DNA of 64,000 bases, from assembly GCA_030704615.1 (NCBI GenBank), contig CM060733.1, forward strand, positions 13,950,001-14,014,000. Direction: 5' to 3'. Made by a program: the position numbers and the translations under genes. The notes beneath the pieces are model-generated. The model saw only the letters and a list, made by a program, of their open reading frames with translations. It made no database searches and had not been told where the DNA came from. Numbering within the stretch: the stretch's first letter is position 1; every line of letters starts with the position of its first letter. Shown one piece after another: positions 1 to 64,000 of the stretch. The DNA is from Takakia lepidozioides. Lineage: Eukaryota; Plantae; Bryophyta.

Positions 1-346
1 CCGTACTCACCTAGCTTATTAGGCAATAATTAATTCAAAATCAAGTGCCTAATTAAATTTAATTTTTTTTGAGAATGTGCCTAAAACTTGGAAAAAATTC
101 CTGAGAAGTGCCTAATTGCTTGAAAAAATGTTTTTACATTTTTTGAAAAGAAAATGACCTCAACAATAGGTTTTGAGGGAGGTCAAAAACAATTGTTCAT
201 TCTATCCAGGATCGACTGTAATACATGCCTAATGTTTGGAAATTACCTACGTGAGGTGCGTAAATAATAAAAACGACTCTGCCTAATAATATTCCATTTT
301 TATAATTATTAGGCGCGGGAGTGCCTAATAAGCTAGGTAAGTACGG
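1..346. mobile_element. MITE with ~25-bp terminal inverted repeats (Tc1/mariner-like, TA target)
   Basis: CCGTACTCACCTAGCTTATTAGGCA at 1-25 is the near-perfect reverse complement of TGCCTAATAAGCTAGGTAAGTACGG ending at 346, followed by TA. The interior is AT-rich. A related copy starts at 49840. Confidence 0.75.
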
Positions 347-976
347 TAGTCCGCGGCTAGTACTTACCTGTAGTTTTTTTTTTTGCATATGTAGGTGAGA
401 GCGCAAAGGTAACGTGGCGCCAAGGCCACCACGTTAGCAAGCAAAGCAAAGTGTAAGCACTCCAGTCAACAAGATCACGAAAGTTTCCATTCATACACAA
501 CAGACTCAGCAACGGAGAAATGAAGCTCTGTTAGCTTTAGAGGCTTAAAAATGGAGCGAATGTACAATTTACAAGTACAAATTATGGGTATTGTAGGTAA
601 GGTGTGGCATTTGCCTGCTTCAGTAGTCCGAGTCTACAAGGGCCGTGCTCCATGTGGCCATTCCTGATGGGCCAGCAAATCACCAGCCTACACGACAATA
701 AAGAACATGGGCGTTCCCCATTGTGGTCTGTCCATGTGGCCAAGATCTATCAACCTGTGAGAGGTACCATGTGTACTGCCTCAAGTGGTGAACTAGGTCA
801 AAGGATGTTGCAAAACAACAGTCTGAATTCTACACCCGTGTACTAATGCGTCTGTGGGAGGACAGCACAAGCAAGCAATTGTCTAAATTGGATGTACATC
901 TATGAACCTGTCGCTGCCTGAATATGAGCTATGTAGGAATCCTACTGCATGCGTGGAGTCGTTGACATGTTCTCCC

Positions 977-3900
977 TCATGCAGAGACTACCGGCTTGGC
1001 CTCGTCGTCTGCCTTACGGTCTGCCTGGTCGTCGTCGTCAAACCGTCGCCTTGAGCCACGGCCCTTGAGCACATACCGCCGTAAGCCCGGCATGTGGACA
1101 CGGTTGAGGTAGTTACTCCAGTCAATTGAGCGAATATTGAACGGAAAAGTGGCTAGCTCCTCTGTTGAGAGCTGCTTCTCCAGTCGCTCTATGTTGTCCA
1201 CATCAAATCTGAAACCCGGCCCCCAAGATCCACAATACCAGGAAAATAGGTCGCTGATACAATGAGCTGAACACAAATATCTAGAGCTCTGGTCTGATGA
1301 TTACTGTCCACCCAGGATGCTTATTAGAATTTTTTTGCTAAAAGACTCGGGCATATTCTACGTCCTTTGATTGTTCAACCTTTAAATGCCTTACAAGTAA
1401 CATAGACTGCTTCCCCGTCCAACAATCCACTAAGTTTAGGGTCAATCGAAGGAACGTTAAGGATGGTCTATGGGTGAAGACAGCGCTCAAGGACAGAGAA
1501 CACCTCGTGAGATCAGAAACTAAAGAGGCAGGGCAGGCTGACCTGCCGAGATAGAAGGTGTAAGGCTTGTAGATAGTGGCCAAATAGTTAATTTGATCGA
1601 GAACTTTGATCAAAACTTGTATGCGTTTCTGTGCTAGTCTCCCTCTTGGTAGAAATCTCCATGGTAGAAGTCTGGACAGCTGCACATGATATATATACAG
1701 CCAGGTCACACCAAAGCAATGTACTATCAACACCATTTCAACGTGCATTGAAATATCTCAACTCCCAGGACAATTTTTGCCAGATTGCTCATCTCCCTCC
1801 TACAATCCTCTGGAACATCTAGAGCTAGAGGCTTGCAATTGACATCTTCTCAACAAACTGATGAATGAAGAAATTATCGGGCGTAGCTATCAGTTCACAG
1901 GAAGTGCAGTGCCTAAGTACTGATGCGAGCAGTCCTAGAGCTGATAGATTGTGATTGGAATACCTGCACAGGCAACTGATACAAGATGAACATGTAGAGC
2001 AAGAAAGTATTTAGGTCTTCGATCAAGATCAATCGCTTGATTTTGATTTCCTTCCCGGATTTGTCTAGTAGTGGATCCGCTGTGAAGTGCTCCTGAGATA
2101 CATCTGCCAGTTCCCGAAGGATCAAAGGGTTCACCACAGATGAGGCTACTTGATACACTGACAAGCCTGGAAGCCGTGCACGTTTCGCCATGGCAGCCAA
2201 CATTGCATTTACAACCATATCTGCTGGCACCTGAGTATCACCATCCTCAGAATGAGGCCCATCATAAGGATCTCATACAAAATTTACATGTTCGACAGTC
2301 TACACTGCTGCAAGTTCGGACAAAAATGTATGTAATTTTCCTTTTAATTTTAACATGATCTTGTAGACCTAGAGTATGTTTGTACAGGTCTCACCTTTCG
2401 GAAACAACATGAATTTAGCTTATATAAGACACTAATTTAACTGTAAGTGTACAGGTAAACGACAGACTGAGGACAGACTCCTATATCCATTGTAAAGCCC
2501 AGGCCTGCTAGCTGAACCCTAGAAACTGGGCGCCCCAATCAGCTCCCTCCAGATATGTGATGTCCTGTGCAACTACAAATTGTATATACATCTATCTCAA
2601 AGAAGTATTCAGCAATCAGTGATTATGGGATGCCAGGACGATTTCAGTTTCAGATTATTCTACAGGTCTAGTAGCTCTGAAGATAAAGGTACAAACCACA
2701 TCCAAAACTCCTTGATGATCTGCAAGAAATGCAGTCATTTGTCCTTTCCCATAAGCCAGTACAATGGGATCCATCATCCTGCAATCATACAAGCCAAACT
2801 GACATGTTCACGACACACCTTAAAGAGTGACAATATTGGAGATCCTGGCACAATTTTCTACCGAACTGCACCTGCTAGACTTTGTTCGGTGTTGTACCTC
2901 TCCATCAGAAGGACTAAGAAGCCACTCATATGATCTTTTCGTCACACCTGAACATCCCATGTCGCAATTGTATGGAACCTGTGAAACAACTTACAGTGAG
3001 ATCTATTCCTGGAGGCGGTTTCTGCCAAGTGATTCCAAGTACTTTGAACAGCTTATGATTATGTCAAAGCTGGTGATACTTTAGGAACGCTCGATAAGCT
3101 ATATACGAAACTGGGTGTCAGACAAGCTGTCAAGTATGTAATCTATTTCGGAATTCCCCGGTGTCAATAATGAGGTACACGTACAGAGTGCTTGATTTTT
3201 CACCTGATACCTTCCATCCAGCCTGGGAATGGTTCTTGTAAGGTACTCTCAATCACACTTGGCCGCATCACAACAATCGGGAGACGTCCACGCTCAGCAT
3301 CCAGGAGCATTTCTCCCATTGCTTTTGTGAACACGTATGTATCTTGCCATCCAAACAACTTCGCCCTGCTTGCAAGGACAAGCAAACATGTTGAAACCGT
3401 TTGTTTAAGTAAACCGAGGATTGGAGCAGCTTACACTGACAATTCGTCGATACTACGTCGAGATCACTAAACATTCAGCAACGTGGCCATGAGATATAGA
3501 ACAGAACTCACCGTTCCAAGCCCAGCTCCTTCATTTTCCTCTCCCTCTTCCCCGGGTCAACCCTGATAGTCTGGGTGAAGAAATCCACGTCATTCTCTAG
3601 TAGGCGGAGTGTTTCTTCTCTCTCTATTTGGCAGAGTGTTTCAGTTACCAATTCCAATTCTGTTGCTACATGAAGCTGTGGAACGGATTCCCCCATCTCC
3701 TTGGCGATATTGTCACCCATTTTGAAGGGGATTTCTCCTGTGCGGCCCTTCCTTCGTCCATTCACAAAGGCTGCAAACATAACAGCAACTGTAACTGACA
3801 AGCGAAATTGTACTTGCTCGACAAATTAATATATCGTGCAAATTGGCAATTGCACTTCCTGGCCCAGTCTCAACCTTAAATGTTATCTCTTCAGCAGTAG

Positions 3901-5919
3901 ATCAGTCGGAGAACTTACCAGTGGAGACATGCAGCAGAAGCTGGAGGTTGGGGCAGCGCTTGGCAAAATCAACTAATCTCCGAGGACCCAATGTGTTGAT
4001 GTTCAATGCAATATCATACCTGTACAGGCCAACGAGATTGCTGAGGCATAACTTCTCCGGAACTCTACCAGACAATCAACTGTATTTACAAGGCCTGGTA
4101 CCCTGTAAAATATAATTCTTGAAAGGTTTGAGATTGACTTGACGGGGTGACGACCTCGGAGAATCGATCGTCTTTACCTGGAAAGACCATCTTGGCGCAA
4201 TCGGGAATTTGAACAAAGAACTGGCAATTTGCAGGATAATATATATAAGTATCTCTTGAGACAGCCACTTCAGTGAACCAAATGTCCCTGCCTCAGAGCG
4301 GATTGTAAGCGGGCGAAATTCTTGAAAGAAGTGTGAGGATACCTTTCATCAAAGGCTGTGGTTGCAGCTGAGCTCACAATCACATCCACTTTGCTTGCGA
4401 GTTCCTCCGCCAAATTTGCGTCAAACCCAAGACCATCGACGGAGATGGTGCCATTCACGGCGGTGAGTTTTTTCTTCATGAAATCCTCATATTCCTCCCC
4501 ATATTTAGACCGCAGCACCTTGAACAATTCGGAACCAATAACCTAATAACATGGACACTCGACCTAGTGAGAAGCAGTGCTATGCATAGATTCTACGTAC
4601 TTTGAGAGCATGAAATGATCGATATTTGATTCAATCCAGGCTGTGGCAACTTGAAACAAAGCAAAAGCACACACAAAATGAGATCAGCGAGCTTTACAAA
4701 GCTCTGCCAGACACATGAATAGTTTTTTGACCTGTCATATTGTCTCAAATGACACAGCTTAGACTGTATCCATAATTTGGTGTCAGATCATGGATACTGA
4801 GCTCTGGGCTCCCGACACTTACTTCGGTTTGAAGTCTTCGTTCAGCTGTTACTTTACTCCGGGGTTGAATAACGAGGTAAAGCTGAGCAACATCTGGTTG
4901 AACTCTCAATATCTTCTCGACCAGCACTGCATATGTACCAAGACGATCACGAGCACATGTCAGATATCGTGCTCTCAGGACTCCATTACTCAAGAAACTA
5001 ACATCTTCTGGAAGACCAAGTGCTATCACACTGATGATTTAAATGAGATTTAAATTTAACGTTTAAAAACCTGCAGGTGACATAGTGCACTTGTTTCGTG
5101 GTAGCTACAGTTTGACTTACTTAAATCATGTCATTGTACATATACTTTCCGCAACTACGATCGAATTTTTAAGCCTAGATGAGAAATCCACGCATGAATC
5201 TTGTTGACGACATCTGTCCAATGGTACTTGCAAGATGATCAAGTAGCTTCACGATCACCTTTAGCAAGGAAGCCAGTTGCTCCAGTGATAAGAATATGCT
5301 TCCCCTCCAGAGACTTCAAAATGCCAAGACCAGTCTGCACGGTTTCAGCAGTTGTTCCTGAATCAGTCATCAGTGAGCATCGTACTGGCATCGAATTGAT
5401 CTTTTCAGAACTGCTGACATGGAAATCTGTCGGGATTTTCGAATCATCATCTCCACTGTCAACTAATGCAGTTGCTAGGATTTTTGAGGCGATCAAGATA
5501 GGTCTCTGCCTGTCAGCTATCGGAGTGCCAGTTCCAATAGTTACTCCAAAGCTTTTCACATTTTCCGGCTGCACTTTCAACGAATTCCCGACCGCAGACA
5601 ATCCATTGACTGTCAAAAACTTGTGTACACCGTTGACTGCCCCTCTTGGCAAGCTCCTCCGACTAAGAGAGCGGCTGACTCTGCTAGCCGCTATGTCTTC
5701 AATATCTGCACGAAATTCTAGGTCGCCTAGTAGACCATGATCTCTTTCCCCCCCGCCAAATCTCACAGACGAGGATGTATTGGATCTGCATGATATCAAA
5801 GGCTGACCAAATGTCCTATCACACGCAAATGGCGTAGGCTGCACCTGCAAATCATTACGGCGTCGAGAACCTCCTGCTGATGTAATTGCATACACCTCAG
5901 GTCTGTAGATTGCTCCCAT
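977..5919 (-). CDS. FAR: Fatty acyl-CoA/ACP reductase, MS2/FAR2-like, 10 exons
   Basis: Exons ~5919-5259, 4926-4823, 4542-4343, 4019-3919, 3770-3512, 3365-3204, 2778-2697, 2230-1964, 1679-1543, 1208-977, all with GT-AG borders. Motifs TGATGFLAK (NAD(P)H binding), [14 protein letters not shown] (YxxxK), [27 protein letters not shown]. The ~200-aa N-terminal extension resembles the plastid-targeted MS2/FAR2 type. Confidence 0.93.
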
Positions 5920-6906
5920 GATGGAAATGTCTCCAAGCTAGACTTGAAATTGAGCCCTTCTGTTAACTATTTAGTGCACAATGTTCATCCTTTTGTATTC
6001 AAGGGCGTGAGATACCGCGAAATCCTAAGTTACAACTCCTTCTTGACATACCTGAGCGTGTTCTAAATGAAAACCCTGGACATCGGATCTAAGCAGGTCA
6101 AACTCGTTTACAGCTCTGTCGACCACATGCACCATACGCACATTACATAAGAATGCAGCAAGCTTGTAATTTGTACAGCTTCGTTCTTGGCGGCGTACTG
6201 CGTCTGACAAACCTGCTAGGTATCAGCTTCAATAGTTCAAGTATATACATGTACTAATAGCTTGATTGAATCATGGATCATTGCTTGTGCAGAAGACTGG
6301 TTCAGGACGACCTATATCAACCTTGCCCTTCCTCTAGCTTGCATAACCCCGCTAGAAGAAACCCTCGCCCCGAGCAATATTGTCTCTCCAAATCAGCTGC
6401 AGCAAACTCCCAGCCACGCCGGGAAGCAAATTCAGCATGCTCTAACAAAAACCGAGTGTAAGAATTAAGAATCGTACAGAAGCTCTACCACATCGAGCGC
6501 AGAAGGCATCAGGAAAAGACTGAAAAAGAACATGACAACCACAGCTCTTGAGCCTTTTCGAGACCTCGCAACGGTGCGCTCGCCTGCCTGTGAAGCTCGC
6601 GTCGCTCTCCGCCATGCCTCGCTCCTGTCTCCATCGCTCCACATGCAGCGCCATGCACGCCCCGCCCTTTCCTTGGCACGTGCAATCACAGGACTTTCCA
6701 TCCCACTTTCCATCCGTTCAAACGACAGTCGTCCATACACGACCTACCTGGACTCCTCCCATTCATCCTCTTCATCCATCCATTATGCACGAGCATCTTT
6801 TGATAATCTGTAGCAGAGATCTAACGGCTGAGATCGATATGGCTGCCAGCCAGTTAATAGACTAGTCGTAGCATTCAAACTCAACCGACACTGTGAGCTA
6901 TATTAG

Positions 6907-7008
6907 TGGTGGTCAGGATTCGAACTTAAGATCCCTTGAGGTGATATGCAGTGGACCCAGAGTTTGAACCCAGGGTCACTTCCAGGTGATCCTGGGCTCA
7001 AATCCTGG
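6907..7008. repeat. tRNA/SINE-derived fragments forming a small fold-back
   Basis: The minus strand reads GTTCGAATCCTGACCACCA (B-box/T-arm-like) at ~6907-6925. Imperfect inverted repeat CCAGAGTTTGAACCCAGGGTCAC / GTGATCCTGGGCTCAAATCCTGG at ~6957-7008. No complete cloverleaf. Confidence 0.35.
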
Positions 7009-7619
7009 ATGCCACATTTCACGGCAGGCAAAGAACTAAAGTCGAAGAAAAAGAGTGCAAAATTTGAATTCGTTTCCAGAGTTCAAATGTTCAACAGTCT
7101 TGTGGAGGACAGAGCAGAGTTGAAGGCGGCTATGGCGTCGACAGTGCGCAGGAGAGACGGTTTAATGGCTGCTTGAAAGCCCTTGAAAGCGAGCTTGTCA
7201 ATTTTAGCTCACGAAATTCAAACTGGCCTTCTCTGCTCTGTCGTTTTCTTGTCTGTAAAGGGACTCTCTGGATTCTGTGTCTGAAAGTCGTCTGACTGAA
7301 CTGAGCTGTGCTGCATATTCAAACTTTGGGTACCTCTGCACCTCCTTCTTCGTCTCTATGTTCTATGAACTGAACTGAGCTGAGCTGTTCCGAAGATAAG
7401 TACTCCTTTAACCTCTGGGTTTCTCACTCCAACTCGGCAGGTCTTGGGAAACGGAGCCTGTGTTGTGCTGCCATTGCTGCCCTTAAGGTATCTCTATATC
7501 TTTCATTTTGTAATGTGTCTGTTGCAATGGCTGAAATGGAGCATTATTTTGATGTAGCCTGTCGTACTACAACTGTCCTCTCTCTCGCTAGCAGACGCTT
7601 TCAGTTTTCGAGGCTAGGA

Positions 7620-10600
7620 ATGGCACAACGTCTTCGTGTAGAGCTGGTTTCTAGCTGGTTTTGTTTGCTTGTTACGGGTTATTGTCCGTATGTTGTTTGG
7701 GCTTTTGTGGAGGTCTGAAGTTTATTCGTGTGTTCTTCTCCCAGAAGCTCTTTTGCGTCTTTCGTTCTCTCATACGACCTCCAGTAGACGACATAAATCT
7801 ATGATTATTCCTCTTCTCATATTGTTCGTGCATGGCACTTGCCTCACGAATGTGAATGTGCTTCCTTCTAGCCAATTACTGTTGAAAGTGTCCGCTTCGC
7901 AACGAGCGAGACGAACAAGACGAGAGGTTGAGAAACCTCGGGACCTGGGCGGGTGGGAAAGAGGGTGCAGAAAGCAACACGACATACATATTGCGCACTG
8001 GGAGATGAAGAAGAGAAGCGTTCATGGAAACAGTGGTGTACGTAGGCATAACAATGCTCTACAAGGAATTCTTCGATATGATGTCTCTCCTCTGAACAGG
8101 CCTTGAATGCATGATAACAAGAGGATAACAAATGTGCCAGGATGCCAGGGAGGCTACAAGAGTCTGTCTTGGTGCTACTGGCGCTTGTTACTTTCTACCG
8201 CACCCAGGTCCTTGCTACCCCACAAGAAGGTCTGTTATCACTATGAACCTTCTTTCTCACTCGGATGGGGATGTGAAATGCACATTTGCACCACCAGCTA
8301 GCTCCTATGAAAAGATACTTTCAAAATGACATATGATGTTTTGGTTTTGCCTGTGGGCACTTCTGCAGGACCCTGAGCCCCATTATCATTCCCTGAGAGA
8401 ATTGTTCTCTCATAGAGTTTGCAGAAGGATTCATGTGTGCATAGTATCTGTGGCAGTTCAAAATCTAGTTTCTGAACCAGAGAAGGAAAGTGACTTCAAC
8501 GTGCAGAGAGAGAGTACAGCAGCATCAATAGGATTCTGAGGCTGGGATTCTTGCACTGGGTGCTGCAGCTGTAATATTTGCACAGCTGAAGGAGGAGTGG
8601 AGTACTGTTTTCACTCATGCGAATAAATGGATGGACACTATGGATCCCTGTGCTGGCCCATGGCCAGGCATCACTTGCATATCTGAAGTCGAACCGTCTG
8701 TGCAAGCGCCATGCTTTATTGCCAACTCCACATGCATAGTTATCAGCTTGTGAGATCACTTGCTTTCATAAAACAATCAGACCAACACTAGCCCTGCAAA
8801 TGATCAGACATAGTACAATGGAGGCTATTTGCTGAAAACCACCAACCCTCTTTAGGTGCCCCATCATTGTAGGCCCCTTGGCTCCATTGATATTGTGGCT
8901 TGTTCTTATGTCTATCTGGTGCCCAAATATACCTGAGACTGGGACGCCTGAGAGATGTTCACTTACAGCCCAAACTGAAGGAACTAACCAAGTTGTGGAC
9001 ATGATCTATCTCTCTCTCTCTCTCTCTCCTACTTTTGTCCCATAATCTCTTTGGGCTTTGCTCTATCGTATATGAAGTTTCTCTCTTTCCATCTTTCTCT
9101 CTCTTTGGATCTCTTTCTCCTCTCTTGATGCTGTAATGTTCATTTCTTTTCTCTCTGCCATATCATATCATTTCTCTTCTGTGCATGACATTCTCAGCCT
9201 CCCGTCCATGTTTGAGATTTGGGTTGTTCTCTGTGTCATGTAGTTATGCTATGTGTTTCCTTTGGGCACTTTGGATCTCCTGCAGAATAGCATCTCCACA
9301 GAAAGGCTACGCAAATTGAATCATCTGTGTACTTTCTCCTATGTACAAAGTTCTTTGCCTTGACACTGAAAGCACAATCTAATTTGTGGCAGGCAAGGAC
9401 TTATTGACTACTGACCAAGGTATGACTTGTACATGTGATCCAGACAACTACAGAACTGCAGCCTAGCAGGCGAGATTCCATTTATTCTTGGGGGTTTGTC
9501 CAACCTTCAGATTCTGTAAGTCAAACTATTGACATTGTTCTTCAATCTTCTCATCTGGTCAGGGTGTCCCCTTTGCTGACTTGTCTCAGCTACATTGAAG
9601 TATTAGATCATTACCTATCTCTCAATTTTCTCTTGTATGGACAGTTGTCTTGCAAACACAAAAACCTTCTCTGAAGATCACACTTGCATAATGACAATAA
9701 CAAAGAGAGGCTTCAGATTGTTAGAAGTGCTCCATGGCGAATCTATGGTCCATCAAAGACTGGGCTTTTAGACTAAATGGTGAAAGTATTCAAGATAACT
9801 TTCACTTTACACTGGTACTAATCTTTGGTTTAACTATGCTGAACTATTATCTCTCTTAAGTTGGAAGAGAGATGTTTTGTAGCTTATTTATTTACTGTTT
9901 GATATGCCTGTCTTGTCCTGCTTGCCTGTGGCAAGCCACTAAACTACTATCCACTGTGTTATGAAACAGAGACCTTCATGGGAACTCTCTTACAGGAGAA
10001 ATTGCTTCCCAGCTTTTTGATGGCTTCCCCAATCTTTCCTACTTGGATCTCTCCTCAAATTATTTAACTGGAACCATACCACAGATTAGACATCCAAGGC
10101 TGCGCTCCGTTTCATGGGCACAGAACTGTTTCTTGGCAGATACCGGGTGCGATCTTGAACAGGACATGCGACAGCTATCTGATTGCACTGAAGTCACCTC
10201 ACTACACCTCCATGCCTGTCCTTCCTCGGCCCGTAGTTATCCTCTTCAGTTGTATGCTTTGTTAATAGTGTGTCCCTTCACCTTTATTGTTCTGTCATCT
10301 CTTATATTTATCTGTTGGAGGAGACACTTGAGGAAACAAGCTATGCAGCTTCAAAAGTCTTCAAAGATTCGGTCAGATGAATGTAAGCAATATACGTACC
10401 TAGAGCTTGAGGCTGCAACGAACAACTTCCATAACACCAGACTGCGGGGACACGGTGGGTCTGGAAGTGTTTACCAGGGAAGGCTGGATGATGGATCATC
10501 TGTGGCGATCAAACTGCTGGAGAAGGGGTCAAACCAGGGAGACAGAGGGTTTTGGAACAAGGTTTTGCTTATAGGCACGATCCACCATCCCAATGTGGTG

Positions 10601-11977
10601 ACACTGCGTGGGTACTGCAAAGAAGCCCAAGGATTTGAGCGTATCTTGGTCTATGATTACATGCCTAATGGCTCAGTTTTAGATGCCCTGCTCAGTGATG
10701 ATGACTCCCTGCTATCATGGGATCGAAGGTTTTGCATTGCACTTGGGGCTGCAAGCGGTCTGGAATATCTGCATGAGCATTGCTCTTCCTGCATTATTCA
10801 CAGAGATATCAAACCCAGTAATATCCTGCTTGACAGGTACTATCGTGCACTTCAGACAAATCCATCTCTTATCTACAAGCATCTATATACAGCCATTCTA
10901 TTGATCTGTAGAGTGTACAACTTTAGGTAGCATATTTTAACAGGACTTCACTGGTTTGTCAGCTACCAATGGACCTGTCTGAATTGCATCCCCCATTTAA
11001 GTTACTGATTGTGGATCAGGGAAGTGCTAATAGCATAGCAATCAAGATTGGAGCTTTGGGATTGCACATGGCAGTCCCAGGCTGCCAGTCGAATATGCAG
11101 TCAGGTTATATCGTGAAATTTGCTAATCCATTTGTCACTGACCTCCACAATTGTGTTCTTTTTGTTAACAGGGATTTCTGTGCACGGGTGGGGGATTTTG
11201 CACTTGCAAAAGTTACTCCTTCTGACGAAAGCCGTGTGAGCACCACTGTGGTGGGTACTCAGGGCTTTGTGGATCCTGAGTATGCACTGACTGGAAAGCT
11301 GTCAACTAAAAGCGATGTCTTCAGTTTTGGCATCCTTCTGTTGGTCCTTATTAGTGGGTGCCATATCATGGAGACCCAGGCCTGCCTTCAGGAATCAGGT
11401 AACTCAACAAGTATATTCTGTCCAGGCATCATGATTAGGTGAAGAAGAATGAAAGATTTACAGTTGTGCAGAGGTTGGATGTTGCTTACAGACAGCCAGA
11501 GGAGAGTCTGCAGGAGACTGGTGATGCATTAAGTAAGGCACATGAAAGCTATTGGACTTAGTGACTTCTGTGGATTGCAGACTAGTTTCTAAGCAAATAG
11601 GTGAGATGAACCCAAGTATAAGTGAACGCTTACATTGAACTTGCTGACTTCATCCTGCAGGAAAAGCTCAGCTTCTTTCGTGGATGCAAGTGCTGGCCAA
11701 AGCTGAGGAGCTGTCAGAGCTGGTCGACCCAAGATTGAAAGGTGTATATGACGAGCACCAAGTTAACCTGTGTGCCCAAATTGCTCTCTTGTGTACACGG
11801 ATCCTGCCAGATTTGCGACCCTCCATGGGTGAAGTCCGTTGTCTTCTCGAAGGCACCTCCAAACTACCACCCGCAGCAAGCTTGCTCAATAGCCCGAACT
11901 CGTCTTCACATGGCAGTTTTCTATCTGAAAGCTACACCCCATCAACTGGCAGCTTCTATGGCACTGAGAGTGCCTAG
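7620..11977 (+). CDS. LRR receptor-like kinase (short ectodomain, atypical kinase motifs); 5' exons uncertain
   Basis: Putative signal exon from 7620. LRRNT exon ~8569-8750 (DPCAGPWPGITC). Exon 9970-10836 has LRRs (LHGNSLTG, LDLSSNYLTGTIP), a TM helix, GHGGSGSVY, VAIK and HRDIKPSNILLD. Exon 11172-11398 has DFA and GTQGFVDPEY. The last exon is 11661-11977. Confidence 0.85.
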
Positions 11978-12399
11978 AGGGGCCGAGTAAAGTGGTGCTC
12001 AGATGTACTAAAGGATTCTCTGGCAGTTGTACTGTACAAGACTCTGACAACCCTCCGTCCCGATGTACCTATTGCGGCACCATATGAATGCCGATGTCCT
12101 CATTCCGTCTCTTCAAAATCTGGGGAGGTAGTTCCCCATTTTGAGTGAGGACATCTACAACATAGGCAATCTTCTCCCTGCAATCTGTCAAAAATGTTGA
12201 CAACTCCTTCGCCATTATCAATAATTTCAGTGCATATAATGATCTTGTACTATGATATGCTCACCACCATGGACAGCTTTACCTATACTGGGTACCTTGT
12301 TTGGCATCATGCTTGAAGGAGCACACTTTCTTTAGTGCACATCTTCACCAACAATGTCCATAAGACAAGCCCCTACCTTGGAACTGGTGAAAGACATAG

Positions 12400-12696
12400 T
12401 GCCAAGAACTACAAGGCTCCTACATTTATGGCCAGCTTCTCATTGTGGTGCCAGAAGAATGCACCTTTTCAGCTCAAGTTCCAAATCATGTCATATAGAC
12501 TGTATCAGCTTTGTTACTGATCTTTGGTAGTACTCAGCTCAGTCCAGATCTTCACAAACTTGGGAGGGAATGTGTCGTGTAAAACAAGTGCCTGCACCTG
12601 TCAACCTTTAATTCAGCTGCAGCCTTACTGACACTAGTGCCTTCCATCACTTTTCTCAACTTGCACATCATCATGATCAGCACACATAAGCTGTTT
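12400..12696 (-). pseudogene. Eroded E2/E+/DYW remnant of PPR1
   Basis: Minus-strand fragments translate as KLRKVME, IWTELS and HHNEKLAI, with stops and indels. Confidence 0.65.
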
Positions 12697-15023
12697 CTAT
12701 GCATCCCCCTTGACGATGCATTTTGCAGCATGTTCTGCTAACTCCACATAGCCATGGATTCTGCAGGCACCAAGCAAGGCCCCCCACACAAAACCATCTG
12801 GTTCCATTGGCATTTTGTTGATAAAGTCCTCTGCCTCATCCAATCGTCCAGCACGGCCAAGAAGGTCCACCATGCAGCCAAAATGCTCCGGTGCAGGTTT
12901 GAGGCCATGATCTTGAATCATAGATTCAAAGTAGTGACTGCCTTCATCCACCAGGCCCACATGGCTACATGCAGAGAGAACAGATATGAAAGTGATACCG
13001 GTCGGCGTCAAGCCTTCCTGTTGCATTTGTTCAAATAGTTGCAGGGCCTCTTTACCACACCCATTTTGGGCACATGCTGTGATCATCGCACCCCATGACA
13101 CCACATCTCTTTCAGCCATATTGTCGAACACTTGACGTGCATCCCTCACGCTGCCGCATTTGGCATACATGTCAATTAGGGTGTTCTCCAACTTCGTACA
13201 TGATGCAATTCCGGATTTGATGATGTCAGCATGAACCTCTATGCCCTTTACCAGAGCTCCCAGACTGGCACACACATTGAGAATGCAAAGGAACATGACA
13301 CTATCAGGCGTAACCCCTTCTTGCTGCATTTCTTCATAGATTTTGAGAGCCTCCATACCACTCCTGTGCTGGGCACATCCTGCCATCATCGCACTCCATG
13401 AGACCACATCTCGCTTAGCCATATTGTCAAATACTTCACGCGCATGCTTTACACTTCCGCATTTGATATACATGTCAACAAGGGTGTTCTCCAAGTTGAT
13501 GTATGAGGCAATACCAGCTTTGATGATGTCAGCATGGACCTGCTTGCCCTTTTCAAGGGCTCCTAGGCTGGCACATGCATTGAGGATACAAATGAAGGTG
13601 ACCTTGTCTGGTATCAGGCCTTTGTGTTGCATTTGTTCATAGAGTGTGAATGCTTCCATACCACATCCATGCTGGGCATATCCTGCAATCATCACACTCC
13701 AGGATACCACGTTTCGCTTGCCCATATAATCAAACATTTGATGTGCATCCTTCATGCACCCACATTTGGCATACATGTCAACAAGAGCCGTCTCCAAAGT
13801 AATCTCTGGTCCCATTACAGCTTTGATGATGTCAGCATGGACCTTTTTGCCCTGTTGCACAGTTCCTAGGCTGGCACAAGCATTGAGAATGCAAATGAAT
13901 GTCACCCTGTTGGGAATCAGCCCTTCCCATTGCATTTGCTCGTACATCTTGAAAGCTTCTGTACCAAGCCCATGCTGGGCATATCCTGTGATCATGGCAC
14001 TCCATGAGACCACATTTCGTTTGGCCATATTGTCGAACACTTGACGTGCATCCTTTATGCACCCACACTTGGAATACATGTCAACAAGTGTGTTCTCCAA
14101 GTTTACATATGATGCAATTCCAGCTTTGATAATATCAGCATGAACCTCTTTGCCCTTTTCCAGGGCTCCTAGGGTGGCACATGCATTGAGAATGCAAATA
14201 AATGTGACCCTGTCAGGTGTTGGCCCTTCCTGTTGCATTTGCTCATACATCTTGAAAGCCTCCCCACCACACCCATGCTTAGCATATCCTGCTATCATGG
14301 CATTCCATGAGACAACATCTCGTATTGCCATACCATTGAACACTTGATGAGCATCCTTCATGCTCCCACATTTGGCATACATGTCGATAAGGGTGTTCTC
14401 CAAATTAATATATGACACAATTCCAGCTCTCCTGATGTCAGCATGGACCTTTTTGCCCTTTTCCAGATCTCCCAAGCAGGCACATGCACTAAGAATGCAA
14501 ATAAATGTGACCTTGTCAGGCATCACCCCTTCATGTTGCATTTGTTCAAAAAATTTGAAACCCTCCTCAGCATTCCCATATTTGTTATATCCTGCCATCA
14601 TCACAGTCCATGTAAACATATCTCGTTTGAGCATTCTGTCAAATACTTGGCGTGCATACACCAAACTCCCACACTTAGCATACATGTCGATAAGGGTATT
14701 AAGTAGACACATGTTTGGCTCAAGTCCCCTTTGGATGATGTGGGCGTGCACCTGCTTTCCCTTTGCTAGGTCTTTCGTATTGATGCACTCATGCAGGAGA
14801 GAGATGTAAGGATTCAAGTCTTCCCGAAGGGCTCGGTGGTTCAAAATGTGTGACAGATCTTTCAATTCTCGTCCCTTAGATATTGTCCTCACATAAGTGC
14901 CAGAATAGTCATTATTGACTCCCTCGCTTGGTCCTCTTTCGAACGTGGTGATGGTGGAGGGTGTGACCCATGCCACCAGTCTGATGGCCGACAAATACTT
15001 GTGCCTTATTGAACCCTGCCATC
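12697..15023 (-). CDS. PLS-class PPR protein 1 (truncated in E domain; start/frame problem at the 5' end)
   Basis: Uninterrupted PLS triplets (xVVSWxAMIxGYAQHG, VTFICILNACA, NTLVDMYAKCG) and E1 (VWGALLGACRIHG). The paralogous ATG at 15022 is out of frame with the tract because of 1 extra nt at ~14971. Confidence 0.85.
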
Positions 15024-15213
15024 CTGCATAAAATTCCCTTGAACACAAACTCACAAGATACTAGCAGATACTTGAAAAAAAGATCCCTCCTGGATGACAG
15101 CTTGTCATAATTATAAACAAAGTTCAAAGCCTACTGCAATCATCCACACTGAGAACAAATTGTACCAGCTCCCTCTATTTGAGCTCAAACCCTTTCTTTG
15201 TCACAGGAAATAC

Positions 15214-15385
15214 CCTTTGCATTCTTGAAGTGAAACTCCCTCGAGAGTAGATTCATCACCAGATTGCGCTCGCATTGTACCATGGCAGCTAGCTCTGCTT
15301 TTATCCATTGGGCATTCCACAAACTGTCAATCGAATAGACCTCATTGGCAAGCTCATGTCTGATATCCGGTGATCTTAGAAGTTT
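15214..15385 (-). CDS. OSB-type PDF motif, second half-exon
   Basis: After CACAG|, it reads KLLRSPDIRHELANEVYSIDSLWNAQWIKAELAAM. This matches the OSB PDF consensus KxPxxPDFKHKxTxEALWI..P.WV..EL. Confidence 0.6.
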
Positions 15386-15588
15386 CTGTGAATCCAGGAG
15401 TGGCCTGAGCAGCCATAGCTTCAACCACAGCCTCCAATAGACCATGCTACTACAACCACCAAAGCTTCCCAGCATCTTTCAATTGACAGGGAACATCCAT
15501 CATGCCCTGCTATGCGAGGATGAACAACCTATTGATAACAACAGTAGGAAAAAATGTCATTATTTTAGGAGAATACAGTTGGCCTCAT

Positions 15589-15655
15589 CTTCTCAGACCT
15601 GCTGTCCCACCACTGCAAAGGGTCTGACATGAACTGTTCAATTCTTACTCGTTTC
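15589..15655 (-). pseudogene. OSB-type PDF motif, first half-exon (donor apparently mutated GT>AT)
   Basis: EQFMSDPLQWWDSRSEK followed by ATGAGG. The paralogous exon at 25657 ends DK|GTGAGG. Confidence 0.6.
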
Positions 15656-15689
15656 TGCAGTAAACACCAGCTCCTCGTTGGCTTTCCAC

Positions 15690-15693
<4 letters not shown>

Positions 15694-15736
<43 letters not shown>
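15694..15736. repeat. (TC)n microsatellite
   Basis: About 21 TC units read directly. Shorter TC tracts occur at ~9009-9028 and ~59009-59031. Confidence 0.95.
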
Positions 15737-15739
<3 letters not shown>

Positions 15740-16722
15740 TTTTCTATTTCTACTGTTGGTTTTGTCTGTAGTTCGATGTTTGTCCCTTGGGCGCCTTTGG
15801 TACCTCTAGCAGACACAACAATTTCTTGTTGTATTTTGATGTGGGGGTTCATCTTATCTATGAAGGACGGGGTCTATGCCAGGCTATGCAAACGTCTCAT
15901 GAGTCATGAGTACATTCTATCAATGAAGGAAAAGCAATTATACCATAGTTGAGAGATGTTGCGGGAGCCGATGAAGAAGGACAAGGGAATGCTTATGGTT
16001 TTGGAGCCTGGACCGCTCCCACGCAATTCAAAGGCCGGAAAAGATGCGCAAACACCTTCATGTGTGCAAATTTTTTCGCTTCTTCTGGCGGCTTGGGACG
16101 CGTCATTTCCATCCTTTGAGCATTGCCAACCTGAATGGCCATTTCAGCTCCACAGCCTGGCCCGATAATCCAATGCATGATGCGAGACCTCCGGACCATT
16201 TCAAAGCAAGGAGAAGACAGAGCCTTGTATATGCCCGATGCCATCCCTGCAAAATCACGCAGAAATCACCACCCAGTTATGTAATGGAATCTTATTGCGC
16301 GATTCACAATCTACCCTTTGCAAAGCTGGGGAGCCCTCTCACGGACGAAAATCGAGTTTCCGGATGACACTATGGGCCTGTGGATGACATGGTCTGCGGT
16401 TATCGGCCTGTGTGTTCGCATGATCATGCTTCCCATGAAAAACAGCGATGCCCAAATTTGTGCAATTTCCGCTTGAACTTCTGGTGGATCTATAGCCCTC
16501 CATTGTTTTGAATCCCTGCCTCCATTCCGACCATACCAACACTCGATGCTACTCAGCAGCAAATTCAGATTGAGATTCATGTTTGTAGTCAGGCCGAGAT
16601 CTACATTTGTTGCTGTTCTAATACTTCAACTCTCCCTTCCCCTTCAAGAATCTTCATAGAGGGAGGGAGGGAGCAAGACAAGTGATTTGGAAGGAACAAA
16701 GACGGGTGATCGCTAGCTAGTT

Positions 16723-19700
16723 ATGGCGGTGGTGCAACACGGTTGCCATTGTACAGAGATTTCTGCAAATGAGTACATACGACTGAGTGGTGGAAAGCCT
16801 CCAGACGATCGTTGGGCCAACTATTTGGAAGAGGTCGACCCTGCCTCCATCACCGCTTCCGCAGAGACATTTAAGTGGTAAAATATTGGAAGCAGGCGCA
16901 GAATTTGCATGCCCATTATCTGTCGAGGAACTCTGGAGGTGCAAGTCGTCTTTTCTGTCTAGCGTACGATCCATTACGAGATGTACACTTCATGTTATGA
17001 TTGTCTCGAAAAAGATTCAGCATAATAACAGTTTCGAATCGGGCACTAAGCTGTACAGAAGTTTACGGCACTAACAACCCACAACCGAGATTGGCTTGTC
17101 TTAAGTTGAGATTTGGCATGTGCAGAAGGAACGCTTGAGAGAATTGTCTAAGCAGAAAGCAGATAGATGGCCCAACACCCTAGTAAATCTGCGACTGTTG
17201 AGAGAGAAGGCCAGACAAGAGAAATTTGCACTAGAGGAGGTACGCCCTTCTCTCTCTCCTCACTGACGTAGTAAAGTGTGGTGAATGCGCTTCTTGTCGG
17301 TCGTCATGGCGGTGTCTCATTTCTTCGCCTGACAACGTATGCATGCAGATAGAGAAAAAGAAATTGGATGCAAAAGAGGCAGCTCTCAGGCGCCAAAGAC
17401 GACTAGACCAGGTTTGTTCCTTGACATTGCATTTTTCTTTCATGTCATTTGAATTTCCAACATACTATGGAGTTTCCTAATCTGAATGTAGTTGCTGAAA
17501 TCATGTTCCTAGCTGTATGCGAAGTTCTGGCGATCTGGTGCAGCACATCAGAGCCAAAGAAAGGAAGGAAGAAGGTTTGTTTCATACTTCTGTGTAATTT
17601 CATACCTCATGATGACTTGCTATCATCTCAGTCAAAACTCCTACAAGGTTTTTCTGTATCAAGTGTTTTCTCCATAGAAGGGCTAGGAGAAAGGAGGATA
17701 CAGAAATGAAATGAAATGGTACTGTATAAGTCCGTGGGAAGCTCAAAGAGCTTATGGGACACGAGGAAGAAAGAAACAAGAAAGAGAGAGGGGCCACAAG
17801 CAGCCCAAAAGCAACTATAGCTCAAGGGATTGTCTAAGAGTCAACGCTTCATGCAAGTAAGCTGCCAAGCATTTATGATGGAAGACCTGCATGAGAAACT
17901 GGGTATCCCGAAATGGACATTTGAATCCCTCACAGAGCTCAGAGTATAAAGGGCAGTGAAAGAAGAAATGTTCTTCACTTTCGATGCCCCTGTAGTTCCC
18001 AGTGCAAGCAAGACATAGGCAGTCGTGACGTTGCAAATTTATCAGCAGACTGTGACAGAGAGAAAGAAAGAACAAAGATACAGCCTTGTGCCATCCAGCC
18101 CATGCAGATGAATTGGGAAGAAAGTGAGAGGTTTGTTGAGGGCTGGGGGAATGCAATAGTGCCTAATATTGATTTATGTTGTACGGCTTTCAGATACAGA
18201 GGGCCAACCATCTTCTGGAGAGGCCTCATATAAGAACGATTCAATCAAAAGCTCTGATAGACAATGTTAACAAGGTTTACTATCAACCCTAGATGCTTAA
18301 TATTGTGAACATGCCTGCATTCAAACCAGATCCACAAGGCTGCCAGTCAATATAACCAAGTATGATATGCACTTTTTGGGATGTGATGGGGTCGAGTTCC
18401 GATTTGGACTTCTCGTCAACACAATGATCACCTCAGTTGTAGGGAAAGCCGCAGTTCTTGCGTATTGACCGATGAGAGCTACATGTCACTTCTGACTGGA
18501 TATTGGCTGTGCATCTTGTCCACATAAGAGTGAGATGCCATGCCATCTACTTAAGCTCCATATCTGTTGGAGGAAAGGGGGCAATGAGTTTAGGCAAGTC
18601 TCTCTTTTCATCAAAAACAGGGTTATCTTTGTACATCAACCAGTCAAACCAACCATTTTTGCATGCCAAGTGAGACATTACATGGAAAACAAACAGAGCC
18701 AAGCAGAGGAAGAGGCCTCAAGGTCCATCAACCGGAATTAGGCCATGCATGGAAGTGACCCAGGGGCCTTACTGCCTTTCAGCAGCTTAAAAGACTTGTT
18801 ATTCTATTTTTGTGTGGTAATAATTGCTCTTTTGCTGGTAGAAGCGGCGTCCACCGACTCTCCCCCAATTTCATTCGGTCTGGGGCCCTGTTAGTGTCTG
18901 TCACCTTAGGTTCATGGAGTAGTATGGTGGAGATTGAAAGTGAGAACTAAGCATGTGAACATTACTGCCTTGTCTTGTAGGAAAGGGAGGCACAACTTGC
19001 ATACAAAGCCAAGATGAAAGATGCATGGAAGAAGAAGGACCAGTGGTGGCACGAAGTCCTGATTCGTGAGATGACAAAGGCTATAGTTGCTGAAGAAAAT
19101 AAGATGGTGGAGGTGCATAAGAAAGAAATCGAACTTGGCAAAGACCGTAAACTTCAAGTGCGGGTCTAGGCTTAACAATCCTGTACATTTTCATGTTTAT
19201 TTTTCCTTTCTCTCCTGCTTTCTGTTTTCTACCCGCTCCTTTTGTCCCCTCTTGGAACCATTTTCCATCCTAGTGTTCATTCTTTTCCTCTCAAGATTTC
19301 CTTCCTGTTTTGTATTTCGTCTTTTTGGGGGATGAGCGGAACCTGGAAGTCAAGCCCCTTCCTGACTCTTTTTCTCACTCTCTGTTTTGTGGGCGATTAG
19401 GAGGCCTTCCATGAAAGGATTAACACTGCAGATGAAACCCACCAATTAGCAATATCTCTTTTTTGGTTTTGGACGGCTCGCCTTCCTTTGCATAAAGACT
19501 TCATATGAACTAAATTCAAGGAACATGCTTTGTTGAAAGTGGAATCTCCCTGAGGGAATGATCAAAGTGTCTGTGTGTGGGTGCCCTGGGGAGGGTTGCA
19601 GATGGACGAAAACCACCAAAGGTGGCTGCAAGCAGAGGAACAAAAGAAAAAGGAAAAGATGGCTCTTCAACAGAAGGCTGAGGAAGACTTGCGTGACGAA

Positions 19701-22145
19701 GAACTTCAGATCGAGAGGAAGGCAGAGAAAATTGCTCGGGCCAATAGAGAGTTGGTTGAACTTAATAAGGAAATGAAGGTGGGCTCTCTCTCTTTGACTG
19801 GGTACAGTAGGATTAGTATTCAGGAGGACCACATTTGCAGGGAACAATCAATGCTTACATCTCTCTTCATTGTCATGATAAGTCACACAACCGGAGTGAG
19901 CCCCTCACAAAGTAGTATATGTTCCCTTATGTTCCCCGCAAACTGGGCGAGGGGTCTACGGCCACAAGGCTACGGCACACAATGTCTTATGAGCACATTC
20001 TCTTCAGTTCCATTACACTAGCTAGAAGGTCCTAAACAACATTTGTTGTACTTCTTCTTGAGCATCAGCTACAAGGCCTCACACTGAGCTGACAGCTTGT
20101 TGGTTCGTGAGTTGGACTATACACCACACATGGTCTCTCCAGTTGTCCAAAGGTATCGATCGGAAGCACACAGTGTATGTGATCTGGTATGTCATCATAT
20201 CAAACCTTTAGAAACCACAGTGAAGCCAGTGACAGAAACAACGGAATCATCTAGACACAGGTCATTTGTGTTAGGAATTCGCCTGTCAACACACCTTTTG
20301 CAATTAGAGAAGTGATGTTATAGTCCAATCACATTGCAGACTCTTGAGTGATATGTCTCTCCCATCCAATCTTCCCTCATATTTCATGTGTGTAGATCTA
20401 GAAGAACGGAGATGAAAAGAATGGAAGGTACTTAAAGGGAGGGGACTGGAATCTCCTTTTCTTTCAAGCACCAAGAGGGTGGGACACCTGTTATCTTCAG
20501 CAATGCCTGTTGGATTTTGTTGGAGACCTAACTAGTATATGGGCCTTGGGAGTGCAGAGGAGAAGAGAAGCAGAGAAGGAAAAATGGAAGGAAATGGATA
20601 GACAGATTGAGGTGTATGCAAAGCAGAAGGCAGCAAGAGAACTAGCCTATAAACAGGGCCAGGATGCCAAGAAAGCAGAGAAAGCACGATTGCGTGACCG
20701 CATGATTGCAACAATGGAAGCTGTAAGTGGTACCCAACCACCATGGATGCAAATTAAGACATTGATTTTGCAAGTATATCCCTTGTTCAAAAGTCAAACG
20801 TGACATGGAGGCTGTATTTTTGCTTGTATGTGGTCCCATTTCCAGTGAGGGTTAGGTCACTGAAACAGTGGAAGCCTGGTTACTCCTCGCTTGAGGTCGT
20901 GTTCTGGGTCTCAGATTGACTTTATTTGGAAACATGATTCTGTCAAACTGCCCACTCTGACAATATGTGCTTTGATTTTGATGGACTTCTATGCAGCAAT
21001 TGCTAGCTGCAAGGCAAGATGGAGATAAGCGCCAACAGAATGAGCAAAAAGAGAAGGAAATTGCAGACGATATGTATGAAATGATGAAGGCTGAACGACA
21101 GAAGAAGGACTGGGAACTTTGTGACAAATCCCGACAAACACAGGTACCTTGTCCTCTCTTGCAAGCGCGATGACAGCAAGCATTTTCCTGATGGGCACAA
21201 TTTGCCTGAAACTGGACTTTTTGCACTGGGCAATACACATAAAAAGCTCAATTGAAGACTTGTAATGGTGATTGGTATGCCTGTTCGTGCTCTGCTATGA
21301 GAGTAGTCATGAGAAAGAGGAGGAGGAAAAGGCATACCATAGTTAACCAATTGCATTGCCCCTATCATTAACTCCTCACTATCACCTCAAGAAAAATATT
21401 TATCCCAACAAAATGGCCCAGATTGTAGTTGCATGTCCAAGCTTACAGTAGATTTGCCTTCAGAAAAGTGGTGACACAACATGATAAATGTGGTGCTTTC
21501 AGTTGATAAACTCCCATTATACTACATGGACAGAGATGCACTCTTGACTAGTGGAGTTTGGTTTCCATTTTGTCTGACACATTTGATGGGGATGGCATTT
21601 CGGGAACAGATACAAAGGAAGAAGGATGAAGATGAGCTGGAGAGACAGGATGATAAATATTCCCAAGAGCAGGCCTACAAAAACATTATGAAAATTCTCA
21701 AGGAAGAACAGGTCGAAGAACTTGCCACTTTGAATCGCAACACGGAGTTTGCCAACCATCATCTAAAACAGAAGGTTTGTTCCTAATGTAGCCCAATTTC
21801 ACAGCCGAAAAAAAAAACAAAAAGGTGGGGGAGGGGAGTGACTGAGCAGCTCTTCTCTGGCTTTCCCATGAATTTGTAGGTGAAGTTTTTCTAAAGGCCA
21901 CAAACATGTCAAAACAAAAATGGAAGATCCAGGGCCTTGTCACACATGAGTTTGTGTGAAGAGTTGGTTGTCTGATGCAAGGGTAGTCCATAGTTCACTG
22001 AGTGCATCATCACTTATCTTTCTAGTAATTGTCTTGCTTGTTGTGGGATCTATAGAAAGAAAAGGAGGATTTGAAGAAGGAGAATAAGAGGATTGCTATT
22101 GAAGAAGATGTAGAAGCATGGACACAGCTCCTAGCAGACGAAGAG
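16723..22145 (+). CDS. CFAP210: Cilia/flagella-associated coiled-coil (TPH-domain) protein, CFAP210/CCDC173-like; one internal exon and the 3' end unresolved
   Basis: Exons 16723-16833, 17126-17239 (KERLRELSKQKADRWPNTL), 17349-17411, 18981-19157 (EREAQL), 19602-19778, 20558-20722, 20997-21143, 21610-21774, 22056-22145. These are E/K/R/Q-rich coiled coils, and the WPNT motif is typical of the FAP210 family. Confidence 0.7.
17815..18300 (-). mobile_element. Non-LTR retrotransposon 3' fragment (CCHC knuckle, RTE-X/L2-like) in a CFAP intron
   Basis: CLACTG..IESEEHFFFHCPLYSEL motif. Confidence 0.55.
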
Positions 22146-23099
22146 TACGTCAAAAACATAAAATTTGATTGAATCACAAACTCCCAATTTCCTTGTGATT
22201 TTCAGAAACACATTCAAATCAATGCAGATATTCAACTACTATTATTGAATTGTTTTAACTGGGCAATTTTTCTTTCTCTAACCTCCAATGTCTTCCTGAA
22301 ATGATATTTTCCATCCCTTTCGCATTGTTAGATAATGATCCAAGTATTGTGATAATATCCATGGGAAGGTGCACTTCCAATCACAGGTGTCCACTCAACT
22401 TTACTCTCCAAGAGATTAATTAAAAATTAGACTCGGACTGCCAAATGTTGTAAATTGGCCTTTTGAGACTTTACATTGTGGCTCTAAATGAAAACTCGAG
22501 CCTTGTTGGCACCTTGTGAGCAGAAAAGGTGAGCTCAGTGCTGGGGTACCTTCCCAGTGCTGACAACCATTTTTGCCTGACATGGCAACTGGAAATTGAG
22601 TGCTGCGAGATCCAGCCTGATGTCAAGCCGCCTGAGTGACAGCAGCCATTTCTAAAAATTGATTGGACTTGGGTCGTCACTTGGTCTCCACGCACTTGAC
22701 ACAATTTCACTTGGAGTGTCGTGACACTTAAGAGGGGCCTGGATCGTGGGCTGTTGTGTGAAGTAGCCCTTGGGAGTGGCACGGCGCCTGCAGTGCCCCC
22801 ACCAAAACTAACTCCAGCTGGCACAGGCACCATGTTGTTTTCCTTCAACAGACCATGACATCCAGGTTTGTAATTTAGGGTTTATGTTATAGGTGCAGAA
22901 TCTGGCAATATTTACTGCGGAGGTACATTTCAATGGTAACTTCACCACATCAGGAGATTTGGCAATCTACCATCTACCAATGGGGGGCCTATACTTGGCA
23001 ACCACTGAGACTGGTTTCAAGATTAGTTTCCTGACCTTCAGTGAGGTTGCCAACTTTTCAAGCCATATTCTGTGAACAAAAGATGATGAGGGTGTAGGA

Positions 23100-23451
23100 G
23101 CCACCCAAACCCTTGATGAAGCAATGGCAGATAGGAATATGGGGGTGGTCCAATTGAGCCCAAGGCAATGCAGCTTCTCTTTGTGGTGGCAAAACACCAA
23201 ATTCCTCACGATTATCCTCAAAAGCCCATGGCAGGTGTGTAGTGTGTACTCCACTTCTTCATCCGTCCATAGCATCTCTTCAGCTGAGCATGGACTTCCT
23301 CAGTTTTTCTGGTGCAAATTTGTTTGATACGTGAGGGCCAGTAGTCAACCTGTGCCCTGGTGCCTTTCTGTCACACCTCTCTCCATCATGTTCTTCACCT
23401 CTGCTTGACTGTCCCACCAGCCAGCCACAGTATAAATGTTTCATAGCAGTC
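23100..23451 (-). pseudogene. Eroded E2/E+/DYW remnant of PPR2
   Basis: Fragments NIYTVAGWWD..VKNMMERG, EEVHAQLKR and FCHHKEKL, with stops and frameshifts. Confidence 0.7.
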
Positions 23452-25305
23452 CTATGTGGCCAAGTACTTTGGATCTTGCTTACGACAACCTTTTAGCGAA
23501 CATTCTGCCAGCTCCACATCTCCATGAATACTGCAGGGCAAGTAAGCCAGCAGCTGCTTTGATTCACTTGCAGCTTGCCGTGGATCCAAGTTGAGAAGGC
23601 ATTTTGCTGCATGTTCTGCTAGCTGCACATTGCCATACATTCTGCAGGCACTAAGCAATGCCCTCCACACCCTAGCATGTGGTTGGATTGCCATTTTGTT
23701 GATGAGTTCCTCTGCTTCATAGAATCTCCCTGCACGGCCAAGAAGGCCCACCATGCAGCCAAAATGCTCCACTGTATGAGTCAGACCATGATCACGACTG
23801 ATGGAATCAAAGAATTGACAGCCTTCGTCCACTAGGCCCACATGGCTACACGCAGAGAGAAGAGATAAGAAGGTGATCACATCCGGTTTCAAACCTTCCT
23901 GCTGCATTTGTTTGAACAAATGCAGTGCCTCCTTCCCACAGCCATGCTGTGCACATCCTGCAATCATAGCATTCCATGAGACTACATTTCGTTTTTCCAT
24001 ATTGTCAAACACATCCCACGCATCCTTCATGCTCCCACATTTTGCATACATGTCAGTGAGTGCTGTCTCCAGAATGATATCTGGTTCAATTCCAGATTTC
24101 AAGATGACAGCATGGACATCTCTGCCCTTTTCCAGGGCTCCCAGGATGGCACACACATTCAGAATGCAAGTAAATGTTACCCTGTTGGGCAGCACCCCTT
24201 CCCCTTGCATTTGTTCAAACAATTTCAGGGCTTGCGTGCCACACCCATACTGAGCATGTCCTGTGATCATGGCATTCCATGATACCACATTTCGTTTAGC
24301 CATATTGTCGAACACTTGATGTGCATCCTTCATGCTACCGCATTTGGCATACATGTCAGCAAGTGCCGTTTCCAAATTAATATCAGTAGCAATGCCAGCT
24401 TTTATGATGTCAGCATGAACGTCTTTGCCCATCTCCACGGCTCCCAGGCTCACACATGCATTTAGAATGCACATGAATGTCACTGAGTTAGCCATCACCC
24501 CTGCCCCTTGCATTTGCTCATAGATCTTGAAAGCTTCCCTGGCACACCCATGCTGAGCATATCCCGCAATCATGGAATTCCATGAAATCACGTCTCGTTC
24601 AGCCATGGTGTTAAACACTTGACGGGCATCTGTTACACTCCCACATTTGGAATACATGTTGACAAGGCTATTGTCTAAATTGATATATGCAGCAATTCCA
24701 GCTTTCACAATGTCAGCATGGACCTCTCTGCCCTTTTCGAGGGCATCTATGCTGGCACAAGCATTGAGGATACCAATGAATGTGACCTTATCAGGCATTA
24801 CTCCTTCCCGTTTCATTTCTTCATAAATACTGACAGCCTCGCTCCCACACCTTTGCTTGGCATATCCTCCTATCATTATATTCCATGTGAACACATCTCG
24901 TTCAGGCATTTGGTCAAACAATCGACGTGCATCCACCACGCTCCCACATTTGGCATACATGTTGACAAGGGTGTTGAGCAGAATGATGTTTGGGGTGCAT
25001 CCACTTTGGATGATGTGGGCATGCACCTGCTTTCCCTCTACTAGGCCTTTCAAGTTCGCACACGCCTGCAAGACACAGACATACGTCATGGAGTCTGCCC
25101 GAAAGCCTCCTTGATGCATAATGTGGATTGCCTCTTTCAGTCGTCCTGCCTTACATAGGATCCTCATATCCCTACAAGTGCCAAGTGGGTTTTTATTGGG
25201 TCCCTCTTTCGGTCCTCTTTTACAAGCAGTGGTAATGGTAGGGTTGCTAACCCAGCCACCACTCCAATGTCCAAGAAACAACTGTGCCTGATTCAACTTT
25301 GCCAT
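23452..25305 (-). CDS. PLS-class PPR protein 2 with E1 and a duplicated partial E segment, no intact DYW
   Basis: 617-aa intact ORF starting MAKLNQAQ, with PLS triplets and VWRALLSACRMYGNVQLAE. A second degenerate copy (CSIHGDVELAE) precedes the stop. Confidence 0.9.
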   Translation of the reverse strand: MAKLNQAQLFLGHWSGGWVSNPTITTACKRGPKEGPNKNPLGTCRDMRILCKAGRLKEAIHIMHQGGFRADSMTYVCVLQACANLKGLVEGKQVHAHIIQSGCTPNIILLNTLVNMYAKCGSVVDARRLFDQMPERDVFTWNIMIGGYAKQRCGSEAVSIYEEMKREGVMPDKVTFIGILNACASIDALEKGREVHADIVKAGIAAYINLDNSLVNMYSKCGSVTDARQVFNTMAERDVISWNSMIAGYAQHGCAREAFKIYEQMQGAGVMANSVTFMCILNACVSLGAVEMGKDVHADIIKAGIATDINLETALADMYAKCGSMKDAHQVFDNMAKRNVVSWNAMITGHAQYGCGTQALKLFEQMQGEGVLPNRVTFTCILNVCAILGALEKGRDVHAVILKSGIEPDIILETALTDMYAKCGSMKDAWDVFDNMEKRNVVSWNAMIAGCAQHGCGKEALHLFKQMQQEGLKPDVITFLSLLSACSHVGLVDEGCQFFDSISRDHGLTHTVEHFGCMVGLLGRAGRFYEAEELINKMAIQPHARVWRALLSACRMYGNVQLAEHAAKCLLNLDPRQAASESKQLLAYLPCSIHGDVELAECSLKGCRKQDPKYLAT

Positions 25306-25656
25306 CCTGCACCACTCCAGACTCTTAGTTAAAGACCTCCTTTGTGCACTTATGTCTTGGAGTCTGGGATATTTCTATGAAAACCATTAGTGTGCAGCTA
25401 AGCATTGATGGCTTCAACTATAGTCTGCATTGAGAGACCACCAAAGCCAGCTATCTTTCAATTAACACGGAACAATCTCCACCAACCTACCTTCATCCCC
25501 TGTAAGAACAACCCACTGCTTTTGACTATAGAGCAGAAAAAAATACATTAATCTAAGCAATTGGAGATGTAATCTGGTTACAAACATCGTCTTAAAAGCT
25601 TCAGTTAGAAGCCTCCTCGATGAACTCTTTCATGTCACAACCGAAGACAGCCTCAC

Positions 25657-25735
25657 CTTATCAAGCCTGTTGTCGTGCCACTGTGAAGGATATCACCAGA
25701 ACTCCTGCCAAGCCAATCTGTGCCAGTTTCTTGAC
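25657..25735 (-). pseudogene. OSB-type PDF motif, first half-exon upstream of PPR2
   Basis: TGCAG|G-SRNWHRLAWQEFW*YPSQWHDNRLDK|GTGAGG, with one in-frame TGA. The downstream intron (25410-25475) is homologous to 15418-15495. Confidence 0.65.
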
Positions 25736-25899
25736 CTGCATGAAAGAGCTGCAAGAATGTGAGAACCTTGTCAGCTTCCTTATTGTACACTATTTTGGTA
25801 ACTCGGGATAAAATTTCTGCAACCTCACTCCACCGCAGAAAACATACCAATTATAAAAGTCGCCGCAGTCGGCACTGAAGGAGTTTGTGGTTGACGTAG

Positions 25900-26300
25900 C
25901 CAACCTTCACACCAGGCTGACAAAGCATGATTTGCTGCAGCCCTCGATTGACCAGAGCCTGTCCGGCGACCATATATCTGCATTAAAGACGAGGGAGCAT
26001 CTCGCCTTCCATATATGTCAGAGGGCAAGTGCCCAAAGGGAGCACCATAGATGCCAAGAGTGCCAGGAGGAAGAGCAGTTAGAACTCAAAAGGGGAATGG
26101 CAGGGTCAGTGATGGTAATATGTTTCCAAGGCAGGCAGAAAGAGTGAACTTTGGACCAAATCGAACTGGCAAAGGAGCAGGAGAAAAACCATTGCTCCAG
26201 AGATTCTTCCATCCCTTGGACTCCAGATCCTGCAATAGTTGCTTGGGGGCACTCCAGAGCCAGAAGTGGACAGAATACTCCAAAGGTATACACTATACAC
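25900..26300 (-). mobile_element. L1-type LINE 3' fragment (zf-RVT region)
   Basis: EESLEQWFFSCSFASSIW ... AL*HIWKARCSLVF. Confidence 0.65.
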
Positions 26301-26892
26301 TGTGCTTGCTTGGAGGCACTATGATGAGAGACCCATTGCAGAAAACTCCAAACCCAGAAAGTCAGAAGAGAAATAAACATGTCACTCTGTCTGTCCAAAT
26401 TTTGGGCCATGCGGTGAAGATCTCGCATTTCCCCACCTTTGAGTTAGGGGCCCAATTTTTGGCCAGGTCTAAGAAAATTTAAAACATTTTGTTTTGTAGA
26501 AATTGGATGACGGATTCGATTCGCATGAGGCTGTAGCAGGGAGCATTTCATGTAAGTACGTGACATCCTGCATCCAACAAAGCAAGAATGAGACCAAATG
26601 GCCAAGAATATTGCTCACGATGGTCGCTCAAAGATAGGGGGGTCAAAATCACAGATGTGAGCCTTGCTACTTGGTGAGTGTAATTTCCAGTGTTGGGCGG
26701 TTCTTGCATTTGTGAAGGAACCTTCGGTTTCGGTTCCACAATTATTTCAAGAGACGGTTCCGGTCCGGTTCCGGATCCAACTTTTAACCATGGGGGCAGT
26801 TCTGGTTACCAGTTAGTTGCTGATAAAAACCACCGGTTCCGGTTTTATTTTTAAAATGTTTTTTTAATTTAATTAGATTTAAAATATTTTTA

Positions 26893-27505
26893 TCAGTCCG
26901 GGAATAGATAGCACCTTAAGTGTGTCATGGCCCACACCGCAGCTAAGCACTCCCCCTCATATGAGCTATACTTAGACTCTGCAGCGTTGTTCGAGCGGCT
27001 AGCATAAGCCACTACGAACTCTCTTATCTCATCATCCACCTGTGTGAGCACCGCTCCAAGCCCCAGCATGCTCCAATCCGTATGCAACTGAAAGAGACGC
27101 CCCCCGATAGGTCGTCTCAGGATAGGCGCTGAGGTCAACCTCGCCTTGAGCTCTTGAAAAGCTCGGTCCTGCTCATCTTCCCACTGCCACTCCTGGTCCA
27201 CCTTGGTCACCTTGGTTAGAGCTTTTGTAATGGCACTAAATCTCCAAGCCCAGCATGCTCCAATCCGGATGCAACTGAAAGAGACGCCCACGATAGGTCG
27301 TCTCAGGATAGGCGCTGAGGTCAACCTCGCCTTGAGCTCTTGAAAAGCTCGGTCCTGCTCATCTTCCCACTGCCATCCTGGTCCACCTTGGTCACCTTGG
27401 TTAGAGCTTTTGTAATGGCACTAAATCCCTTGACAAACCGTCTATAATAGTTTGTCAATCCCATGAAAGCTCGAACTCGGCCTATATCCGTGGGGCGTGG
27501 AATCT
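26893..27505 (-). mobile_element. Ty3/gypsy pol fragment (RT-RNase H) with an internal ~187-bp tandem duplication
   Basis: VRAFMGLTNYYRRFVKGFS, FQLHTDWS, VVAYASRSNNAAESKYSSYEGECLA. 27054-27242 is repeated at 27242-27427. Confidence 0.85.
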
Positions 27506-29974
27506 GTGTGGATTTTATTTTTATTTTTTTCACTCTGACTGTTCACGGCCTTCCGTGGCTCCAACCACCACGATTCCTCACGGCCCGCCCTGGGCGGGGC
27601 TCGTTGGCCACAGGCTGCCCGTGATACCCCGTGGTACCACGCCACGAGCCTTCACGGCCCGCCATCCCCACGGTCTGGTCACTGTGCCAACCCGTGGTGT
27701 CTGCACCACGACTTCCCACGGTCACGGTCAACAATTCCCTGCATTCACAGGAACTCCACATGAGTTCCCATGCGTTCTCAATCGCTCCCGGGACGTTCCC
27801 ACACGTTCTCGAACTCTCCCCGAGCTGGGGTTTGCTCCTGCACATGCTGCCGCTGAGTTATGGCTTTTACGGAGCCATCAGTCCCGTCATCCTGCACTCC
27901 TGAGCTCTCAGGGCCCACTAGAAGCGCCCCCAATTCAACAAGCACGCTATATGCTACCCAACAAGCTTCATTTCTTCATGAAACGCAAAAAAAACGAATC
28001 TGAAAATACACATCTTTACAAACTTGGTGCACATGCACTTCTCATGCATATCCCCAGGCTCGGGGACGCCTCGCTGCTGCCCTTCCAGCCCCGCTCTTGC
28101 CACTCCAAGAGCCCTTACACTGTTGAGTTTCAGATTGAAACTCCAACTCAGTACATGTTTCACAAGTGCACTAATTTGCACATAAGAGGGACCAGCCCTC
28201 TCTCTTCACTCATACCTCTTCATGAGCTTGGAGATGAAGCTCCCAACGGGCTACAATGCATCCCCTCGCAGCTCCACCATTCGGCTGCTCCTCATCTACC
28301 CGCAAAAACTAGTTTCGGGCAGAAATACCTGGAGCTGATCATATCATCACCAATCTGCAGCATGCTAGCTTCCCATGCGCAGCCCACATTTCTGCGGCTC
28401 CTTAACTCGGCCTGCAGCTGAAGAAGACGACCACCAATTCGTCCACTCGTGACCAGCATCTCCTCTGCTTCACACTAGAAGCCCAAACTTGGTTGTCATA
28501 ACGTTGAGCTATGCAACACTGACCGCCTCTCTATCCATTGCAAACCTGCAACCTGTTCGCCTTCGCACTCTATCCGCTTTGGATAGGTTCATGCACGGAT
28601 CCCTGCACTCTAGGCTGAACCGCTTTTCATGATCTGAAAACACAAGTGCTACAACTAACTCGAACTTGGCACTCACAGACTCGAGCTGATCTTTCTCGAG
28701 TGATAAAGAAAGAAATGATACAAGCATACAAGCTCTCTCAAACTCACACACTTGCACATGAAAACATCACTCATATATTAAACCGAGCCAAGTGCACCCC
28801 ACGCCATGGGGAATCCACACTACGGCGCCATAGCTAGACGCGGTGAGGCTCAACTCGAGAAAGATGAGCCCACCGCGATCTGTCGTGAAGATAACAACGT
28901 CAGGGCCCAAACATATATTTGGCCCCTGGATTGACACTTGGGCCAATCCCAAATATCAATATATCAAAACTAACTATTTTCTAGCTAGTTTCACACTAGT
29001 GGTAAAATAACTTGACAGGCAGCTTTGCGAGTGAATATTCTAAATATCTGGAACCATGGTTGAAATTGTGAACCCAGCAGAATGCTTCCATCACCAACAA
29101 CAAAAGAACTCTACCTCCAAAACAAAATTTGATCCATGAACTCCAACAGAAGTGTGTTTTACATGCTATCCTAGGACATCCTACAATTCCTTAAACAAGA
29201 CTATTAATTCATGCACAAACACATGGAACTGATAGTCTTTGATGTAATTTTCTCTCGAATCCAAAGAGGGATTTGAACAAATGGTTGCAATATTGAATTG
29301 CAAGAAAATCACACATAGAACTTTATGGCAAAGTATTGTATCTCACGACTGACTCTTTCTTATAAGAGATTTTTGCAGCTCTCCGTATCTTCCTTCTCCA
29401 TGGGTTGTTGACTCACCATTTGTGTTGCCAAAATGTTTTAAAGTCTTTGTGAAGCCTTAGAAACGTCATGTAATGGGTGTGGTTCAATCCATGCCTCGGG
29501 TTTGTCTAGTGGTTATTTTGAGGAATCCGTGTCTGCCATTGGTGGGAATGAATACTCAGACGTGGAGGGAATTTTTTTGTCATCAAGCCTGATGGAGTTA
29601 AGGAGGGCTTGGTAGGTTATTTTCAATTTCCTTAGTTTGTTATCAATCTATAGTTTGTCAATTCTTCTTCATTTGGTTAGGTAAGCACAAATGATTTTTA
29701 CTTCTGTTTGTGGACTATTGGCAGGTTTCTGACATCATCCGACTATTTGAACACAAAGAGTTCAAATTGGTGGGCATGCAACTTGAAGTACTGCCAAACC
29801 TAAGTTGGCTGCCATATTGGGTGACAACCTCAGCATCGACCTTGTTGTTGCCATGGTAAGTACTTTATTTTATGAGTTCAGCTTCTGTTAGTTAAGACTT
29901 ATCCTAAGATGTAATGGGTCGTAATGGTGACATTTTATTTCGCCTTGTTTTCATGGCCGAGGGAATGGGAGATT

Positions 29975-30225
29975 GAGGGCTTATCTTAGCTCCGATCCCT
30001 AGGTAGCATGGTTGCCGACATTTACTCTATCATTTATGTTCGTGGTTTCATGGCATAGTGGAGCATGTTATAATTGTGCATATTAATCTACAAAGATCAA
30101 GGGCTTATCTTAGCTTGGATCCCTAGGTAGCATGGTTAATGCAGACATTTAGTCCGTCCTTTTCTTTAAAATAAATGCAGTGATTTGAGGGGGTTTTATC
30201 CTAGCTATGGCCTCTAACTAGCATT
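29975..30225. repeat. Three degenerate direct repeats (~40-bp core)
   Basis: AGGGCTTATCTTAGCT..GATCCCTAGGTAGCATGGTT at ~29976 and ~30100, and a degenerate copy at ~30188. Confidence 0.6.
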
Positions 30226-30833
30226 GTTGCATTTTTTTTTTTGGACTCTTTTTGGAGCAAAACATACTCAGTGGAGCAACCCATTTCCATTATTCAACAA
30301 TCTCAGCACAAGTCAAGCTTGAAAACAACTCCAACCGTGACAACCTTTCGATAAGACTAATGGTGAGATAGAATAAGAGAAAACAAGCTTGAAAGGCAAA
30401 ATTGCAAGAGGAAAGGTCCAACAAATAAAGCACGAGACTAACAATAATAATCTAAAGATTGCAATGTCGTGCCGCCATGGATGATGATTTTGAAGGTCAC
30501 CATAATTTTTTTTAAGAAAGAGAAATATATGACGATGATATCCTCAACTTTCACTGCAATTTTCCACCCATCAAATCATGCATCATCCAGTTTAACCTCA
30601 ATTTCTGCACAGTAACATAATCATCTCTATCCTCAAACTTCAAACATATGATTATTGGATTATTATAAACAGATTGAACTTTGAACCAACACCTACAAAA
30701 TCTTGTTCACCGATTTACGTGATTGAAGCATCCACGTGCAACACGGGCGCATCAGATGGTATGATCGTTGATATTGATTTCCCTTACTTTTTGACAAACG
30801 TCAATTTTCATTGTCATCTTGATCCGCAACTAC

Positions 30834-31447
30834 TATCACGGACATAGCCCAAAGGAACTTACGAGGAGTAAATACCAGAAGTTACCATGTTACCGGAAGT
30901 TATCATGATCTATCATTAATTACCAAGTTACCGGAAGTTTACCAAATTACCAATAGTAACTTGGGAAACTGCTCAGGAAGCTTCTTTTGGAGGAAACTTC
31001 TCCATCAAGATACCTCCTTTGTTTAAGGAAGCTTCTCCATCAAGAAATATTTGTTTAATCTTGGAAACTTCTCCAGCAAGAAACCTCCATAGGGGAAGTT
31101 TCCTAGGGAAGCTTTTTAGTAGCCAGTATATATAGGAGGCAAGACTGAACACTCTTCAGTCTTGCCAACACCAGTTCAAGCTACTCTTGTTTCCAGTTTC
31201 CAGTACTCTAGTCCAGTTCCCAATACTCTAGCCCAATTTCCAGTATCTGGTACTCCAGTCCAGTTTCCAGCATTCTAGTATTCAAGTCGTGTTCCAATAT
31301 CTTGTACTCTTGTTCATTGTTATAAAGATCGTCTTGATTCCTATTTATTCATCGTGCATTCGGTCACGCTGACCTTGACTTCTTGTCTAGTCTTGTATCT
31401 CTAGTCTGATCTCTTGTTTGTATTCAGTCATGTTTTTGTCCCTGACA
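30834..31447 (+). repeat. 5' LTR (614 bp)
   Basis: Aligns with 36311-36850. TATATATA at 31127-31134. Carries extra GGAAACTTCTCCATCAAGA-type repeats. Confidence 0.92.
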
Positions 31448-34400
31448 GTTTGGCGAGACTAAAGTTTGTTCTTTAGTTAATTAAGATGGAAGACACCTTT
31501 GCGGAAATGGTCGCCACATTGCAGAGTCTTCGGTTCCAGATGCAAGAACTTCGTACCTCTATCGCCCAATTGCAAGCTGATCAGTCTTAAGATCTTGACA
31601 ACGCTCTCCACAATTTGCAACAACAAATTTCAGAGTTAAAAGAGTCGAATAATAGATCTTCAACCATACGAGTCTCTACCGCAACAGCTCGTACTACAAC
31701 GGTTTCTCTTCAACAGATTACGAGAGAATCAAAGATCAGCATGCCCGAGAAATTTGATGGGACGAGATCAAGATTTCGCGGTTTTGTTCAATAAGTATGA
31801 CTGTTCCTACGATTACATCAACAACGCTACCCCGATGAAGGTATTTAAGTGGGATTCGTGGGCACTCTTCTATCAAGCACTGCCCTATCTTGGTTTGCAC
31901 TGCTATTAGAAAAAAATTCGCATTTACTATATAATTTTGAAGCATTCATATCCGAGTTCACTGCAACGTTTGGAGATAATGATAGAGCAAGAGTTGCAGA
32001 GACAAAGATGCGAAATCTTTGACAACGAGCACGTCCTGCTTCCGTTTATGCAGCCGAATTTCGACAACTTACGTGCGACCTCCACTGGAATGAGAAGAGC
32101 CTCATTAGTCAGTTTAGATGTGGGCTAAAAGATGTTGTAAAAGATTTGTTGCTGACAATGCCAAACGTGAGTATACTGAGCGAATTCATCACCCAAGTCA
32201 TTGCATGCGATAATCGCTTGTTCGAAAGACGTCAAGAGAAGCGATCTGGATGGTCGACGACGCACCATGCCGCTGCTACTACAGCACCAAACACAACGAT
32301 CCATCAGACATCCGGTAATGATCATATGCAGATTGATGCTGTCCGATTCAAACCATTGACGTCACAAGAAAAACAAAGACGGCGCTCGAATGGATTATGC
32401 CTTTATTGCGGAGAAGATGATCACATAGCATTAAACTGCCCCAACAAGAGAAGATTCAAAGCTCGGGGCACAACTCAAGTGTTCGATACGAAAAGGTCGG
32501 AAAACAAAGATGTCCAGTCATAGTAGGGCATATTATTTTCAATGTCATCAAGTCTCCAACAAATCCTGTGATCCTTGGATTTCCCTGGTTTGTATTTCAT
32601 AATCTTGACATCGACTGACGATCACGAAAAATTTCGGCAAGACAAAAATATAAAAGTACCAAAGGTATTCAACCCATGTTTCTTGGAGCTAGAGCCTTCA
32701 TGAGAGCTATGAAGAAAGACGCAACATTTGCACTTTATGCGACTCCGATCAAAACCACAACAGACCAAGGTACTTCGACATTGCCCACTCAATATCAAGA
32801 TTTCAAGGATGTCTTCGAGAAGAAAAATGCAGACATGTTGCCAGAACATCGACCATATGATTGTGCAATTGAGTTGTAAGAAGGAGCTCAACCACCATTC
32901 GGCCCGATCTACAATTTATCTCAGACGAAGCTAATTGCTTTACGCGAATACATTGATGAAAATTTGTCAAAGAATTTCATTCGACATTCAAAATCACCCG
33001 CGGGAGCACTTATCTTATTTGTGAAGAAGAAAGACGGATCGTTATGCATGTGTGTGGACTATCAAAGTCACTATAAAAAATTGTTACCCACTGCTGCTGA
33101 TTTCCGGACTCCTCGAACAATTTGGACGAACAAATTTTTTCACATAGATCGACTTAAGAGGAGCTTACAATCTTGTACGAATAAAAAAAAGAAACGAATG
33201 AAAGACTGTTTTTCGCATAAGGTACGGACATTTCGAATACAATATTATGCCTTTCGGTCTTACAAATGCTCCAGCAATTTTTCAACACATGATGAATGAC
33301 ATATTTCGAGAATTTTTGAATGACTTTGTAGTCATCTATTTGAACGACATTTTGATATTTTCACAGAATGAAGAAGAACATGGTCGCCATGTACGCCTTG
33401 TCCTTGATAAATTGAGAGGAAAATGACTATATGTCAAGTTGGAAAAATGTCTTTTTCACCAATCTGAAGTCGAATTTTTGGGCTACATTATTTCTGACAA
33501 ATGAGTCTTTATGGATCAGAAGAAAATACAAACCATCATCGAGTGGATTAAACCAACTTCGGTCCGCGATGTACAATGTTTTCTAGGATTTGCAAATTAC
33601 TATAGAATCTTCATCAATGACTACTCCAAGATTGCTGCACCATTGACACAACTCACAGGAAATGACAAATTTGTATAGGACGAGAAGGCTGACCAAGCAT
33701 TTGAAAGGCTGAAGCAGACATTTACAACGGCTCCAATACTGGTACATGCAGATCCATCTAAACCATTTTTTTTGGAAGTAGATGCATCGGACTTTGCACT
33801 TGACGCGGTACTCTCTCAATATGGTACAGATGGCCGACTTCACCTTCTTGGTTTTCGTTCTTGCAAATTTTTCGCTGCGGAGATCAATTATGAAATCCAT
33901 GACAAATAACTTCTAGCGATTATCGATGCTTTTGAGGAGTGACATCATCTATTGGAGAGAGGTAAACATCAGATCACAGTCTATACTGATCACAAAAACC
34001 TCAAGTATTTTATGAGTGCTCATGTTTTGAATCGACGTCAAGCGAGATGGAGTATGTCACTAGCAAGGTTTGATTTTGTTATTACCTATCATCCCGGACA
34101 TCTTCAAGGAAAACTAGATGCTATTTCTCGACGATCGTATCTTGCGTCAAAAGAAATGATGTAGCTTTTGACCAACAGAAATCCATCATCTTGAAACCAT
34201 CAAATCTCCAATTGAATATGCTATCCATGTCCACCTATGATGATGTAGAGATCATAAAAGAGATTCAGGAAGCATTGAAGAGCGACAAATTTGCTACGAC
34301 ACTACGAAGTCAACTAAATCGACTTCGAGACAACCCACATGTTACAAACGACTTCGAATTCAAAGATGATTTATTTTATTTCAAGGGACTTCTCTATGTA

Positions 34401-35781
34401 CCTCCAGGACCTACACGACTTCGAATCTTCAAACATGTCATGATCTTCAAGCTGCAGGACATTTCGGCTTCAACAAAATAATGGAATTGATATCCAGGGA
34501 CTACTGGTGCGCAGATGCGGAAACTCGTGAAAGAATTTATAAAATCTTGCGACACGTATGTTAGAGCGAATGGACCACGACATCGACCTTACGGCCTTCT
34601 TCAACCATTACCCATTCCCAAGGGGCCATGGTCGTCCGTGTCTATGGACTTTATTACGGACCTTCCAATTTCCAAGACTACCGATTCAATCCTTGTTATT
34701 GTTGATCGTTTTACGACGATGACACATTTCATTCCATGTAATAAGACGGTTACCGGCGAGGATACTGCAAGACTCTTCATCAATAATACCTACCACATTC
34801 ATGGACTCCCTAAGGACATCGTATCTGATCGAGGACCACAGTTCATATCAAATTTTTGGAGGGAATTATTTCACATATTGGATATTAAGATCAACTTCTC
34901 TACAGCTAATCATCCACATACTGATGGTCAAACCGAACGTGTAAACCAAATTTTGGAGCAGTATCTTCGCTGTACGATAAATTATCACCAAGATAATTGA
35001 ACGGACCTTCTGTCATTGGCTGAGTTTGCCTACAACAACACTATACATTCTTTGACCAAGCAAACTTCATTTTTCTATAATTATGGTTATCATCCTCGAG
35101 CAAACCCCTTTCCACATGAAGACTGTTGGAAGCCCTGCTGCAGAAAACCTTGCTACTTATCTCGTTACGATTCACAAAGAGCTTACATTCCACCTCGCAG
35201 AAGCTCAAAAACAATACAAGGAGTATGCAGAGCAACGTTGTCAACTCCAACCCCAGTTCAAGGTCGGAGATCGTGTGTGGCTTCTTCGAGGGGACATACA
35301 AACCTCGCGACCATCAAGGAAGTTGGATCATCAACGTCTGGGACCATTCAAGATTATTCAACAAATAAATCAGGTCAGTTTTCGGCTTGAACTCCCACGA
35401 AGTATGCGCATCCATCCAGTCTTTCATGTTTTATTATTGGAGTTGTATCATCCATCGAATATTCCAGGGAGAGTCTCCGTATCACCTCCACCAATCGAAG
35501 TCAATCATGGAATTGAGTATGAAGTCGACGAAGTCCTAGACTCTCGCATCAAGTATAAACGTCTTGAGTATTTCGTACATTGAAATTGCTATAACATCAG
35601 CGAACGAACGTGAGAACCTTCATCCACCCTCGCCAATGCATCTGACAAAGTCCAAGGGTTTCATCAACGATATCGAGCTAAGGCCCAAGCTACACGTCAA
35701 TAAGACGTCACAACGATGATGTCAGCCACGTTAGCTTCAAGGTGAAGACTCCACATTCAATATACTTGATACACGTTAGAG

Positions 35782-36249
35782 ATGAGCACTACACATCAGT
35801 ATATATAGCTACACTTCCAACACTTCCAACACTCTTGCATCTTGTATTGGCAGTATGAAGTCACAGGAACCAGATACATTGGAGTTGTCGCTTACCCAGC
35901 TACCAGATCAGCCGTACCGACTCTCACGACCTTCAACATCAAGCCAACGCTCTCGAGACAATGGGCCACTTATACGACGCATACTTCCTCGTCTGGACCC
36001 CGTACCAGGCAAGTGGAGCCTACTTGAAGTATGATAATTTTGTTGGAGATTGAGGTTTCGGACCCAGAGGACAACGAAATCATGTTTGAAGGCAGCTCCG
36101 AAAATCAGAATGTTCAAATCATTGCGTGGTCCCAAGTTCAAGGTGTTGGACACTATCGATGGTTGCAGGGACCTATAAATCATTTGAGTCAAGAACGAAG
36201 AGCCGAATACTTGGCAAGTACCATTCGCCGGATTTTGGATTTTCTCTAA
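35782..36249 (+). pseudogene. Additional ORF of unknown function between pol and the 3' LTR
   Basis: One ~155-codon frame from the ATG at 35782, interrupted only by a TAG (~35806) and a TGA (36025). Confidence 0.45.
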
Positions 36250-36310
36250 CTCTAAGCAAGTCCAAAATTTTACCGCTCATCGAGGAACTCGACGCTAGAG
36301 GAGGGGGTGA

Positions 36311-36850
36311 TGTCACGGAGATAGCCAAGAGGAACTTACCAGGAGTAAATACCAGAAATAACCATATTACCGGAAGTTACTATGATCTACCATGATTTAT
36401 CATTAATTACCAAGTTACCGGGAGTTTACCAAATTACCAAGAGTAACTTGGGAAACTGTTCATGAAGCTTTCTTTGGAGGAAGCTTCTCCATCAAGAAAC
36501 CTCCATAGGGGAAGCTTCTTAGTAGCCAGTATATATAGGAGGCGAGATCGGACACTCTTTTGTCTCGCCAACACCAGTTCAAGCTACTCTTGTTTCCAAT
36601 TTCCAGTACTCCAGTCCAGTTCCCAGTACTCTAGCCCAATTTCCAGTATCTGGTACTCCAGTCCAGTTTCCAACATTATAGTATTCAAGTCGTGTTCCAA
36701 TATTTTGTACTCATGTTCATTGTTATAAAGATCGTCTTGATTCTTATTTACTCATCGTGCATTCGGTCACACTGATCTTGACTTCTTGTCTAGTCTTGTA
36801 TCTCTAGTCTGATCTCTTGTTTGTATTCAGTCATGCTCTCGTCTCTGACA
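36311..36850 (+). repeat. 3' LTR (540 bp)
   Basis: TGTCACGG...CTCTGACA, preceded by a polypurine tract. Confidence 0.92.
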
Positions 36851-38397
36851 ATTACAATGGAGGATTAAATGTATACAAATGCGGAATAAGACGAGATTTA
36901 CCGCAATACATAAGCTGATAATACCACAATGTGACTACGTCATGTTTGTTGGTGACTAAGGTCGGGATCGATGCCACAAACAAATGGATGGTGGACCATA
37001 GTCACAACAACATTCAATGCAAGATGCACAAGATGCGTAAAAAAATGCACAATATGGACGACAACATGTAACGCCAGATATCAGATATCAAACTTGTTGC
37101 ATCAAACATTGTACAAGGTCAAAGATGATGGTGAGTTCATGAAAATATGACAGTTTCATGTGTCTCTGGAGGATATTGTAATGATACACAAATGAAGTGG
37201 TAGTTGTAGATGATATTATATTTGGATTTGGACTATGTGTTTGTACAAGTTATTACAAATGAAATGTTTAATTTATTTCTACTCATTTGTAGCTCACTGG
37301 CGTAAACGAGGCGGGTCATAGTCATGAGCTGGCCTTGTTTTCATTTGAAGGAGCACGCATGCCCATTTTCTGAGATTTGAATGGACACTTGCATTTTCTG
37401 CATTATCCACAATAGAAATCTCCTAAGAGCATTGTTCTAAGTTCTACCCTAATTATTGTATTTTTTCAGTATTTTTAATACATCATATTTTTAAGTTTGG
37501 ATTATTTTATTTTATTAAAATAAACTTGGCTTTATTTGATAACCGGATACTGAACCGCCGGAGCCGAGAGGCCATCCTGACATAAACTCCATTTGTCCAT
37601 AACCGCATGGGGTTGAATTTTGTATTTGTTGCAAACCGGCGTGATATCAAAAACGGGAAAGCTCCAAAACCCGGCAACCGGAGGATGTGAACACAAAGTT
37701 GGAGTTAAACATCTGTAACCGTATGATATAAATAAAATCAAATAACCACACAACACCGTGGAGACATAAGTGCCGCCAAATTGCAAGACAGCTTGCAGCG
37801 AAACACGTGAGAGGTCAGCTCCTATGGCATTCGCGCCTGCTTCACAGCTTTGAAAGGCAGGAGAGGGGAAGAAGGGAGACGATGTGTGAAAATAAAACCC
37901 AAGTTCTTTTCAACGCACTCATCGCAAGCTGCGGAGCTTCATCCACTCATATCTGTCCCTATTCATCACTCAAAAATTCCGTTTTTTTTGGTAAACAAAA
38001 AGATATGGATTTTTTCAAAAATAATATGGGTTGATTTCAATATGGTATTTGAGACCTATGACAGCTTACTATGACTAGGCAACTTGCCAGCTTGTCCAGT
38101 CCAGAACAAAAGAAGCATAATGTGTCAATCTTCTCACAATAAATTCATAATTGCAACAGGGTGGCAAGGCTCCACTGTGCTGCATGCATTTGTTGAAGGA
38201 CACTAGGTACCTTCATTAGGGTTTGCAAGTGAGCTCACAGGGACAAGTAAGTGAAGAGGCCATCTTGGTTTGTCACGCTGGCTTCATCACGCTCGCTCTT
38301 CTCTACTTTCCTGCAACCAGTAGTAGCTTCTTGCAGGGATACGCATCCGCCTTGGCAGCCTCTTCGCGCATCTGCTTGGAGGAGTTTTCATGTAGTT

Positions 38398-41300
38398 ATG
38401 GCCATCAGAGGAGGCGGAAGGAGAGGTTCCTTCGGAGGTCTTGGCACTGCAGCTTCCAGTGTAGATGGGGCGTCGGAAGGAGGTCCTCATGCCGCGTCCA
38501 GGTAAGCTGACACTGTCACCGGGCCGGGCTGGGCCGCGCGTGGAGTTTGTGTGTGAGATTGTACAACCTCACAATGTTTGGGAGATTCTACAAATCAGAG
38601 GCAGTGATCTGTTGGAGCTGTTCTCATTCCTATGATGTCGTACCAAGAAGGGGCCATGTCACTAACATAGGCCTGTGTCTTTTCCTGGATGGTCTGGTCG
38701 TTCCATTGGATGTCATGGCAATTCGAAGGGGACAGGGGGAACTAAAACTGGTCAATAATTTCCATCAGTTTCACACCAGTAACAATTTAAGTAAATCTGG
38801 AATTAATAACGTTGCAGTAGGGTTTATCCAATGACCACGATTGCCACCTCACACAGTTTCGATTATGGGAAGACGTCAATTGAGCTTTCACTCCAAGTAT
38901 TGGGCCTTATTAACATCTGCGTGTTCTGCGACTTGTGGATTTTCCCTGTAATGATTCTTGAAGCCCAAGCAGACAGCAAAGTGGAACTTCTCTGCCCTCT
39001 GCATCGCAGAGAGAACGGAGCAGTCAAGTTATTTCGGTCTCGCAAGGACGTGGCAGAGGTGGCTACAATGCAGGCCAGGGACGGTCTGGACATGATGATG
39101 CATCTGGGTCCAGCACAGGGAGAGGGGGTGGCAGAGGTGGGAACAATGCCGACCAGGGAAGGTCTGGATATGAAGAGGCATCTGGGTCCAGCACAGGGAG
39201 AGGGGGTGGCAGAGGTGGCTACAGTGCCGGCCAGGGAAGGTCTGGATATGATGAGGCATCTGGGTCCAGCACAGGGAGAGGGAGTCGAGGGCACCATGGC
39301 GGAGGCCGGGAAGGGAGAAAAACAATGGACCCAATTGAGGCTCTTGGGCGGTGCATGTGAGATTCATTGCGCAACATTCTTATCATCACTTTGATTACAA
39401 GTGCATAGATTATTTGTAGTAACTCCTTTTCTTCATTAATTTGATCGTGTCTTCTTGATCTGCACAAGAGGTTTTCATCAGTGGGTCAGTGCTGGTGATG
39501 ACACAATATTTGTATAAGGTCCAGGTTAAGATTGCACTTCAACAAGTCAAGCTGGACTGAACCAGTGCTTGTTTTAACTTATCTTTTATCTTGAATGGAA
39601 TTTGAAGATTTCGGTTGAGATTTTTCAGGTCAGCAATACTACGGCATCAAGCTGCGGATTACAATATAGAAATGAAAAGTGATGGCTACGTCCTAGTGAG
39701 TGATCTGCTGAAACAAAGAAAAAACACTGCAGCTGGCATCCCACTATTTTCTCACACTGAAGATGATGTACGCAAGGTGATTTTCTTTCTGCCGCCCACA
39801 TACAAGTTTTCAAGTAATCTTATCTTGGATGCCAGGTTCATGTACATCCTATTTTGAAACTCCCCTTGATGTTTGATGAGTCCTTTCATGTTGTGGGCTA
39901 TGATCCAAGAAAGTAGATGGGGAGCCTTAGAGGTCTTGGCGTTTTGATACAGAAGGCTTTGGCCATGTGGCTGGTCACAACAGACATATTTGTGCACGAC
40001 ATAGATGCCACAGCTTAACTTTCTCATAGAAGATTCCATTTCAATGTAAGTAGTTCTGATTGCACAAGACACGACATGGTGCTGTAAATTTTTGTGGGCT
40101 GGATGTGGTTGCAGAAGATGGCAAACAGAGTAGTGGACTAGAAGACGCAGCATTGTGGCTGACTTGAAGTGGTGGGATGCAGGCTGTTGCAGAAGATAAT
40201 AAACAACGATTTGGATTGAAAGAAGATAACGGGGAATTATACATTAGGGCAGTGCAAGGACACACTATCAAGGTGAGTACACCGTTGTGATGTTGTTTAT
40301 CAGGCCCACCGTGGAACTGCTTGGTCCAACTTTTAGGTGTGTCATTGGGATTTACCATTGTTCCTCAATCCACCAGTTACTTTGTCATCTTTATGGCAGG
40401 GTTGAGTGTTCCAACTGTCAAATGACAAGGAGAAATTGCTATTGGGGCAGAGAGGACCTTTGTCACACTCCTATTTGAGCTCTATATTTTGGTACTCTTT
40501 GCCACAAACTGTACGTTCTGATGGTTAGAACTGTATTCTGCAGATTGTGGAATCCGAACATCTTCTGAAACCGATCACTGCTCCCTCAGAAGTTCCAGGT
40601 GAGTATCTTTTCAGGTGCATGTTAACTGCGGGCTTTGGCCATGGTCATCTGACTTTTTGTGCCAGAAAGCAATAGCTATCAGGTATAGAATGTGATGTCA
40701 GATGCTGCTAGTTTCAGTTGATAATGAAATGCTATGATCAAAAGTCAAACGGGGGGCCTTCACTGTTGCAAGTGATGAGTCCAATCACATACTATCCTTG
40801 GTGGGTGCCTTCTGGGTTTCACTGGAGAAATTCCGTTGTTTTCATGTAGGATTGTTTGAATTTACACACTATCTTAGAATTGAGAGCGCAGAATTAGTCT
40901 TGAGTGCTCTCTAACTTAGTGTGACCGGTGTTTGTCCCCTCCATTTGTCTTGTGACCATTTGCTGTGCTCTCAATATTGCAGTTTAGCTGTTCTGGAGAT
41001 GAGTTTAGACCCATCAGGACGGAGTGTTATTGTAAATCTTGTTTGCATGACTCCTATTACAGAATTGAATAGAATGGACTATGCATTATACTCACGTACA
41101 GTGGATTCAGAGGGCTCTTGGAACTCTTGTACAACTGCTAACATCAATGCTGTGGGTTGGTGGATGGAAGTTTGTGTCCATGGAACATACGTGAAATTCT
41201 TGGACAGTATATGGGAAGAGGGTTTGAAACGAATGACACGGAACCATATCCATTTTGCTACTGGCTTGCCCAAAGAGGATGGCATCATCAGTGGTATGTG

Positions 41301-43886
41301 CATCTTCGCATTTGAGAGGACAATCAAGGACCAAATTCTTCTCAAGTGTTTTGCTGCTCATGAGTACAGTGTAGGTGTTGTTTTCGCTGATAGATGTAGG
41401 ATTTCCTTCCTATGCCTTGCAAGTAGCTTTTTGCCTAGATCCGGAAACAAGCAGGTAGAATGATATGGGGTTTTCTGGCTTGGCATGGCTAGGTATGCGA
41501 GCTTCTGCTCAAGTTCTCATCTATTTGGATGTGGGGAAGGCTATTGAGGGTAGGTCAATCCCTGTTTTTCTAAGCTTGCTAGCTCATGTGTTTCAAAGGT
41601 GTTGTCCTTCCACCTATTTTCATATCTGCATGTGTTAACTGCTAGAGGATGTCTACAGTTTTATCACATTGAGTTCTTTCCAGCTTCTGCATTTTTATCT
41701 CAGGCCAATCCTTTCATGCTTTTAAGACCCTTCTCTGACTCACATCTGTAGGTGAAGCCAGCAAGTTCACAGATCATTTTGCCCAAATCCTCTTATTGTT
41801 TTCTTCATCCATCACTCCAAAAGTTCTACTTCTTAGCAGAAATAATGCGAGGTAGTCATTCCTTGGCTACCATTACTACTGATTCAGGCAAGCTGATTGC
41901 AGATTTAACATTTGTACACGCAGCCTTCTTAGTGTATGTATGTATTCCCTGTGAAATGTCCGAATTTATTTGCGCAGATGGGATGAAGCTCTACATCTCA
42001 GAGAACAAGGTGGTACTCACTGAAGGTTTTAATGGAGCTATCCCAGCCAAGTACTTCAAGAAAGTCATAAAGAGGCTGCGAGATGGCACAGAAGTTTCGC
42101 TGATTCCACCACATGATCGATTGGCACCAAACATTGCAGCAGAGGCAAAAGTAATAACTTTGCATATAGATTTTGATCACCACTAGTGATTTGTGGATTT
42201 CGTTCTTTAGCTACAATGCAAGAGTACTACAGGGTTTAGGGGATATGCGGAAACTATGCTGCTTAAGATCTTCTCTGTACTTGTCGTCTTTGCCACAAAT
42301 TTTAGCTTCTGAGAGGACAGTGCTGTAAATTGCAGGCTGAACACCCGATCACATCTCCCTCAGCAATTTCAGGTAATTGACTTCTTTATCGTTTTTATTT
42401 TCCCAACTAGGAGCACCTACCAGGCCCCCTTATTGCAACGCTCATCTTTCTGTTTGATGCCAGGATGCTAGTTCCTCGTGTGTGGTGTCACGGCCGCCTG
42501 TTATAGGTCCATTTATGAGGTGCCAGGGGCAGGAGTCTGCCTTCACTTTTGCATAGGAGAAGGTCAATCACTAATGATAACCGGCCAATTATTCATGAGC
42601 AAGCCCTCTGTCCGTATCTTCTCCCATATCTTCAGCCATGAGCAGAGACTCTCGTCCGTATCCGTCGCATCTCAATCAAAAGGCCAGTGTATGTTCTGTA
42701 ACAGATTTGTGGAGATGGATTACCTGCGGGTCAAATGGCTCATCATTCCTCTCCACTCATAGGCTACCTAGTTAATATTTGGTGGGATGTCTTTCTGCAA
42801 AGCCGTCTGATGTTTCAGACCACATTGTATTGAGACTTTGCAGAAGTATTCTTGAGTTGTTCAAACCTTGTCATACTAGTGTTGATTAATTGTCTTCCTC
42901 CTTTTTCTGTTAGGCTATGTTTCTACTATCATCATCCAATCCCTGGACGAGGTCTGATACCCACAAGGACACATTGCCATAGAAGATGAAACTGGCATCT
43001 TGCCTATGATTGCCCAGAGCATATTATTGTAGGCACCCTTGCAAACCATTGTTAGTATGAACAGGAAATTCAGAGACCACCTTGGAATTCTCACACAACT
43101 GCTTAACATCAATACTGTGGTTTGTTGGATGATAGTTTGTGTTTATTGCACAAATGAGAAACTGTTGAAGAGTATCTGGGAAGAAGGCTTGAAAATATCG
43201 AAAGACAAACGCATCCATTTCGCTTCTGGCTTGCCCAAAGTGGACTGCAGCACCATTGGTATGTCCCTCGTTGCAAATGTAGAGGGTATTCTGGGCCCCA
43301 ATGCAAGTCAACGTTATTGAGTACACTTAGGTGTTGTTTTATGTGGACATTCCTCAGGTGTCAGAAGCAATTTGAGGTTTTCATTATTCCTGTCCCTTAG
43401 AAGCTCCTTCATTCTGAAGTGCGGAACAAAAGCGAGGCAGCCTAATGTGAGGTGTTTTGGATTGCCATGGTGTAGGTATGCGGGGGGCTGCTCAGGTTCT
43501 TATCTATTTAAATGTGGAGAAGGCCTTTGAGGGTATGAGAATGTTGTTGAAACTTTCTTCCCCATGGTTTTTGGTTGTTTATCATAAAAGTTATACATGC
43601 TGGCAGAATTGATGGAAGGTATCATTGTATGGGCACTACAACTGCTGATTCTGGCAAGTTCATTGCAGATTTGACAGTTCTATACAGCATGATCTTAGAA
43701 GTGTACAACTTCATGTGTGCAGATGGGATGAAGCTGTACACCTCAGATAAGGAGGTGGTCACCGAAGGTTTTGATGGAGTTATTCCAGACAAGTATTTTA
43801 AAAGAGTCATAAGGAAACTACCAAACGGTGGAGAAATTCCGTTATTTCCTCCTCGGCAGGCACGGAACAGTGCAGCAGATGCTTGA
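38398..43886 (+). CDS. TPT1: tRNA 2'-phosphotransferase (Tpt1/KptA) with an RGG-repeat N-terminus and a duplicated C-terminal NAD+ lobe
   Basis: Exons 38398-38501, 38964-39356, 39629-39776, 40183-40272, 40544-40598, 41171-41293, 41493-41549, 41978-42150, then duplicates 42336-42372, 43136-43258, 43476-43532, 43723-43886. Motifs: DPIEALGRCMSAILRH, SDGY, DNKQRF, IRAVQGHT, VCVHGTY, GLKRMTRNHIHF, GMR, SENKVVLT. Confidence 0.88.
39050..39283 (+). repeat. 3 x 78-bp coding tandem repeat (RGG/Y/S-rich)
   Basis: The unit encodes GRGGY(N/S)AGQGRSGYDEASGSSTGRGG in the spliced Tpt1 frame. Confidence 0.85.
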
Positions 43887-45661
43887 AGGTCTGATGATTA
43901 AACCAGAGGTGATCGAGGGCTGGAAGACTACTAAAAGTTCCAGCAATGATCTTGGTCATGACAAGGTGTTTTATTTACCAAATGTCTTCTTTGTGAGAGA
44001 TTCACCTTAGGCTAAGGTACTGCATTTGTGACAAGATTCTAAACCAGACTTAATGGAAGTCACAGAGGAGAGGTGAAGAAAATGTAGGTCTATGATCATC
44101 CATTTTACTGGTGTCAATCTGGGCAGTAGTTGAACGGTTAAAGATGCGCTTGAAGTTGTCCTTGCTTTGGTGCTCATATTAAGTTTCAAGTTTTCTATCT
44201 TCAGAGGGTGTGCAAGCATTTAGGGTGTATGTCCTCTGTAGTTGGGTTTCGGCTTACATTCAGATGTCCCTGAACTCTAGGGGGGAAATTATAAGTCAGG
44301 TCAAGAAAAATTTCAGCAATGGATGGTATCAGCATATGTAATCAGACAGAAACAGAATATAGTTTCTATACTACATGATCTCCTCACTTTCATTAGATCA
44401 GGACAAATGTACAGAGCAGCGAGTTGACTACAGAAATGTGCATCCCCTGTCCAGGGCATGACAAGGGGAGCGGTTGAGGAGGTCGAGTCTGCAGATTGAG
44501 ATGAAGGTGTCCACCTACTCCAACTGGTGCAGCATCAGCTCTAGACAAAATACACAACATATTTTGATGTCCTTACAAGGATGGCCCATTTTGTAATACA
44601 CTAGCCATAGTGCGGAATCAGTTCTAGCTAGAGGACATGAGGCATTACAGCTATAGAGTCGAAATCTTGCCTTAGATTTTGGGTTTCTCTGCAGAAGATC
44701 CTCATTGAGAAAGTGCAGAGGATCTGCTTCAGATCATATTTTGCAGGAGCTGAAGAACCGTACGCACATGTGATAGGTTGGTGAGTTGCATATTACTGAT
44801 GCAATCAAAGGAGAGATTGAACCTCGGAAGTGAATATTGTAATTTTTGAGGTTGTAAAGTATCATCAGAACATGGGAATTGTCCATATTTTGGTGGTTGT
44901 AATTATTGCTGGAGAAGGCTAAAGCTTGTGGAATGGCTGCACAATGCAAACATTTAGTGAGAGATTACCATATCTTTCTGCACGCAACTGTGAGATTATT
45001 TGTAATAAAGGAAGAACAACTTCTACATCCACGGGAGGAGGAACTATTTAGTGGCATCAAAGAGAGAGAAAGAAAGGAATGGGGATGGATGAAGTAGAAC
45101 AGTACAAGAGAGAAACATGGAGTGGTTTGTTCCTTATAGGACAAGTACTCTATTGTCATCTCTTAGAACTGAGGGTTGTAGCTCAATTAATTGCTTGACC
45201 GTAGCTGGTGCCCTGAGCATGGCCAGCCCATGTGAAAGAGGGGACACTCTGCTGAAGAGTGAGAGCTGTAGGTGTCCCTGCATGTTCTCTTTGGGAGATT
45301 CATGATTCATCACAGCCAGAATCCAATGGCATTTATCGTCTCACAAAACTTCTTCCTGCTTTCAGTAGCAACTCCTACATTTTCAGCGATTCTGATTGTC
45401 ATGACAAATCTAGTCCTCCTGTTACGAGCTCAAAACGCCAAGTAGGCTGCGAGCATAAAGTGACCATTCCCAGAAATTTGCAGATTGCCATCCAGAACTG
45501 CTCCTTTCAATCTATCAACCTCTGACAAGGCCTGACCTTGATGTGCCGTATGGTAAATATCATTTCCTATAACTTTACTCGTGACTTGCAAAAATAATGG
45601 GAAATTGTCACTTTCTGTACTTGTGTCTGAAGTGATGTACTCTCTTTTGTGCATGTTCTTG

Positions 45662-48287
45662 TCACCAGTAATCCCCACAAGAACAAACCCCATCTTTGAA
45701 ATGGTGGAAGCGGTTGGCATCCCGTACAATTATTGCTCGCCCAACAATCTTTGAGATGCACTTGGTGGCAGTATGGCAATCCCCACAAACCCGAAGGTTC
45801 TTGATGAGGCGGAGGGCTGTCCTAGGGGGTGTGCTGATAAGCCCAAAGGCAATAGCCAGCTTCTCACTGTGGTGGCAAAGAGAAAGTTTCTTATGCTCCT
45901 CCTCCACATCATGCAATACATAGCGCATGTCAGGCACGTATCCAGCCTCCTTCATCTGTCTAGATAATCTGTCCAGCTCCGTGCGAATTTCCTCAATTTG
46001 TGGATGCAGTTGATCGTCTACAACAAAAGTATGCACATGGTTGTCCACACCAATGCAGCAGTACCCTGGCTCCTTTCTGATACCTCTCTCATGCATCATT
46101 TTTCTCACCTTTGCAGTATCGTCCCACCTGCCAGCCGCAGCATAGATGTTCGAGAGCTGCAGATAAGTTGCAGCTTGCTGGGGATCCAACTTGAGAAGGA
46201 ATGTTGCCGCATGTTCTGCTACCTCCACACTGCCATGAATCCTGCAGGCACCAAGCAAGGCTCCCCACACCATAGCATCTGGTTCGATTGGCATTTTGTT
46301 AATGAAATCCTCTGCTTCATCCAATCGCCCTGCCCGGCCAAGAAGGTCCACCATGCAGCCAAGATGTTCCACTTTAGGGGTGAGGCCATGATCTCGACTC
46401 ATGGAATCAAAGTAGTGAAAGGCTTCATCCACTAGGCCCACATAGCTGCAGGCAGAGAGAACACACGTAAATGTAATACAATCTGGCTTCAAGCCTTCCT
46501 GTTTCATTTGTTCAAAGAGTTGCAGGGATTGCATACCACAACCATGCTGAGAATATCCAGCGATTATAACATTCCATGAGACCACATTTCGTTGAGCCAT
46601 AGTGTCAAACACTTGACGCGCATCCTGCATGCTCCCACATTTGGCATACATATCAACAAGGGTATTCTCCAAATTTATGTATGACATGATTCCAGCTTTG
46701 ATGATGCTAGCATGGACCTCTTGGCCCTTGTCCAGGGCTGCCTGGCTGGCATATGCATTGAGAGCGCCAATGAAGGTGACCTTGTCGGGGGTCACCCCTT
46801 CCTGTATCATTTCCTCGTAGACATCAGAAGCCTCCCTACCACACCCATGCTGAGCATATCCTGTAATCATTGCATTCCATGAGACCACATTTCGTTTAGC
46901 CATACAGTCAAACGCTTGACGAGCATCCTTCATGCTCCCACATTTTGCATACATGTCAACAAGGGCAGTCTCCAGAATGATATCTGGCACAATTTTAGCG
47001 TTGATGATGTTAGCATGGATCTCTTGGCCCTTTTCCAGGGCTGCCAGGCTGGCACATGCCTTGAGAGCACAAATGAATGTGACCTTGTCAGGCGTCACCC
47101 CTTCTCGTTTCATTTGCTCATACATCATCAATGCTTTCCTACCACACCCATGCTGAGCATATCCTGCGATCATGGCATTCCATGACACCACATTTGGCTT
47201 TAGGCCTTCCCGTTGCATTTGTTGAAATAATTCCAGGGCCTCACTACCACACCCATGCTGAGCATATCCTGCAATAATTGCACCCCATGAGAACACATCT
47301 CGCCTAGCCATATTGCTGAACACTTGATGGGCATCCTTTATGCTCCCACATTTGGCATACATATCAACCAGGGTGTTCTCGAGAATGATATCGTTAGCAA
47401 TTCCAGCTTTGAATATGTTGGCATGAACTTCTTTCCCCATATCCAGGGCTGCCAGGCTGGCACATACATTGAGCGCGCAAATGAACGCGACCTTGTCAGG
47501 TATCACCTCTTCCCGTATCATTTGCTTGTACATCTCGAACGCCTCCATATCCCACCCATGCTGGGCATATCCTGTGATCATCACACTCCATGAGACCACA
47601 TTTCGTTGAGCCATTTTGTCAAATACTTGCTGCGCGTCCTCCATGTTCCCACATTTGGCATACATGGCAGCAAGGGCAGTTTCCACCATGACATCTGGTG
47701 CAACTCCAGCTTTGATGATGTCAGCATGAACCTCTTTGCCCTTTATCAGGGCTCCCAGATTGGCACATGCCTTTAGAATACAGATGAATGTGATCTTGTT
47801 GGGAGTCAATCCTTCTCGTATCATTTGCTCATAGATCTCTAAGGCCTCCCTACTACACTTATGCTTGGCATATCCTGCCATTATTGTATTCCAAGTAACC
47901 ATATCTCGATCAGGCATTTTGTCAAACACTAGGCGTGCATCTACCAAACTTCCGCACTTGGCATACATGTTGACAAGGGTGTTAAATAAAAAAACATTTG
48001 GCTTGAATCCACTTTCAATAATGTGGGCATGCACCTGCTTTCCCTCTGCTAGGCCCTTCATCTTGATGCACTCCTGCAAGAGACACCCATAAGTACTGGA
48101 GTCTGCAAATATGCCTCCTTGGTTCAAAATGTCCAGTGCCTCTTTCAAATGACCTGCCTTACATAGTCTCCTCACATTCCCGCAAGTGCCAGAAGAGTTA
48201 TTGTTGACTGTTTGTTCTCTCTCAAAAGCAGTGGTCGTGGTGGAGGTGCCTGATTCAAAGAACTGTGCCTGACACAACCCTGCCATC
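45662..48287 (-). CDS. PLS-E1-E2-DYW PPR protein 3 (C-to-U organellar editing factor type)
   Basis: Intact ORF from the ATG at 48286, with PLS triplets, E1/E2, PG box KEPGYCCI, HHSEKLAIAFG, KNLRVCGDCH and terminal CSCGDYW. Confidence 0.95.
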
Positions 48288-48626
48288 CTGCATGACTCAA
48301 AACTCTTAATTATAACCACTAACATGTCAAACTTAAAGAACAAATCTCAAAGCTCCCATATTCTCCAAGAAGCATCAATTCATGAGGAGAGGCTCTTCAA
48401 AAATAATAGCAATGTGCATTTCTAAGGCGCAATTTTTCTGCTCCATCTCAGTATAGAGGGAACAAAATCACAGCCACTTAGACAAACATATAAAAACTCT
48501 GCTCAGTTGGATCTCCCCTCATGCAAATTCCAATTAAGTACGTAGCAATTTCCAAACACCACCCCTTGTAGAAACCCATCTCCCTCTGTCGGTCGATCTC
48601 TCTTTGGTAGGACAACAATAGCTTAC

Positions 48627-49063
48627 CAGCTACGAACATCTGTCTTAGCATCAGTCTTTCGCACAGCAAGGCTAGATTTCGCCAACACTTTTCCAGTATC
48701 TAAGTATCTGATCTCCATGTCACGGTCCACACGGCCAATGAGGTGGACGGTGTTGGCAATTACCTTGCTGAATGTGACCGCGGGCCCTCGCTCATCCCCC
48801 TGCTCATAAACCCCGTCCTCTTCGACTCTTGGCTCGAAAGTACTTGAGAAGAATTTGAATGCAATGCGGTCTGGAAAATGCAGAGGGGTGGACAACGTGC
48901 ACACCCCACACCCTCTGGAATCTTTCAGCCCAGGGCCAGCAACATAACCTCGGGGGGCCTTGTGAGGCCACCCCCACATGCCCGGATGCCGTTCCTGGAC
49001 GGAAGTGAAGAAGGTAGGCATGTCCCCCACAAGTGCCATGCTTCTTGCAGCATCAACCGTCAT
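48627..49063 (-). CDS. OSB: First coding exon of an organellar ssDNA-binding protein (OSB-type): presequence plus N-half of the OB fold
   Basis: ANTVHLIGRVDRDMEIRYLDTGKVLAKSSLAVRK...SW, ending in a TG|GTAAGC donor. No second OB-fold exon was recognised in the window. Confidence 0.8.
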
Positions 49064-49839
49064 GTCTGCTCCAAATCAAACCTAATTTGAGAAATTCTTC
49101 TCGGTTCTGTAGAAAGAGATAGATCAGGGCGAGCTTAGCCGCCTCCAACACCGACGATTCCATAGTCGAGTCTCAAGCATCAAGGTGAAGGCCATGCTCT
49201 ACACGAAGATTCGATGCTCTTCCATACTCCAAAGGCCAACTGGCAAAGGAGGAGGACTCAGCCTGCGATACCCGGAAATTCACCGGGCTCTCCACATGGA
49301 TGTGGATGGATGAGGACTGCGTCCGGGGCACTGTCTTTCCCACCAGTCGATCTAGTCGCCATCGATGGTTACAATTCATCCATGTGTCTTTCTGATTCTG
49401 TCTGTGGGCCTATTTGATAAAAAACACAATGATAAATAGAAAACAGAAAAAGAAAAAGAAAAACGAGAGAGTGCGGCGTGTATTGAAGACAGATACGAAA
49501 TACGGTGGCTCGTGTGTGGAGCACGGAGCCGCAAAGACGTGTGGAGCGATGGGTTTCCGACTGGCCTGGAGATTTGTAGGTAAAGCTGCCCTGGGAGCGT
49601 CAGAACTGGGTATATGGGATAATTCACGGTACGGGGTCTGTTTCAAATACTTAATGCTTATTTAGGTGGTGCGCATTGGTTCCACGTCGGTTTTAGTTGC
49701 GTAGATTACATTAAGTGTCCCTTCTGACACACACTAATATTTTGGTCAGATCTGGTCGGTCGTTTTCTGGCTGGATTAAATGCAGCTGGACTCTACCCTC
49801 TCGTTCCCTGATCAAATCACTTCTTACAACTTGAACATA

Positions 49840-50080
49840 CCGTACTTACCTAGTAGCTTACTAGGCACTTCCGGGCCTAAAAATTAATAAAAATAGAATA
49901 TTATTAGGCAGATTCGTTTTTATTATTTAGGCACCTCACCTAAGTAATTTCCAAACATTAAGCATGTATTACAGTCGACCCTGGATATTTTTATTTTTAA
50001 ATTTTACAGTCTACAGTGGATAATGAACAATTGTTTTTGACCTCCCTCAATAACTATTGTTGAGGTAATTTTCTCTTAAA
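49840..50080. mobile_element. Second copy (inverted; other end not located) of the MITE at 1-346
   Basis: TA|CCGTACTTACCTAG..., followed by ~200 bp reverse-complementary to ~150-346. Confidence 0.7.
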
Positions 50081-51339
50081 AAAACATAATAGTTTTGAAA
50101 ACAATTAACTTACATCTTCATAAGTCTCATCACCTATCTAATGTGAATCTTCTCAAAAACAATTGTTTAACATATTTTAGTGTAAGATAAACCATTCTAG
50201 ATTCCTCAAAAATGGGGTGATCCTAATGTGAGTCCTTTTTTATAGTGGCATTGAAAATTGACCATGAACAAAGTACATAATCATTAGATTATGGACTATG
50301 ACATTTTACTAAGGACATTTTAAAAAGTCCTTAATTTTCAATATACTTAGTATTTTGAAATGAAACTTGAAAGAGTGGGTGAAGCCTCTAGTGCATATTA
50401 TCCTTTAGAGTCCTTTATTCAAATATTGAAGAATGTGAATATATACCATTAGTCTATGTATAGGAAAAATTGTGTTATGACAGCCAAAAATGGACACTAT
50501 AGGCTGCAACGACCCTGAAAGAACCTTTTTGCACATCACATGAATACATAGTCTCCACTGTGCCAAGTCCTCTGTTCCCCTTCATTAATTTCGCCACTTT
50601 GTGTTCCTTCTCTTCAGGCTGAAGCTTGCGCTTCTTCTTTCCCTTCTCCCCTTATCATTTTGTTGATTGATCATAGTCAACAAATGTACATCTGATTGAT
50701 TCAAAATATTATAGTGTCATGGTTTTGTTTGTGATTAGTTAGATTTTTTTTTTTAAATTGAAATTATTGAGAGGAAAAAAATTAAAACCCCGTTGTCGGA
50801 AATAGTTATTTCTAACTAATTAGGACATTATACATTTATATTTGTATTTTGTTGGCATTGGGACTTCATTTGGTTTCATGTGCCAAGTGAGGTGGCGAAC
50901 CTCATTTGGGACGTGGAGAGGTTATCTCCACGTGAGACGTAGGCAGGCTCGTCTTCTTTTAGTCGAGCCTCCTGAGGCCTCTCTCGCCGCCATAGCTCTA
51001 GTACTTGAGATGGAGAGTGGGTGAGGTCTGTATGGTGGAGTCCTTTAGCATAGGTGTCATTGGCTTGACTTATATAACGTGATAGAGTGGTTTCTCCTCT
51101 TTTCACCATTTCCGTATCATTGTGGCGTGGCTTTCTAGGACTATATGCTAGGACGTGTGGTTGGACAGCGATGTATGTTGTGGCACGATGCTTAGGTGCA
51201 CGACAATAGTTTGTCTTAGTCCTCCTAGACTATGTGTACGTAAGCAGGGCATCCCATGACACGTGGCTTAGTTTGGTTTTTCACAAGAGATTTTTTCGTA
51301 AGGATTCATATCTGAGTTTTGCTCTTATCAGGGAGCGAT

Positions 51340-52670
51340 TTATTAAGTATGGCACAACACAATGTTTTACCCAAAGCCCAAACCTTCTGCATCAGTTGCA
51401 GTTGCTCATTGTCGTTGTCAAAGTGTTTGTGAGTATGGAAATATAGCTTTCAAAAAATAACCTCCTCGTCCTTCTTCATCTTATGGATTCATGTCTATTT
51501 TCTTCATGAAGACGTTTAGCGATGAGCATTTCTGTAGATGGAAGGTCTCTCTAACTGAGTATTGACTACACATAAAACTCATAGCTTTCAGGGGAGAGCA
51601 GTGAATATCATTTCCACAAAAATATCATCAAAAAATTTCTTACCAAATCCCGCAAGTTGATTTAAGAGATCTTTCACTTTCAAAAAAGTTCTCCATTAGA
51701 GTATCTTCTTCCATCTTGAGGTTATGCATGATGAGTAATTTACGAAAATACAAAAAGAGGTTTGGATTTCATGCAGATTTGACAAGATATCCATAATTTC
51801 CTTGGGTTTTTGTAGGTTGTAGATGTAAGAGATAATCTTGTCCGAGACAGACAAAGTTATAATTGTAAAAGGCTAGAGCCCTTATTTTCTGACGATCTTG
51901 CTAACCTTCACCTAACCAAGTGACATTCTCTTCTACAAAGTCAATAAGATCTTCTCTCATAAGAATATTGCTAATCTTGAACTTCCAAACGATGTAGTTT
52001 GACTAACCTATAAGCTTGTTGGCCTTGGTGATGGAATTCTACAAAATGAGACATGATGACGATTTCTGAGAACACATCAGATATAAGACACATGTTGTTT
52101 TGGAGTAGTGCTCCACAAAGACTTTAACAAAAAACAAATGAAGATTTTATGTTGATAACGCACACTTGTTGGAGCAGTGCTATACACTAGAGGTTTTCCT
52201 AGTATCTCTAACAGCATTCTAGCAATGTGATTTTCACATTCCCCCTCTGAGCTCTGATACCATATGAAAATAGTACAAGAGTACTATCTACATGAAAACC
52301 AGCAATATGTACACAAATAGCGTCGCTAAGCCTATTACATGTAAATGGCTATATTAACTAGAAAAGCCAAAAAATATTAAGATAGCATGAACTACTCATA
52401 TATGGTCAATAATTGTGCTCCTACAAAATCAGCGATCATGTGGAGATCAATAAAGCTATCCTAGCAGGATGATGCGCTAGAAGGTCTGATAATGCTAACA
52501 GACTTAGTTGTGGCTAATCTAGCTAGCTTTAAAGTTCATTTAGCTACTATTGCTCAAACGCTCAAACTTATGTGTAGCTACGTTAACTTATCATTATTTA
52601 AATAAGTTAGCTAGTGGCAGCCTGGTGTTCACTGCACATATTAGGTGAAACGTCACATAATATTGAACAT
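51340..52670 (-). mobile_element. Ty1/copia relic (LTR remnant, tRNA-iMet PBS, degenerate gag)
   Basis: PBS TGGTATCAGAGC at 52262-52251 (-). gag-like KLIG*SNYIVWKFKISNILMREDL, IITLSVSD and NLKMEE, and a degenerate CCHC near 51390. The LTR outer end is approximate. Confidence 0.7.
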
Positions 52671-53599
52671 GTGTCATTATCTTCTCTCTCTCCCCTACCC
52701 GATGGTCTATTTGTCACTTGATCTCCTTGCAGTCCTCCCAACATTTAATAGATGCAGTGAAGCATTCAGATAGTATCACCGCTTCAATCTTTTTGCACTT
52801 TTCGACAATTGTGTCCGTTTTGTCTCTAGGATCTGTGATTGCTTGTTGTTTATCCCATTCAACACGTTTGTCCTCGATAAGGGCACCGACCTCTTTATCT
52901 ATCCAATTATGAGTTCTTTGTTTCTTCTCTTTGTGAAGGCTTTTTGTAACATGAAAATCATGTGGAGTATTAGATCATGTCATGTTGTAGGGGATATACA
53001 ACATATGCGAGCTATACTCTAGCGATCCAATAGATAAAAAGATGTAAGGATTTTTAAATTTTGGGGTATCAAAGACAACAATTCCATCAAATTCACAATT
53101 TCAAATATCTTCATAGCTCACAAGCTCATTGAGAACAGAAGACAAGGTCATTATAGAGAGATGGGAAATGTGGGGAATGATATAAGGGGAACATTGAAGT
53201 AAGATAGATAGTAAGAAATTTATTGCCTTAAAATCTAATAATTTAAAGTAAATGCTAACTTAACACGAGCCTTCCCCTGCTACCAGTTAGCAATGAGAAA
53301 TACCAAGAAGTGGCTAAGATCTACCATAAGTTAGCTGCTGACATGGAAAACTAGCTACCATGTAGGACAAGTGGGGACATGTACACTTTGATCTTGTGGT
53401 CATATCAACTGTTGGGTTAAAGTTAGTTGCAATATGTGCAAACATGTCATAAACCTCCGAAATAAGCCGTAAGGATAGCCTACTTATGCCCCCAAACAAA
53501 AACGGAGCAAAACAAGAGATGCCCAATAAATTGAAAATCGGCCCATGAAACCATATATATTAAAAACATGGGAAGAAGGCCTGGAACCAAGGGAAATAG

Positions 53600-53740
53600 C
53601 TAGGAAATCATATTTATTTATTTATAATTTATTTAAATAAATGATTATTAAATAAATTTAATTTAATTATTAAATTAAATAAATGATTATTAAATTAAAT
53701 TAAATTAATTATTAAATTATTAATTTTAATTATTGTTTAA
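53600..53740. repeat. AT-rich low-complexity tract
   Basis: Almost pure TTAA/ATTA/AAAT repeats. Confidence 0.8.
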
Positions 53741-54649
53741 CAAAAAGCAAAATTAGTAGCCAAACAACACCCATGATTTATTTTATTTTATTTTTGGATA
53801 AAATAGTGACGAAGCCTTGGAAATGCATTAAAATTATTTTATAAATGTCAACCCCACTAAATAGAAAGACTGATAAGTGGTATAAAGAAATTCCCCATGG
53901 CAGGCCCTACCCTACTAAACATTCCATAAGGATGTTCCTACATTCGTGCCATCATATATTGTTGTCACTTCTACTTAAGGATTGAGGTGCTTAAGTTGGA
54001 TGTCTTGGGTGCATTTCATTGAGGTGTCCTTCATCTTAAGCTCCACGCATGTGCATCCGGATAGCACTTCGAACGGAGGGAGGTCCATCACATTGCTCTT
54101 TACTTGTCTTTGGATGCCTAGCTTAGGACCCTTCTCACATTGATGCTAACACATTTTTTCACTCTTTCCCTCAACTATTTTGCTTCCACATGGTAGTGAT
54201 GTCACTGGGCTATCGAAAGACTAGAGCCCATCTGACTACATTGTTTGCGTTTGAGACTGGAAAACCTTGCAAAAACATCTTCTGAGACCAAAATTCGGCT
54301 AATGGAGTTTTCCAACTCTTTTAGGTATGCTCTCATATTATTTGTGGACATATACCTAATTTAGTGGCATGTTTGTTTGACACTACACAACTCTTAGCCA
54401 TGTCCAAGCATACATGTGGGATTCGACTAAAACAACAAAAACAAGCATGACACCTCTCGAAAGAAGCGTAAATTATGGTGTCTCTTGACCTACCATGGCG
54501 GTGGTCGATTCAGCCATATTGATTATATAAAAACATTTAAAATGTCACATAAACCCCTTTGATAGTCAAATCAAAAGAAGACAAAAGCTATGGGAACTAA
54601 AAAATGGAACGTGGGAATGATCATAACAAATTTTTAATAAGCTAGTCAT

Positions 54650-55300
54650 TAAATTAATGAAACATTTGGTGATATATGCCACCTACATATCCATTAGTGG
54701 TTAGTATCTTCTAGCAAAGTGTCTTCCAAGAATGAAGTAGTGAAAGAGATAGTACTAAAATGAACATCAAACACTAGTTGAGTGCCTTTAAATGGTTCAA
54801 GGAAATTATTATGAAGAGGCACAAAATATGGGAGAAGACTACAAATAAATGACCAAATCGTGAATTTGTGAGTTTGAACAAAAAGACCTAAATAGTGAAG
54901 TTGGATAGCAAAATGATCGAATGTCATAAGAACATCAATAGGATGACAAATGATGTGAGTGTCATCTAGAATAAATGGAAACATGTACGAAAGAAATGTT
55001 TGTGCACCAAACAATTAAGATGCGTACATGCGGGTAAAAATAAATTGATTATCCTCTAATGGATCTCCATGAACATGTGTTCCTACTCCGAGTGAACGAT
55101 TATATAGACTCAAATTATGGATGATTGTAGAAAAGGAGAGTGTGAGAAGCATAAATTAACAATCCACAAATTTTTCGATGCATTCTTAACATACATTTGG
55201 TTAATTGATCGTTATCGCTGTTGCTCATATAGTATTTGAACACGTTGGACCAAGTGATATCCATGCATCTAAAGGACAACCCAATCTAACTGAAGATAAA
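54650..55300 (-). mobile_element. Degenerate non-LTR RT fragment (CRE/R2-like)
   Basis: FPFILDDTHII...QLHYLGLFVQTHKFTIWS, resembling the ADD-type RT core. Confidence 0.5.
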
Positions 55301-56299
55301 TGAAAGAATGATTATCGTACACTGTGACCGCTTCACAACCTCTTCCAAATTGGTGTGGATCAAGACAAGAACAAAGAAAATACACTCCAAAACTAATTGC
55401 AAATAGTGCGACCCACTAAATGATGCAAAACATCTCTAATAGCTTGAAAGTACTTCTGCCCTAGAAATGAATCGTCAAAAGAATAAACAATTGCGCTTAT
55501 TTTTAGCACTTATTACAATCTCGGAGCGACTGCAGAATAATCTCAAGTCCATAAAGGGTCGCAACCGTCACTGCTACATTGGAACCTGAATTGGAACCTG
55601 AAGAAGCTATGAGGAACATCCGTATAAGCAATAACCTCCCCGGAGCCTCAAATCCGGAGCCACAAACCAACCAAAACGGAAAAAGAAAACTACCGCAAAT
55701 ACCAAAAACCTCCAACGACACCCACACTAGGTCTGCCATATACCACAAAATGTCAATGACACCCACACCAAGCCCGCCCTACACCACAAAGATTACAACA
55801 AAAAAACTTGACAAGAGAGAAGACGTTGCGTACCGTCACAAAAGCGACCGCATATCTCTCTAGACGTTACAAACACTTGCTCCTTTAAATGTTTGTTGCT
55901 TGTTAGCTTTCTAGACGTTTCTGCAGACTTTCTTGTTGTCTTCTCCCTCGCTGCACGGATCACATCCCCACGTTCCGCATAACGATGAGTATGTCGTTAG
56001 GTCACATTGTCAATTTTTTATGGATGCGTGGTCTGCTTTCTACAGTACTCATCGTCGCCCTCTGTGCCTTCATGATAAGTAGTTGGGAGGCTAATTGGTC
56101 TAGTTTTGGTTTTTTGACTTCTATGTCAGTTGTGACAACATTTATTCATGGATGCACTTGCCCACATGGACAATGATTTTTTGCCCTTCCTGCAATATTT
56201 TCATTCTACTGAGGATCGTTTGCCTAAATATATAAGGCGTGAGTATGTTTGTCACCACTTGAACAGCTGAAAGTTGCTCAAGGCTTGGAACATGTATTA

Positions 56300-57200
56300 A
56301 ATATCATAGTAGAATGCGTGCTTCAACATCCGATCTTTTCTAGTATGCTCACTGATGCATCTTCTGATCGGCCATATTCTTATCTTGTGTTGGGCATGGT
56401 GTGGGTGCGCGGCTTGTAGTACGACCAACCATATATGTTGTTTCATTTATCTTTTATCATTTGTGTCATTGTTCTTCAATATATTAGATTTGGCCTACCA
56501 CATCCCGATGTTCAATGTGCAACATCTTCTTTACTGCTCTTGGAGTGGTAAGTGCATTATGACTCATGATGTTATGCGGGATGTAGTAGCTGCTAGGTTC
56601 AATGCAAGATTCCATATTTTAGAAAATTGCAATTGCTGTGACACAAAAATGTAGACACTGTAGTCTGCTTTCACCCAGCAAACACATGTTTTGTCATCCG
56701 TTCATCACCATTCCACTAGATGATGCATCAACATTATCTTTTTGAATCTTATGATGGTTTGCATACATTGGCTGATATCGTCGTCGTTCATCCAACCAGT
56801 CAAATCTATTTTCATTTGTAGCGTCGTCACACGAAATGCAAACTATTTTGGTAGATACACATTGGGGCAAAGATCAAGGTTAATATGATCATTCCATGCA
56901 TATATTCATCTTGCTAGCATTGAGGTTTTAAGATGTCTGCATCGTCGGTTCGATGACATTCTTCGTGCATATGCTCATCATATAGCTGAAAGCAAAGACG
57001 TTGGAATACAATATTTTTGTTCATGTAGCTTTCTTTGTGCAATGTGTTTCCATTGCTTTACAAATGGCACAAACTATGTCTATTTTGTGCTGGGCAGAGG
57101 TGGCAGGGACAGCTTTATCTTGCCTCCTGATTTGTTTTAATCTTTTTTATTTTTAATGTCGTCGGATTTACTTCAGACACTAGGGGATGCTACATCAGGG
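56300..57200 (+). mobile_element. Degenerate non-LTR 3' fragment with CCHC and a restriction-like endonuclease (CRE/R2-like)
   Basis: HLLYC..G.CIMTHDVMRD, DGLHTLADIVVVHPT, ASIEVLRCLH-like segment. Confidence 0.5.
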
Positions 57201-60200
57201 TTTTTTTTTTTGTATTTATTTTTATTTTTAAATGATTGGTCAGATTATATTAACTTACCAAATGCACCTGCAGATAAGGAGCAGCTTACTGGCAAGACAA
57301 GTTGAGGTGCCAACTGTCTATGGAATCCCATTTGTTGTGCCTTGGGCATGCGGCTATAGCCTAGATTGCATGGCCAAATTCTACTATGTGGAATACCAGC
57401 ATATTACAAATAATCACTGTCAAACCATATCTCTCAAGGTGAACTTAAAGCATACAATTTGCCTGGGTCTTACAGAAACTACCAAAGTCTATTGTAATGT
57501 GTATAGAAAGTGCAAAAGAAAATACTTCAATTGATTGACAAGAGCTGTAGGGGCTGATATAATCAATTGGCAATGCATATGAATCTGCAAGTCACTTCAC
57601 TCTGCTAAAAACGCACGAATCAATTCGATCCTTAAGTACCTTGCTAACGCCTAACGTTGTACACAGTCTCATTCCCATGCAACCATGTTGTTTCAAGGTC
57701 AGACAATTTGGTAGGGGAAGATAGCATGTAGGGTCCAAATTCGAATTTTGGTAGAACTCGATCTGAAGATAATGTTAAGTTTAGGACTCTGAACCTACGG
57801 AGGGTCTTTCTTCCACGCTTTTGGTTTTTTTATGAGATTGTTGCGTCGTGAGTCACGCATGAGTTGTGTATGGCCATTTGTGTGCTGCAAAGAGCCGTTG
57901 ATCAAAGGTATGAATATGGAATCAAAACACTACCTTGGTTCAATTGGATGTAGCGTCCCAGGTTCACGACCAATTGTTTCATTCCGATATGCAAAAATGC
58001 AAAAAAAAATTTCAACCCTAAAAAAGATTACAATTTCGAAAATTTGACCAAAACAATTGTCAAACGGTGGCATTTCGCCAAAAAAAAACTAGGATGCATG
58101 TGGAGCTCATAGGTGAATAGATAATGCTGTCATTTTTTTTATAAAAAAAATTATAGAATTATGGTAATTTTTCGAGGCTGGGGTATTATTTTTTGGCAAA
58201 AGTCAAACATAGGCACCTTGTGTTTAAGGGTTAACTTTTGTGCAATCACCTCATTTGGGTCTTTTATAAAACTTTATAGGTATTATACTTGGAGGGTTGT
58301 AAAGATAGTTTCAAGATAATCAAATATGAGTCACCCAAAAAAAAAAAAAAAGGTAGTGCTTATTTCTAACCCAATGGAATATAGAATGTCATATGCATAT
58401 ATTATTACAATTGCCACTATTATAAGCCACACGTGATAGAGGCCGGAACTAAATTTGAATATGTTGATTCTCTTACCAAGCTTTTATTAGGAATTCCCTA
58501 GTTGGAGTTTTTCTTTTTCATTTTTTTGTCCGGGTACATTGGAGAAAGTAACTAAGCAAGACATTGTTTCTTTTCCTTGACAAATACTAGCAGGCAAGGC
58601 TTTGAACATTGTATCTGTACATAATTTTTTTGTGAAAATAATCATAGCCCTTCGACAATGAGGGAGGTTGTTGCGTCCGCACACTCACTGTCATTACGGC
58701 CGATGTGCCTAGAGGAATTGACACATACAACCTTAACTCTTTCCATACTCTTTTCAAAAATATCTTCAAAATGCTTTAAAGAAACCATCTAACCAAAGAG
58801 AGAGATGACTCAAGATGTACCAAGTGTAACTAAAGAGCCACTTCACCCCATCTCACCATGTTAGATCACTCAAGACCATCATCACCGACAAATGAAAGCT
58901 AAAAAACAACCAACCTATGGAATAGCATCGCCCTTTTTTTAGCCCACTTTCAAGGGGTAGTAACCGCAAGGTGAAGTAGCTCTTAGTTACATCAACACTG
59001 GCTCGTATTCTCTCTCTCTCTCTCCTCTCTCTATGTGTCCCCAAAAAATGTGGACATGCACATTGGTCAAGCAAACATACTTATAGTGTCACTTGACCCC
59101 CAATCACTACTTACTTCCCATGAAGTGGACACAATTTAATAAATATTTTTATATAATTCAATATTGTAATTAATTTCTGCTAAGAGTTTTAGTAACCCTC
59201 TTTTTGGTCCCTGGGTAAACAAGTACGTAGTATGTGATACAGTGCGGTGGGTCGACACAATACCCCGGCTAATGAATGAAATCATTAAATAAAAGTATAA
59301 ATGGGGCGGCAGAAAGCGGTGCCTGGATGACGGGGCCACATACGGTGTGTGCGTCCACTGGATGGATGACGTCGTCTGCTTGCTCGTTCATCCACGCGTG
59401 AGTAGCGCGCGGCACGGCCCGCGGCCCCATGCCCTGCACCTGGACCCTCCAGGTTAGTCAGTAGATTACCGCCCCAGTCATCCATCTAATCATGAGCATT
59501 CGTTGGATGGATGACTATCCTGGCTCCTAATTACGGATGAAAAGCACCTTGATCGAGTCAGGTGTAAATTCCGCCCCGCTAAATTCTGTGTTTAATAATA
59601 GAAAAACAGTTCATTTGGTCAATAATGCGATTGTGCCGCCACGGAATTTGAAACAACTTTGTAACGGATTATAATCACTCTCCGACAGAAAACGTTGGAT
59701 GAGAATGGTGAGTTCAAACTGTTAGTTACTAGGCTCGCTTTTCACTAAACTTGTAACTAATCAGCTACGAGACTCCGAGAGAGTGAAGAGAAAGTAGGTG
59801 ACGACTTACTAAACCGAACGGTTAGAGCTAAACCAGGAGTCGCTAAACCCGGCGTAGGGTCCATTAGGGGTCCACAAAGCGATCGGTCAAAGCGAGGAAC
59901 ATCTTCCTCGGGATTTGTTCCCGGATCGCAGTGCGCTGCATTCATTGTTACTTTTTCACCATGGGGCTGGTTAGTAGGTTACTAGTCACTAAATCGCGCT
60001 GTGGTGAGGGCGGACGAGGTGGTTTAGTGAGATTATTAGGCTAAGTTAGTTACTAACGGGATTTTCTGACCTCGAGCTTTCCACTCTCTTCGTCTCGCAG
60101 TGTCTGGGCGTCAGGAAGGGTACGGTGTCTGCGCGTAGCAATCTGCATCGGATTGTTATTGTTTTTTTTTCTGCTTTTAGGATTCTCTAATAGGTCTGTC

Positions 60201-61993
60201 TGGCTCTTTGGCTTCCTGTTTCTCGGTGTCGATTGTTCGAGTCTTGCTGCGTAGTATGTAGGTGCGGAGTACAACGCATTTGTCTTCGTTAGCATTTCTG
60301 AGGCCTGTTCTTGAATCGCTTGTTTCAGGGGTGGTACAAGGCTCTGTATTGTCTGTAGGTCCTTTTCCTGTTCCCTGTGGATTAGTAGCGGTTGTCATTT
60401 GCATAGGGAAAGATTCTTCCCATTGTTTGCAAGTTGGTCCATATCTGATTGCCAGCGAGGGGCGGCGTGAATACATTGTTGAGGAGGGCAGGTGACTGGG
60501 ATTTTTTGGTGCTTCTTCTGTTTTGGAGGCGAGTCGAGTCTTGATTCGTGGAGGATTCCTTGACGTAGATAGATAACTGATTTCTTTGAGGCAGCAACAC
60601 GTCATTCTCGACAGAGTGCTCTCAGGTACGATAACTTATCTCTTCTGTGTTCGGTTGCGCTCTCGAGGCCAACTGCAACTGCAGATACGTTATGCTCGAT
60701 CTCTAGAGACTGTCTCGAAACGTCGCCAGCTAACACCAAATAAGGTGATAGCTCCGCGTGAGGCTGAAACTCGTGTCCGATAGTGATTGGCATGTACTAC
60801 ATTTGCTGTCAGCTATGTGGAAAGGAGTTACGTCAAGGTGGCCTCTAAGAGTCATGTTCCGTGGCAGAGCGTACGTTAGTCACATCTTACCCTGCTGCCC
60901 TTAGGCCCATGGAGCTTGCACTATGTGAGTGCTAGTGCTAGGTGATTATCAGAGTAGCGAAGCAGCAAATGGTGGGGAATAAGGATGTGGTCGTGGGATA
61001 ACTGCATTGTGTAGCTCTCTTAGTAAAAGAGATATGCTGCATGTTCCGGCGAAATGCATTTGCCTAGGAAGGGAGGGCCGGAATCTGTGAAGGGGACTCT
61101 TTATTACATAGCGATCGTAATCAGTGGGCTTGTTGTGATAGGTAGATATCCTGTTGTTGTCAACCACGGTGACTGCAGATAAAGTTTCTCGGCACTTCGC
61201 AAGAGTAGGTTGCTGCTTGTCTGTCTCACAGGTGCTCTGGTTGTGGTAAACAAAGTCACATTGAAGGCCATGTGTGGCTGACTACAGTGGTGGGAGATGA
61301 CATTCAGGACAGATAGTATTGGGAGCTACGTGTTGAGCGTTTTCAGTCCTGTTTCGAAGTCAGATTGTATTACTCGTGGATGTGTCTTTCTATCCTGGGA
61401 AAATCTCTCAGGTGGCACTGTGTCCTCATGGTGAGCGTTCAGACTGATTTTGCAGTGTGAACTGCTCAAGAGATGTTGGGATAGGTGTACCGTAGGCCAC
61501 CAACTTCCCATATGGAGTTGCTGCATGGTATTCAATCTTTCTTTTTTGACATGAGTAACTTGTGTATGTGCAGACCCCTGGAATCTGAAAGGAAAACACC
61601 TGTTGATCGACTGGCCTGTGTTCCTTGGAGCAGTAGCACATTCCAGATTTGCCACATGGGCAGGTATTGACATGTTTCTGGTGCAGTGTGCAACAGCATG
61701 GTCAGTCCTTTCTTCTTGAGGACTGAGCACCAGACATTTGTTGGAAAGGGGCCTTGAAGTTATGTATGCTACAAAACAAATGGCATTTTCAGCATTCCAC
61801 ATGATTCAGTCTGGAGAGATTCATTGCATCAACAATGATTAGATTCAGTGTTGCAGAGTGCACTTGTATATCGTGGAGCAGGAACAGTGTTTCTGGTGTC
61901 ACAGGAGTTTACTACACAAAGGTGCTTTCTAGGTGTAAGAGGTTGTCCAAAATCTTTGGTTACCGCTTTGCCTACAAGATTACTGTTTTTGCA

Positions 61994-63892
61994 ATGGTGC
62001 GAGAATCAAGAATAGATCTTCGACCTGAACAGGGAACGCTTCATAAGGCTTTTCCGAATAATGTTTCATGGAAAGGGAGAGTGGAGGTTCAAACAGAATC
62101 TCAAAAACTGACCAGGACCAGCCATGATATTGTCTCTTGGAAAGGAAGTGTGAATCTCCAGTCAGAACTTGCTACCCTGCACCAAGATACCATCTCTTTG
62201 AAAGGCAGCGCAGAGATTCGGCCTGAATCGACGAACTTGCTAATTTGTCAAGATATTGAAAGTTGGAGAGGAAGAACAGAGCCCCGGGCGGAACTTCTGA
62301 CCTTTTGCACCGGTTGTAAAGATACCAGGAGAGTGGAGGTTAGGACCGAGGCTACCCTTCACACAGCATGTAAGGACACTGTGGTCTGGAAAGGGAGGGC
62401 TGAGGTCAGGCCTGAAGGTGTGAACCTGCCCACAGCTTGTCAGGACACCACTTGTGCAGAGACATTTGCTGATGTCAGCACTCCTGAAGTTCATGTCCTT
62501 GCTGTCGATGACAGTGTCATCGATCGCAAAGTCATAGAAAGATTGTTGAAGATCTCATCATTCAAAGGTGAGATGTGTGACTGCTTGTGCCCCTTTTCTT
62601 CTTTTCTGGGTGTTGACTAACTACAGGAGAGCCTCCTTGTACAGCGAGGAGCCCAAGTTAATTTTGTCCTCTGACTGCACCAGTGTAGCCACGAGGCTGT
62701 CTAGCTTTAGGGACTTCTGCAGAACTCTAATTGGCAAGCATTCTACAGAGTCGCAACTCCACACATGTTAATGAATTTAGGCAACTGTTTTCTAGCCCTA
62801 GTTGCAACCTATATGTCGAGTCACTTGCCTAACGGATATGCTAATGAAAAATTTGAAATGAAACCATGTTGCTTAATTGCATCAATCAGGAGTTCGACTC
62901 ATCCCTGGTATCATGACAGGTTCCCCTATCCTCTTGTGCACTTTCCAAAACTTGGGATTAGAATCCACCCTTCTTTGTTGCATGCCACACCTAAAGTAGT
63001 GACATCTGATTTGTATGTGGCCCCTGTATCCCTATGGACCATCACCTGGTTTATGTGAAGAGCATTTTACCTTCTGGAAGATTTTGTTTGAGACTAGAGG
63101 GATGACTTTTGACATGTGCACATTTGGCTTGCAGTCACCACAGTTGACAGTGCACCAAGAGCTTTAGAGTTTCTGGGTCTTCATGAGGGACGGTCACCTT
63201 CCATCAGTGTAAATGTGAGATACTATTCTTCACCCCTCGCCCATTGGCTCTTTTCGCTACTGTTTGGCGCAGGAGAGATTCTGACAAATGATTCTTCAAG
63301 GATCCACAATGCCCTGAGAAGTGGGCAGCAGGGGCTTTTGGGTCTTTAGTTTATGACATTGTTATGTCTATAGTGGATGATACATGTCCGTTCCATGTAG
63401 CCAGTAGCAGGTTAGCTGCTTACGAGAGTTCTCTTCCTAGGCATGTTTGTTGCATGCATAAAGGGCCCAATTTCTGAAGTTAGGATAAGAGGAGAGCCTA
63501 GAGAGAAGATGTATATTGTCCAAAATAATAGATTTAATTCTTGATATAATTTCTAGCATTGGAGATGGGGAATTTTGCAAATGTATTCGACCGCAATGCC
63601 TTGACAATTTGTACTCTCTACAAAGGGTGCTAGGGTCTTAGTGGGATTGAATATGTCTGCAAGCTCACTAAATTGGCCAAACAGATGGGAGCTTGAGAGA
63701 CAAAGGGAGGCAGATGCTGATTATAAGCTTTTAGACATCGTACTGATACTTCTCAATATTCTGGAGTCCAACCTACCTTCGTATTTCTGATACAAATGCT
63801 GGTCGTTTATGCAGGTATTTGGTGTCAATTTGATTGTGACAGATTATTGCATGCCAGGAATGACAGGTTACGATCTTCTCAAGAGAGTAAAG
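61994..63892 (+). CDS. Type-A (cytokinin) response regulator, 3'-partial, with a repeat-built N-terminal extension
   Basis: Exons 61994-62567 ([20 protein letters not shown]), 63135-63214 ([16 protein letters not shown]) and 63815-63892 ([23 protein letters not shown], with the phospho-acceptor Asp intact). Confidence 0.92.
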
Positions 63893-64000
63893 GTACTGCT
63901 CTTATCTCTGTGGTTGCCTTTCGCACATGAATGGAAGTATTACTTGGAGCCATGCAGTTGTTCTGTGTGGTAGTTCCTCTAGAGATCAGCAAGTGGTGCA

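Follow-up and report, generated by a model that had tools for sequence, protein, structure and literature searches.

In Takakia lepidozioides, the exon of the PPR gene PPR3 is transcribed together with an upstream exon that is, judged by its homology, OSB-derived, and the two are spliced into a single transcript, whose 5' part takes in the OSB ATG (contig reaching 49113). The joint 48764^48287 is the dominant splice form in two studies and leaves the OSB frame out of register with PPR3; a 1020-aa fusion as the main product is unsupported. The locus, within the 64,000-nt stretch of DNA that was analysed (the window), is best explained, at a credence slightly better than even, as a chimeric transcription unit in decay, which would be an OSB/PDF-PPR-DYW derivative without its middle exons.

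Table 1 Features of the PPR3 locus and of the neighbouring PPR genes. Positions are those of the window.
Feature	Positions	Strand	Remarks
First exon in RNA-like contigs	48764..49113	-	X1 record 6; 5' end at least this far out (a start is not shown by contigs)
OSB-derived exon 1, reading frame	48627..49063	-	Leader and N-terminal part of OB fold, with signs of decay
Alternate-frame ATGs 48807, 48795	48766..48807	-	Put in PPR3 frame by the donor used (889 or 885 aa)
Intron used, 476 nt, GT-AG	48288..48763	-	Donor AAG/GTAATT, phase 0 in OSB frame
Intron of the sequence-only reading, 339 nt	48288..48626	-	Putative ancestral OSB intron-1 donor, phase 2; without RNA support
Acceptor and ATG block, 12 bases	48281..48292	-	Identical in all three PPR genes of the window
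Stop ending OSB frame in spliced RNA	48255..48257	-	110 aa; 29 nt past PPR ATG
PPR3 exon	45662..48287	-	874-aa open frame; ~18 PLS motifs, E1-E2, DYW with HSE and CxxC
Degenerate PG box	46049..46069	-	S, W, E replaced by C, C, G
Transcribed 3' region, likely 3' UTR	44992..45661	-	X1 record 2, X2 record 9
PPR2	23452-25713	-	Ends in E1; stop in PDF exon A
PPR1	12697-15690	-	Ends early in E1, without DYW

Splice donor used in RNA-like contigs

On the minus strand, a 146-codon frame opened at 49063 ends TG/GTAAGC at 48627, and the acceptor TGCAG/G-ATG stands at 48288/48287; joined for frame arithmetic only (the OSB exon and the PPR3 exon were searched separately), they give a frame of 1020 aa without a stop. 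The sequence-only reading had taken this GT-AG intron of 339 nt as the splice that fuses the OSB exon to PPR3. Its donor, acceptor and intron are confirmed in the DNA, as is the frame of ~1020 aa, open through DYW with 0 stops; the splice itself is not the one found, RNA-like contigs using the donor 48764 instead. The fit in frame is weak evidence for a fusion, because a random phase match is expected 1 in 3 times and both phases appear ancestral.

Two runs from different studies (X1 and X2) cover the locus; their label as RNA is a guess, and they were read as contigs only. Both look like transcriptomes, with 33-49 Mb of contigs, a GT-AG joint and zero depth across the intron and at 49275-49835. 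The joint was read directly in X1 record 6 (607 letters, depth 13), in which 48763-49113 (351 letters) is joined to 48031-48286 (256 letters), with 2 substitutions and 0 gaps relative to the locus. In X2 it was deduced from depth arithmetic: record 15 runs 31 letters past the acceptor, and 31 x 3.1 / 187 gives 0.51, the depth of bin 48714-48900. The donor used lies 137 nt upstream of 48627, and the acceptor 48287 is common to both models. Locus-exact contigs were also present within the PPR exon and in the ~670 nt past its stop.

Depth was 0 at 48340-48713 in both runs, which includes bin 48527-48713, obligatory for an exon ending at 48627, and no spliced sequence 48627^48287 was present in the contigs of either run, an outcome that the sequence-only reading had itself named as refuting it. 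Contigs show presence, not absence, since rare isoforms drop out of assemblies; given this and the low depth (13 in X1, 3 in X2), a minor in-frame isoform may exist. A common 48627 isoform is unlikely, because the assembly would branch where X1 record 6 runs unbroken.

X1 depth at 48714-49087 exceeds that of record 6 by ~4-5 in two bins. To judge from depth, the excess would come from another short contig, either an allele or an expressed paralog of the OSB leader, which is not among the matches listed. At the other end of the locus, contigs coming from the left end at 44980, and the 3' contig of PPR3 ends at 44992; the former are probably from a Tpt1-like gene on the plus strand, and the convergent transcripts may nearly abut. 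Exons of a Tpt1/KptA 2'-phosphotransferase (PF01885, second lobe repeated) lie at 40921-43886 (+).

Origin and state of the OSB-derived exon

OSB proteins combine an OB fold with PDF motifs (PMC6963530). The assignment of exon 1 to this family rests on OSB matches down to E 4.5e-11, with the OB part matched by 16 of 17 phmmer proteins (45-69% identical to the matched OSB proteins) and with residues 104-136 matched by Pfam SSB (model positions 2-34 of 104). Like OSB genes, the locus has this exon 1 sequence and a phase-2 intron in an SW codon: exon 1 ends at SW with TG/GT in eight genomic OSB loci (Riccia; a moss-like Logan contig; six peat-metagenome loci), bacterial SSB loci (L014 onward) being left out of the comparison. 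By this comparison, 48627 is the native, ancestral donor of OSB intron 1 (phase 2). Donor 48764 looks derived, because its codon (101; Val here) is Asp or Glu in 12 of 15 OSBs, and Val in 0 of 15; the position is E in the six genomic metagenome loci, and one transversion from GAA would create the donor. The donor scores are 6/7 for 48764 and 5/7 for 48627.

Unlike OSB genes, the locus lacks exon 2, the remainder of the OB fold and every PDF motif, and its dominant RNA drops most of the OB fragment. With an incomplete OB fold and no PDF motif, it would not be classed as an OSB gene. The fragment itself shows signs of decay: its FPRP motif is eroded by a short deletion, and D113 stands where homologs have G. 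That no other OB-fold continuation exon follows downstream, as the sequence-only reading had it, agrees with a search of the window by an exon-2 HMM, which found none (best score 6.4 bits, versus 2.5-3.5 for nulls and 90 for the control). No PDF match was found between 45662 and 49113, and no remnant of OB exon 2 or PDF in the intron. A faint OB-like match before PPR2 (26077-26000, 1.2 bits) did not survive the exon-2 HMM.

Outside the window, an ESM Atlas search returned short SSB fragments only; homolog searches with the PPR3 leader and with the OSB exon, weak with queries so short, returned nothing and no close paralog; and no protein of the window had an exact match in the protein collection. 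No PPR gene was found near the eight genomic OSB loci of other bryophytes and peat metagenomes, the downstream DNA being short in three.

Capture of the OSB exon by a transposon found no support, there being no inverted-repeat termini bracketing the exon. Upstream of it, an AT-rich dispersed repeat is found at 49838-50167 and 113-348 (77% identity); the copy at 49838-50167, which holds a perfect 15-nt inverted repeat (50026-50040/50153-50167), is possibly a small transposon. A candidate site-II-like motif GGCCCA is present at 49405-49410 (-), beside a pyrimidine tract (49480-49420); this combination is typical of promoters of plant genes for organellar proteins.

The exon could still serve PPR3 if donor 48627 were used at a low level or conditionally, giving a 1020-aa protein imported by way of the OSB leader, with the newer donor lowering the dose. 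The intact, apparently ancestral donor, the open joined frame and the inability of contigs to prove absence speak for it, as does a KFF-SS stretch kept in the leader, which lines up with RCF-SA and RYF-SA in OSB homologs and resembles, with R changed to K, the mitochondrial -3R cleavage motif. Weighed against these are the empty bin 48527-48713 in X1 and X2 alike and a record 6 that passes without a break through the two points at which a common second isoform should split the assembly; moreover, the leader carries 5 acidic residues in 75 (0-4 in homologs), and the OB fragment is decaying and spans only a third of the Pfam SSB model. We regard this use of 48627 as unlikely.

Coding consequences and state of PPR3

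Starts at 49063, 49039, 49021 or 48979 on the RNA spliced at 48764^48287 give at most 110 aa; only the ATGs at 48807 and 48795 and the PPR ATG (48286) are in frame with PPR3. Upstream of 48807 there are six ATGs, of which one (49039) is in strong context and four open a frame overlapping the PPR ATG. Under the rules of scanning and of plant NMD, an early stop with a long 3' region leaves little downstream protein. With such a stop and 3' region and six upstream ATGs, the spliced mRNA should give little PPR protein and is an NMD candidate. The sequence-only reading had PPR3 capturing the promoter, presequence and half OB fold of an OSB gene; the OSB-led transcript bears out part of this, and the borrowing of the presequence finds no support, since a targeting peptide is not passed on across a joint that is out of frame. 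By composition, neither PPR3's own leader nor the alternate leader resembles a targeting peptide (basic, acid-poor): both have a net charge of 0 in 40 aa, versus +1 to +5 in OSB homologs.

PPR3 itself is a PLS-E-DYW frame by profile and alignment. Its PPR code would read nUYnAGnUnUnAUnYUnn, with the C to be edited after three further bases. Like the PLS-DYW C-to-U editing factors Physcomitrium PPR56 and Arabidopsis OTP86, it has PLS triplets, P2-L2-S2, E1-E2, HxE/CxxC and a terminal DYW, the DYW domain matching PF14432 over 1-93 of 93 (E 6.5e-44). Unlike factors of the PPR56/OTP86 type, it has a degenerate PG box, no credible targeting peptide of its own and an OSB-derived first exon. The description of the PPR-DYW as intact thus fits the reading frame and the HxE, CxxC and DYW motifs and fails at the PG box, where PG is kept and C743, C744 and G746 stand in place of the S, W and E that 89 homologs have at 93, 90 and 96%, replacements seen in 0 of the 89. 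The PG box supplies the deaminase with its first two strands (PMC7611903) and helps to build the substrate pocket (PMC11897456). Over the C-terminal part, PPR3 departs at 12 of 89 conserved columns (median 5), a number reached by 7 of 89 homologs. Decay of PPR3 is suggested by these departures. Among the differences listed between PPR3 and same-species paralog contigs, a biased list, 18 are non-synonymous and 13 synonymous, a ratio below neutral expectation that suggests past purifying selection.

A functional editing factor would also be obtained if the OSB exon were a mere 5' leader and PPR3 were translated from 48807, 48795 or 48286, by leaky scanning, re-initiation or shorter transcripts. 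The donor used does put 48807 and 48795 in the PPR3 frame, which is open and expressed along its length, and S828 of OTP86, the counterpart of C743, is inhibitory rather than catalytic (PMC7611903). The same transcript, however, sets six upstream ATGs before these starts, among them the strong 49039 and the four with frames overlapping the PPR ATG; neither N-terminus is targeting-like, and W744 and E746 are missing from the PG box. Translation of a working PPR3 from such starts is likewise improbable in our judgement.

Probable descent of the locus in the PDF-PPR-DYW family

The acceptor block has 3 exact matches in the window and 4 with one mismatch (0.57 expected); PPR2 and PPR3 go on matching over 25 nt of the intron. 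PPR1 and PPR2 are preceded by decayed PDF exons. At PPR1, the donor of exon A is gone (GT to AT at 15588), exon B lies at 15388-15281, and the frame is shifted past the ATG by a 1-nt insertion near 14970; at PPR2, exon B appears to be cut after a few codons by a deletion. The PDF introns of PPR2 and PPR1 are homologous (score 95; background ~24). A candidate resemblance of the PPR3 intron to the PDF intron before PPR2 (score 38) was rejected, as it ties with three unrelated windows of 718. Fragments of LTR retrotransposons, judged by eye from ORF text (RNase H, integrase, chromodomain-like), were noted at 26893-27324 (-) and 32146-35583 (+).

Among the 120 best homologs in other species, 17 have PDF modules ahead of the PPR array (Diphasiastrum, Calypogeia, Ceratodon, JGI contigs); an OB part was found in none of the 120. 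The junction between PDF and PPR varies in this family: in Ceratodon P0083 (L003), a phase-2 intron precedes the PPR exon, and in Calypogeia P0038 (L004:2713-5883), the second PDF half and the PPR array share one exon, with no intron there. PPR3 resembles these PDF-PPR(-DYW) genes (Ceratodon P0083; Calypogeia P0038; Diphasiastrum) in bearing OSB-derived 5' sequence on a PLS-DYW exon, the Ceratodon gene in its phase-2 acceptor, and the PDF-bearing PPR1 and PPR2 in its acceptor block; unlike them, its locus is without a PDF module and keeps a leader and half an OB fold. The PPR3 exon and its phase-2 acceptor share descent with PDF-PPR-DYW genes, as far as alignment can tell, and with the acceptor block common to three PPR genes and phase 2 in Ceratodon, the acceptor phase can be old. 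No published description of OSB-PPR fusions or PDF-PPR genes was found in a literature search with poor coverage of subscription journals; the paper that gives T. lepidozioides 2,016 PPR genes (PMC13386178) has no mention of OSB or PDF by term search.

In the reading preferred here, that of a chimeric unit in decay, the ancestor would have been a leader-OB-PDF-PPR-DYW chimera, which later lost whatever exons separated OSB intron 1 from the PPR exon. Since both flanking introns are phase 2, loss of everything between them leaves exon 1 in frame by default, and the remnant would have stayed so without selection. Transcription runs through the OSB-derived first exon, which is spliced onto the PPR3 exon. 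Donor 48764 would then have arisen by substitution at the conserved acidic codon, in one change if that codon was GAA, and, fitting the consensus better, may outcompete the ancestral donor. In the dominant form, its use removes most of the OB fragment and breaks the frame, leaving 110 aa from the OSB ATG. Little targeted PPR3 protein would be made, the mRNA would be a candidate for NMD, and the gene would drift to a pseudogene like PPR1 and PPR2.

Against decay it counts that the 146- and 874-codon frames are both still open, unlike those of PPR1 and PPR2, that the transcript is detectable despite its early stop, and that the listed 18:13 differences are below neutral. Against exon loss stand the lack of any lost-exon remnant in the intron and of an OB part in the 120 homologs. 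Exon loss from an older OSB-PPR chimera nevertheless seems somewhat likelier than a fresh capture by PPR3.

The sequence-only reading had likened the locus to rps14 of grasses, which lies in an intron of an intact sdh2 and gained its targeting peptide by way of an in-frame alternative mRNA (PMC1543663). The likeness extends to one promoter and to a passenger exon placed after exon 1 of an organellar-protein gene; unlike rps14/sdh2, the locus lacks both a complete host gene that makes an alternative product (OSB exon 2 is absent from the window) and another productive mRNA, and its observed joint is out of frame. That PPR3 lies in intron 1 of a complete OSB gene with exon 2 further on is very improbable: 48627 is indeed the native intron-1 donor by comparison, but no exon 2 follows within 48 kb downstream, native intron 1 spans ~0.2-0.7 kb in the loci read, other genes intervene, and the exon is decaying.

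A perfect in-frame GT-AG fit is here not the splice used, which corrects a tempting gene model. As a chimeric unit in decay, the locus would show in small how members of a very large PPR family arise and decay, an editor having been cut off from its targeting exon by what is likely a one-base gain of a donor. A further hint from the locus is that a fusion with a whole OSB gene stood at the start of the PDF-PPR-DYW family, a matter on which intact members at other loci weigh more than the PPR3 copy. A working editor under a splice switch, with the ancestral donor giving the targeted 1020-aa protein in some condition and the newer donor diverting most transcripts into an unproductive form, is a quite doubtful reading; if true, it would mean that the PPR family recruits promoters and targeting exons of OSB genes and tunes or silences editors by one-base splice changes.
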